A stretch of DNA of 63,948 nucleotides, counting the filler, from Lenisia limosa (Eukaryota; Protista; Breviatea), in NCBI GenBank assembly GCA_001655205.1. It is 12 parts of 12 records of this genome, joined end to end, with 100 filler letters (N's around TTAATTAATTAA, not from the genome) between each part and the next. Parts side by side here need not be neighbours in the genome. Positions count along the whole stretch, not along the records: positions 45,697 to 62,014 come from LPNZ01010092.1; 11 more parts are not named here. One strand, written 5' to 3'. Shown here piece by piece: positions 1 through 63,948 of the stretch; position 1 is the stretch's first letter, and the number at the start of each line of letters is the position of its first letter. The position numbers and the translations under genes are program-made. The notes under the pieces are model-generated. The model saw only the letters and a list, made by a program, of their open reading frames with translations. It searched no databases and was not told the origin of the DNA.

Positions 1-133
1 ATTGGAAACGAGGGTTGATAACAACAAACAAAGCCCAAGCCATTCTCGGTAGAGTGAAAAAATGGGGGCGGGGGTAATAGTGTCATAGAGACTGGACTAT
101 CCTGGAAATAAAATAAAACCCCTGCAACATACC

Positions 134-1078
134 AGGACAACGGTGCATGAACGCTGCTGCTCCAACCGTCGGACACCAATATATCCATTACAGCTTCCAT
201 CATTGCAACGTCCTTCAAAAGTCCGTGTTCAGTTGCTAGGAAAGTTAGGATGGGAATGAAAGAGAGTGGTGTTACTATAGTAGTACGACTTGATAGAAAA
301 GTATCAAATATCATCAGAAACTGTGTCTGTGATTCTTGACCGCTTTTCCTTCGGATATCAGATCAGATAGGAAATCGGTCAAGACTTTCCACGGTTTAGT
401 ATACATCATTGCTACAGGTACATGTAAATAAATACAGAGATAACACCCCTTAACAAAGCATAAAACAAAAAAAAAATGTAAAAAAACCAATTAATTATGT
501 GTTCTTAAAATAGAAAGCAATTTACAACATGTTCTTAAAATTAGCAAGCAATGAATTACGTTAAAATTTGAAAGTTATTGTATGGTGAATAGGTTTATGG
601 TATCCTATTATTTGCTAATTAAATGTTGCATTTTATGGCTCTCACAAAAGACGTCTGGGCAACCCCCCCCCCCCCNNNNNNNNNNNNNNNNNNNNNNNNN
701 NNNNNNNNNNNNNNNNNNNNNNNNNNNNNNNNNNNNNNNNNNNNNNNNNNNNNCCCAATAAGGCAAGTTTGATGGCTACGGCTTCATTGGCGGGCTCTTG
801 TGCTGACGTCACAGGGGCGGCCGCGAGTTGGACTGCAAAGCCGAAGTCGACTTCCTAATAGGGGTAAACTCCTTCAAAAACTGCCGAATATGGCAAAGCA
901 ATTCCCAACCTTCCTAACAATGCATCTCCTAACCTTCCTAATAAGACAACCCCCCGAACCTTTATCATTCTGAAGACGTCCACAGTGAAAGCGGGCGAAG
1001 CGTCCGCGAAATACACCGTCATCATTGCTGTGTCAGCAAGAGTGCCAAGCTCCTGCACCACATCGCACACCCAAGATG
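134..1078 (-). CDS. Exons of unidentified multi-exon gene(s)
   Basis: AG/GT-bounded minus-strand segments: ~134-237 (..EHGLLKDVAMMEAVMDILVSDGWSSSVHAPLS), ~755-853 (EVDFGFAVQLAAAPVTSAQEPANEAVAIKLALLG) and ~960-1078 (SWVCDVVQELGTLADTAMMTVYFADASPAFTVDVFRMIK). No family recognised; coordinates approximate. Confidence 0.4.
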
Positions 1079-3336
1079 NNNNNNNNNNNNNNNNNNNNNN
1101 NNNNNNNNNNNNNNNNNNNNNNNNNNNNNNNNNNNNNNNNNNNNNNNNNNNNNNNNNNNNNNNNNNNNNNNNNNNNNNNNNNNNNNNNNNNNNNAGCCCA
1201 AAATCAACTCTGTTGGCTGGGAAGCAAGGTATGTCCAAGTTCGTAATCGTTAAACGAGCCTCGTGGGGATCGTGCGCAGTAACCAACAAATATGATGAGG
1301 AATACTTACTAATGATTTGTGTTCATCAAATCAATTTTCACCTTTCTGTCCTGGTCCTCTATCTGAACTATTGATTGATGTGATTGCCTCAGGTCGGTCA
1401 ATACTTCAAACAGAAGGAAGGGTGCATGACATCCGATGGAGGAAGCTCACAGAATCTACAAATTTCCCATTTCACAGGAACAATGAACGTGATAAGGTTT
1501 GTAAATGGAGGTCATCTATTTATCTCATTTTCTCATTGTTTCAGGATACCCCCAAGATTATTTCATTTTTGTGATGTTATTGTGTTGTTCCATCACGTAC
1601 ACTGTTTGTCTTGGATTTATTTTACGGCTGAATCTCAACTTTCGTTTACGAAAAACAAATTGTTTGGCGCATGTGCGCTCTGTGAGTTCGGTCGGATTGT
1701 TTACAATTCTGACATAGGCTACTCCGAGCACATACGCTCGAAAAGTCCGGGCGCTTGAAGGGGATGTTGCAAGCTTGGAGAGGTCCATTGTTTACTTGTT
1801 CTTACGCAAAACTGTTTGACTGATTCCAAATAACCTGTTCCTTCCTTTGCGTTAGCAAGTTCTGTTTCGGGAACTAGTGTCAGGTTGGTGAGATGGTCAT
1901 GATCCTGAGTTTTTTACGACTACATATTCCAATTATACTCAACCCTACGAAGAGTCCAGATTCCAAGATAAATCCTCTGTGGTTTCTCAATAAATTCCTA
2001 GATAAATCCTATGAAGAAGGATCCAAGCACTCCTTACAACCCCATATATCATAAAGTATAGTATATACCCTCCATGAAGTGTTCAGATTCCTAAATTCAT
2101 AAATACCCAATAAATCCCCCACCCACCCATGAGGGATCCGCGCACTCCTTCGACCCGGACCGGATTGCTGCAACCACTGCCGACTGAATGCCCTTGCTTT
2201 TCATCTCATTTGCGGCGGCGCCAAAGGCAGCTGCGGGGGGGGGGGGNNNNNNNNNNNNNNNNNNNNNNNNNNNNNNNNNNNNNNNNNNNNNNNNNNNNNN
2301 NNNNNNNNNNNNNGTTGACTGACAACACACGAGGGTTGATAACAACAAAACAAAGCAGGCCAGTCGCTTCTACAGCACCGCATCCTATCACTCAAAACGA
2401 AGAAAATGTCGATGAAGAATATTGGTGTGAAGGTACAAGTGCTGACAGGAAGCTCAAAATCCGTGCCATGACTTATCACGGTCAATGTGTGTATAAAATG
2501 TTGCTGATACAATATAGAGTTTTATGAATACTTGGCAGAATGCCAATTTTTCCCATTGTACAAATATTTCCCCATTAGACCAATCTTTGTAGTGGAAACA
2601 GTCCAACTTCAACCCTCCTAATCCTGTCAAACCCCCCAGTGGGATAAGAAGATCCCATCTTCGCTTTCGATCCGACAAAAGACTCAATTTTTCAATAAAT
2701 CCAGAGCCAGTAGAAAGACATCCGTTTGTTATGTCCCAAACAACTCAGCAAACCTCTGCTTGGATGTTCATCGTCCCCACCTAGAGACTGTAAAAGAATC
2801 GTAAATGCAGTACTGTGTTTAATGATTGTTTTATATAAGGTAAAGAGGGACGGAAACAATGATAGCAGCAGTCCCAATTGTAAATTACATATGACTGAAT
2901 TCTCGGCTCATCTAAAAATACATCTATTTATTTAAAATATAGCAATGAGAAATAAAAAATAAGGCTGTATCTGACCGAAGCCGTCCACAACATCACGAGT
3001 ATAAGAGATATTGTAATAAAAATAAAAGGTCATTTTTTGCAACAACAGATGTTTTTCAAAAAATACCCCCTTTATCGTTTAAGAATGATGAGAGTCTATT
3101 TCAGTTCATCTGAGACTTAACAAAAAAAACTTGAATGACAATCTCTACCTACAATAAATACCAAAAAAGGACCAAAAGTAGGTTTTATTAAAATCACGTA
3201 CCACCACCCCCCTCCAGCCTCCCCACTGTTCAGGGAGCAGTCGATGCAGAGGTTTAACAAAGCGGTCAGGTCCGAGTAGGTCAAGGGGGTGAACTGTGTT
3301 TTATTAGCGAAAGAGGGAAGAACTGTGTTTAATTAG

Positions 3337-3436
3337 NNNNNNNNNNNNNNNNNNNNNNNNNNNNNNNNNNNNNNNNNNNNTTAATTAATTAANNNNNNNN
3401 NNNNNNNNNNNNNNNNNNNNNNNNNNNNNNNNNNNN
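3337..3436. other. Artificial assembly spacer N44-TTAATTAATTAA-N44 (six-frame stop linker)
   Basis: Identical 100-bp construct with the 12-mer at 3381, 17905, 19407, 22837, 30226, 31501, 34026, 39647, 44144, 45641 and 62059. Confidence 0.97.
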
Positions 3437-3468
3437 CGAAATTTCCTTTGTTTTACCCCCCCCCCCAG

Positions 3469-4643
3469 AAATAATGCCTCAGTACATGCGGTTCACGCCT
3501 GACGTTGAGGAGCCACAAACAGTGACCGTTCCAGTGACACCAGAAGCAAATGTTGCTTGTGAGAGGGGGGCAGCAAATGTTGCTTGTGGGAGGGGGGCAT
3601 CAAATGAATATCCATGCCTAATTACAGCCATATTTATTCATGCCTAATTACAGCCAGATTTATCCATGCGAGGCGGTTTCAAGATGCCAGCGTCTTTGCA
3701 CCTCACATACCGCTCTCCCAATGTGAGCAGCTGTGAAGGATTTCAAGCTAAAGAATGACCCCAGAGATGAAGCATGCCACATCTGCCTTTTTTTATTTTC
3801 AAGGATTCTCGTGTTATTCCTTGTAGCCCTCGTCTTCTCCCAACGCTCCCATTGAACTGGTGTTGACACAGTCAGGGTTCCTTGAGGCTGGACGCTCGGT
3901 TACAATGAACATCAATGTGAGTGTTGATGATGATTTTGAGCGAAAACTCATTCCTGTAGTTGAATGAAGTGACAGGCAAACATCATGGAATGGTTGTTGC
4001 TGAGATAATGGTAAGTGGATGAGTTCCTTTTTTTTTGTTTCTTTCAATTTAATCTAGCGGGGGTAAGCTTACAGAATTGGCGAGCCTCTTTTTTGAAAAT
4101 TTTCACCAAGCGATTATGTTTTGGTAATTTCTTTCCCTTATTCATAATCACGTTGTCAGCCAACAGAGTTGATTTGAGCTATTTTTTTTATAAATTTTCC
4201 AATTTTACCCCCCCCCCAGGCCCCCAGTGGTGGCACGTTTATTCTCGAGGAGCTTCGACGTTCCTCCAAACAACGGGTGTTTGCCGCCTTCGAAATGACA
4301 GACAACGGCGTGATACTGTATTGGACAACTTTTGGCGCTTTTCAGGAGGTGGAGGGGGGGGGGGATGCTGGGCCTAATTCCACTTTTTGAATTGTAAATA
4401 ATCACAATGGCTTAGACTGAGTTTGCGCTCACTGTCCATATGACTGTCGCGGGAGGGAAGGTGGTACTGCCTTCGTCTCGAGCGTATGCCTACTACGAAG
4501 ACAACACAAACGTAAGGTGAAATATGACAGTATATCTTTACCAATGGCGATTTTAACCATTTCATTCTGTGATAAACTGCATAGTCTTGGACCGAATCCA
4601 AAGAGCTCCTCTCGGCCCTTCCAGCCCCAATGAAAACCTGCCA
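3469..4643 (+). CDS. Alpha-2-macroglobulin / thioester-protein (TEP)-like C-terminal region (A2M receptor-binding-domain-like); 5' part missing
   Basis: Phase-consistent exons starting 3469, then 3658-3722, 3827-3916, 4220-4348, 4416-4511, 4585-4643. They give ..YLSMRGGFKMPASLHLTYRSPNPSSSPNAPIELVLTQSGFLEAGRSVTMNINAPSGGTFILEELRRSSKQRVFAAFEMTDNGVILYWTTFGAFQETEFALTVHMTVAGGKVVLPSSRAYAYYEDNTNSW.. The spacing of PSG, E..N.VILY and AYAYYE recalls the A2M C-terminal SGF, EV..N.V.IY and VYDYYE motifs (from memory, not searched). Confidence 0.55.
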
Positions 4644-5029
4644 GTAATTCTTTAACATATTTAATTATCCGTATGGATCCTGTTTCTTTCGCAGAAAGCG
4701 GATATTGTTGGGCAAAAGATGGTGTATATTAATGTTAGCTCTAATCCGATAGTTCTGATACGCATGATGTGGACGGCTTCGGCCCTTACCTATTATTTCT
4801 CATACACTTAATAGCAACAATTCAGATTGATCATCAGATTTGATGATCGATATTCCATGTCTTTGTACCAATACTTCATTTCTTTGGAGAACTCACCCCA
4901 CATAGTCATCATCTGTATGATATATCTATTCTTGATATGCTGTACTTTAATAATTTTAAATTAAACAAATAGAAAAACAGAAACAACACGAGAAAACATG
5001 GCAAAAAAACCCAAAAAACAAACAACATA

Positions 5030-6830
5030 TTTTCAAAAGCAGCAGGATAAGCATTCAATTATCTCTGATCGCACGCCTTCGCTGGTTTCCTCGAGATGCT
5101 TTCTGCAGAATAAAAATAAATAGATAATAAACATTGGTACATGGGGCCTAAGGAAATTGCAATATGGTAACCATTTTCCATTTTTGTTCACTCTTACCGA
5201 ATGTGTGCGTATGAAGGTTTTGGGCCTCGGCGGCGAACCTCGGCGAAATCGGCCCATGATGTCATAGAGAGAATCAAATGGCGCATCTGGGGATCACGTC
5301 AAGGTAAAATCTCTTTAAAATGCAGCATGGATTGTGCATTACTCTACGATGCTAAAACGATAGAATCTTTGCAACACTCGCCTACTCTTTATTTGTTTAA
5401 TGTCGCACGACTGATAGCCAAACGTAACATCATATCTCTGATCATGAGGGGGACTGCTTCTGAAACGACTTGCCTTCAAATTTCCTGGGCAAGTTATTGG
5501 GGGTTTCTCAATCAAAAAACCTGACAAGACACAGGTATGTGCCAGAACTGAAGATAATAGGCAGTCCCTTACTCCCAGTGCTGCATGAATAGGCTTGGCC
5601 TTTACTTTCCCTGTTAGGAACAGTCACGTGCAGAGAGAAATGCGTCTGGGTCACGAGTCCAGACCCAAAACAGTTGGCCTAGATTATGAATTGTTATTAA
5701 AGATAGCAATATAAATGGCAAAATGATGTATCGTATGATATGACGCCAATTCTTGCTAAGAGTAATACAAATGAAACACCAACCATTGGGGCCCATCCTG
5801 GCAAGCCAAACTGCTCCGAACAGAAGCATCTCGCACAACCGGCGCCGTACTTCATCATCAGGCTCGTGTACTTGAGGCATCCGCCCAGACTGAGTTCACT
5901 CACACCGCCGACTATAGCAAGTTGCTGGGAGGTGAGACCAATTTACAAGATGCTTGTCCGGCAGCGTTGTTGACAGCTATCAAGTCACACTTTTCCTCAA
6001 AATGTCAACCAACGAGAGCCTACCCTTGAACAACAATTGAAGCTGTGTCCATCCGAGCCTCTTTCCTGTCCACAATCAGCACATAAGCACGTGCATTGTG
6101 ATAGATAGTCTTTGCTGCATTTTGGACATGTCTGAGTACAGAGTTGTTCGTTTTCGATGAAGGAGCCTTTTGGGCTGTTTTGCCCTGTCAACATTATTCA
6201 GTTATGAAGTAAAACAATGTAACTTCAATTGGAGAGGATTTGAAAAATGTTTGTGATATCACGTCATTGAATAGTGTAATTAAGGAACTCAAGTGAAGAC
6301 AATACAAAATAAAAATCATTTGGTCTCACCTTCTCTGGCACGCCTCTGAGCGTTTAATGCCTTTTGGCGAGTTGTGGACGAAGGAACAACAAGAAAGCAT
6401 GAGAAGTTAACTAATATGTAACACACATGCAAAACAGGGGAGCAATTGTGCGTATTAAAGAGGAATATACAATATCACGGCAGGCTGTACTTCTTTTGGA
6501 AGTATTGTATATTTGCTTTGAGTGTATTGTTTGGGGAAATTTTATGTTAGATAGGTCCAACTCACACCTTGATCATGTGGGTGCACTAGCTCAGGAAACT
6601 TTTTGGCGTCCATCTGGACTGATGCTGGAGATTTCAACTGTGAAAGAAAAGCAGGTCGATTCGGTTGGCGGCGGAATGCGGTTCTGGTCCGCTTCCGGTG
6701 GTAGCATTTTGCTGACTTTGGGTTGGTGGGTGCAGGGTAACTTGGATAGTGGACGAATGATGGGACGTAATGTGGGTGAAGATCCTGGGTGAAAGTGACA
6801 AATAATCTGGTTCATCATCAGAGGAATATC
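5030..6830 (-). CDS. Probable multi-exon gene, product unknown
   Basis: Several GC-richer blocks (about 5030-5110, 5200-5270, 5780-5930, 6020-6185, 6560-6640) have plausible minus-strand AG/GT boundaries. The reading frame could not be fixed. Confidence 0.3.
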
Positions 6831-9139
6831 CTATGTTTTTTTATCGAGGACTTAGTCTGTATTTAGAAATGAAAGTGAAGCCCAACGCCCTGCGCAATAA
6901 CAATTGGCCATGGAATGCTCACCTTGGCGGAAGTTGACGGCGGCGTATTGAGATAGTCAATCAATGTCCAGCGTCCCCTTTTGTTGAGGGAGAGAGACGT
7001 TTCCATTGCGTCACTTTCAATTTCGGCAATCTGTGAAATGTCACATTTACCATAGCCGGCAGTTGAAATCTAACATTGCCAAAAGTCCCCAACATATACC
7101 ATCTCCCCACACATTTTTATAGTGGTCACAGAGATGGCATGAGCGGAGGGAGGAGCCGGCCCGAAGTTTTGCTTGCACTCCATTGCGACAGGGGGGCGAC
7201 ATGCTATTAATGAACTAAAAAGGACTTAGATTACAGGCAAATGGCCTCACAAAAGCAAGACTGTTACACGGTGTTGGCAGGAGTGGGGCAAGGGGGACTG
7301 TTACACGGTGTTGGCAAGAGTGGGGCAAGGGGCTTTGGGCCGAAGGCTTTGGGGTCTCTGAGAACTACGCCATTATAGCGTTACTGCTTTCTTACATTCC
7401 TCCTATAATTTTAAAACACAGATATAAAAAAGATGAAAAGAGGTAGGCGACGAAAGAGGAGGGCGTCTCACAAATTAGTTAGAATCGAGGATCGAGGATC
7501 AGGAAGACCTGATGGCCATGGTTTGGCCACTGTGTTTTTCAAGGATTTTCCAATTAGTTGGTTTTACGCGTGTGCTGTAGTATTAGAGAGGAGTGGAAGC
7601 TACCAGAAGCGGATAATAGTCTTCCCCCAAATGTTTTAAGCTGAACTAATGCTTTCCCAGCGTGATTTTGCACTGTTCTTGACCATGTCATTGATGTTTG
7701 CAATTTCTTATTACGCTTTGATTAAAACTGCCTTTCACCAATATTCCCCTAACGAAGTTTAAAGAATTCGGCCCTTCTAAATCAAATATAATCGCATTTT
7801 TAAGTCATGACAAGTGAATCAGAAGTTGCTGATCGACCAGGAAGAGGTTATTGGTATGAGTTTTAAGCGTTTCTCGGCCCTTCTAATTGTGCACAGGGCC
7901 TATATTGATCAACATGGAGCTCCATTGCGACTCCCTGCCCGTTTTGAGCCAGGACAGGCAAACACGATTGCCACCACTTCCACATTCCGCACTGTTCCTT
8001 TGAGAGTAGGATTTGATTGGATGGTTTTTTTGTTTCAAATGGAGCCTTTTCTTGGTTTTGGTTAAATCACCACAGTGCCAGTTATCGCATGTGGCTTATT
8101 TGGTTATTTAGTTTGTGTTTGTTTCATATCCTAAATTGGGATGAGCTTGTTTTTCTATGCCTGCCTGGGAGTTATTTGTTTCTTGTTTTTAACCCTTGTG
8201 TATTTTCCAAATGCTTAGCCAACGGAGTTGATTTTGTGCTTTTTTTGTTTAATATATTTTGCAATCCCCCCCTTAAGGCTGGCTGGGGCTCGGGCTTGTT
8301 TTTGTTTTTTGTCATCTGGCTTTTGTCNNNNNNNNNNNNNNNNNNNNNNNNNNNNNNNNNNNNNNNNNNNNNNNNNNNNNNNNNNNNNNNNNNNNNNNNN
8401 NNNNNNNNNNNNNNNNNNCTCTCCTCACAAGGCAGTTGATACTTCCCATTCACCCTCCAGTCGCAGCGAATGGCAGCCCTCCGTTCTTTAGAGTCAAAGC
8501 GAGACCGACTTCCCAGTGTATGTTGTGTTTTCTTTGGGGCTCTTCTATTGTTACTTGTTACCAAAGGCACATAAGGGGTATCGGAGTTACTTGTTACCAA
8601 AGGCACATAAGGGTTATCGAATTTTTTTATCCAGCATTGGGGATGATTTACTTTCTTAGATGATTTTAGGCAATTGGGCCGCACCTATTTCGTCATCTTT
8701 TTAGTCCACCGACGTACTGCATTCAACACCGTTGCAACAGAAGACCGAGGGTATTCAATGTTTGCGCGTTTATACTTTAGCCATGAGGGTTCTGTTGTTA
8801 ATGTTTATCTGGTCTGCTGATTTTATTAAACTTCTTACAAACACCTTCAAATTTCCATGATTCTTTGCAGCCCAAACAGTGCAGGCAGCCTCCTCCCCTC
8901 GGACCAGCCCTGATGGTATGGGAAACAGCAAAAAAATCACACATAACTTACACGGTGTTGGCATAAGTTGTTACAATACTATCCCTTTGAAACTTAATGT
9001 GCTGAATTGTTTTTTCAAGCTATGATAATTAAATTCCAAATTTAAGTTCCTTAAACTGTTAATCAGAATGAATAACATTATTTTATTTTTCAAGCAATTA
9101 TTCATACCATATAATATAATGTTCGCAGATTAAGGCATA

Positions 9140-10529
9140 TGGTTTTCACCAATTATCACCTCCAGCTCCACCATCAGCCAAAACAACCCCTATACCCACA
9201 CCCCATCTTGTCCAGCAAGCCGAGAACCGCCCTCTCAAGCCAGCCAACTCCTTAGTGGCGCAGTCGACATTGTTCCAAAGTGTTGGAACTTTACGTGGGA
9301 GGGATAGCGCTTTCACCCAGTGTTGTGTGTAATTTTTTCTTTTGGTAGCATTTTGTTCAGCACCCTGACTCTTCAGCTGACGCAGATGACGAAACCGAAA
9401 CCACAAAAGGCCGATTCCCCCAGCAAGTGAGTGTTGTGCTACTTTCTTGAGTCCCAGATATAGCACTGAATTGCCCTTCACCACCTATCAGTTTGACAAG
9501 TCCCTCCAATCATGGATCCGTGACAACCCTGGGGTGCCTATACCACCTATTGTTACTGCCATTACCACCGCGCTTCTCTCTCCATTTGGTTTGCCATATG
9601 ATGGCTATTTTTTCTTCTTTTTAGTTTCCTGACTCTGGGAAGTATTTGTCTGTAGGTCTTCTAAAGTCCATATTTTCTTGGTCCTTTTAGGTGCTAAAAG
9701 ATCGTTCTCTTATAGTTCAGCCCTCAAAGTACCATGGCTCTTCTCTGACAATTCGATTCTCCTTCCGGCCGCGTCCACACTCCTCCAGTCAATAAGAAAA
9801 GGTGTGAGAGAGGAAAGCGGGGCATCCAAACCATCTGGTTCCATTGGGTGATATAGCTTCATTGGGGTTGGCGGGATTTATTTACTCCTCTTTATTTCTG
9901 ATGGGTAGTCTGACTCAAATATGAAAAGCAAATTAGGTTTCACAATACGTATTTCATATGTTGATTTTTTTTACCACAGTGTTTTTTAAAATGGGTTCCC
10001 AAAAGTTAATTTTGGGTAGTTAATATTGAGTATATTTTCATTTACCCCCCCCCCCCCNNNNNNNNNNNNNNNNNNNNNNNNNNNNNNNNNNNNNNNNNNN
10101 NNNNNNNNNNNNNNNNNNNNNNNNNNNNNNNNNNNNNNNNNNNNNNNNNNNNNNNNNNNNNNNNNGCAGCGATCCTGATTCGCTATATAGATATTCACCC
10201 TCTCATTCCACCCTCCGCGGCCGTGGCCCTTGTTGCTGCCATCAATGCCCAGGGTGGGCGGGCTTGGTGTAATATGGCTGAACTGCGTATTGGATTGGTT
10301 TTTTTTGGAACTTGAGGGTTATTTAACTTGAGGGTTATTTTTACGTCTCAACGAGTGATGGCATTTGTAGGAATTCCGAATGTTGCCTCATGGCGCGCCA
10401 CAATGGCTGGTATTTCGAACTACGCTATTTTGAGGGCCATTTTTGACGTATTCAATACGGTGACCGCTTTTTCAGCCGCCAACAGTCTCAATGTTCCGAG
10501 ACTCGCATCTATCATTTCGCAGTTCATTT
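9140..10529 (+). CDS. RhoGAP-domain protein, predicted catalytically degenerate; both ends not resolved
   Basis: Spliced: YQFDKSLQSWIRDNPGVPIPPIVTAITTALLSPF|ALKVPWLFSDNSILLPAASTLLQSIRK..|AAILIRYIDIHPLIPPSAAVALVAAINAQ|GIPNVASWRATMAGISNYAILRAIFDVFNTVTAFSAANSLNVPRLASIISQFI. This follows the RhoGAP motif order FG.SL..P.IV / GL..EGIFR / VA.LLK.FLR..PLIP / NY..L..L..V..N.M..NLA.IF. Upstream low-complexity exons probably extend to about 8440 or further. Confidence 0.65.
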
Positions 10530-11255
10530 GTAGGGGTTTTGTTGCCTATTTAAATTGAATCATTTCCCACTCTATTAGTTTGTCTCCGTATTTACAATAT
10601 TTCCTTTGTCCCTCTAGTTAACAAGCTGGGTTATTGGTCCCCTCCGTCTATGATGTGTTTTTCAGCTGAGTCTGCNNNNNNNNNNNNNNNNNNNNNNNNN
10701 NNNNNNNNNNNNNNNNNNNNNNNNNNNNNNNNNNNNNNNNNNNNNNNNNNNNNNNNNNNNNNNNNNNNNNNNNNNNNNNNNNNNNNNNNNNNNNNTCTTC
10801 CATTCGTAATTGTTTTTCGAATCTCTTGTAATGTATTTGTATTTTAGTTGTTTCTAATGTTTGGTCATGGGGAGCGGAGTGGCTTTAGCGAGGACTTTAG
10901 TTTTTATTATTGAGTTATCCGTTCTGTTGATAGAGAGATTTTGGTAAGAAGGGTGTAAGAAGGATATGAATTGGATATAAATAAGAATGATATTATAATA
11001 AGCCCAAAAGTGGCTGGCAAACTATCTTGAAAATGGTGGGTTGGGTTGGTGGCGCCACCTGACCTAACTTGGAGGAGGACAACAGTCCATGCAGCCGTAA
11101 TATCGGATTTATTGGGATTTCCTTTTTCCCTTTTTCCTTTTCCATACCCACGCAGTACCATTTTGTTGTATTGTTCAGATTATTCTAAACAATGAGGAAG
11201 AAAGCAAGGATTACGCTCTGAAAATGCCAAAACCATCTTTCTGATTCGGCACACT

Positions 11256-14200
11256 ATGAATCATGTAGCAGCCTTCCTTCTACTCTTCTCCCTCTTCTTT
11301 GTATCTTATGGAATTATCTACCCAAATATCAACTTTCTAGACCATTTTACTTTCTCAAGCAACGTTCAGATTGCAAATGTGGACTACATCGTTTTCATGT
11401 AAGCTTGGACTCCATATTTGGTGAAATAATACGACTCTTTTCGGTAATAGAATAGGAATATTTTGCGTTGATGTTGTTTTTTGAGTCTAGCGGGTGTTCT
11501 GTTTGGGTCACATTTGAGTGCTTCTCATTTCTCAATTTGGAAGTTCTTCTTTGTGTACCAGTTCTTTATTACTGTTGTCGAAAATTGAAACTTTCAAACA
11601 TTTTCCCCTTTTTATGGACTTTTTGCTACTATATCTTGCTCCATATGCTGGATGCATTTCCTCCCCATATTGCACGGGATAGTTTCATTCTATTGCTAGT
11701 CATTCCCATTATTTTATCTTCCTCATTTTCCTTCCCCTATTTCTCCATCAATCCTGTAGTCGTGACAGCACCCGGGTGTCGCATGCCGCTGAGTCCGTGT
11801 TCCTCAACGTTGCCGACGGCTATCGAGGTTGGGCGTGGAGAGCAAAGATGTGTTGGGGGTGAAGAGCACAGATAGGTAGGTTGGGGTGGAAATATGGAAG
11901 CAGAGTTTTATTAATTTTTCTAAAGTGATCTTTTGATCTTGAGCTATGACGACCTGGTAACGAATGTTAGTTAGAGCTCAAGGGTAGATATGTATCATAA
12001 ATGTTGGTGGGTGTTCAAGAGCTCAGCTTCCTAGAGCACCTCCATCACTGATGTGAATTAGTTCTTTGCTTGTGATATTTTGTGATCAATTTGTTAATGA
12101 CTTTCATGTTTCACTCATCCAGACGAGAACCGCACAAACATCAAGTTCGGTATTATCGAGGCACGAGGCAATCTAGAGTTCATTCGGAAGTTCAAGGTTG
12201 ACGCTATCCCGTCGGCTCTTTGCTTTAGGTTGGCGTGGTGCTAACTGTGATTGGGTAAGGTAGATGAATATAATTATTTGCTGTCTTTGAAAACTTGGAG
12301 TCTTGACAAGTTATAAACCTTTTTGTTTAATGTTGACTCATTTTTTACTGAGAAACTGCCATCACGTCACTTTAGGGACGGAGTGGGGTGGAAATTAGAC
12401 GGCAATTTCACGGTGGAGTATTTCCATGACATCATTGCTATGATTGATAGTCCCGATGTGATTCATGTCCCTTCTGTTGAGGTATGTTGAGGTCATGACC
12501 AAGTAACAACCGTGTTTTATGCAGCTCTCTGTGTTATGCTTTTAGTGGCCCTATCTGTTTTGTGGTTTTCACACAACAAATAATGATTCTTATGAACCTA
12601 ATGATATGTAGGCTGCCTCTGACATACTGGAGAAGAACCCTGGCAGGGCAATGGCAATAATGTTTGCCCCCACCTTGTCACATGATGGTTTGGGGATAGT
12701 GTTTGGGGATAGTGTTTGGCAAAACGCAATGGTATTCTTCAGTGAACATAAAGCTGAATTCTTTTTATCGTATATCCGTTTTTATCGACAATGTGAGGGT
12801 TCCGTGGATTGCTGCCGCTGTTATTCGTATTTGACCTGATTTTATCTTTGTTCGTATGTACTAGTATATATATTTCACGATTATATACCCATCCCCCTTC
12901 TGACATTTCAGCCTTCATCCCATTCCTCCATCCCCATTCTGACATTTCAGCCTTCATCCCATTCCTCCTTGTGGGGCGGCAGCTCTTCAATGGTGACACG
13001 TTGTTTTTATCATGCGTGCGGAAGGCTGTTGCAGCGCAGTATGGGGGGGGGGGTAATCAAACGGTAGCCTCCAATGTCAGGAAGGACCATTATTGGGGAC
13101 AGAGGACTTTGTAATGCGATTGTTTTAATTAGATTCTGTTTATGGTGATATCAATCATTCGTACATACGAAATGATATGGAATTATATTGAATATAATGT
13201 GTCAACCACCCGTTTATCAGCCGATACTCACCCTATCAGGTTTGGTATACAGTCAGGTGGCAACGCCCTCCTCGCCGTCCGTCTTCCAAACGGCCACATG
13301 CACTACCTCAGACATCGCGCTGGTTTCAGCTTCCAGACTATCAGGTCGTTTGTCACCTCAAGTGTCGAAGATAATCTCGTGGGGAGAGGGGATGTAATTG
13401 TGTAATCTGCCAAAGCTTGTGATCAACCCTTCTCCCATCCTTCCTTCTCCAAAGAAAGCCATTTTTGGTTGTTGTCTATGCTTACGATTTTGTTTAAATG
13501 TGTTGATTTTCACAGAATTGTTCTGATCTTCATAGGTGGCTTTGACCAAAGACAACATGGAAGCAGTATTAAGCCATTCGCCGCTACTCATTGCCTTCCA
13601 CAACCGGGCTAACTCAACTGCTGTGTCGCTCATGAGAAGCATCATCAATATTCCTGAGGTAAGAAAGCTTCATTTTACTCCTAAAGAAGTGTTTTTATTT
13701 GCATTATCCCAGTCACATTTCTATCATGTTTGTCAGACCGTCATCCTTAAAACATTCACATTTCAAGCTTGGTGGTACGCATTTGCAGTTTGCCTCGGCT
13801 AGTTTCGACGAAGCACCAGGTGGGTATAGGCTCTTCTTCAAATTATGCACCATTTTGGCGACGCTGTGCAGTGGGGGTTGACATGAGTTTTCTTTCCATT
13901 TTGGTAATGTTGAATTAAAATCCCTGAAGATCAGTGAGACATAGGGTGGTGTAATCAGTGAGACATAGGGTGGTGTAATGTTTACCAGGGAAAAGTTGCT
14001 TATTCAAAGAAGTTCCCCATACTTTTCTGATTTGATGCGTATTTCACCCAGTAGGCTTGGCGGAGTATTTCGACTTTCTCCCTGCTATTTGGCGAGCCAA
14101 CCAGACCCTTCCTCTTGGGGGTTTGGACGAGGGTCTTCCGGCTCACTTCGACTTTGAATTTGATTATTGGTCTCGTGCCATTAGTGTATGATGGGGTTGG

Positions 14201-17200
14201 GTCCATGTTGTTTTAATTTAGAAATCGACCTAATCCATTTTTTATCAGCTTTCATTTTCACAGATGTCATCTTTTGGATTTGGGCTCTTTACTGATGGGC
14301 CAGATTATACCTTCAGACTGTCAACAAACACATCTTCAAATGTGGGTGGTATTCCAAGCCCATGATGACAAATACCTAAGTTTTATTGAATAAAAGCGGA
14401 CTCACACCTTCAGGACTTGCTATCGTGGGTTGCTCAAGCCACAATGGCTGGTAAAAAGGTTTGTTAACCTACTGTTTTTTTTAGAGAAATAGTACTATTG
14501 TTGTTCTTCCCCCTTTTTATGCCTTATTCATGCCTCTAGGGAACACCTGAGGCTAACAAGTGTCCGTCTGCTCGCGAGATCTCCTGCCCTAGTCTGATCG
14601 AAGCCGGAACGGAAGCTTATTTAAAGGTATTCTGGGGGTACAGCTGGGTTGGGAGGTGCGTAATAGACTCTTTTTTCGCGAACGACCCATATCTTCATTG
14701 GTGTAAAGTAACAGAATTGGATATCTGACTTGTCCAGGAGGATCGTGATTCCGCCTTGAGCTGCTTTGAGAGTTGCTTGGCGTTAAGGTGAGTGTCAATT
14801 TTTTCCATTGTGGTTCCTTATAGTAATAGTGATATTTACCCCACACACTGAACCAAGTGCAAAATGATTTACCCGATTTTTCTCAAACGTGAATTTTGGT
14901 GTTTTAGCTGTTGTTTTTTGTATCCCCTCCCATCAATATTCCTCATTTCGCCATAAATTTTCACCCCACCCCTCAGACCAAACCTTCACCCACCCCCTCA
15001 GACCAAACCACGTTGCAGCTAACAGTAACCTGGCTTTGATCGCATTGTCTCAGGCTAAATACCCCAAAGCCCTTGTGCTTATGCAGGTGAGGGGAGTGAG
15101 ATTGCTCCTGTTAACTTAGTAACGTGATGATGTGTTAAGCTCCTTCCAATTTGAATGGCTGATGGACACACCTTTTTTTATTGTCNNNNNNNNNNNNNNN
15201 NNNNNNNNNNNNNNNNNNNNNNNNNNNNNNNNNNNNNNNNNNNNNNNNNNNNNNNNNNNNNNNNNNNNNNNNNNNNNNNNNNNNNNNNNNNNNNNNNNNN
15301 NNNNNNNNNNNNNNNNNNNNNNNNNNNNNNNNNNNNNNNNNNNNNNNNNCCTCATTTATCAATTGTTCTTTTGCCAATAGAGCTCTCAGATTGAATCGAT
15401 ATTACATTTATCTCACTCACAGGCCCTTGTACTTCGCGACCGTTTGGATGGAATGGCGGCGTCAAACCACGTCCACCTCATCTTCGAGCACCTTCGCATC
15501 CCCATGTTCAATGCCCACATCTGTCTCAGCAAGGTTGGTTGGTCTTTTTAACTGTGACAACGCTACGTTGCGTTTTACTCGGACATACAACAAAAAAGTC
15601 AGATTTCTACCTATGTTTTCATTTTGCCTCCCCCGCCCCCTGTTTATTTTGTTGTTATCAACCCTTGCATGTTGTCAGCCAACAGAGTTGATTTTGGGCT
15701 TTTTTGTTTCATAAATTTTTCAATTTACCCCCNNNNNNNNNNNNNNNNNNNNNNNNNNNNNNNNNNNNNNNNNNNNNNNNNNNNNNNNNNNNNNNNNNNN
15801 NNNNNNNNNNNNNNNNNNNNNNNNNNNNNNNNNNNNNNNNNNNNNNNNNNNNNNNNNNNNNNNNNNNGCGTCCATCAGATGCTCGGCCGCGAGCCTTCTG
15901 CTGGAGTTCGGTCATTTGGACGAAGCGCTGGAGGTGGGGGGGGGTATCGTGTGTGTGTGTGTGCGTTTGGAACCCTCATGTGTCTTTGATATTGAGCAAA
16001 GTTGTTTTAATATGTCCATTTTTCACCCCCTCAGAACTTTGAACAGTGTATTCCGGTGCTGCATCTAACAGAAGACGGCGGGTGGTGCGAAACAGTGCGT
16101 GGGGATGATTTTTTTGCTCAATGTTGGTTTTCAACAGCACTAATCAGAGAAAATCGCCAAGATACTCTATGATACTACTATTATATATTTCTTCCACGTT
16201 TGAGCAATATGTGGTATATTCAAAAAACTGTTTGTGTGTATATTTCCCCTGATATATCCAGCACTTTACTCATCCCTCAGATGTTGGTAGAACCACACAT
16301 CTCATGCAGTCACGTCGCAAATGACACGTTCTCAGCTCTGCACCTCGCATTAGTGGATTACATTGACACTCTCAGTCAAATGGGTATGAGGAGTCTTTTC
16401 CATGTGGTTTATGACCATTTTTGAGTATGTGCTGTATGTTTGTGAAATGATGGAGAATTATGCATGTCTACCTTATCACCCCCCCTGCGCAGGTCAGCAC
16501 AAAAAAGCAGTCACATGTGCCCAGGAGCTCATGATAACAGTGTCAAATGTTGAGGCCTCCCTTGCCCTCTCTAAAGCCCTGAGAGCACAAGGAGACCATA
16601 AGGTGAGGAAAGCAAAATGAAGCAACGGGCATAGATGGCTTCTTTCTCTTGGATTTATTACTTCAATGCTAACAAACATCTTTTCATGGACCATGATGAA
16701 ATAGTAGTGCGGCTTTATTCTTCCCATGCAGTATAAGATAGTTTGTTCATGTATATTATATGTTAATATCATATGATATGATATNNNNNNNNNNNNNNNN
16801 NNNNNNNNNNNNNNNNNNNNNNNNNNNNNNNNNNNNNNNNNNNNNNNNNNNNNNNNNNNNNNNNNNNNNNNNNNNNNNNNNNNNNNNNNNNNNNNNNNNN
16901 NNNNNNNNNNNNNNNNNNNNNNNNNNNNNNNNNNNNNNNNNNNNNNNNNNNNNNNNNNTAGCGTTTTGAGTTGGTGTGATTATTATGCAATTATTGCCGT
17001 TTTTCATATTTCCTGGATAAAATTGAAATCTGAAGGAAAGGAATTCAGTAATGCTATTTCTATACCCCTCCATTGAATGCAGGCTACCGTCTGACTCCAC
17101 AGCCGGGGACAATCGCCTCGATATCGGGAGGCAACTGATGGCAACGTGTCAGATTGTGGCCACTGGCGAAGGTAATGGGGATGCCTCTAGTGTTGTATTT

Positions 17201-17805
17201 CTGGAGTAGCCCTTTTTATAAGCATTAGAGACCTATTAAGGGTTTTTTTCCCATTGGATATATCATATCGATATTCTATCATATTATATGTAGATATATC
17301 CCACTTTGCTTGCGGGGGAGATTTGTGTCCACATTGCGTAACCCCTTAGTCCATCGAGCGATGGCGGGTAACGGGTCTCAGATGGCTGCCTACGCAATGG
17401 GCCTCATTTATCTCTTCGAAGGGCTGGAGGTATTTGCTGGTTTTCTTTCTATAAATTTCGCTCTTCTTCCTTTGGTCTCCTTTGGATAACACTTGGTAAA
17501 TATACGGANNNNNNNNNNNNNNNNNNNNNNNNNNNNNNNNNNNNNNNNNNNNNNNNNNNNNNNNNNNNNNNNNNNNNNNNNNNNNNNNNNNNNNNNNNNN
17601 NNNNNNNNNNNNNNNNNNNNNNNNNNNNNNNNNNNNNNNNNNNNNNNNNNNNNNNNNNNNNNNNNNNNNNNNNNNNNNTTCAAATTGTTTTCCAATTTAC
17701 CCCCCCTCCTCAGACCGAGGCTGAGTACCACCTTGCCAGGGTGACAAGTGCTGGCGGTCCCTCAGCCCAGGTGTCTGCTATTGCCGCTACCACCGCAAGC
17801 CTCAG
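11256..17805 (+). CDS. Secreted/ER protein: signal peptide + about four thioredoxin-like (PDI-type, no CXXC) domains + TPR repeats; 3' end lost at spacer
   Basis: About 20 exons, phases checked through 15570 (11256-11398, 11760-11827, 12123-12228, 12376-12481, 12612-12687, 12743-12792, ...). Reads MNHVAAFLLLFSLFFVSYG..IKFGIIEARGNLEFIRKFKVDAIPSALCFRDGVGWKLDGNFTVEYFHDIIAM..QFGIQSGGNALLAVRLPNG..VALTKDNMEAVLSHSPLLIAF..DLLSWV. TPR-like helices follow: LIEAGTEAYLKEDRDSALSCFESCLALRPNHVAANSNLALIALSQAKYPKAL, ASLLLEFGHLDEALE, AAYAMGLIYLFEG. Confidence 0.75.
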
Positions 17806-18076
17806 GTTAGGGGGCAGTCGATGGGTCAACGACAACGAGTATTGCGCGGATTTGTTGACANNNNNNNNNNNNNNNNNNNNNNNNNNNNNNNNNNNNNNNN
17901 NNNNTTAATTAATTAANNNNNNNNNNNNNNNNNNNNNNNNNNNNNNNNNNNNNNNNNNNNCTCAAGTACCCGTTGCTTCCGCTATCAAAAGACCTCGTCC
18001 AAACTTTGCCAAATTATCCAGTCATTTGACAAACCAAAGGTGCCAATTTTGATTTGAATTGTATTTACCATTCAGG

Positions 18077-18750
18077 CCAAACTTACTGGATGTTAATAGC
18101 TACCCCACATTTGAACCAGATGTAGTCTTACCCACGTATCCTCCAAGTCCTGAGGTTTGTGGTGGTTATTCATGTTACATTGAGAAGACTCTTAGTTATA
18201 ATGTAGCCTGAGGAAATCTTCTCAAGTGAACACGATTTCAATTTGACTATCGAAATATTTGATGTAATTGAGATGGCAAGAAGTCGGCCAATTTGGGGGA
18301 AGTTTGCAGTTGGGAAGTTGACTGAGAAGAACACACTTTTCCCCGATACTGTCAATGTCAATAAAGCTGATGAGGCTGACTTAGACAAGGATGAAGTCTC
18401 ACTTTCTCCTTTTGAACCGGAAGTTGTCACTGAAAGAGAAGTAATCGAAGACGAGAGTTGTAAAAACCATGAAAATGGCATTCAAGAAGATGAAAAGCAA
18501 GATATCAGTTGTGTTGATCACGAAAAGTTGGTATCATGCCTCTCATTCATGTATTTTAGAATTGATGACCTCCTTGAAGTTCCTCCTGACTTGGATGACT
18601 TACTTGACCTGGATAATGACTTTGGTATATAGTAAATAAAATATAGATCTTTTGGGATGCTAAACCACACCTTTAATTTTTGTAGATCAAAATGCTCAAG
18701 TTCAGGAGCCAGATGTCTCAAATTGGGAAGATGATCTTGATGATTTAGAG
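18077..18750 (+). CDS. Exons of an acidic, low-complexity protein (partial)
   Basis: Long exon of about 18208-18530 (..EEIFSSEHDFNLTIEIFDVIEMARSRPIWGKF..CVDHEKL), then IDDLLEVPPDLDDLLDLDNDF and DQNAQVQEPDVSNWEDDLDDLE, with AG/GT boundaries. Confidence 0.5.
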
Positions 18751-20134
18751 GTTTGTAATTGTTTTGCACAAATAATTGTGGCATATTGAATTGAATGAAC
18801 TATATTATTATGGCGAAGTGTATAGGTTAAACCAATGAGTTCCGTTTAAGAAAAATTAGACAATATTAGATAGTGACATTTGTATTGCACCACAATTAAT
18901 CTCATTACTGCCTCCATCCCCATCCCAATTCCGAAATTTATTGTTCAGCAAGACATGGGCTTCTCCCAATTCAGCTTCTAAAATCACAGTTGNNNNNNNN
19001 NNATATTGGTTTTTCTTCCCACTAAGGCGGAGTCCCACTGACAACCACACATAACATGAAACAAGAGAATTATAATGTCAATTTATAACGTAACACAACT
19101 TGACCAGATCATTAAGTCATCTTTAGATATGAACTCTGGATATAAGTAGAAAGTGTTGAGAAGGTTAGAAGTTGGTTAGAAGAAGTCAAGAAAGAATGTC
19201 ATAGAGTTGTAATAGAGAATGGGAGAGGAATTTGGTGAATAGCGCACCGCCGCCGAACCTTTTTGAAAAAAAAAAAAAATAACAGAAAATGCCACAAAAA
19301 GTAGTTAAAAGCAAACAGTTATACAACTTACTGAGGTTTTTCCGGAGAAAAACACATTTATCNNNNNNNNNNNNNNNNNNNNNNNNNNNNNNNNNNNNNN
19401 NNNNNNTTAATTAATTAANNNNNNNNNNNNNNNNNNNNNNNNNNNNNNNNNNNNNNNNNNNNGTGACTACCTTTGATGACGGTAGCGAGACCCTTCCAGA
19501 GGGGGTCGAGTTTTAGCGGAATCACGATAGAATGCAATTGTTTTGTTGTGTGTTACTTAGTTTTTTTTTTTGAAATTTTTAGGGTTTTCCTTTCCTCGAT
19601 GATTCATGTTTTAAACAGTTTAACAGTTACTTTCCTGGGGTGTTTCAGGCAATATTTTGGAGTATAGTATATATATCGATATATATATGATACATGTTTT
19701 GATTATTATTTTATTGTATAAATTTTACAAATTAAAACAATTAATTGCCAGCAATTGCCAGTCTATTCCCCAATACACTGTAAAATTTACCAATTTGTAG
19801 CTACCATACCCACTGTGATCATCCTTCGGATTTATAATTCCACCCAGAATAATGAATGTACGGTGGGACTGTGGACCCCCTTGTAACTATATAAAAACTA
19901 ATTTTTCTTGAAAGAAAACATTATTTATTTCCAGTCACACATAATACAATTACACAACACTAAACAAACACAGAACAAGCCGATAGCAGACAATTACATT
20001 TGCATTTGTGTTAGTTTTCCCAGCCTTAGCTCGATCTAGGCAAACAACGCTTCTATTTTTGAATATAATTGATATATAGCACAGTTGTGAGGGACCACAC
20101 CTTCTTTCACGGGTGATCTGTCTTCGCCACCCTA

Positions 20135-22727
20135 ATGCGAAGCCCTTCAGCCTTGCTCCTCGCTTTTTTGGCGGTTTTATTTGCCCAGATAGCCGTAATA
20201 CAGACCTTGTATGTCTCCAACGACGACGTCAGTAGTGTCCCCACGCCTCCATCGATCACTGTCAGCTCCGGATCGGAGTTTGGCAGCAGTGTCACGACTA
20301 TTGGATTCAACCAAACAGATGACAATGGCATAATTGTTGTTGTTGCCGGGGCGGAACAAATCATTTATCTTCGAACGGTCACACCGTCTGGTATGAGTGG
20401 TTACTGGAAATTTGGTAGATTATTCATGTCACCCAGCAGTCAATATGATATTATTCATGTTATTCAACAATCAATATAATACCCTTGATAAGTTTTAATC
20501 AATATGATCTGATTTCCTCATCAAAATGTTCATACCTTACTCCAACTAGGTGCTTTGTTTGTTTTGTTGTTTACAAGCCTCTGTCGCTAAACAACAGAGT
20601 TGATTTGATGCTTTTTTTTGTTTCATAAATTTTCCAATTTTACCCCCCCCCCCAGGGTCATCCTACACCTCACTTGGCCGTAGTGGGCTGAGTGTCACGC
20701 CAACAGAGGTGATCAACTTCCCGTTCCCTTCCAGCCATATGGTAGTTAGTAACATCGGCAGGTTCCCCTCTGATGACGTTGGTATGGCGGGGGCAGGTTT
20801 ATTATTATTATTATTATTATTATCATTATTTTGATTATGATTTATTTTGATTATAATTATGTCAGGGGGAGGGGTGTATTTTGATAATGATGTAGGGTGA
20901 TGGGGGGTGATATCCCTTTTCAATATTCCTTCTTCCCAACTAGTTTAACTTGGATTGTAGAGGACCTTGCAATTGGTCTTGTTGACGGCATTACCATCAT
21001 CAGAGGCAGGCCATCTGACCCCATGAACCCCTACGCTCATCCTTGTTTGGGGGACAATGGGTGTCATATTTTTTGTTTTTTTTCACAATAAATGACAAAT
21101 ATCATATACCAATGTATATAAGGCTTCACTTTGGTTCGAAATAATACTGAATTTCTCGATAAACCCTCGAAAACAATCGATATTTTACCAGTCATTTTCG
21201 AACCGAAGTGAAGCCCTACCAATAATTATGTGATAGTTTTAGAGAGGGGATGAAAAATCAATGTAGAGATGGGAAATCAAACAATGCTGTATTAAGCATG
21301 ACGATTGGAAACATAAAGAGGTCTTCCCTACGATCCGAATAAGACGGTCAAAATATCGATATTTGTTGTGTGATTATACTAATTATTGTTTATTTCACCA
21401 TGACAGATTACGACAGTTATACTACCCACATTTCTGCTGCTCTTGTTGGTGCGAGTGTTGGAGTAGGGGGGGGGGGGGGNNNNNNNNNNNNNNNNNNNNN
21501 NNNNNNNNNNNNNNNNNNNNNNNNNNNNNNNNNNNNNNNNNNNNNNNNNNNNNNNNNNNNNNNNNNNNNNNNNNNNNNNNNNNNNNNNNNNNNNNNNNNT
21601 GGCTCATTTTTATGAAACTATTTGGTTTATTCTTCAGGACTATTTTGCCTCATTGTTCAGGAATTTTTTGGCGAGAGCGTGGCGCTCATTCAGCAAACGG
21701 CGTCGAAGAAGTACATTGTTGTCGGCGCCCCGGGCCGGGGTGCTAAGGGTGCTGTTGTCCTGATCTGTCTTGTTCAGAAGACTGGTGATACTGATGGTGG
21801 GGGGGGGGTGAATCTATGTTCTCGAACTTTCAATAATCTATGTTCTCGAACTTTCAATAATCTATTTTCTCGAACTTACAATCATCTATTTTCTCGAACT
21901 TACAATTAACATTTCCATTCTCGAACTTACAATGATTTTCAATAATCTCTTCTAGTCCTGGAGATCTGGTCGCAGTCGATCTACGAGCCGACCGGAGCCA
22001 CTCCCGGAGCCGAATTCGGATCGGCCCTCTTCGTCCATCCCGAGGTGTGCGGGAGGTTAGGTAACGATTTATTTAAGACTATTCGTTTTTTTTGACAAGA
22101 GAAATATATGATATAGTATATACTATTAGAAATCTAGACAAATAAATACACAAACAGAGTTTATTTTCGGCTTTTGTTTGTTTCATAATATTCCAATTTC
22201 ACCCCGCAGGACCCCACGCACATTTGGGTTGGTATACCCGGATTCGACTCGGGCTACGGCGGCATAATGAGGCTGACTTTCAACGCCGACACCATGTCGA
22301 GTGGGGAGGGGTGAGGGCATTCCAATTTAAAAATTCAAAACTAGAACTATTTACATTACGCATGTATCGTAATACTCTCTTCTTCGAAACCCAGTACATG
22401 TACTAATTGCTTATCCCGACTAGTGAAGATAATCATTTACACACTGCTTACCTGTCAGAATGATAAAAGTGGATAAGAATCACATTCGGAGCTACAAACA
22501 ATGGATAAGCATACATGCACAAATAATTTTATCACAAGAGTGGATAAACATTCAGATGATATGATTCTATATTTTTGCGGTGAAGTCTCTAGGATCATAG
22601 AGATCTACACAAAAGAATCCCCTCCTTACTCCCCCACTCCCCCCAGTTACGGAGGAAAAAATCATGAGTAGCACGGAGTCTGGCGGCCTGGGTTCGGCAC
22701 TGGCCGGCCGAATGAATGCAGCAAGAC
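20135..22727 (+). CDS. Integrin-alpha-like FG-GAP beta-propeller protein with signal peptide; 3' part missing
   Basis: Signal peptide MRSPSALLLAFLAVLFAQIAVIQT. FG-GAP repeats across spliced exons: SEFGSSVTTIG..IVVVAGA; SNIGRFPSDDVEDLAIG (DxxxDGxxD-like); FFGESVAL..YIVVGAPG..GAV; GAEFGSAL..IWVGIPGFDSGYGGI; GGLGSALAG. Confidence 0.7.
21121..21216. mobile_element. MITE family B (~95 bp, ~20-bp TIR GGGCTTCACTTCGGTTCGAAAA), representative copy
   Basis: Terminal inverted repeats, often flanked by TA. Other copies: 22985-23079, 23130-23211, 32925-33024, 33434-33526, 33573-33670, 35380-35476, 36261-36357, 55359-55453; partial at ~6845-6885, ~48420-48480 and ~63880-63922. Confidence 0.85.
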
Positions 22728-23315
22728 GTTGGGGGGAGGAGAGTGGAGGTTATATACATGGATGTGGGGCGGACCGGGTGATAAATTAGGGCNNNNNNNN
22801 NNNNNNNNNNNNNNNNNNNNNNNNNNNNNNNNNNNNTTAATTAATTAANNNNNNNNNNNNNNNNNNNNNNNNNNNNNNNNNNNNNNNNNNNNTCAAATTC
22901 GAGATAATGCATCCATTCAAGATCTTGAACTACTAATGGTTGATGCCGTCCTCTTCTCATTGACATCCCCTTGTATTGTTATTTGGGCTTCCCTATGGTC
23001 CGAAAAAGACCATTAAAATATCGAAATTTATCGAGGATTTATCGGGAATTTAGTCTTTTTTTGGGACTGCAGAGAAGCCATAATTGTTATTCTCCAACGT
23101 GTCTTATCTTCCATTTTTACCCATTTCTTGAGTTTCACTTCGGTTCCAAAGAATTCGATAACCTTCGATATTTTATCGATATTATATCTGCTGGAACCTT
23201 AAATGAAGCTCTCCTCATTTCACTTCTCATTTTGTGGTTTATTTAATCTTGTCATGTTCATAGCTTTTCCGCTCGCAATCGACCAATACCCCCCTCGGAT
23301 ATCTGACTTGTTTAG

Positions 23316-26300
23316 GCTGTTGAAGGGGGTTACTGGCAGAACAGCTATCACAACAAGTGGGGGAGGGGTACATAATCAGAACATTAGACGCTGCATTCCG
23401 CCACTTTTTACCCTGCTAATTAACAGGCTTCATGCTGCGGACGTTGCTTGTGTGTCGTCATGGCTGCTTGATGAACACAACTCCAGGGTAGGACAGGGGC
23501 ACAATGAGTGGTTTTATAATGGGTGTTGGTTATAAAACAGCAAAACATATTTTCAACTCAGTGAGCTAAATATTTGAAAAGGAACAGGGCAGTGTGGTTG
23601 AAACAGAATAATATAATACTCGTTCATAAGAGATTTTGGATTATAGTGTCTTATGAGCTTCATCCCTTCATTTGCCTTACAACTCCGTTTACATCTGCCA
23701 GCCATCTACTTTGTCCAATCATTTACCTTACACTTTAATACACGGACGTTTCCCTTTAACTTTCTTAGGTTCAAGGATTCAAGTTTACCCCCCAAGAGAT
23801 CACAGCTATGAGAATTGCTGCCATTATCCACGATATTGGTGGGTGCTTGGTAGAGGACTTTGTTTTGTAGTTTTCAACCCTCTGTGTTGTCAGCCAACAG
23901 CGTTGATTTTGAGCTTGTTTGTTTCATAAATTTTCCATTTTTATTACGCTGGCGTGATTGCATTCGGTGCTGCGGAAGCGACTGGCTTGGGCTTTGTTTG
24001 TATTGTTGTTTCCAACCCGCGTATGCTCCAACAGAGTTTTTTTTTTGGGCTCTTGTTTCATAAATTTTCCCATTTTACTTCCCAACAATTCCCAGACCAC
24101 CCAGCCACTAACAACATCCAGACCACCCAGCCACCAACAACGCCTTCCAAGCCGCGACCCTCACCGACCTTGCCCTAACCTACAATGATAAACATGTAAG
24201 GGGAGCTGCAAAATGACGTGTTAAATGTTGATAAAGCAACAAGATGATGGGGGGATATATGTAGCTATAAACAACCGTGAAGATGTCGATGGCTTTGACC
24301 AGATACAACCTTATTTTTTGTTTCTCATTGCTATACAGTATATAAACATGGGGTTGGAGTACTGCAAGGTGATGTGTTTATATGATACCTTGATATGACA
24401 GACAGTTTGCGCACCAGATTTTACAAATTTTATTTTGAAATAATTTTTGAATTTACTGGAATTTTCACTGAAATCTGAAATCTTGAGTTCAATTTTCAAA
24501 AAAAAATTGTGAAATTTTTTGACAATCTGGTAAGCAAAACTGTCTGATAAGTATGCAAGATGATAAAGTTGTATAAACATGTGGGGTGGGGGGTATATAA
24601 TCTGCAAAAAATGATAAAATTCTCATCATTCTTAGATTCTCGAAAATCATCACCTTGCTACAACCTTCCGTTTGCTCCAAAACGAGGAATGCAATATTTT
24701 CTCCGGTATGGGGGTCATCCCCCCATTGGGGTGAAATTGGGGTTCAACTCAATTTAATTGAAAATTAAATCTGATCCCCCCCGCCCCTTATGTATAATCA
24801 GCCAACAGAGTTGATTTTGGGCTGTTTTTGTTTCATAAATCTGTCAATTTACCTTTATTCATTCACTCTCCCACACACACACACCCATTTTATCCACCTC
24901 TCCCGTTATCTTTATTTCTCGTCCCCACACCCCCCATATTGTCCATTCTCATCCTCTATCCACCCCATGAAATAATAAATGTTACTCTTCACAGATACAA
25001 ACACACACATGCTCTTCTTTTTTGTTTCATAAATTATCCAATTTATTCCCCCCCCCCCCANNNNNNNNNNNNNNNNNNNNNNNNNNNNNNNNNNNNNNNN
25101 NNNNNNNNNNNNNNNNNNNNNNNNNNNNNNNNNNNNNNNNNNNNNNNNNNNNNNNNNNNNNNNNNNNNNNNNNNNNNNNNNNNNNNNNNNNNNNNNNNNN
25201 NNNNNNNNNNNNNNNNNNNNNNNNNNNNNNNNNNNNNNNNNNNNNNNNNNNNNNNNNNNNNNNNNNNNNNNNNNNNNNNNNNNNNNNNNNNNNNNNNNNN
25301 NNNNNNNNNNNNNNNNNNNNNNNGGTCTTCCAGCCGCTGTTTATGAATAGTTTACTATTTTCTGAGTGAATTAATATTATACTATAATCCAATATCTCTA
25401 ATAAGCGTGATGGTGTGGACGGCGTCGGCCAGATACAACTTTATTTTTTATTTCTCATTGCTATATATTTTCTGAAAGTTACCTCGTCAGGTCGAAACTT
25501 GGCTCCCCTGAAGGGCTTCAGCCTGATGTTGCTGGTGGGGGGGGGGGCTATGTGGTGTGCCTTTGTTGATTGAGTTTTTCTTCCATGTTACATGATAGCA
25601 TATTATCATATTGCTTATTTTGAAGTTTTGTTTATTTGGAGTTTCAGATTATTCAACTCGTTTTATTCCCGCAGAGGACCGGACCCTGTGCCTTCAAATG
25701 ATCCTGAAAATGGCGGATATCGGGCACACCGCCAAGCCCCTTGAGCTTCATAAGCATTGGACCAAATGTCTCACCAACGAGTTTATGAACCAGGTGGGAG
25801 GAGGGGGTAAATGAAGCAAGTGGCATTGGAGGGGAGATTGATTCATGAGAGTATGAAAAGGGGGGGAGGGTACATTGAATAATTTGCAAACAAAAATCGT
25901 TTCTTTAATCACCATCTCTCTTTCCAGCTTTTATCACCATCTCTCTTTCCAGCTTTTATCACCATCTCTCTTTCCAGCTTTTATCACCCTCTATCCAGCT
26001 TCTTTTATCACCATCTCTCTCCATCATCACCATCTTCAATCATCAGTCTATGCGTCTCTATCATATAACCGATATCATATAACCGATCAGGGCGATCGTG
26101 AAGCTGAACTTGGCATCCCTGTCTCGGCCTTTATGGACAGAAGTATCATGGACATCCCTTCGTCACAGGTATGGGGGATCATGTGTAATACGGTGATGGG
26201 CTGTTTATGAGTTATTCAAATACAACCTTATTTTTTATTTCTCATTGATATATGATATACATGTTGTATATTATACTATATTTTAGTAACGCTTCACTTT

Positions 26301-26667
26301 CGACTTCTGTTCCGGCTCTTATTCCTGCATTTTTGATCTATATTATAATTTTGCAATCTAAGTTGTATCACCTGCTTTTATCAACTTGTTGATTCTGGGC
26401 TTTTATTATTTTATTTTTNNNNNNNNNNNNNNNNNNNNNNNNNNNNNNNNNNNNNNNNNNNNNNNNNNNNNNNNNNNNNNNNNNNNNNNNNNNNNNNNNN
26501 NNNNNNNNNNNNNNNNNNNNNNNNNNNNNNNNNNNNNNNNNNNNNNNNNNNNNNNNNNNNNNNNNNACAGCTTCAGCCCCATCCCATCCGTGCTCAAGAC
26601 CATGAACCAGAACAACGAGTTTTGGATCAAACAGAAGGCGCTCGGCATCAAGGGTCTCGAGGCTTAG
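23316..26667 (+). CDS. Class I 3',5'-cyclic nucleotide phosphodiesterase catalytic domain; 5' part missing, some exons inside N gaps
   Basis: Phase-consistent exons give AVEGGYWQNSYHNKLHAADV..FTPQEITAMRIAAIIHDIDHPATNNAF..LALTYNDKHILENHHLATTF..EDRTLCLQMILKMADIGHTAKPLELHKHWTKCLTNEFMNQGDREAELGIPVSAFMDR..MNQNNEFWIKQKALGIKGLEA*. The PDEase_I metal-binding motifs are present. Confidence 0.93.
23960..24075 (+). repeat. Intronic repeat family A (~140 bp, ends in a C-run), representative copy
   Basis: Consensus GGGATGCGGTGCTGCAGAAGCGACTGG..GGGCTTTG..TTGTTATCAACCCTCGTGTGTTGTCAGCCAACAGAGTTGATTTTGGGCTTTTTTTGTTTCATAAATTTTCCAATTTACCCCC. At least 20 full or partial copies, e.g. 10-45(-), 1195(-), 2334-2395(-), 4148-4219(+), 8180-8270(+), 15645-15732(+), 20575-20655(+), 22150-22209(+), 24795(+), 31356-31445(-), 32230-32365(-), 33870-33981(-), 44025-44099(+), 45555-45596(-), 57700-57735(-), 60395-60606(+), 62640-62705(+), 63130-63190(+). 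Confidence 0.9.
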
Positions 26668-29600
26668 GTGGGCGAATGTGAAGCGCAAAGAGTTGTTACA
26701 ATTCATGGAATATTATGTCTCTAGAATTGTTAGGGGGGTTGTCTTTTGTTTGGGAAAGAGAAATAATATGTAGAAATCTAGGGGAAACAAATAAATACAT
26801 AGGGATACTATTAAACAAATGCCTCTTAGGTGTAGTTTGGGGGGGGTGGAAACATGGTAATTTCNNNNNNNNNNNNNNNNNNNNNNNNNNNNNNNNNNNN
26901 NNNNNNNNNNNNNNNNNNNNNNNNNNNNNNNNNNNNNNNNNNNNNNNNNNNNNNNNNNNNNNNNNNNNNNNNNNNNNNNNNNNNNNNNNNNNNNNNNNNN
27001 NNNNNNNNNNNNNNNNNNNNNNNNNNNNNNNNNNNNNNNCCAGGTATGGCAGAGGTTTCATCCATTTTTCTTTCTTTATTTTGCAATATATGTATTGGAA
27101 CAAATTGTTGGGTTACTCAATTCTCTAATATTGTTCATTGTGCGGATGGCTTCGGCCAGATACTGAACGGCTTTGTCCAGATGGTCAATGTCTCTAAGAA
27201 ACTGTGGTGTCGCATGTAGCACTCTGAGGCGTAATCTGTATATTCTAGTAATATACGTTCTAATTTTTTAAATAAAATATAATATTGAAATAAGGAGGTT
27301 CATAAAGCATATTACTTGAATCTATCAATTATACGCCTTAGGGATAGGGTGCTCTAAGAGACACCACGTTTCTACACCCAGAGTCCCAAGGTTTCTTCAA
27401 CTTTGTACGAAAACCCATATATATCCAACCAAACCCAAACCAAACCTGAACCAGCCATCATGCCCATGATCAAAACAATTCGAAAAATCACTAAAACCAA
27501 ATCTTGAACAATGAACAATAGTAACAAAACTCTTTCCGCTTGTACATATTTGACTGACTTGGTGTACTTCAATGGAATGCAGGGGAGAGGCTGTAAAGAA
27601 TAATTAATAGTAACGTTATTATTTGATTATTTGCACATAATATTGGGAAGAAGGCGCTTAGTGGGTTGTGCAAAAAGGAATAAAGAAAAATGACTCCCGG
27701 GGGACCCCCAGTCCAAAATTTTAACAAAACTCCCCATGTTTCCCACAGCCACAGCTTCAGCAGCACTCACACCCACCATCACGCACATTGTTTACGGTTT
27801 TAAGGCAGAATAATAAAAGAATAAGAAAAATAGTAAGATCATCCAAACCGCTAACCGCTCAACCGATCACCAGCAACGTATCACATCAGCTTGTGGCACA
27901 AGGCCCCTTCTAACATATCCCAAGGCGAAAATATAATGAGGTGGATGGGTTTGTTGATATGGCCTTTTTTTAGGTAGGGGGGTCAAGGGTAGGAAATGAC
28001 AAGATACCGCCTTTATTTTGGCAGTTATGCTAAAACTTGGAGGTGGATGTGAACACTCGGATATAATCGGCATGAACCCTCGTGTTATCTTCTTAATATT
28101 ATACTTTCTTCCCAATTGCATACCGCATCATGGGTGGAGAGTATAGTTGTAAGTAAAGACAAGTCTGAATGAGACTTGTAATACTATCATAACGGCTGAT
28201 TTCTCGATAAATACTCGGTAAGTAACGGTAATTTGTGTTCTTTTTTGAAGCCTATGGCAGCCCTTTTCATCATGAAGCCACCCCAGGTCCCCACTCCTCA
28301 GAAGGTGACAGCATGACCGCAAATCTACTCGCGTTTTCACGCTACACCTTCTTCAGACAGCGGTTTGATACCTACCCTTAATTTTTTAGCTTCATGTATA
28401 TTATCATCCAAAAGAAGATGAAACGATAATATCTGCTCTAATATGCCCATCAAGGAATATTTATCATTAATAATGATTATAGCTCTGGTTATTACAATTG
28501 AAAGAGTTACAAGGCAAGTAATTGTGGGAATTAGTATTATCCTATAATCCAATATCTCATACAAGCGCGATGGTTTGAAAAGCTTCGTCCATATTCAATT
28601 TTTCTATTTCTCTTTTCAACAAAGTACTTTTTTCGCCCTGTTACATCATGCTATATTTTTGACTATTATTGTCTATCCAACCCAAATTATTCAAAACGTA
28701 ATTGCAAAATTTGAAGTGAGACATATTTTATTGTAAACCCAATTTCAAGCACTTTAATTTCGAGTAATTTCTTCAGCAAATTTATTACACGGGGTCGTTC
28801 CCATTCTCTATTCTATCAAGCCTCACGTTATTTTTTTATCTTATAAATTGTACATGTGAAACATCGTGTATCTAATTGTATTAGGAAGTTATTCGGAGCA
28901 TGGAGGGAACTATGCGTTACTAAACGACAGCGTACACCTCTCACCGTCCAAGGTTGGTATATATGAGAGGGATCTGAAAAGTTGTTTTGAGCTCTGTTCA
29001 CACAGCTTTTTGCACCCCCAGCATAGAGTATACATACTATGAACGGGAGAAGTCCAGATACGATTGGCAAAATAAGGACTTATCACAGCCATGAACCCCA
29101 AACTAACACCATAGCACCAACGCCATCGTCAAAAAGTAAGCCGCCGAAAGCCGCTAAGAATTCGTCACGGACTGAAACTCTCCGGGCCTTTTTTGGGGCT
29201 TGGAGGGCTTTTAGCACANNNNNNNNNNNNNNNNNNNNNNNNNNNNNNNNNNNNNNNNNNNNNNNNNNNNNNNNNNNNNNNNNNNNNNNNNNNNNNNNNN
29301 NNNNNNNNNNNNNNNNNNNNNNNNNNNNNAGCTATGTATACTATTCACCCTGTAAAAGGAGGAAACAAGATCTCATTTTTGGCAGTAAAGTCTCAATTGA
29401 CTAGGATTATAAAGATCCGATTTGCAGTAAAGTCTCTATTGAAGCTAGGATTATAAGATCCTATCTCATTTCTATAGGAGGCAAGCTGAAATCCTTCATC
29501 GCCACTTTCTTGTTCGGTTTGTCAGGGATATCGAGAGATGTTTTCCTCATTCATAGGGGATATATTTTGTCTCATATTCACAGGGGGATATTGCCCGTAT

Positions 29601-29744
29601 TTACCTACTTGCAAAAAAACTTGATATTTGGAACATATTGAAAGCAAAATCTCACTTTATCACTTTATTATCAACTTCCTCGAAACAATTCCCCAAAAAT
29701 TTTCTAGATTCAACGATTCCCCAACATTACCTATCTAGCCGGTC

Positions 29745-29870
29745 AAGTTGTAAGGCAAATGATTGGGTGAATTAATATTATACTATTATCCAATATCTCT
29801 GATTAGCGTGATGGTGTGGACGGCTTCTGGCAGATACAACCTTATTTTTGATTTCTCATTGCCATATATC
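29745..29870 (+). repeat. Interspersed repeat family C (~125 bp), representative copy
   Basis: GTTGTAAGGCAAATGATTGGGTGAATTAAT..TATCCAATATCTCT..AGCGTGATGGTGTGGACGGCTTCGGCCAGATACAACCTTATTTTT.ATTTCTCATTGCTATA. Copies at ~2935-3010(-), ~4760-4800, ~24280-24335, ~25380-25465, ~26220, ~28540-28590, ~30930-31030, ~33705-33800, ~41440-41520(-), ~47975(-), ~55925, ~62570-62635. Confidence 0.85.
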
Positions 29871-30467
29871 TAGCCGGTCATTGAGACGATGGGCAAAAGC
29901 ACTCGTAGTAAAGGAGAAGGAAAGGGCCGCCAACTCCCTTTTCTTGGCGATGACGTGGCGGAGGTTAGGGTGGCTGAGAGCGCAAGAAAATGCTCTCATA
30001 AGGTCAACAGATCGAACTTAGATATGGACGTCTATTGCGTCTAGGATGATTGGACATATCATATTAATTTGCTGCCCGCAAGCAATTGGGTTTTTTTCAT
30101 ATCCATTTGATACTTCATATTGATGCATATACTTATGATATGATATATTCTCCATTTTACTATGATGGGACGCGGTGCTGCNNNNNNNNNNNNNNNNNNN
30201 NNNNNNNNNNNNNNNNNNNNNNNNNTTAATTAATTAANNNNNNNNNNNNNNNNNNNNNNNNNNNNNNNNNNNNNNNNNNNNAAAAAAAAAAAATGGCCAA
30301 GCCAGTCTCTTCTGCAACACACATCCATCACTCGGAGTAAGATATAACAAATTTCAACTTTCCACTCCAGAATCCAAAATTAATCTAAAAATTGATATAC
30401 TATCTTAAGATTTTGGTCACAGATTATTGCCAACCCCGGGACTAAATGCCATATGATCATGCAATTG

Positions 30468-31353
30468 TTAAAATGGTCCACGCGCACTTTTACGCTCAGC
30501 GCGCCTTTTCTTGCCGTGCCGCGCGTTTTCCTGCTGTTTACGTACACGTGCATAGGCGTCAGCGTAGCTCCCGGCGGTACTTGACGCCCGGGTTGGGCTG
30601 GGGGACCGGGGGGGGGGGGATTATATGATGTAATAATATGATACACTACTACAACAAGGAATTCACTCAGGTCCGAAAAAGACCTAAAAATATCGATATT
30701 AATAGGATATGTTGATTTGAGGATTTATTTTATTGAGGATTTATCGAGGATTTATCGAGGATTTATCGAGGATTTATCGAGGATTGAGACTATATCCAAA
30801 CATTGCCAATGAAATATCGATTTTATCGAGGATTTATCGAGGATTAATTGAGGGTTTATTTTCTGTTCGATACCCTGTGTTAACTAATACTATTGTATGC
30901 TGGGGAGGCACGCAGAAAACTGTGCAGAGTTGTAAGGCAAATGATTGAGTGCATTAAATACAAAAGAATCCAATATCTCTAATAAGCGTGATGGTATGGA
31001 CGGCCTCGGCCAGATACAACCTTGTTTTTTTATACATTATTACTGGTTGCACATAAATATCAATATTTAATCAAGGATTTACCGAGGAATTTTCGAATAT
31101 TTAGCCTTTATCCCTACCTTGACCGTTCCGGGGAGAACTGTTCCTCATAATAGGGCTCGGATGTAACACCAATGTCCGTGGTGCAGTCCCCGGCATGGAC
31201 TGACTCGAGGTCTTCCCTGGGGGGTTATATCGATGATAAAATGGGAACATTTATGTAGATCACATATTATGTACAAGAATTCCCCCACTCTTCAGGATTG
31301 GAGGGAGGCATGCCCTCAAGGAAACTGTCGTCGTTGTTCATTTGGTCGTCAGC
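30468..31353 (-). CDS. Last three exons of an unidentified protein
   Basis: Phase-consistent: ADDQMNNDDSFLEGMPPSNPEE|EDLESVHAGDCTTDIGVTSEPYYEEQFSPERS|SPTRASSTAGSYADAYARVRKQQENARHGKKRRAERKSARGPF*. Confidence 0.6.
30730..30845. repeat. 11-bp tandem GAGGATTTATC expansion derived from the MITE B interior
   Basis: (GAGGATTTATC)n. The same motif lies inside family B copies, and a B-like end (GTCCGAAAAAGAC..ATATCGATATT) is upstream at ~30670. Confidence 0.7.
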
Positions 31354-32031
31354 CTAGCGGGGTTAGGGGAGTGAAATTGGAATTATGAAACAAAGAAGCC
31401 CGAAAACTCTGTAGGCTGACAACACACAAGGGTTGATAGCGAGTAAAACGATTTCTNNNNNNNNNNNNNNNNNNNNNNNNNNNNNNNNNNNNNNNNNNNN
31501 TTAATTAATTAANNNNNNNNNNNNNNNNNNNNNNNNNNNNNNNNNNNNNNNNNNNNCAGTCGCTTCTGCAGCACCGCATCCCGTGAAGGGATATTTAGGC
31601 CCAGCAAAGGGCTTAACGTTATATGTCAATACGAAGGTTCAAAACAACAAAACAAAGCCCGTGAGGGAGGGGTGGGTTGCCAAGAGAACGTCAAAAAGTA
31701 TTTTAAAACTGGAAATATCAAAAATCAAGAAATTCAGTCAGAGTGATGCTCCAATCTGAATTTATAAGGTCCACCAATAGAAGCAAAGAGAAAGAGAGGA
31801 AAGAGAAAACGACCATATGCCAGAACTGATGATTACAAAGAGATGGTTTTGGCATCGAAAAGGAATCGAGCATTGGTGAGGAAGGTCAGTTCAGCGTACC
31901 AAAAATGACAGAAAAATTTAATAGTTATAATAGTTTGCCATCAATGGAAGTAACATTCATACAAAAGATAAGCTTACAATCAAGGCGAACATACTGATTA
32001 CAGTAACACTCAGTAAAAAGGAGAAGCTCAC

Positions 32032-33106
32032 CGATCAAAGAGTGGCCATAAAACGCTAGACTGTAGAGATAGAAGAGCTTCATTGCGGCTGACATGTGCA
32101 CAACGGGGATGGCAGCCCATCCCGGGTTGTCTCCATCGATGTCGAATCCCCATGAATACTGGGGGCGTAAGAATGGAAAAGCGGGGTTAAAAGCTCTACA
32201 TGAATACCGGGGGTGCTAAAATGGAAAAGTGAGCACTGAAAACCCCAAAATCAACTCTGTTGGCGGTGAGAATTGAGAAAAAAAATAAAGGGGAGGGGAG
32301 CAAAATTGGAAAAATTTTTAAACGAAAAAGCCCAAGTCATGGCTAACACACGAGGGTTGATAACACCCCTTGAAAGAACACAATCTCACCAAAGGGAAGA
32401 CCAGAAAACTGCCGTATAGCCCCCCCCCCCACAGTTGAAAGAACGTAGTAGCCGAGAGAGAAGACCGCCGTATAGTGCGTGAAGAACCAGAGCGAAACTT
32501 CTACGAGCTTCTTCTTGCTGTCAGGCATTGCGTCAGGTGCCATCATATCCACAATGGGCTGGGGGGAGAGGTTAGTGCTATCATATGCACAAGTTTTTGG
32601 AACTACTGTGGATTTCATCATATTTACCTTCATAATACCCCCTCCATAATTACCTCCAGGGCCCCCAATTACCTTCAGGACAAAAGAACAAAGAGTGAAT
32701 TTGATGGTAAAACAGAGGCAAGTCAGCCACGCAATGCAGTAGAAGTCCTCAAGGCCCCTGCAATAATGAACGATAAAATTTGAAATTGTCTGAAATTGAC
32801 GTATTTTCACAAACGGGGTTGTGAAAATACGGGCCAATGGCGATTTTAAATCGCCATTGGCCCGTTGCAACACTTTTTCTACCATAGTCCTCTTTGGTCA
32901 TTAAAATTCCCAGATCTGTAGATTGGGCTTCACTTTGGTCTTTGGTCCGAAGAAATACGGGATTCTCGAAAAAAACCTTCGAAAACATCGAGAGTTAACT
33001 AGTTTTCGGACAGCAGTGAAGCCCAATCCCATAACCATTTTTTCATCATAATCCCGAATTCCATGCCTCCTAGTCCAACCTGTAGTAGCCGACCACGCCG
33101 TCGGCA
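32032..33106 (-). CDS. LAG1/LAC1-type ceramide-synthase-like (TRAM/TLC domain) membrane protein, partial
   Basis: Spliced: ADGVVGYYRGLEDFYCIAWLTCLCFTIKFTLCSFVLKPIVDMM..KKKLVEVSLWFFTHYTAVFSLGYYVLSTYSWGF..GWAAIP..MKLFYLYSLAFYGHSLI. Matches the Y..G..D / K..E..W.F..Y / KL.Y...LAFY pattern. The Lag1 HH-motif exon was not found in this segment. Confidence 0.7.
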
Positions 33107-34089
33107 NNNNNNNNNNNNNNNNNNNNNNNNNNNNNNNNNNNNNNNNNNNNNNNNNNNNNNNNNNNNNNNNNNNNNNNNNNNNNNNNNNNNNNNNNNNNNN
33201 NNNNNNNNNNNNNNNNNNNNNNNNNNNNNACAACTCTGTGCCTAAAGGCAATTAGACGGAGGCGGATAGGGGATGTGTGGAAATTGGAAGCCAAAAAGGA
33301 GTATCTTTCTCAGAAGATATCGTAATAACAGCTTCTGGTTCCAAAAAAGAGAACAAATCCTTGATAAATAACATGGGCTCCGTGCAATTAATTGCAAAAA
33401 ATATATTTCAAAATTTAAAGTAGAACATACTGTACTTCACTTCGGTTCGAAAAAGACTGATATAATATCGATATTTATCGAAGATACATATCAAGAAATT
33501 CAGTTTTTTGAACCGAAGTGAGGCCCTACTTATTGGTGAGGAATGAGTGTGGCTGTCGGATAGTGTCAACTCAGGTTTCACTTCGGTACGAAAAAAAGAC
33601 TGAATTTCTCGATAAATCCTCGAAAACTATCAATATTTCTCTGGTTTTTTTTCGAACCGAAGTGAAGCCCAAGTGTCAACTCACCGTCAATACGATGTGG
33701 TGTTGAAACGCAAATGATTGGAGGAATTAATAATACTATAATCCAGTTATCATAAGCGAGATGGTGTGGACAGAAAAAACTTATTTGTATTTCTCATTTC
33801 TACAAATGAAGTAATTCCTTTGGATCACGCATTACATTCTGCAAAAGTGTGTGTGCGGAGGGGAGAGTTAATTGGAAAATTTAAACAAAAAAAAAAGCCC
33901 AAAATCAACTCTATGGCTGGCAGCACACGAGGGTTGATAACAACAAAACAAACACAGTCCAGGCCAGCCGCTTCTGCAGCANNNNNNNNNNNNNNNNNNN
34001 NNNNNNNNNNNNNNNNNNNNNNNNNTTAATTAATTAANNNNNNNNNNNNNNNNNNNNNNNNNNNNNNNNNNNNNNNNNNNNAAAGTGGG

Positions 34090-37000
34090 CTGATGGGGTT
34101 GTGAAGAAGGTGGCGGCGTCGACAGGTACCTGGGGGGGGGGTGAACGAAGGAAATTTCGATAAAGACAAGTGGCGTAAAGGAACTAATCACAAACCGAAT
34201 AATCTGAAACTCCAAACAAACAAAACACACACCAAAAACAAACGCGAAAACTAGACAAAAACCAGATGACAAAAACACAAAAAGGGTGTAAGAAGGTGAC
34301 ACATGCAGTTTGAAAACAACAAAAATACACAAAGCCAAAATTTGATGATGCAGAGTCTTTCAAATACCTTGAGATTTGACGAAGGGGTGAGGCCATGAGG
34401 CTCCATAGCAGCTAAAACAGACAAAAGAGCCTGGAGGGGCCCTGGGAAATGTAAGTAAAATCCCTGGGAGCTTTCAATTACCAATTCCTTAACCATTTCC
34501 CCCTTTCTTCTTCAACATCTTACTAAACATGTAGCTAAGAACAAACTATCAGATTAGGCCTTAACTCCAATTGTCTCCATAAACACCCACCAATTGGCTC
34601 GAAACGAGTTTGAGTCAGCTGAAGTGTCAGTAATGCGAAATGAATGATAAATACACGGAGGAGCATATGCATAGCATACCACCCCCACAGTATCGGCTGT
34701 ATAATACTGCATTATCCACCCCCACAGTATTGGCAAGGTTGTAGAAGTCAAAGGACTTGGCGTTGTCGAGAGCCATACGGAGCCTCTCTTCGCGGCTGGT
34801 TTTGAGAGCGACTGACTGGATGGAGGGGGGGGGGGGNNNNNNNNNNNNNNNNNNNNNNNNNNNNNNNNNNNNNNNNNNNNNNNNNNNNNNNNNNNNNNNN
34901 NNNNNNNNNNNNNNNNNNNNNNNNNNNNNNNNNNNNNNNNNNNNNNNNNNNNNNNNNNNNNNNNNNNNNNNNNNNNNNNNNNNNNNNNNNNNNNNNNNNN
35001 NNNNNNNNNNNNNNNNNNNNNTTATACCTATTTCCTCTACATATCAGATAAAATACAGTATAGCAATACAATATGATATTAATATTTCTTAAAAGTCTAT
35101 ATATCTATGTTATGCCATTGTAATATATACAGATAGACAAAACCTACTAATATGTCAAATCCACATGATAGAACCTACGCTGGTGGGAAGTTTCACTCCG
35201 CAGATCTCAATATACACAATTCTGAATCGTAAATATCAGTTCTTGAAGCAGGTTGCTCAACCAGAATGAAACCTCGGACTATAAGAATTTATCCATGAAT
35301 TTGGGGAGCAAATTTTGGTACTTTTTAATATTTCACTACACTCACCCACATGCCAGTCTTGGATACTCCACTATACCTAGGGCTTCCCTTTGGTCCCAAA
35401 AAAAGACTAAATTTCTCGATAATTTCTCGATAAATATCGATATTTTGACGGTCTTTTTCGGACCGTAGGAAAGCCCAATTATACCCCCTTCCCACGTGTC
35501 AGCCTTGGGCAAGTACTCCTGGATCCTGTCCCTGAAGTTTTTGATGAAGAAGCTGGAGGCCTTGGCCGCCTCAGTCAACACAATGACCGGCTCGGGCCTA
35601 ATGGGGTGAAGGGGGGGGGGGGNNNNNNNNNNNNNNNNNNNNNNNNNNNNNNNNNNNNNNNNNNNNNNNNNNNNNNNNNNNNNNNNNNNNNNNNNNNNNN
35701 NNNNNNNNNNNNNNNNNNNNNNNNNNNNNNNNNNNNNNNNNNNNNNNNNNNNNNNNNNNNNNNNNNNNNNNNNNNNNNNNNNNNNNNNNNNNNNNNNNNN
35801 NNNNNNNNNNNNNNNNNNNNNNNNNNNNNNNNNNNNNNNNNNNNNNNNNNNNNNNNNNNNNNNNNNNNNNNNNNNNNNNNNNNNNNNNNNNNNNNNNNNN
35901 NNNNNNNNNNNNNNATAAGAGCCTTATCAGGGGATTACTGTTAATAGTGATACTGCCCATCCATCCCCTATTGCGACGCAATACCTTACAACTGAAACAA
36001 CAACAATCACCTCTTTTTCAGAGACACACAAAATACCACCACAAACATAGCACCATCATCCCGCTTCCCAGCTTACCAAGAAGCAATAATTTCATCGAAA
36101 TGGAGGGTTTCTTTCGCCCAGTCATAGAGGGTGAAAAGACGGTCTAAGGAGTGAGACAAGAAAAAACGGTCTAAGGAGTGAGGCAAAGCGAATTTTTGTA
36201 ACTGCCACAAAGAGTACTGTCAAATTTGATGAACTGCTTTGTTTTGTTGAATGATACATAGGGCTTCACTTCGGTTCGAAAAAGACAGGTAAATTATCGA
36301 TAGTTTTCGAGGATTTATCGCGAAATTCAGTGTTTATTTTGAACCGAAGTGAAGACCTAATGATACGATGCCATATCTGCTACTTCGTGAAATAAATTGA
36401 GAATATAGCAACGCAAACTCTATTTAAACACTTTGATTACAAAATTTGTCAGTTAAGTTCCTCAAAAAAAGGTATGATTCGCATAATACTCCTATTTTTA
36501 CAGGGTGATTTGTTTATTTTATCGGCAAAAACACCTACCTGGACTGGGGGTACGCGGGATCTCCATGAAATGCATATCATCCTGAAGGGCGTGGGCTGCC
36601 ACACTACTGGGCGTGTCGGAGGCTAAAACAGATAAATGACTGGCAAGACAAGATATTAATAAAATCTGAGGATACAAAATACATAGGGACTGGTTTTAAT
36701 TCGTATTCTTTTATATTATATTTGGGCTTCAAGATTGTTTTTCTTCATGTACGTTCTCAAGAGTAGAAATAATATACCTTGATTCACATGTAGAGGTATT
36801 GAGTCAATAATACCCTTTGGTCCCCCAATCTTTTATTGAGTTGCTCCGTTTGCTCGGAGCCCCTGGAGGGTACAGGTTGAATAATACCCCCACCGCCGCT
36901 GCCGCGACATTTTTTAATTCATTACCATAATCCCGCTCCCTATTGTAACACTATCGTGGGCTCCTGTGAGAACTCCATTTCAGACTCTAATTTCAAATTT

Positions 37001-37620
37001 TATCAATTAATTTCTTCTAAAAATTTATTGCACGGAGCTCTAATAATATCCCAATATCTCAAGATCCTTCTAATCCCCACGATCTAATACCCCCCCCCCC
37101 TCTCATACGGGTTCGTCGATGTCCGCCGGCCGCATGAAGGTCACGTGAGTGAGAGGGGTTGCGCAGAAGAGACGATCTAAAGATCAGATTAATCGAAAGT
37201 TATCGCGCAAAAGAGACGATCTAAAGATAAGATGTGTCGACAACTATCACAAGAAGGGGCGATCTAAAGATCATATTTGTCGACAATTGCAACCTGTTTT
37301 CGTCACTCTAAATTAACTCCACCCCAGGCAGCATGCGAAGCTGTGAACCCCAAGTTGGTTCAGAGTGGCTTTCCGGCGTATTTGAAGAAAAGGCCCCACT
37401 ATACATTCCGGTTGCCAAAAACTCCTCGAATTACAATCCAAAAGAGAAAATTTGGTTTTGTATTTTATAGTATTATGTTTGTAAAAATATCATAAATAAA
37501 GTAGTTAATAAGGACCCCGATTTGAATGGCGAAATTACCTGTGAGGGGGAGGAGCAAGGCTGTTATGGGACGCCACGCGAGGCTTTGGCGTGATGATGAT
37601 AGAATCTGCGGGGTGAGCGG
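34090..37620 (-). CDS. Long multi-exon gene, product unknown
   Basis: AG/GT-bounded exons on the minus strand include DRLFTLYDWAKETLHFDEIIAS, PEPVIVLTEAAKASSFFIKNFRDRIQEYLPKADT, SVALKTSREERLRMALDNAK, GPLQALLSVLAAMEPHGLTPSSNLK and VPVDAATFFTTPSAH. Coordinates approximate. Confidence 0.5.
36261..36357. mobile_element. MITE family B copy
   Basis: TA|GGGCTTCACTTCGGTTCGAAAA...TTTTGAACCGAAGTGAAGACC|TA. Confidence 0.85.
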
Positions 37621-38829
37621 AAGGGAAGAACATTCGATGAAGAATTTTTGCGTTACGATAGTTGAAATGTGAAATGTATAATCTTGTATGTTGCCTAAAT
37701 ATTTGCCAAACATACGAAGGTTGAAAACAATACCTAATAAAACAAAAACATAGCCAATCGTCTTTGAAAAACACGTGACGGGAGAATGGAAAAACAAGTT
37801 AATCGAATAACAGCAACAACGCCAGCGTGAAAGATTGATATAGTATCACTTAGTTATCTCTATTTTCGCTGCCAAGGTTGCACTGATTCAAAAAAATATG
37901 GATATTTATCAAGAATAGTTTTGTTTATGGTATCCCGATGTATCTTTCTTTGAGTAATTATGTATTGCTCTCACAAATGACTGATCGAGGGTCTTTTTAA
38001 AAGCGTAGGGTAGCTTTTCCTTATCTAGAGGACCCATCATTATCTTATCATACAATACAATACATCATAATATAGCCGAAATTAAAAAGAAACAAGATGA
38101 TGTGATATAATACTGAAAAACTCAAATAAAGTGGAAATTATCATTATCAGAGGGTAATACTGTAATTTAGTGGCAACTGTCGAAATTTCTTTGAAACAAA
38201 ACAATTCCCCCAACAATTCCAAAAACAAAATCCAGATCCACGCATGGTATACATTGGTGAAATCATAGGCATAATACAGAAGATATAATACAGAAGATCA
38301 AGGTGGCCACGTGGGTGAGGCGTCATCCCATGTCAATCATTCAACCTTTATTATTATTATCCCAGCTCACCTCCCATGGTTTAATTTGAGTTAGCGGCTT
38401 CTGGAAGACTAAATGAAAGAAGCCGGTTGACAACAAAGGCTCGTCAATGCTCTAGCACAATTGTTTACGGCTCTAAATGATATTTACGGCTTCAATAAAG
38501 GGTAGAAGCTACAAGCGGGGGATTGTCGGAATGTATCTTCTGGAAGACAACGGTTTAGAAGGATAATTAGAAGATGTATCTTCTATTTCGCAACCACTGG
38601 GTTCCCTTATTTACTAATAAACAGGTTTTATCCAGTTTAGAGCATTTTGCGAATATGCCATAGCTTAAATATCGACGCCACGTCTACGTGACTATTTAAA
38701 TCCCTCTTTTTGTTCATTTTTCATCATTCTACGAATATTCCCGCTTGTTTTTGTTGTCTGTGTTGTTTTTGTATAAGGTGTTAAAAGACTAGAGCGAAAG
38801 CCAGCTTATAGTAAACACCTATTCTTAAG

Positions 38830-39240
38830 TGAATCCTCCTGGAGGCTTCAGAATGAAGATTTCAATCGAATTAGATGTAGGCTTTTCTATTTCAGAGAGC
38901 TAACCTGCAGTTCGATCAAAATGAGGCAAACAAACTGAAGGAACTCATCACCCAGCTGTCTTCTCTCGCCTCCAAGGTTTGCAATCGCCCTTTATGGAGG
39001 CTTATTATCTGTAGTCACAAACCTCCGTCAAAATCAATGGTCCTGAGCCTCAGCAGCCAACCATACAACCCAAGCAGAAAGGTGTGTGAGCATATCATTA
39101 GAACCAAACCAGTTTCTGATATCGATTACAACCTTGATGGCTTTTTCTCAATTCTTGCATGGACTTTTGTCGATTTTTGTTGCACCCTTGTTTTCAAAAG
39201 GGGAATGGAAACGAGAACTAATCCTTGTTTATGAGAACTA
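38830..39240 (+). CDS. Small multi-exon coiled-coil-like protein, unidentified
   Basis: Exons RANLQFDQNEANKLKELITQLSSLASK|SQTSVKINGPEPQQPTIQPKQK with canonical splice sites. Confidence 0.35.
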
Positions 39241-40349
39241 ATCCTTGTTTATGAAAGAGATAGAGAACTAATCGTTGTTTATGAAAGGGATAGAGAACTA
39301 ATCGCTGTTTATGAAAGGGATAAAAAAGATATCGATAATATGATATACTATATACTGTATATCATGTTATATATGATATATATATGTAATAAAAAGGTTT
39401 ATTGAAACACCTACAAGCAAGACAAATCATTTGAATTAGAATTCTATTGAGTGTTTTCAACCGAAATATATCATTTTTGAATGAGTGATTATCAAAAAAT
39501 ATCTTCAAGGAATAGAAATACTTTCCCGTTCCTTACGCCCTCGGTTTTATTGCTTGTTTTTTTGTCTGTTTGAAGCTTCAGTTAATTCACTCCGTGTTTC
39601 CTNNNNNNNNNNNNNNNNNNNNNNNNNNNNNNNNNNNNNNNNNNNNTTAATTAATTAANNNNNNNNNNNNNNNNNNNNNNNNNNNNNNNNNNNNNNNNNN
39701 NNGTTCACACCATCACTCCACACATCATCACGCATATCATATAAAGGATTGTCGGTTGAAGCTGCCCCCACGGGTATTGAGATTCCATAATATCATATTT
39801 CATGAAAACAACAGTTTGCACTGAGTGCTCTTTGTTGTACTTAGATTCAGACAAACCTGTAACATCAGGGGCGGTAGAAGACTTGTGGAATCCAGAATGT
39901 AGCCATACAGCATTTTAAACTCATTGTCAATAAAACCTGCANNNNNNNNNNNNNNNNNNNNNNNNNNNNNNNNNNNNNNNNNNNNNNNNNNNNNNNNNNN
40001 NNNNNNNNNNNNNNNNNNNNNNNNNNNNNNNNNNNNNNNNNNNNNNNNNNNNNNNNNNNNNNNNNNNNNNNNNNNNNNNNNNNNNNNNNNNNNNNNNNNN
40101 NNNNNNNNNNNNNNNNNNNNNNNNNNNNNNNNNNNNNNNNNNNNNNNNNNNNNNNNNNNNNNNNNNNNNNNNNNNNNNNNNNNNNNNNNNNNNNNNNNNN
40201 NNNNNNNNNNNNNNNNAAATAACACGAGGGTAACCAATGCCTGATGAAGAATATTGGCGGGTACTCATCATATAATCTCAAGAGAGATATAATATATCAT
40301 ATACTATATCAAATACAAGGGGTGAATCGCTTGCCCTAATCACATAGCA

Positions 40350-41190
40350 TCTTCAATGTGCTTTCACTACAAAAAGAATCTGACAAGCCTACCAATATCC
40401 TTGTCTTCACCAAAACAATGGGCCATTTCACTGAGAACAACCAGGTCCTTTTCGGTTACCACCAACCCTGATGAAGTTATCCTCATCTCAAATTCTGTAT
40501 TTATAGACACGCAAAGAAACCATTTTATCCAGACATGTAATGGAGTTATCTATCTCACAAAGAACATCGACAAAGAACATCAAGAACAACCCAAAATCCC
40601 ACCAAGTTCCTCGTAGAGACCCCGGACCGCCCCCTGTAAATGCGACTCCCCCGGCACCAAATGCTCCGCCGCCGACACGTCCACGCAGCCTGGAGAACAC
40701 TGACAAATCAGAGCCAAATCGTGTGAACATCTCATTTAGTATGTGTTCACCATTTCATTTAGTATGTACTAAATGAGAAATAAAACAAGGTATCCCAATG
40801 TATTAATTTATAGCCCTCGACTATGTTTAATGTAGTTCCATGCTCTCAACAAAACTCTTTTACTTTCCTACTTTTTTCAAATTAGATCTGGTCTGAACAA
40901 GGATTTTCCATCCTTCGTCTGATCGAGCCAAAATTGCCATATCCACGGACTAAAGGATTAAAAGACAGAAAATGAACGCTCAGTTAGGTGTTACTAAAAT
41001 GTCAGACTGAATATGAATAAAGTGAAACTTCACTCCCCCCGCTAATTCCGTTACCCATCCCCCTTTATAGCACCCACTCAATACACCCCACCTGGTGAAA
41101 GAGTCCCTGTAAGTGGACCATCTTCCGCGGCCGGACGCCCAGGTGCTCGCGGTCCGGCGAAAAAACGTCTAACGGCTCGTGATCATTGTT
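40350..41190 (+). CDS. 3' exons of a proline-rich protein
   Basis: ..KPTNILVFTKTMGHFTENNQ|TRKETILSRHVMELSISQ..DPGPPPVNATPPAPNAPPPTRPRS..|THSIHPPGERVPVSGPSSAAGRPGARGPAKKRLTARDHC*. Coordinates approximate. Confidence 0.4.
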
Positions 41191-42254
41191 GATTCCGTAC
41201 CTGGGGTGGATGGTTATTGTATTACTAATACCGAACTGGTTACTATTAATACCGAACTGGTTATTATAAATACCGTACCTGGGGTGAATAAAAAACACAC
41301 AACAAAGCCCTGCCAGGGGAAGGTGGTAGGTAAGGTATAGAATCAAGGTAATTCGTAAACATTATTAGGCTTGATGTGGACGGCTGTGAATACAACTAAT
41401 ATTATCATATGTTTGTAATGAAAAATCGGGATAAGCCGTCCATATCATGCTTATAAGAGATATTGAATTATTGTATCTGGCCGAAGCCATCCACACCATC
41501 ACGCTTAAAAGATATTGAATTAATGTGTAATCTTCATTCCTACACAACCTGATGCATCACAATTATTAGACATTGTGTGGACGGCGTATTCTCCCTATCA
41601 TAGAATATGCTATCTTGACTGAAAGGAACAAAAGGAATCCTACACCACATGCTTACAAGTGAGTTGATGGGGCTTCGTCTGTCATAATAGTAGTCAGCTA
41701 GCCAGTAGTCAATTAGTCTGTGCTGAGCTGATGTTATTGAGGCGCTTGCTCGAAAAGATTAACAGAAGTGACTGTAATTTCGTTCGTTTTTGTTGGAAGA
41801 GTTTCTCCTTCGATTCTTCCCCTAACAACTTAATTACTTCTACTAATTAATTAATACTAAATAACGCGAAGAGGGTGCAACTGGGTAAGAAGGCGAGAAA
41901 ATGGTGCTAACATTCATTTTTGATCGAGGGATACCCCAATTTTTTTTAATATTTTAATTTTTTTTTTTTTTCTAGGATCGTTTTGTGAAAAGACAGGCTT
42001 TAAAGCCTCTGTCAATGTGTATATAAAGAGGAAGAACATCACTAGAACATCAAGTATATCAGCTCTAACCAGATCACCTTTTCCGAGATTTGCATTTCCT
42101 TCCGAACACTTGCCTCCGGTAAGTGGTGTCTGCACCTTCTTGAAACGCTCTGAGTGAAGATCTTAATACAGGAACAACATTGTTGCGACATCTCTGAAGA
42201 GTTGATTTTTTTAGCGCTTGAATTGAAATCCCTCCAACCCTTCTGCCCCTTGCT

Positions 42255-43950
42255 ATGCCGTCCTACACACAAGATGTCTACGTTGGCGGATTCCCTAAGC
42301 TGAAAATGGTTTCCCTTCCACAGCTCATCCCTTACACGACTCAACGATGGCTGCCTGGGGAGCGACTCACGGGGTCAACCGTAGTCCGTTGCCACGAGCC
42401 ACGGAACATGGTCTGTGGCTACATGTCAGCTGAGGTTGACGACAACGAGGAGAAGATCGAGATTGAACACGCACCGGAGAAGGCCGACGACTTCTTCACA
42501 CGCATGACAAAGTTCGAGACGTCATCAACAATTGAGATCCAGGAGGAACCTGGTGGGTGCCGGGGTTCATGGATGGGGGGGATGGGATGTGTATGAGTAT
42601 GAGCATAGGATAAGAATGGTTGTTTGACAGAATGAAGTGTTTGACAAAACTTCTAGAATAATCTTTTGGGTGTGCCTTTTGTTGAAGTGGGTGATAGAGA
42701 TGACTGTATGGCGGAATGAATGGATACGGGTGGTATTATCTGTCTTAATAGGTACATATTGGTCATGTAATGACTTGGGTGTTTATGTAAAGATCAGAAG
42801 AATATCGAGATTTTTCTAGATTTTTTCATTTCGGAACCGAAGGTACATTCCTCCCGAGCAATTCTACTTTGTTGTTGTACTTTAATGAGGCTCAATCATA
42901 CCCCCCGCACACACACGAACACACAAAAGCCTGGTAATGAATTTATTGTTACCCTGAGCTTTCCAGTTGATGATAGAGGGAGATGAGTCAATATTCCTGA
43001 TAAACATGCTTTTGTGGATGGCTTCTGCCTGCTTCTAACCATGAGAATAGGATAAGACCAGAACAATAGAATATTTGTCCAGAATATTAAAATATTACCT
43101 TGTCTTAAAGTGATTCATTCTTATATGAGCCTCATAGGAAAGACCACACTTACCGTTTTTAGCTGGGGCTTCGAAGAAATACAGCCTTGGAGGCCTTCTC
43201 TACCTACCCCAGGTAGGCTATAATTAAGAGGGACATGGGGGGTTGTTAGGCTAATGGCAGCTGCCCTATGTGTCGAAAAGGACCATTGTATTGTAGAAGA
43301 TGTTCAAGAAATTTGTTTCTTTTGAAGACCATAGGAAGCCTTAGCTATCCCCAGTATGTTCACCTCCTTCTTAACATACTATAACATATGATACGTTTCG
43401 GAAGGATTCCAGGGTTTTGATTTTGGTTGACCTCAGTTTTGTTGCCAGTTTTCAAAGCGACAGGTAAATACATATTTTATATTATTATCATTAGATTTTT
43501 GCCCCGCCACTGCCTTGCTAAGATTATTGAATCTCTCTGCGCGTCTCAATATATGCCCTCCCCCACCTCTATACTAAAATATGTATAACCTCCTCCCCTT
43601 ATATCCCCCAGGCCAGCCGGCACCAGCCGATAGCTAGCTCCGTGCCGACTTTTGCCGCCATTTTCCCGCACCTTGCTCATTCTGTTCCCCGGACCGAGAA
43701 GACGCACGTGCGTGTTGAAGATAAGGATNNNNNNNNNNNNNNNNNNNNNNNNNNNNNNNNNNNNNNNNNNNNNNNNNNNNNNNNNNNNNNNNNNNNNNNN
43801 NNNNNNNNNNNNNNNNNNNNNNNNNNNNNNNNNNNNNNNNNNNNNNNNNNNNTTCTCAACCCAGCATTCTCGGCTTTATTTACGATATTAGGTTTCAAGT
43901 GAGTTGGACGAACCGCCGCCAGCCGAAGCGGTTTTACCAGCTCAACATAG
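42255..43950 (+). CDS. Arrestin-N-domain-like protein (partial)
   Basis: Spliced: MPSYTQDVYVGGFPKLKM|LIPYTTQRWLPGERLTGSTVVRCHEPRNM..EEP|AGASKKYSLGGLLYLPQ|ASRHQPIASSVPTF..|GFIYDIRFQVSW. Resembles the arrestin-N pattern Y.PGE.V.G.V / G..Y.F...LP..P.SF / G.I.Y.L. Confidence 0.45.
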
Positions 43951-44667
43951 TGGTGGTAAGAGGAAGGTACTCGATGCAAAAGAAGCTTTTCAGAAATTCT
44001 ACCTGCTCGCCATCCATTGAACCCCTGGGCTTTGTTTGTTTTGTTATCAACTCTAGTGTGTTGTCAGCCAACAGAGTTGATTTAGCCTTTTTTTTTATTN
44101 NNNNNNNNNNNNNNNNNNNNNNNNNNNNNNNNNNNNNNNNNNNTTAATTAATTAANNNNNNNNNNNNNNNNNNNNNNNNNNNNNNNNNNNNNNNNNNNNA
44201 TTATAGTGAACAAACAATGCCAGGACAATTGCTCCGTGTGTCTTCTCAAGGTAAGCAGCGAAGAATGAGACATCATATTATAGAATTAGGGTCCAGGTCT
44301 TTTACTCATTTAACTTCTCAATGGGAGAAGCAGCTAGCCATACCCTTCATCCATGTTGCTACATAGCTTCGTTCATGCTTTTCTCCTATAAATTCTCACG
44401 GTGTTTTGTTTTGTTCACCCCCCCCCCCCTTNNNNNNNNNNNNNNNNNNNNNNNNNNNNNNNNNNNNNNNNNNNNNNNNNNNNNNNNNNGCACACTTCCC
44501 CACTGAAAAGGTCTTAACTCTGTTCCTTGCCACCCCACTTGTTTTTATTATGTATTTCTGTTATTTGGTTTCTTCTGAAAGCAGGTACATAAAAACAAAA
44601 ACGAAACCAGCCCGACAAATCAAGTCTAAAATACAATCCACCTACACTACAATCCACCATGTACCAT

Positions 44668-44945
44668 GTTCACTTATCACGACTGTCGTAATGTTTTCGC
44701 ATTTGCTCAGTAAACTCCTTGTTACACATTTCACCAAGTTTCTTCTGGAACTCTCCCTTGTCAAACTACAAAGTGAAACAATGGCAAAGGGAGCAAAAAA
44801 TAAAATAAGAAAATGGTAAAGACCCCCCTCCCTTTTACAAGCCTCCCACCTCCGAGAAGAATCTTTCTCCAATGCAAATGTACTTATCTTCACGCCTTTT
44901 CTCGGCCTTTTCGCTCACTAAACTGAAGTACTTCTGTTGAACCCA
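44668..44945 (-). CDS. Last two exons of an unidentified protein
   Basis: WVQQKYFSLVSEKAEKRREDKYICIGERFFSE|GEFQKKLGEMCNKEFTEQMRKHYDSRDK*, with canonical splice sites. Coordinates approximate. Confidence 0.45.
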
Positions 44946-44972
44946 TCTGAAAAGGTATATCAGGAGGGGTAT

Positions 44973-45100
44973 AATTGTACCTGTCTCAGTACTCTCATAA
45001 TTGTACCTGTCTCAGTACTCTCATAATTGTACCTGTCTCAGCACTCTCATAATTGTACCTGTCTCAGCACTCTCATAATTGTACCTGTCTCAGCACTCTC
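44973..45100. repeat. 26-bp tandem repeat (~5 units)
   Basis: TAATTGTACCTGTCTCAG(T/C)ACTCTCA units. Confidence 0.9.
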
Positions 45101-45790
45101 ATCTGAGGAAACAATACACCACCGTCATATTGTTTATGCTCACTTTTACGTTGATTTGGGCATACTTTCCTTAACCGCCCCCCCCCCCCNNNNNNNNNNN
45201 NNNNNNNNNNNNNNNNNNNNNNNNNNNNNNNNNNNNNNNNNNNNNNNNNNNNNNNNNNNNNNNNNNNNNNNNNNNNNNNNNNNNNNNNNNNNNNNNNNNN
45301 NNNNNNNNNNNNNNNNNNNNNNNNNNNNNNNNNNNNNNNNTACTCCGTATCAATTGCCTGGATAATTATTCGGTGTGGTTTATGGTATCCCTATGAATTA
45401 TTTTTTATCAAGATTGTATTTGGTGAATTTCCTTTCCCTCAAATAAAAATAAAACAAAAACAGTTGCCTAGTTTCAGAAAATTTGCTGCGTGGTTGATAG
45501 TGGAGTGGGAGGGGGGGTAAGCAAGTGGGGGTAGGTGAGCAGTGGTAAACATAAAAAAAAAGGCCCATAATCAACTCTGTTGGTTGACAACACACGNNNN
45601 NNNNNNNNNNNNNNNNNNNNNNNNNNNNNNNNNNNNNNNNTTAATTAATTAANNNNNNNNNNNNNNNNNNNNNNNNNNNNNNNNNNNNNNNNNNNNGAGG
45701 ACAGATGAACAGTAACTCAGTAACTAAAGATCACTATGCATGAAAAGGTTAATTCGTTGTTGTATTTAACACATTATTTCTAACCCCGTA

Positions 45791-46514
45791 GAGCTGGAAG
45801 AGAAGACCATGCCCTCTGGACAGGCAGTTGATGACCTCCTTGGTGAACTTGATGCGCTTGACATCAAGATTGCCCCTGATGTCGAGCTTGAGGAGGAGGA
45901 CGAAAGATGTTCGCCCAAAACCCGGCCAGTCGAAGACGACTCTCATCCAAGCCCATTTGTGTCAAGGTATGCATGTTCCCTTTGTGCAAATGGAAACCTT
46001 TGTTTTTTCTCGATTTTACTGTCGACATATAAATCATAGCAAACCCTATGTCCCCGTTAATAAATCTAGCGGCTTTGTTTTTGTCCGCAACGCTCGTTGT
46101 TTCTCCAGCATTGTCGATTGTTACTTAATACACTGTAGCGCAATTCCACTGGAAACTGAGGAGCCGAGCTCCGAGATCGGCTTTGGCCTCGATACCGCTC
46201 TTGCTGAACTTGACGACCTCAATTTGACCGAAATGCCTGGTTTGTCGGGGTCATTGTTAGATCTCATCAATTTCTTTGGAAGTGCCAAATTGTGATCTTT
46301 AAACGACTGAGATAGGGGGATTTGCCACACTTCTGAAGGAGTCACGTTTTTTTTTTTTTTCGGGTTTCTTCATGACTTTTGTAAACGTTCTCACGATTTC
46401 AGCAATGACGGAGGGCATGGAAGCAACAGTGGTGGCCCATGAAGACGACGCTGGGGGCCTCAGTGACTGTTCAGTCAAAATGAGCGATGGAGAAGAAGAC
46501 ATAGATGAGCTCTA
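45791..46514 (+). CDS. 3' exons of an acidic protein with LD-like leucine/aspartate motifs
   Basis: Phase-consistent: ELEEKTMPSGQAVDDLLGELDALDIK..SPFVS|SAIPLETEEPSSEIGFGLDTALAELDDLNLTEMP|AMTEGMEATVV..DGEEDIDEL*. Confidence 0.55.
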
Positions 46515-46608
46515 GTTTACTAAACCACTATTTAATAATGTAAAGTTTGACAAGCTATATTCTAAAAAAACCCTAGTGTACAGAAACATGAAACAAAACA
46601 TACAGCCC

Positions 46609-49600
46609 TTAGCAGCAGCAGCCACCCTTGCTATCCTAAAGCAGTTAATTCAACACACAGGCCGCTTTGTTCTGTTACTTGATGTAATGCAATGTGATTC
46701 AATTAATATTGCCAACCCACTTTCTCAAAATCATCTGGGTCAACACCATCGAGGTTGGGTGCTTCACAGAAGTTCTCAAGATCATCACTAAAATGTCAGT
46801 GCCGTGGAACTTTGAAATAGAAAAAGAAAAAGGGAAACAATTCGTGAGAATTGCATTACATTCTAATGAAGACAGGATCAATGTGGAAAATAAAATATAT
46901 TCAGAGTGGTTTTTCATAACACGTGACCCCCACCCCCCACGTCCACTCGAAGAAGTCGTTGCGGTTCATGCACTCGATCTCCCAAACTTTGCCGTCCAAA
47001 TCCTCGATCTCGAAGGTGTTTTCGTCCTGGGGGGGGGGGGGGGNNNNNNNNNNNNNNNNNNNNNAGCCCAGAATAATGTGTTTTTGCAAACTGAATATCT
47101 GAAACTCCAAACAAACAAAAAAACAAGCAATAATGAGCAACCAACGCTAAAACTAGGGGGGGGGGTGATCAATCAAAAACTTATGTGTACAAAGGAGCAA
47201 ACCGATTCGTCAGNNNNNNNNNNNNNNNNNNNNNNNNNNNNNNNNNNNNNNNNNNNNNNNNNNNNNNNNGATGAGCTTGCATGGTTCGAAGAGGGAAATC
47301 TCCTTATCACAGTCCAAGCCAGCAAACTTGTCCTGGAAGATCATACTCGAAATATTGCAATGAACAAAATGTGTGGAATATGGTGCGTTAAAAGTTAGTA
47401 TGATATTCAAGAATTCAAGTGAGTAACCACGCACCTCCTTGTTCTTCCACAGGTTGATGTGTTCGCGTTCTCCGTCAACATCCAAGAACGCCCAGTAAGT
47501 CTTCCCATTCACAATCAATTCAGACTCCTGGAGGGGACTAAATACACGCAGGAAATATTAAAGAGTTTCTTTACTAACTTGTGTCAATCTGTCGGGGAAA
47601 AGAACTTACTCACTCTGTTAAATAGGAAGCCCCCAAAATGAACCCAAAGCGAAACCAATACGCCGTAAACATAGGGTGCAAACCTGGTCGCCTGAGCGTT
47701 CCCCTCTGATCATCTTGCCTTTTCTGTCAAACCATGCCACGAACTAGAGCAGATTAATGGTGTAAATAGAAAACAACCAACACAGATAAGCCAAAACAGT
47801 TCCAACAAAATCAAAGGACCACCCCGACCTTTCTGAACATCGATGATCTCGACATTGCGTGCTTTTTGAACTCTTTCCATGAAACACTTCCATCGCCGTC
47901 CTGTGGTGATAAAAATTATTAGAAAGAGAAAAAAAAAAAAAACATGGCTTGATGAAAAGACGTCCTCAGCACGATATATATAGCAATGAGAAATAAAAAA
48001 ATAAGGTCAGCATGATGTAAACACTTACTGGGACATATCATATAGCAGCGCACATTCTATCAGATATTCCCCTCCATTCAAAAAAAAAATGATAAGTTGG
48101 ATGGGTGAGTCAAACCAAAAACTTACAAGAACCCCTCAAACCACGTCCATTTTAGCAATCATTTTCCTAAAAGAGTCAACGATTGAACACTATAGGTGTG
48201 TGTTAATATGCAAACAAAGAGATGCTCAAAATTATAATGTAATTGAAAAATAATAACACCCCCAACTTGACAGCATGAGTGATCAGTTTAGCACCAATAA
48301 TTGTGTTAATTGAGGCGAAAGCGACCTTGACAAGCTGAAGGGTGAGATCCACTTATCACCCCATTTTACATAAAACACTTGTCTGACCATATATCGTTAT
48401 CACATAAAGTGCTATTTAAAGAACTTCACTTCTGTCCGAAAAAAAGACTGAATTTCTCGAAACTTCCAAAACTATCGAGATGGTATTGTTGACGGAACCC
48501 ATCCCTTTATAGAAATGGAGCTATTCGAAACTGTCTGTAAACACTAATTGGTTCCCAACATCCCTCCTTGAAACCAACCTTTCCACCAGGCACAAGTCCG
48601 CCCGAGAAAATGGCAGTCACGCTAGAATGTTATTGTCTATACTTGATTGGCTTTAATGTTCTCTATTTTAAACAAAAAGTATGAAAACTAGAAACAGATA
48701 AATGCACACTGAAAAAGATAGACGGATTGGTTAACTTCTGTATCTGGCAGAAGGGATCGCTATCTATTGCAGATTCCAATAATTATTCTTGCTTTTTTTT
48801 TTTCACCACCCCTCGTACTAGTTGGCAATCTTCTCAGCAAGATTGACACCAGCATCAATGATACTCTTCATCATTCTTTTGAGGACATCAAGTGTCAGAT
48901 CCAAGCTTCCACAGAAGGCCTGGAAGAGCGCTGTGATGTGAGATCCAATAATGGAAATTCAGTTCAGCTAACATCATTGTATGGATATTAGGTTAATCGC
49001 AGTTCTCCCACCTTTGAGTTTGTCCACAATGTTGCCAACGGAAAGAAGAGTCAGAGCAGTGCCAAAGTATTCGAGTTTGATTGGGGCCTTGCTTCCGTCT
49101 CCTCCCACACGGAACATTTTTGAGAGAGCCTGGGGGGGGGGGGGNNNNNNNNNNNNNNNNNNNNNNNNNNNNNNNNNNNNNNNNNNNNNNNNNNNNNNNN
49201 NNNNNNGCACCTTGCGAACTTCTAAGATGAAAGCAATGTTCAAATAGAATGGAATGAAGAGACGGAGTTACAATATGTAAGTTTCAAGCCCATGCCCCCT
49301 CCCCCCCATACCTTGACCGTGGCAGGGTGGGCCAGGAAGGAGTCGCCGCCACCGAAGCTTTCTTTTGAAGCCTTGACAAGCTCGTTCTTCTTCACAGTCG
49401 TGGCCTGGTGGGGAGTGACAAGGAATTTCGATGAAGAATATTGTTGTAAAGGTGATGTGGCCTGGTGCGGGTAACTTCAAATGGCAAAGTCCACGATGTC
49501 ATTTTTGAAACAGGGGAAACTCACATTATAATAGAAGACTGCGTCAAAAGATGAAAAGATCCGAGGCAATAAGAAAGCACGGTTTATCGTCAGCAATGTG

Positions 49601-49936
49601 CGCGTCAATATTATCTACCAGTTTATCCCACATACATTGACACCACCGCCACAGCAGCAGCAACAGCACAGCGCCTTCGGGAAACAGAAGCAGCACATCA
49701 TGCTAGATTTGCCAGGGGGAGTAGATTTGTCTTGAAGTGTGGTCATCAGTGCACTGACTTCTTCAACCTTGGCTATAGGGAGTTAGAAGAGAGAGAGATC
49801 GGTCAAATTCCTTACGTGGTTTGTTCATCATCTCAGTAAAGGACGCACCATCATCTCCACCGCAACCTATATAATGTAAACGTGCTTAAACACCGCAAAA
49901 ATTACAAACAGCCCCCTTACAACAACAGCAACCCAT
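46609..49936 (-). CDS. Complete gene: N-myristoyl/poly-Cys terminus, internal Cys string, NCS/calcineurin-B-like EF-hands, PH domain, C-terminal CCC motif
   Basis: About 15 exons (one junction inside an N gap): MGCCCCCGGDD..MMCCFCFPKALCCCCCCGGGVN..LEYFGTALTLLSVGNIVDKLKALFQAF..KKMIAKMDVDGDGSVSWKEF..ESELIVNGKTYWAFLD..INLWKNKEDK..EISLFEPCKLI..ENTFEIEDLDGKVWEIECMNRNDFFEWTDDLENFC..DFEKDSKGGCCC*. ATG at 49936, stop ends at 46609. Confidence 0.8.
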
Positions 49937-50224
49937 TGTTTTGAAATTTGTTGAGAAGACTGTTCTACTTTATTGTTGGAATTGAATTGTTCTATATAGC
50001 ACAAGTACTTCAATAGAAGAAAGAGAGAGTGAAACCTGAGTGAAACAGACCCAAATTTTCCATTAAAATGTGGGGGTTGAACAATACCGATACACCTTTT
50101 AATACATCCAGGCTACTTTGAAGCCCCTTTCTGAAAGTAATAGAGTGCTGCTAAATTGTTGTAGCTAACAGTAGTTTGAGAAAAGTATAAGGGAAGCTGG
50201 ACACATTTTCCTTCACTTGTTACC

Positions 50225-52406
50225 ATGCTTAGAGCAGCCTTCTCAAGGAGCAGTGTCTTTAAAGGTATAGGGTTTATTATAGTAATATGTTTAAGAGAGG
50301 GTCTTCTTGAGTACGTCTCTTCCATACCTCCCAAATGAGCGTTTTTTGAGCCGTCCGTCTGCATAATCATCATAGTTACATTCACAGGCCTTCTGCCCTC
50401 TGTTAGGCGCTTTGCCAGTAGTTCGGCAAAGGTCAACCTCGGAGGCTTCGTCAACAATGCCGCACCTAAACCATCAACGGTGGGTTAGTTTCCGTAAAAA
50501 CTGCTGCCAGATGTGCTGATTACGTTTTTGCTCTCTTTATATTTCAGTTAATATTTGACTCTGGCTTTTTAAAATTATTTTGGAAGTAACAAAAGGGCAA
50601 AAGAGTGGAATGAATAGGCTCGAAACCCTTGATGCACCATCAATCTGTGCTACTTAGTCTTTTTGTTCACCAAGGAACACACAAAGCTGACTTCTCAGGT
50701 CAGTGCTGAGGAGCTGGCAGCGGCCAAGAAGTTTGGTTGGATCACTTTCGGCCTCATATCGGCCGCGGCGTTTGCTGGTGTCACATGTGGGCATGGAGGT
50801 GTTCAATTTTTTTAGTTTTACAACATTATCTTGAATGTTTGATGTTTTGTGAGTATCCAAATCCCACATCCAGGTTTTTGTTTCTTTTTTTCATTTTTTT
50901 TCATATCTAACACCTTTAGACCAATGCAAAGGAGACTACAAAGGATGTGAGTCATCATATTATCACTGCCTGTAAATTTACTGTATCAATATTGAAGTTG
51001 ACTTTATGACTCCTTAGTTTACAAGAGCCTTCAGGATCAATACCATTCAACTATTAGAGTAGGTGGCACTTATATATAGTGTACACAACAGCACGGAATA
51101 ATGATTTGCCTGTTTTCATTTTCATTTTTTTTTTTTTTTTTTCAGCCAACATTTTGAGTATTGAGGTCTCAGTTTTGCACATTTTCCTGACCAAATAGCA
51201 ATACAGCGAGCCCAGTCGTCCCTATGCCCTCCTCCCTTCTATGCAGGTTTGTTTGGAACAAATGGGTGGTTTGGTCGAAGTCGTTACTATAGTAATAATG
51301 GTCAGGTATGTGTGTGTTTGTATGTGTGTCGGTAATCTCCCATTTCCATAGCCATTTACCTCTAAACCCCTCAATGCGATAAAAAAAAACTATTTGAGGA
51401 GCCTTACTCTCAAGATCCCCCCTGGCCAGAAGATGCCTTTGACTCTTGTTCTTGACCTCAATGAAACTCTTGTCCACACCACATGGAGCGTAGGATGGAA
51501 TCCGCCATTCTGTGGTCATTTCTTAATAGGGAATGTGGTACCACTACAGTTTATTTCATGAAATGTTGTGTACTTGCAGCGGTTTCGTGTAGTATATCAT
51601 ATGAGAGTAGTCGACTTTGAAACATCCACCTTATGCTGTCAAAGTATCATATTTTAGCGTGAACGTGGATACCAGACAAAGAAAAGACCTGGTGTTGACT
51701 ACTTCCTGGCCTATCTCTCACAGTTTTACGAGCTGGTCATTTTCACGTCCAACCAAGCCGCGGTACGAGTTCTTTTGCAGCATATTCTTTTTTACATACC
51801 GTTTATCCTTGTTTTTGTTTTTTAATGTAGAGTTTCATTCATGGTGATTTTAAGCTGACAACTGTAGCAAGCACAAAAGATTATTGAGACTCTTGACCCC
51901 AATCGCTACGTTCACTACCATCTGTTCAGAGATTCAACATGCTACGTCAAAAGCAAACATGTCAAGGTGGGTTTCTTTGTTTTCTTCTCTCACCATTATT
52001 GCAATGTGCCTCTGACCATTTAGGACCTCAACCATCTCAACAGAGACTTGAGGAAGGTGATGATTGTCCATAACGACAAGAACTCTCTTGTTTCCCCCAA
52101 AGAAAACATCCTTCCGATTCCAAGGTGAGTAGTGACATCCATGTAGCCCTATCTCTCAATTTAGCATTCATACATACAGAGTATATTTATACACTCAGCA
52201 GAATCATATCCAACAATGCAAACGTCTTTCTATTTTGGGTGAGTATATTATCGTGATGAGACATTGTCAAAAAGTAATACAACTTATATAATGAAGGGGG
52301 AAAGGCGGCCACATCGATTAGTACTTAATCATGGACCTTTAACCCTGTAGATGGACTGGTCAGCCTGGCGATAATGAACTTGTTAACCATATGCCTTTCC
52401 TTGAAA
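50225..52406 (+). CDS. TIM50: Mitochondrial import inner membrane translocase subunit TIM50; last exon(s) not found
   Basis: Presequence [26 protein letters not shown]; TM segment [16 protein letters not shown]; QYSEP..LLP; FCP1-like domain [82 protein letters not shown]. Confidence 0.85.
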
Positions 52407-53201
52407 GTAAGCTGGTACTATTTCGTTATTCAGATATTGTATGTATTATTCTAGGAGGTGTAGCTAGTTTTTGTTCGATTTCAATGTTTGCTGTATCTGT
52501 GTTTGTTTTGTTTTGTTTTGTTTTGTTTTGTGCTTTGTGTTTGCCCAACCAACCCTTTTTTTTGTACCATTACTACTTTTGCTCAGCATCAGTATGAGTA
52601 TGGTTTAGAATAGTTTGCTTGATACCATATTGCTCGTACCTGAAGAGATTCTTTTCTGCCTGGTCTGGTCCGCGCTCTGTCCATCCAGCTTTGATCCCCT
52701 CGGGGGTCGTATGCTTGGGGGGACGGCTCTAAGCGTTATGATTGGGTTGTGACCGTTAATAAGTCGGATTTTTTAAAAACATTTCCATTGAAGCCCGGCG
52801 TTTGGAGGGCTGGGGGGTGAAATAAAAAAGTAAATGTTAAAAAGNNNNNNNNNNTGTGGATGGAGGCAGAATCGCCGATATTAACGAGAGGTTGGTTACA
52901 CTTGGGGCTCCATGCAATTAATTGCCAAAATTGAAGTAAGACTCATTGTCATGGGAACTCCATTTTAGACACGTTAATAACAAAATTTTGTTAATTGATT
53001 TCTCCAAAAAATTTAATGCACGGAGTTGTAGATATTAATGAGGGTGGAAGGGCATTTCACGCCATAAACTCAGCATTTTCCTAACCCCCCCCCCCCCNNN
53101 NNNNNNNNNNNNNNNNNNNNNNNNNNNNNNNNNNNNNNNNNNNNNNNNNNNNNNNNNNNNNNNNNNNNNNNNNNNNNNNNNNNNNNNNNNNNNNNNNNNN
53201 N

Positions 53202-54675
53202 CTGCCAAGATCGAGGCTCTTGAAACGGCCTTGTCTATCGCGGCCGAGTCCAAAAGTCGGCAGTTCAGTTCCGTTCAGTTCATTTCTTTATTCCATCTGA
53301 AAATTACCTTCATTTATTTCGTATATTTATTTCGCATATCCGTAAATCATAATGATCCTTGAAAAGGGTATGAAACAACCTTAAACCACCTTTGTATTTG
53401 CAATTAACCCTGACAGTCAATGCGGAGGCGGAGAAGGAGAAGGCTGAGAACTCACATGAACTCACGAAACTGAAGCTGAAGGAAGCCGATCGTCAGATCC
53501 TCGAGGTAGGCTTCTTTTGAATCGTGTCCATGCTTCATGGGTCTCGAAAAGGACTGGGAAAATATCCAAGGATTTCGAAGATTTATCTACTGGCGTTGTT
53601 TCAAAACTTCCTTCACTTAGTACTTTTACGCCAAAATTCGTCATCGAAATTTCCTTAGTTTTACTCCCCCTAGCTTCTTGGCGGACAGGCCCCTGCAGAG
53701 ACCCCCCCTCAATTCGCTCCGGAACCAGTGGGGGGTGTCCAATTGAGCCGTTTCTGTCACTTGATAGTTCAATGCTGTTCTTTCAAGCTCCTTTCTCTTC
53801 CCATGTCAATGGAAAGGCTGTACGGGAGGGGATTTTCGGCTTAGGAGCAATATATGAGCTAAATCAAAATCCTGACATTTCACCCCGAAAGCTAATTTGC
53901 ACACCATTTTCAGTTATATGAAATGGGGGAGGGGGTGACGACGTGGCTTTATCGCATGATGATATGAGATTATCTGACATCGAAGACGGTTGAAGAGGAG
54001 GAAGCTCCAAGCACTCCTGTCACCCCTACCCCTGCTTCCGCGAGCCCCATCACGCCAAATCGCTCTTCTCAGGACATACAACGACGCGACTCTGTGTCAT
54101 CCTGTGGGGGGATTTCTCATCTTTATGTTGTCTTCTTTCCGCTTACCACGATCTTTCTTTATTTTATTGATATCTCTGCACCACTATCCAAATCTCATCA
54201 CCCATCCAGAGCACACAAACATACCATATTCCTGACCCCCCCAGTGCAAAGCAGCACCGACGACCTGAAGCACGACGTCATCGAGGCCAAAGAGAGGGAA
54301 AAGAGGCTCAAGGAGGAGCTCAAGCGCGCTCAGAAGGAGACCAAGGTGGGGAAGGAGACCAAGGTGGGAGTGGAGACCAAGGTGGGAGTGGAGACCAAGG
54401 TGGAGAAGGAGACCAAGGTGGAGAAGGAGACCAAGGTGGTGGGGAATAGCCTGGGCTGTTATTCAAATGATGGGTGGTTTTATTGAACAACTTGCTAAGA
54501 TTTGGATGTCAGGAAATGTGATGCCAGTGCAGTCCTGCTTTGAGTGTCTGAGTCCAAAATCGTTGTCCCAAGCTTATAACTCACCATACAGGAGGTTGAA
54601 ACGCTTGCCAAAAAGGCCCAAAAAGACGACAAGAAGCGTCTGAAAGAGAGGAGACGAAATAGTGTGGCGTATTAG
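53202..54675 (+). CDS. 3' exons of a coiled-coil protein
   Basis: AKIEALETALSIAAESK..|VNAEAEKEKAENSHELTKLKLKEADRQILE|LLGGQAPAETPPQ..|..VQSSTDDLKHDVIEAKEREKRLKEELKRAQKETK|EVETLAKKAQKDDKKRLKERRRNSVAY*. Confidence 0.6.
54334..54439 (+). repeat. 18-bp tandem array (6 units) spanning a splice donor
   Basis: Core GAGACCAAG|GTGG repeated six times in frame (ETKV units). Confidence 0.9.
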
Positions 54676-55019
54676 GTGCTCGGCGGTTTTTCTTGGTTAT
54701 TGGTGTATATTATCTTTGTAATTTATCAGCTATTTACCCTCTTACCAAGGCAAGAGGGCTTAATGACACTCGTTTCGAGTAATTACTGGTTGTTAGCAAC
54801 ACAAATGTACTTACAATAAAAACTTGGGGTTAAACAATCAACAACATTACAGAATAAATACCTCAAAAACCAATTCAGAGTCCAAAATCATAATGGTACA
54901 AGTTTACATTTCACCTTACAACACTAATATACACATGCTTTCTGGGGCGTGGGAGCCTGAAAGATGAGTTTAGAAAAGCTGAACTCAATGATGAGCTAAC
55001 AAAGCCCCCTCCGCCAACC

Positions 55020-58000
55020 TAAATTACTTCACCAAACTGCCCTTTTTGCCGAACCCAGCAGGCCGCGAAAACCCCGAGTTTGCCCTCGATGCACTCGAAC
55101 TGGAGGTCATATTGTGTAGTGAAAGATGAAACATTAACAAATCTCGGGAACAAAAGAATAATGTTGAAGGGTAATTGGCATTTTATTGTATTAAAGCAGG
55201 TTTTTTGTGCGCCTTTTTTTTTAAATAGTTTAAACCAAATTGAATGCATAATCCTGCCCTCAATGCCTACCGAATGCTCGTTCTGCCGCTTACGGGCTTG
55301 GGACTCAGCGGCGGCGGCTGAAGCTGCGGGGGTGAATGAAGTAGACACGGTACAACTAGGGCTTCACTTTGGTTCGAAAAAGATCGGTAAAATATCGATA
55401 GTTTTCGAGGATTTATCGAAAAATTCAGTCTTGTTTCGAACCGAAGTGAAACCTCAAGGTACAACTCACACCAATATGTCCATTTCACTCGCTCCACCAC
55501 GAGACTTACTCCCTCCCACTTTGGCTAGAAGCACTGAGGGGTCTGGGACATTGCCAAAGGACGTGTTTGAAGCAGTACGTCTCCGTCTAACGGGATCAAA
55601 AGGGGTGATTTAATATAGCACACACAAAAAATAAATATACTATATCATATATCATATATATACGATATGCATATTTTTGAATAATAAGGCAAAAACTATA
55701 AAAACGGCCCCTGGTACCCCTGGGAGCCCGGGGACGGCGGTCTGGAGTTTGTTCTTGACGGTGCGCGTGAACTTGCGCGGGAGGCGCTTTTTCTACACAA
55801 TGCATTAAATGAACGTCGTGACAGAAATGATTTACCATACCCTTTTGGCCCAATTCATCCCAAAAGCCAATATTCATAAACTGGATATATCCCAAATAAA
55901 CTCTCAATATGTATAATCATATAGGGCTTCGGCCAGGTACTACCTTATTATTTATTCCTCATTGCAATCATTATATCATATAGTATATCATATATAATTA
56001 TATCCCAACGCCCACTTCTTGGCGTTGGCGGTAGCCAGAGCGGCTGCGGCCATATTGTCCATAGTCATCGCCATTGAAGCCCGGCGTTTGGAGGGCTGGG
56101 GGGTGAAATAAAAAAGTAAATGTTAAAAAGAATGGAGAGTAAGCAGTCCAAGGATGGGAGAGTAAGCAGTCAAGGATGGGTGTTAATACACACGTGAGGA
56201 ACAATCCAAATGTTAATAATTAAAAAGATGCTACCCCCCCCCCCACAATTGGGAGTCGCAATGAGTCGAACTGCGGACCGCCCAGGGTGTCCGAGTTTGC
56301 CCGGGTGCGCGATCGGAGGGGCGCACCCTGGGGTGTACCTGGCTCCACAACTGCATCATCAGGATAGTCAAAAGAGAAGCAGACATTTATGGAGCTGGGC
56401 TAACGCAAACAATACATATGAATTTGTACCCCTTCTCGGAAGCATGACAAACGTAGGGATCTTCAGCCTTAAGAAGAAATATGGCAATAAAATGGTAGCA
56501 ATTGGGGATATCATAAAAACCAGCGTATTGACCCTATCAAGCTGGTATCTGATCCTTTCCAAGTAGAAACTCCCAACCAACCAATTGCCCTGAGCGCTGG
56601 GGATTGNNNNNNNNNNNNNNNNNNNNNNNNNNNNNNNNNNNNNNNNNNNNNNNNNNNNNNNNNNNNNNNNNNNNNNNNNNNNNNNNNNNNNNNNNNNNNN
56701 NNNNTAGGAAATCAGAAGAATCAATACATCACCCCTAATAGTCTACATCACCCCACTTTTCACTTGGCTCTCTTCTTGAAGAGTGTGTCTAGACTAGTCA
56801 AACTTGGAAGATATTTACATTTTATTGCACAGTTTTCATTGTTCTATACTAACTGTTTTCACCTACAAAGAAGAGAGGATTGTGGTAGACGACGGTGATG
56901 ACATGAGTGGAGGGGACGAGGGGTAGACATTTGATAAGACTTGCGGCAATCTATGAGACAGGTCAGATAATATCGATATGGGTCAGACAGAATCAACATA
57001 TCATCAATATAAGGATCATTAAGGAGTTCATCTTTAATGGAACATAGTCCCGCATAAGACAACTCTCTTATCCTAAAATAGCGACAAACAGGAACCAAAC
57101 GTACTTCGCAATCAGCTGCTTTGCCTCAGCAAGTTGGCTCATTAATCTGGCCAATTCCGCCTAAATTGTGAGTCAGCATAAATGTCAAGATATTTCAAAC
57201 CCCATCCCATCGTATATTGCCATTTAAACCTCAATCATATTTGTTTGTTATAGACCCCCCCCCCCACGGGCCCCGGGTTCCTTCTGACGAGCACGGCGGC
57301 GCTGACAACACTCTCCATTTTGGTGGACAGGGGGTGGACCGATCGCGAGATCTGGTCTGTCCAATCCCTCTGGTTGACCCCTATGATGTAACTAATGCAA
57401 CGTGACAATTTGGGTTTCGTAATGAAGACTTGATACCCGTAATCCACTAACACACAATTTGACTATCTGTTTATGGATGTGCCTTGTTCAATTTCGGCCA
57501 TCCAAAAGATACATATATATCATATAATATATTTTTTCTCACCATCATATTCTCAATATCATGATCCTTGTCATCTTTCACTCAACTCACGTTCGGGTCC
57601 CGGGATTTCAGTGACAATCGGTTCAATTGGACTAGTGGCAGTTTTGGCTGCTTGCGGTAGTGGTGGGGATTTAATACAACTTGGAGGTGTCACAATGGAA
57701 AATTTTTGAAACAACAACCAAAATCAACTCTAATGCAGCTTGTGTGTGAGGAGCATATCGATATGAAATCGCGGAAAGGCATTAATGTGTATAATAAGTG
57801 TATGAAAATAACTCAAAAGAAATACCGCAATGCACTCCCCCCACGGTTTAGGCTCCAAGTCAGCCGCCGTAAGTTGACGGTCCGTACTGGGGGTGCTGGG
57901 GGCACTGGGTTGCGGCGATCTATGATCTACGGGTTCTTGCCATTGGGGGATGGGGACGTTGGGAGATTGGGGTTCTAGGGAGATTATTATAACACTTCTG

Positions 58001-58600
58001 CAATATCAAAGCGTCCTGCAAATCACCATAAACTCACCATCATCGTCCATAGTCGGTTCGAATATCAACGGTCCTCCTGATGCCTCCAGTATGGACGCTC
58101 GAAGATTCAGCTCCGTTGCATCCGCTTCGCCGAGGGGACGCGGATACTCTTCTTCCTGGGGTGGGGTGAAAGCGTTTATTGTGAAGATGGGCGATTCTTT
58201 TGGCTTGGCAAAAGCCTCATTTCAAAATAAATTGAGGGTAATATTCTCCCACATTATGAGTAGAAGACGATTTTGATGATATGACAGGTTAATTGAAAAA
58301 GAAATTACTCTCAAGCAACGATTATCCAAGCCGCATACATAGGGTCTCTTGGCCACCTCATCCCGAAAAGACTGCATGAGCTCTTTCTCATAGAATGGCA
58401 CTGAAGTGATAAGTACAATGTCTTCAGGAAAGAAGGGCTTATTGCATCCCGGGAACCAATGTTCAAAATACACCGCTCCATAATAATAACAGGAATAATA
58501 TTGGTATAATATTTATTGGGTCCCGATGTACCGGGAGGCACGGCGTCAAGGTCAATAGTGGCTTTTCTAGTTTTGGGGGTCTCTGTTGGGATGTTTTCTT
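55020..58600 (-). CDS. Long multi-exon gene (possibly two), mostly disordered, product unknown
   Basis: Exons include HWFPGCNKPFFPEDIVLITSVPFYEKELMQSFRDEVAKRPY, ..LNLRASILEASGGPLIFEPTMDDD, AELARLMSQLAEAKQLIA, PSKRRASMAMTMDNMAAAALAT and LQPPPLSPKPVSGRTSIR. Phases not fully resolved. Confidence 0.45.
55359..55453. mobile_element. MITE family B copy
   Basis: TA|GGGCTTCACTTTGGTTCGAAAA...TTTCGAACCGAAGTGAAACC. Confidence 0.8.
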
Positions 58601-59964
58601 CTTTTAGTGAATTGTAATGCAAGAAGTAGCAAAAAAGAAAAGTAATTGCATTCAATATTAAGTGTTGTTTTTTTGCATGTGAAGCTTAAAAAAAATATGA
58701 GCTTCACATGCAAAAAAACGATAAAAAATGATTTTCAAATCCAAAAAACGTTCTTTTGAAAAAACACATTTCCGCTAACCAGAGTAGCCGTGAGTCATGT
58801 TCATTCGTTTGGCCAGACGGAAGTAGTAATCTCTAAGCCTAGCGTTATCAGATCAATTCTTTTGGTTCTAAATAAATACAGGGCCATTTTCGCGTTTTGA
58901 TCATAATCCTAGCAATGACACAGTTCAAGAATGGCAACATTTGAGTTATTTCTCCGCAAACTCGGGTCTAAGCATTTGCCATTCGCTTGAAAGGCGCTCG
59001 AATGCACGGGCTCTTTCGTGGGCTAGGTGAATGGGCGGCAGCGGCACGTGGTGGGTGTGCTGGGGGGTTAGTATTGGATATGCGTTATTAATAGCTTTGT
59101 AGGATTATTCAGGGATTTGAAGGGACATAGCTGTATCGAAATGTGATACCGATACCCCCGAGATTAACCATCATATTATCTTCAGTTTCGACAAGAAGTC
59201 GTTCTCATAGAGCTAAATTGTTCAACATTCTGAAAAAGCTGATTCCTTATTCCTCTTGCTTTTTATTATCGAACATTATGATGATACAAATAAGTTGACT
59301 CTGTAATGCCAATAATTATAGTACTCGATCATATGTCCAGATTAAAACCTGATAAATATTTGCGATCCACACACCCACCCTTTCGCAGAACACCATAAAC
59401 GGTGAAATCACCATGTTCAGTCCTTGATGCTGTATTCTGTGTTGATAATCATTTATTAAAAAAAGAGTTTGCTCAATCCAATAAATTTAAAAACAACATA
59501 CATACCTTATTTTATTACCTCTCTAGTGAGACAGTTGAGTGAAAAGGGCTCATTGTACCCTGTAACTATGACTCTGTGAAGTGGTGGTCAGACAGTGAAG
59601 TACTTGTTTCCGATTCCAAAACTCTGATATTTTATATTGTTCTTTATGTCGTTTGAGGAAGTGAGGTGCGGAGAGAGTTAGTTGGTTTGCCAAAATGAAT
59701 ATACAGTCAAGGAACCAAGGACATCCATGTACCAAAAAAGTACCTTTTAAGCTGTTTTGATTTCCAGCGCTCGGAACGCGTCAATAATTATCTTATTATT
59801 GCAACACGTTAAAAATTGATAAATATAATCAGAGAATAGCAGCTGAGTTTGCCAACAGTTTCGAAATTTCCTCTTAGCGGCCCCTGTAACCAGCCCACTC
59901 CACCCTTTCAGTGCTGTTTCGATTGAATAGTTATCAACGGATGTTATCGTAGAGAAGAGCGAGA

Positions 59965-61910
59965 ATGTCACAGCCTCCAGGGGGCAGGGCCTCCGTCTTA
60001 TCCCCTTAGTATGTTGGATGATCTTGGATGTCTGTGCAAGCTGTCGGTATTGACTTACTTTTGTTTTTCTTCATGGTGAAAGTCGAAGTGCTTTTTTTTT
60101 AGTTCCCTTATGTTATTCAACAAACACTTCTTTTCTTTCGCCCTTCTCACAGTCACCTTATCACGCAGTCACTGCCATTTTACCCATTTCTTCTCGCAAA
60201 TCAAAGCTTCCCTCACCCACCCTTTCGCCTAATTGCCTCACCCATTCAGCCACTATTTTGGCGTTCAGACGGGAGTCAGTCGGAACATCCTTGTCTTAGA
60301 CAGCACTCAAGTTGCCATTCCCGTAAGCTTTTGGGGGGTCTTGGAGAAAGGCTGTATTTTTTGGTTCTGGATTTAAGTTTCCGTTTGTACCCTTCATATG
60401 TTTGGTCAACAGAGTTGATTTATTTCTGTTTCTTAAATTGGTTGATTCTGGGTTTGGTCAATCTCACACCCCACCTCCCAATGGGATGCGGTGCTGTAAG
60501 CGACTGGTCTGGGCTTTGTTTGTTTTGTTGTTGTTAACCCTTGTGTGTTGTCAGCCAACAGAGTTGAGTTGGTTTTTTTTTTGTTTCATAAATTTTCAAT
60601 ATTACGNNNNNNNNNNNNNNNNNNNNNNNNNNNNNNNNNNNNNNNNNNNNNNNNNNNNNNNNNNNNNNNNNNNNNNNNNNNNNNNNNNNNNNNNNNAAAT
60701 GCTGTTTACTGCTCCGCCGCCGCGCCCTGTTACCATCACCGCCCTCGCCGTGTCCCCAAATAAAAAGGTGTGTATTTTTGGACAAGATATTTCTACAACC
60801 TTTCACATAATATGCGCACGGAAGACAGTAAAAATCAAGGAAAACGTGAGGAAAAATAAATTCATAGGAATCTCATAAAACAAATTACCATACTTACGTG
60901 CGCCTTTTGTTTTCATTAAAGGTATTATTATTAGGTGTTATTATATTACCCGTAAGAAACCAAGGCTTCAACCCCCACGTTTAATATTTTAGTATTTGGC
61001 TATCGCTGAGGTTACCCCGGATCAGCCATCCCAGGTGAGTGGTTTTCTAGAGGAAAAAGAGCTTCCATTCGTCTAATATAATTGTAATTAATGAGGTGTG
61101 AGGTTGAAAGGCAATGAAAAACCATTGTGACATTCACTTCCGCTAGACACAACCGAACTTATAAAGAAATATCATATATCATAAACTATAATATGTATCA
61201 TCTATCTATCTCATGATCATATGATATAATGCCCACCACTTTAGGTTGGAATTGTTTACATTCCATCCCTGAAACGCGTCCGGACTGTTACAACTGATAC
61301 CCCTGACCGCATCACTCATCTTGCCTTTTCTGGTATGTCCAATCACCCATCTTGCTTTACCCTTTGCAAGAATCGAGTATTTTTCGATAATATATCGATA
61401 TCACAGGAAAGCCCCCCCCCCCNNNNNNNNNNNNNNNNNNNNNNNNNNNNNNNNNNNNNNNNNNNNNNNNNNNNNNNNNNNNNNNNNNNNNNNNNNNNNN
61501 NNNNNNNNCATTAAACTCTCAGTTTTTTTAAAAACATATTGCACCACACCCATGTACTTGTCACTTATAATGGACCCCTAGGTGACTCAAGGTATCTGGC
61601 TACACAATCTACAGACGCCCACTTTACGCTGCTGTATTGGCTATGGGACAAGAACCGCGTGGGTTGGGTGAAATCCAAGATAGTCAGTTATCATCGAAGC
61701 ACTACTGTTCAGTCAACCTTTTGTTCATTCTAATAACCCCATCTTAAGCTAATAACCCATCTAAATAACCATTTTAACGGATTTATGTCACCATCAAAAC
61801 CTATCTAAAGCCATAATAATCCCGCTGCAGGTTGTGGCCCATCATCGTGTCCAAATGGAGGTTTCAGGTCTTGCTACCAACCCCGATGATCATTCCGAGC
61901 TGGTTGTATG
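59965..61910 (+). CDS. CFAP57: CFAP57/WDR65 (FAP57)-like WD40 protein, N-terminal part
   Basis: Spliced: MSQPPGGRASVLSPYHYFGVQTGVSRNILVLDSTQVAIP..ITALAVSPNKKYLAIAE..VGIVYIPSLKRVRTV..ITHLAFSGDSRYLATQS..FTLLYWLWDKNRVVAH... This parallels the FAP57 N-terminus as recalled (FG...V.NN...D...V..P / ALxVSxNK+xLAVAE / LxFSGDxKxLxxQ / LxxWxWxK). Exons at ~62755-62832, ~63390-63416 and ~63710-63790 may continue it beyond the spacer. Confidence 0.72.
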
Positions 61911-62227
61911 GTGAGGGAAGTGTGAAGTTATGTTGTATGGTGAGGGAAGCTGTGTGACACTATTTTTATTGTATCCATAACTCCTTCGTTTCATCCCCCC
62001 CCCCCCTTTCCCTCNNNNNNNNNNNNNNNNNNNNNNNNNNNNNNNNNNNNNNNNNNNNTTAATTAATTAANNNNNNNNNNNNNNNNNNNNNNNNNNNNNN
62101 NNNNNNNNNNNNNNGTCCGTGTCATCACTGAAAGCCCAAGATCTCTACACACCCTCAAACCGTCCGTTGCCACCACTATCATCAACCTTCCCATTCCTTT
62201 CAGGTTGGGGAGATGGGGGCAAAGATT

Positions 62228-62305
62228 CAGTGACCGGGATAAGTATTGACCGATTTGTTTTAGGAAATCACATAGAAAATCGGTCAAGACTTATCCCAGT
62301 CACTG
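62228..62305. mobile_element. MITE family D copy
   Basis: CAGTGACCGGGATAAGTATTGACCGAT...ATCGGTCAAGACTTATCCCAGTCACTG. Confidence 0.75.
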
Positions 62306-63565
62306 TGTATTTGGAAACCGGAGAAGGATTGGAAGAAAAAATTTAAAAAAAACAAAGGGGGGGGGGGGGGGGNNNNNNNNNNNNNNNNNNNNNNNNNNNN
62401 NNNNNNNNNNNNNNNNNNNNNNNNNNNNNNNNNNNNNNNNNNNNNNNNNNNNNNNNNNNNNNNNNNNNNNNNNNNNNNNNNNNNNNNNNNNNNNNNNNNN
62501 NNNNNNNNNNNNNNNNNNNNNNNNNNNNNNNNNNNNNNNNGTTGGGGGGCTAAAAGCTGTGTGCACAGAGTTGCAAGGCAAATGATTGGGTGAATTATTA
62601 TCTTATTATACGATATGCCAATATCCCTTACAAGCGCTGTTATCAACCTTCGTATGTTTTCAGCCAATAGAGTTGATTTTGGGCTTTTTTTGTTTCATAA
62701 ATTTTCACACAAACCAATATAATATGTATACTATATATTTAATGTAACATCCCCTAGACTGGATCCACGGCTTCAGGCCTCTGGATTGCTGGCGAGTCTC
62801 AGAACAGTCAAAACCTCTTCATCACTATTAAGGTAGGGGTAAACGTTTGTTAATTGGTATGTATTTATTGGATGGGAGGGTTATCTTCAATACTATTAAG
62901 GTGGGCGTAAACATATAAATAAGGTAGGTTATCTTCCCTTTTTTTTATTGGCCCTGTTATCTTTAACTCGGAATTAGGAGGACGCTTTGTTCAGTGACCA
63001 CTGCTGGACGTTTGGCTTGGTGGGTTGGTTGAATCTGTGACCTTCCCCTCTTAACCATAGCATTCTTTCACAGTGGTACAAAACGGTGATTGAAGTGTAT
63101 AAACTACTATATCTACTTTGAGGGTTGCTTAGTGTTTTCAGCCAATAGAGTTGATTTTGAGCTTCTTTTTTTTTTTTCTTTTTTTTTTTTNNNNNNNNNN
63201 NNNNNNNNNNNNNNNNNNNNNNNNNNNNNNNNNNNNNNNNNNNNNNNNNNNNNNNNNNNNNNNNNNNNNNNNNNNNNNNNNNNNNNNNNNNNNNNNNNNN
63301 NNNNNNNNNNNNNNNNNNNNNNNNNNNNNNNNNNNNNNNNNNNNNNNNNNNNNNNNNNNNNNNNNNNNNNNNNNNNNNNNNNNNNNNNCTGTTCTTCCCC
63401 CAACTGCTATCAAGGTATGTAAATGTACCAATGTTAACCCATATCCACTTGTGGTATGATAATGACCGACTTTCCAGTCGAAATGATGAACGAAGATAAC
63501 ACGAGTTCATATTAAATGAGAGTTGAAAATGATCCAAAAAGTGATATGATCTAGCAATGTACATA

Positions 63566-63647
63566 CAGCGACCGGGATAAGTTTTGACCGATTTGCCACG
63601 TATATGATTTCCCAAGGAATATCGGTCAAGTCTTCTCCCGGTCACTG
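63566..63647. mobile_element. MITE family D (TA-flanked, CAG..CTG termini; Tc1/mariner-like signature)
   Basis: TA|CAGCGACCGGGATAAGTTTTGACCGAT...ATCGGTCAAGTCTTCTCCCGGTCACTG|TA. Second copy at 62228-62305; degenerate copy at ~335-390. Confidence 0.75.
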
Positions 63648-63948
63648 TATATATTGGTACCCCCCCCCCATCTTTTAACTCTTACCCTCAATCTCACCCC
63701 CCACCTGCAGATCTCTAAGGCAGGCCACGGACAGGCATTTGTCAGCTCCGTATTGACCGACTCCATCATCAAGGAAAATATCGTTGAAAGTTGGGAAGTG
63801 TCAAAGTGAATGTTTGTATAGTATAATCTTTTAGAGTATGTAATATAATATATCATTTTCTATCTCATATAGATATCAAATATCGATATCTTACCGGTCT
63901 TTATCGGACCGTAGGGAAGCCCTATATGTCAATAATATATCATATATA

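Follow-up and report, generated by a model that had tools for sequence, protein, structure and literature searches.

Gene structure and transcript evidence

The window analyzed here is a joined stretch of 63,948 nucleotides (filler included) from Lenisia limosa, and it carries on its minus strand a gene that is real, transcribed, and spliced as 16 exons. The reading frame opens with an ATG at 49936-49934 and closes with a TAA at 46611-46609; the limits given in an earlier note on this DNA (46609-49936) are exactly this ATG-to-TAA span, according to the RNA contig and its translation. A single polyA RNA contig (X1, 1254 nt) aligns as 16 exons with 15 joints, and GT..AG ends are present at all 15 joints after the shifts permitted by the alignment tool. 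The RNA evidence for the gene comes throughout from one study, to which both the polyA RNA-seq run (X1) and a DNA-like run (X2) belong. The parts of the gene and its assembly gaps are as follows.

Exon 1, 49921..50011, minus strand: 75 nt of 5'UTR and 16 coding bases, encoding M-G-C-C-C plus base 1 of the codon for the following Cys; RNA joint 49864/49919 (+2)
Exon 2 (51 nt), 49816..49866, minus strand: completes MGCCCCC (aa 1-7, to 49862), then an acidic/polar linker; RNA contig
Exon 3 (137 nt), 49636..49772, minus strand: preceded by a 43-nt intron, holds the Cys string; RNA contig
Internal Cys string CCFCFPKALCCCCCC (aa 49-63), 49651..49695, minus strand: 9 Cys in 15 residues, TGC and TGT codons
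Exon 4 (93 nt), 49312..49404, minus strand: RNA contig
Exons 5-10 (49129-49012, 48930-48819, 48621-48579, 48334-48267, 48166-48142, and 47900-47829), 47829..49129, minus strand: EF-hand region, aa 100-245, net charge about +13
Canonical EF loop DVDGDGSVSWKE (aa 220-231), 47871..48147, minus strand: divided by intron 9 into 48147-48142 and 47900-47871; predicted from Pfam and calmodulin EF4 alignments
Exons 11-15 (47743-47684, 47527-47435, 47332-47203, 47026-46941, and 46787-46721), 46721..47743, minus strand: aa 246-374, acidic, net charge about -21, possibly PH-like
Exon 16, coding part (27 nt), 46609..46635, minus strand: DSKGGCCC and TAA, with Cys380-382 at 46620-46612 and the stop at 46611-46609; RNA joint 46634/46720 (+1), 27 letters on the short side
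Assembly gap, 49145..49206, intron 4: adjoins a poly-C tract just before the AG acceptor; spanned by an X2 DNA contig with 18 letters fewer than the N run
Assembly gap, 47044..47064, intron 13: adjoins a poly-C tract just before the AG acceptor; spanned by an X2 DNA contig with 26 letters more than the N run
Assembly gap, 47214..47269, inside exon 13: 56 N stand for 7 real letters (plus strand GGGGGCA)

All three assembly gaps within the gene (two intronic, one exonic) were resolved. Those in introns, at 47044-47064 and 49145-49206, are absent from the RNA by splicing and are each crossed by a single X2 DNA contig, and the length of the N run is wrong in both. The letters missing from exon 13 agree between the RNA contig X1 and the DNA contig X2, and their restoration gives an exon of 81 nt with the frame kept.

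The earlier note had proposed a spliced model with two odd termini and an internal Cys string, and the RNA contig, together with the identity of the product to an existing protein, bears it out. At the start, the contig confirms the first exon with its 16 coding nucleotides and the MGCCCCC beginning; the 5'UTR contains no ATG and has an in-frame TAA, and intron 1 (54 nt) interrupts the fourth Cys codon. At the other end, it confirms the 27-nt last exon (46635-46609), which is spliced to exon 15 and encodes DSKGGCCC-stop, thus giving the GGCCC-stop end. This exon is present in the only transcript form seen (RNA contig; Trinity ORF) and contributes only 8 residues, and without the splice the frame would stop 6 codons on (VGWQY-stop). 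The stop codon is covered by the RNA contig and is directly followed by an Illumina adapter; hence, no 3'UTR is visible. Joining and translating the exons gives a product of 382 aa identical to protein P0001, an independently assembled Trinity ORF of Lenisia limosa in EukProt. P0001 was retrieved with a stop-free reference of exon 12, intron 12, and exon 13, and the later protein searches used P0001. Its motifs are MGCCCCCGG (aa 1-9), CCFCFPKALCCCCCC (aa 49-63), DVDGDGSVSWKE (aa 220-231), and GGCCC (aa 378-382). Within the 16-kb piece that holds the gene, no paralogue was found, and Rfam gave no match on it.

Cysteine clusters

The protein has 23 Cys among its 382 residues, and 17 of them fall within three runs. 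These runs are neither a product of chance nor a simple DNA repeat. When the protein was shuffled, a run of five Cys appeared in 42 of 200,000 shuffles, and the probability of having Cys at positions 3-7 together with Cys in all of the last three residues is about 5e-11 given the composition. The possibility of a trinucleotide-repeat artifact was rejected, as the codons of the longer runs are a mixture of TGC and TGT and Tandem Repeats Finder reported no array at the Cys runs; the terminal run consists of three TGC.

At the N-terminus, MGCCCCC matches the PROSITE N-myristoylation pattern G-{EDRKHPFYW}-x(2)-[STAGCN]-{P} and is a putative myristoylation signal. Ser or Thr is preferred at position 6 of this signal, and Cys, as found here, is permitted by the pattern. 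The segment at aa 47-65 has a mean Kyte-Doolittle hydropathy of about 1.6 (hand calculation), close to the usual threshold. The last four residues are G-C-C-C, without the Cys fourth from the end that defines a CaaX box, and the GGCCC end agrees with the C-terminal CC/CXC/CCX motif of Rab GGTase substrates.

EF-hand region and C-terminal domain

One canonical, predicted Ca2+-binding EF-hand loop closes a basic EF-hand-like region. Pfam places EF-hand_1 (PF00036; 27.0 bits versus a cut-off of 25.4) and EF-hand_7 (PF13499; 30.3 versus 30) at aa 202-235, and DVDGDGSVSWKE at aa 220-231 conforms to the 12-residue loop D-x-D-x-D-G-x-[ILV]-x-x-x-E. Calmodulin EF4 aligns to the EF-hand with E values of about 1e-6 to 1e-5, and EF3-EF4 of both calmodulin and calcineurin B align to aa 183-239 (calcineurin B to aa 183-233). 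When Pfam was run on the exons one at a time, which are uninformative at such short lengths, only half an EF-hand was recovered (E 0.01), because intron 9 divides the EF loop; in NCBIfam, the sole match, to an EF loop, stayed below threshold. Upstream, the NOX5 EF domain (E 0.039) and frequenin-2 (E 0.34, 14.6 bits) align weakly and colinearly to aa 99-185, and a direct reading of the sequence shows three loops there without the Ca2+-ligand pattern. A disabled EF1 with a Cys-Pro-x-Gly motif is a trait of the NCS family; this motif was not found, and the sole Cys-Pro of P0001 belongs to CPPD (aa 318-321), outside the EF region. Similarity to the NCS family is not significant, as the best match is the one to frequenin-2 and no NCS-specific Pfam entry matches. 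Thus, of the NCS/calcineurin-B-like EF-hands described in the earlier note, the single canonical EF-hand stands by Pfam and a weak, colinear NCS/NOX5-like look persists upstream.

C-terminal to the EF region lies a strongly acidic domain. Two low-confidence AlphaFold models, and these alone, suggest that it is beta-rich. Single-sequence AlphaFold2 without an alignment gave a mean pLDDT of 37.3 for the whole protein and 38.8 for aa 244-372, so low that the models are unusable, and these same models draw about seven strands at aa 267-341. The PH fold is a seven-stranded beta-sandwich with a C-terminal capping helix that bears a conserved Trp; toward its end, the Lenisia domain has a Trp within the stretch FFEWTDDLENF. 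Among the language-model neighbors of aa 240-375, all the top named ones are PH families, with scores of 0.75-0.81 that have the value of a lead only. No Pfam match to a PH-clan profile was obtained up to E 10, either with the whole protein or with aa 240-382, and a PDB sequence search returned nothing relevant for PH. The PH-like domain claimed previously was not recovered by Pfam or PDB, and PH families appear only as lead-level language-model neighbors; a PH-like fold for this domain is putative.

Search for relatives

Queries with the whole protein, with aa 240-382, and with aa 70-245 against 5.8 billion proteins retrieved only the protein itself and one sub-threshold EF-hand match (E 0.66). 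A phmmer search against 1.84 billion representatives gave, besides the protein itself, only two repeat proteins, both spurious, and no relative was found in metagenome contigs. These protein searches and the metagenome scan agree with the earlier view that the combination comes from no described family. With no detectable relatives in the libraries searched, this gene of the breviate Lenisia limosa would be lineage-restricted.

Proposed membrane anchoring and alternative explanations

In calflagin, an EF-hand protein, Gly2 is myristoylated and Cys3 is palmitoylated (PMC6678300). Hydrophobic Cys-rich segments of the yeast CYSTM proteins are palmitoylated membrane anchors and not transmembrane helices (PMC10840359), and the terminal Cys-Cys of Yck2, dually palmitoylated by Akr1, is its sole membrane anchor (PMC3145546). 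Our preferred reading, held with middling confidence, is that the Lenisia protein is a multiply acylated EF-hand protein, constitutively bound to one membrane rather than tethering two, with lipidation predicted at each anchor. It would sit on the cytosolic membrane face, held by lipids and not by a transmembrane segment, with Gly2 N-myristoylated and the Cys of aa 3-7, 49-63, and 380-382 S-acylated by DHHC palmitoyl-transferases. All three anchor regions, at the N-terminus, in the linker, and at the very end of the chain, would be fastened to the same bilayer, so that the EF-hand and C-terminal (probably PH-like) domains would lie permanently flat on the membrane. Ca2+ at the single good loop would alter conformation or partner binding on the membrane, with no switch from cytosol to membrane; palmitoylated calflagins are documented precedents for this, as are plant CBLs and KChIPs. 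The flat-lying part of this reading fits poorly with the acidity of the C-terminal domain, which an acidic membrane surface would repel.

The CCC end would be a palmitoylation site of the Yck2/CK1-gamma kind and not one of Rab-type prenylation. The earlier note had assigned it to Rab-type geranylgeranylation and had proposed a Ca2+-regulated tether or clamp, in which myristate and palmitate would hold the N-terminus in one membrane and two geranylgeranyl groups, added to CCC by Rab GGTase, would hold the other end in a different one. The anchor regions are indeed at opposite chain ends, and CC, CXC, and CCX ends are sequences modified by Rab GGTase; however, this enzyme does not read the C-terminal peptide alone but acts only on substrates presented by REP, which first binds the Rab GTPase domain (PMC9141697). 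Since this domain must be recognized and Pfam finds no Ras/Rab domain here, Rab-type prenylation is unlikely, and the palmitoylation of the terminal CC of the non-Rab Yck2 (PMC3145546) is a better precedent. Furthermore, nothing points to separate target membranes for the two ends, and a chain of 382 residues that includes two folded domains would reach a short distance only; we consider such a tether very unlikely. An integral membrane protein, with the Cys string (aa 47-67) as a transmembrane helix or re-entrant hairpin, seems to us just as improbable. The near-threshold hydropathy of aa 47-65 speaks for it, and similar CYSTM segments were initially annotated as transmembrane, but the latter were shown not to be so (PMC10840359). 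A Pro-Lys pair also lies in the middle of the segment, and a single pass would place the N-terminal acylation signal opposite the EF-hand and the C-terminal Cys.

The Cys clusters might otherwise serve metal binding or redox buffering (metallothionein-like or as a metal chaperone) in a soluble protein with which this anaerobe would bind Ca2+ and metals, a distinctly doubtful option that the abundance and clustering of Cys would favor. Metal sites have C-x-C or C-x-x-C spacing, unlike the runs found here, which are unbroken, have Phe, Leu, Met, and Gly as neighbors, and in one case come right after Met-Gly, with the look of acylation sites. Some CYSTM family members are linked to metal resistance, but CYSTM proteins are themselves palmitoylated (PMC10840359). 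A point in favor of the metal or redox role is that Lenisia limosa lives without oxygen (habitat, PMC12453579), so that free thiols would be stable. Somewhat less remote, though still unlikely, is a protein that relies on the N-terminal MGC signal alone, CCC and part of the string having arisen recently in this lineage and contributing little or nothing to function. No orthologue that could show conservation was found in the libraries searched, and the last exon supplies just those 8 residues. On the other side, that exon is used in the only transcript form seen, and the TGC/TGT mixture of the two longer runs argues against recent repeat expansion, while the terminal run is too short for such a judgment.

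If all three clusters are acylated, the multiply anchored single-membrane reading describes an unusual small soluble-type protein, fastened N-terminally, in the linker, and at the extreme C-terminus around a Ca2+-binding domain. It would then be a compact natural system for studying how multi-point lipid anchoring constrains a membrane sensor, in a deep-branching relative of animals and fungi for which hardly any cell biology is available. More speculatively, and with only a slim chance in our estimation, lipid fastening at three points including both chain ends could let the single Ca2+ site control the arrangement of the EF-hand and PH-like domains between the anchors. As a breviate-specific staple or clamp, the protein would in this case shape or bridge membranes, for instance at a contact site or at the membrane of the flagellum or of filopodia; such Ca2+-controlled membrane organization would be a mode undescribed for any EF-hand family. 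The scope of these considerations is a single orphan gene of one species, known from sequence and transcript. They suggest that, where a non-Rab protein ends in CC or CCC, the motif be read as a palmitoylation candidate and not as a prenylation signal.

Comparison with known systems

Rab GTPases with CC or CXC ends have the terminal Cys motif in common with the Lenisia protein, which lacks the GTPase domain; thus, REP recognition and Rab GGTase action are not expected. The non-Rab proteins Yck1/Yck2 of yeast and CK1-gamma likewise have C-terminal Cys clusters. Compared with these, the Lenisia protein lacks a kinase domain and the C-terminal peptide of 10 residues that is conserved there and includes an important Phe-Phe, and it carries three Cys after Gly-Gly. 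The N-terminal module of phospholipase C also brings PH and EF-hand together, and a PLC-beta PH_14/EF cluster is among the language-model neighbors (0.79-0.80, lead level only); in the Lenisia protein, the order is reversed (EF, then PH-like), and the catalytic X/Y and C2 domains are absent.

A dense internal Cys run in a hydrophobic context is shared with CSP-alpha/DNAJC5 and SNAP-25, whose Cys clusters are heavily palmitoylated and anchor a soluble protein to membranes. Unlike these, the Lenisia protein has neither a J domain (no DnaJ Pfam match) nor a SNARE motif, and its string lies in the N-terminal linker. In the CYSTM/CYSPD proteins, a short hydrophobic segment rich in Cys has a transmembrane look but serves as an anchor through palmitoylation (PMC10840359); these proteins are small (60-150 aa), carry the segment as a C-terminal module, and show no homology to the Lenisia protein by Pfam. 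With the N-acylated EF-hand sensors (trypanosome calflagin/FCaBP, plant CBL1, and animal NCS proteins and KChIPs), the common elements are an EF-hand domain and an N-terminal Met-Gly-Cys, although the Lenisia protein has no significant sequence relationship to them (E 0.34 to frequenin) and one canonical loop only. Those families have none of its other features, namely the five consecutive Cys after Gly2, the Cys string, the additional domain at the C-terminus, and the Cys3 end.

Gene structure and transcript

The piece at 45697-62014 carries the Cys-rich EF-hand gene on its minus strand, which was read directly. Its start (49936-49921) reads ATG-GGT-TGC-TGT-TGT-T and is followed by GTAAGG, while its end (46635-46609) consists of an AG acceptor and then GAT AGC AAG GGT GGC TGC TGC TGC TAA. 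Two sequencing runs from one study were used: X1, a polyA RNA-seq run, contained 23% of the sampled words, and X2, a DNA-like run, contained 98%; since X2 is a possible source of the assembly, its DNA reads are no independent evidence. One X1 RNA contig of 1,254 nt spans the gene in 16 blocks, and a base-by-base check revealed that, after allowed shifts, all 15 joints are CT..AC on the plus strand, that is, GT..AG on the gene strand. The introns measure 43 to 244 nt, and the first two are as follows.

49867-49920, minus strand: intron 1, 54 nt, interrupting the N-terminal run within its fourth Cys codon
49773-49815, minus strand: intron 2, 43 nt

The RNA contig begins 75 nt upstream of the ATG, with a leader containing an in-frame TAA and no other ATG. 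It crosses the TAA at 46611-46609 but shows none of the 3'UTR, as Illumina adapter follows. The earlier note had proposed a spliced start with a 16-base coding first exon and a 27-base last exon ending in CCC-stop, and had called for an RNA check of both; the two exons are present in the X1 transcript, and the observation as a whole is confirmed in full. Skipping the last splice would stop the frame six codons later (VGWQY-stop), and the sole transcript form seen, in one RNA study, uses that splice. The coding sequence of 1,149 nt yields 382 aa, and this RNA-guided model is identical over its full length to P0001, the 382-aa library record of the product, which a cluster look-up gave as EukProt EP01086_Lenisia_limosa_P012577, a complete Trinity ORF. 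This ORF probably rests on RNA of the same study and hence brings in another assembler without adding an independent data set.

Assembly gaps within the gene

47044-47064: in intron 13, absent from the spliced RNA and spanned by a single DNA contig; 21 N stand for about 47 letters (+26)
49145-49206: in intron 4, likewise removed from the RNA by splicing, with a single DNA contig running across it; 62 N stand for 44 letters (-18)
47214-47269: in exon 13; the 56 N replace only 7 real letters, read alike by DNA and RNA contigs

With these 7 letters exon 13 is 81 nt long, and the frame continues ...KLI-CPP-DES.... The two intronic gaps each adjoin a long poly-C run immediately before the AG acceptor, and these serve the two introns as polypyrimidine tracts. 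Gaps of the piece coincide with homopolymer G/C runs (47026-47064, 47213-47270, 49129-49206, and also 53080-53118), and their N counts are unreliable. The summed depth of DNA contigs rises from ~30 to 300-2000 in bins at ~47097-47133, 47978-48007, 48427-48460, and 49424-49452, located in introns 13, 9, 7, and 3, respectively. Many DNA contigs end or join at these places, including joints between 49443 and 47097. This pattern points to short high-copy repeats that several introns here have in common with many other genomic sites.

Neighboring features

A divergent plus-strand gene at 50226-52020 starts only ~215 nt away from where the RNA contig has its 5' end. It has a presequence-like start and a hydrophobic segment, and colinear matches to the NIF/FCP1-like phosphatase domain PF03031 fall in three exons (best E value, 2.8e-8); its predicted product looks like a TIM50-like mitochondrial import subunit. 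The convergent plus-strand neighbor at 45770-46515 has no Pfam match and ends in an acidic C-terminus (...SDGEEDIDEL-stop at 46515). Its stop lies 93 nt from that of the Cys-rich gene with RNA-run depth present there, and thus the 3' ends nearly abut. Farther along, an 18-nt tandem repeat on the plus strand (54333-54439, ~6 copies, 92% match) reads as KETKVG/KETKVE-type repeats in one open frame downstream of a Lys/Glu-rich stretch, and may be a repeat-containing coding exon. A 65-nt direct repeat at 52780-52844 and 56066-56130 is 97% identical over copies 3.3 kb apart.

Protein architecture and relatives

Terminal, linker and Cys-string segments of the 382-aa product

aa 1-7: N-terminal run, MGCCCCC, matching the PROSITE N-myristoylation pattern
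aa 8-48: polar linker
aa 49-63: internal Cys string, CCFCFPKALCCCCCC
end of chain: C-terminus, DSKGGCCC

Three runs hold 17 of the 23 Cys residues. Runs of five Cys arose in 42 of 200,000 shuffles of the protein, and even with so Cys-rich a composition, Cys at every one of positions 3-7 and at each of the last three has a probability of ~5e-11. An origin as a repeat artifact is ruled out by the mixture of TGC and TGT codons in the runs and by the lack of a tandem array there in TRF. The runs are neither chance nor artifact.

The region at aa 69-245 is basic (net charge of about +13) and contains one EF-hand above the curated Pfam cut-offs, whose canonical loop, DVDGDGSVSWKE, occupies aa 220-231. 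Residues 183-239 align with calmodulin EF3-EF4 and with calcineurin B, and aa 99-185 align weakly but colinearly with the NOX5 EF domain (E value, 0.039) and frequenin-2 (E value, 0.34), where the loops matching other EF-hands are without Ca2+ ligands. The EF-hand of the earlier note is real judging from its sequence match, and Ca2+ binding is predicted; its NCS/calcineurin-B-like label is reasonable as a resemblance, short of demonstrated family membership.

The C-terminal domain (aa 246-374) is strongly acidic, with 35 D/E versus 14 K/R. Pfam and PDB sequence searches found no PH domain in the protein, and AlphaFold2 without an alignment gave two poor models (mean pLDDT, 37-39) that draw aa 246-374 as a run of strands. 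The only positive sign for PH comes from the ESM Atlas feature search with aa 240-375, whose top named neighbors are all PH families, at scores (0.75-0.81) that by the tool's own rating amount to a lead. The PH-like domain of the earlier note thus survives as a lead, and a PH-like fold for aa 246-374 is somewhat favored. The domain would more likely bind a protein than acidic lipids.

No relatives emerged when the whole protein, aa 240-382, and aa 70-245 were compared with 5.8 billion proteins by word-indexed HMMER; the only matches were the protein itself and an unrelated EF-hand protein at an E value of 0.66. An exhaustive phmmer search of 1.84 billion representatives, whose query covered only 52 real residues of the stop-free exon 12-intron 12-exon 13 (47270-47527, minus strand), returned P0001 and two spurious repeat proteins. 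A metagenome contig scan gave no match, and the piece at 45697-62014 holds no paralogue. The architecture is real and without a detectable family, as the earlier note had supposed.

Putative lipidation and mechanism

In many proteins a Met-Gly-Cys start receives myristate first and palmitate afterwards, and the hydrophobic Cys-rich segment of cysteine-string protein is a palmitoylated anchor. The Met-Gly-Cys start of the EF-hand protein calflagin undergoes the same two modifications in that order (PMC6678300). In yeast CYSTM proteins, Cys-rich hydrophobic stretches once taken for transmembrane helices likewise serve as palmitoylated anchors (PMC10840359). By analogy, the MGC start would be myristoylated and then palmitoylated, and the internal Cys string would be a palmitoylated membrane anchor. 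Less likely alternatives are a transmembrane segment or hairpin formed by the string, and metal or redox binding by the Cys runs.

Rab-type geranylgeranylation of the CCC end, as claimed earlier, is unlikely because Rab geranylgeranyltransferase does not recognize the C-terminal peptide, and REP must first bind a Rab GTPase domain (PMC9141697), which Pfam does not find in this protein. Nor is the GGCCC end a CaaX box. In the non-Rab protein Yck2, terminal Cys-Cys is dually palmitoylated (PMC3145546), and palmitoylation of this kind would be the expected modification of CCC; a functionless CCC tail is a less likely alternative.

All of these modifications would occur on the cytosolic face, and the simplest picture would be a protein fastened at three points to a single membrane, against which its EF-hand region and C-terminal domain would be kept. 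Ca2+ would then act on conformation or partners and not on membrane recruitment. The whole mechanism, which we infer from established lipidation biology, is the most likely reading; a tether between two membranes is possible but unsupported by the findings here. From the earlier interpretation, the EF-hand and the architecture without a detectable family are retained, while PH is only a lead and Rab-type prenylation is unlikely.

Lenisia limosa is a breviate, an anaerobic amoeboflagellate (PMC12453579; bioRxiv 10.64898/2026.01.29.702055), and the protein represents a single orphan gene from a little-studied lineage. It is best placed with the fatty-acylated EF-hand Ca2+-binding proteins, its own acylation being presumed: it resembles calflagin in combining an EF-hand with a Met-Gly-Cys start (PMC6678300), and its CCC end compares with the terminal Cys-Cys of the non-Rab protein Yck2 (PMC3145546).
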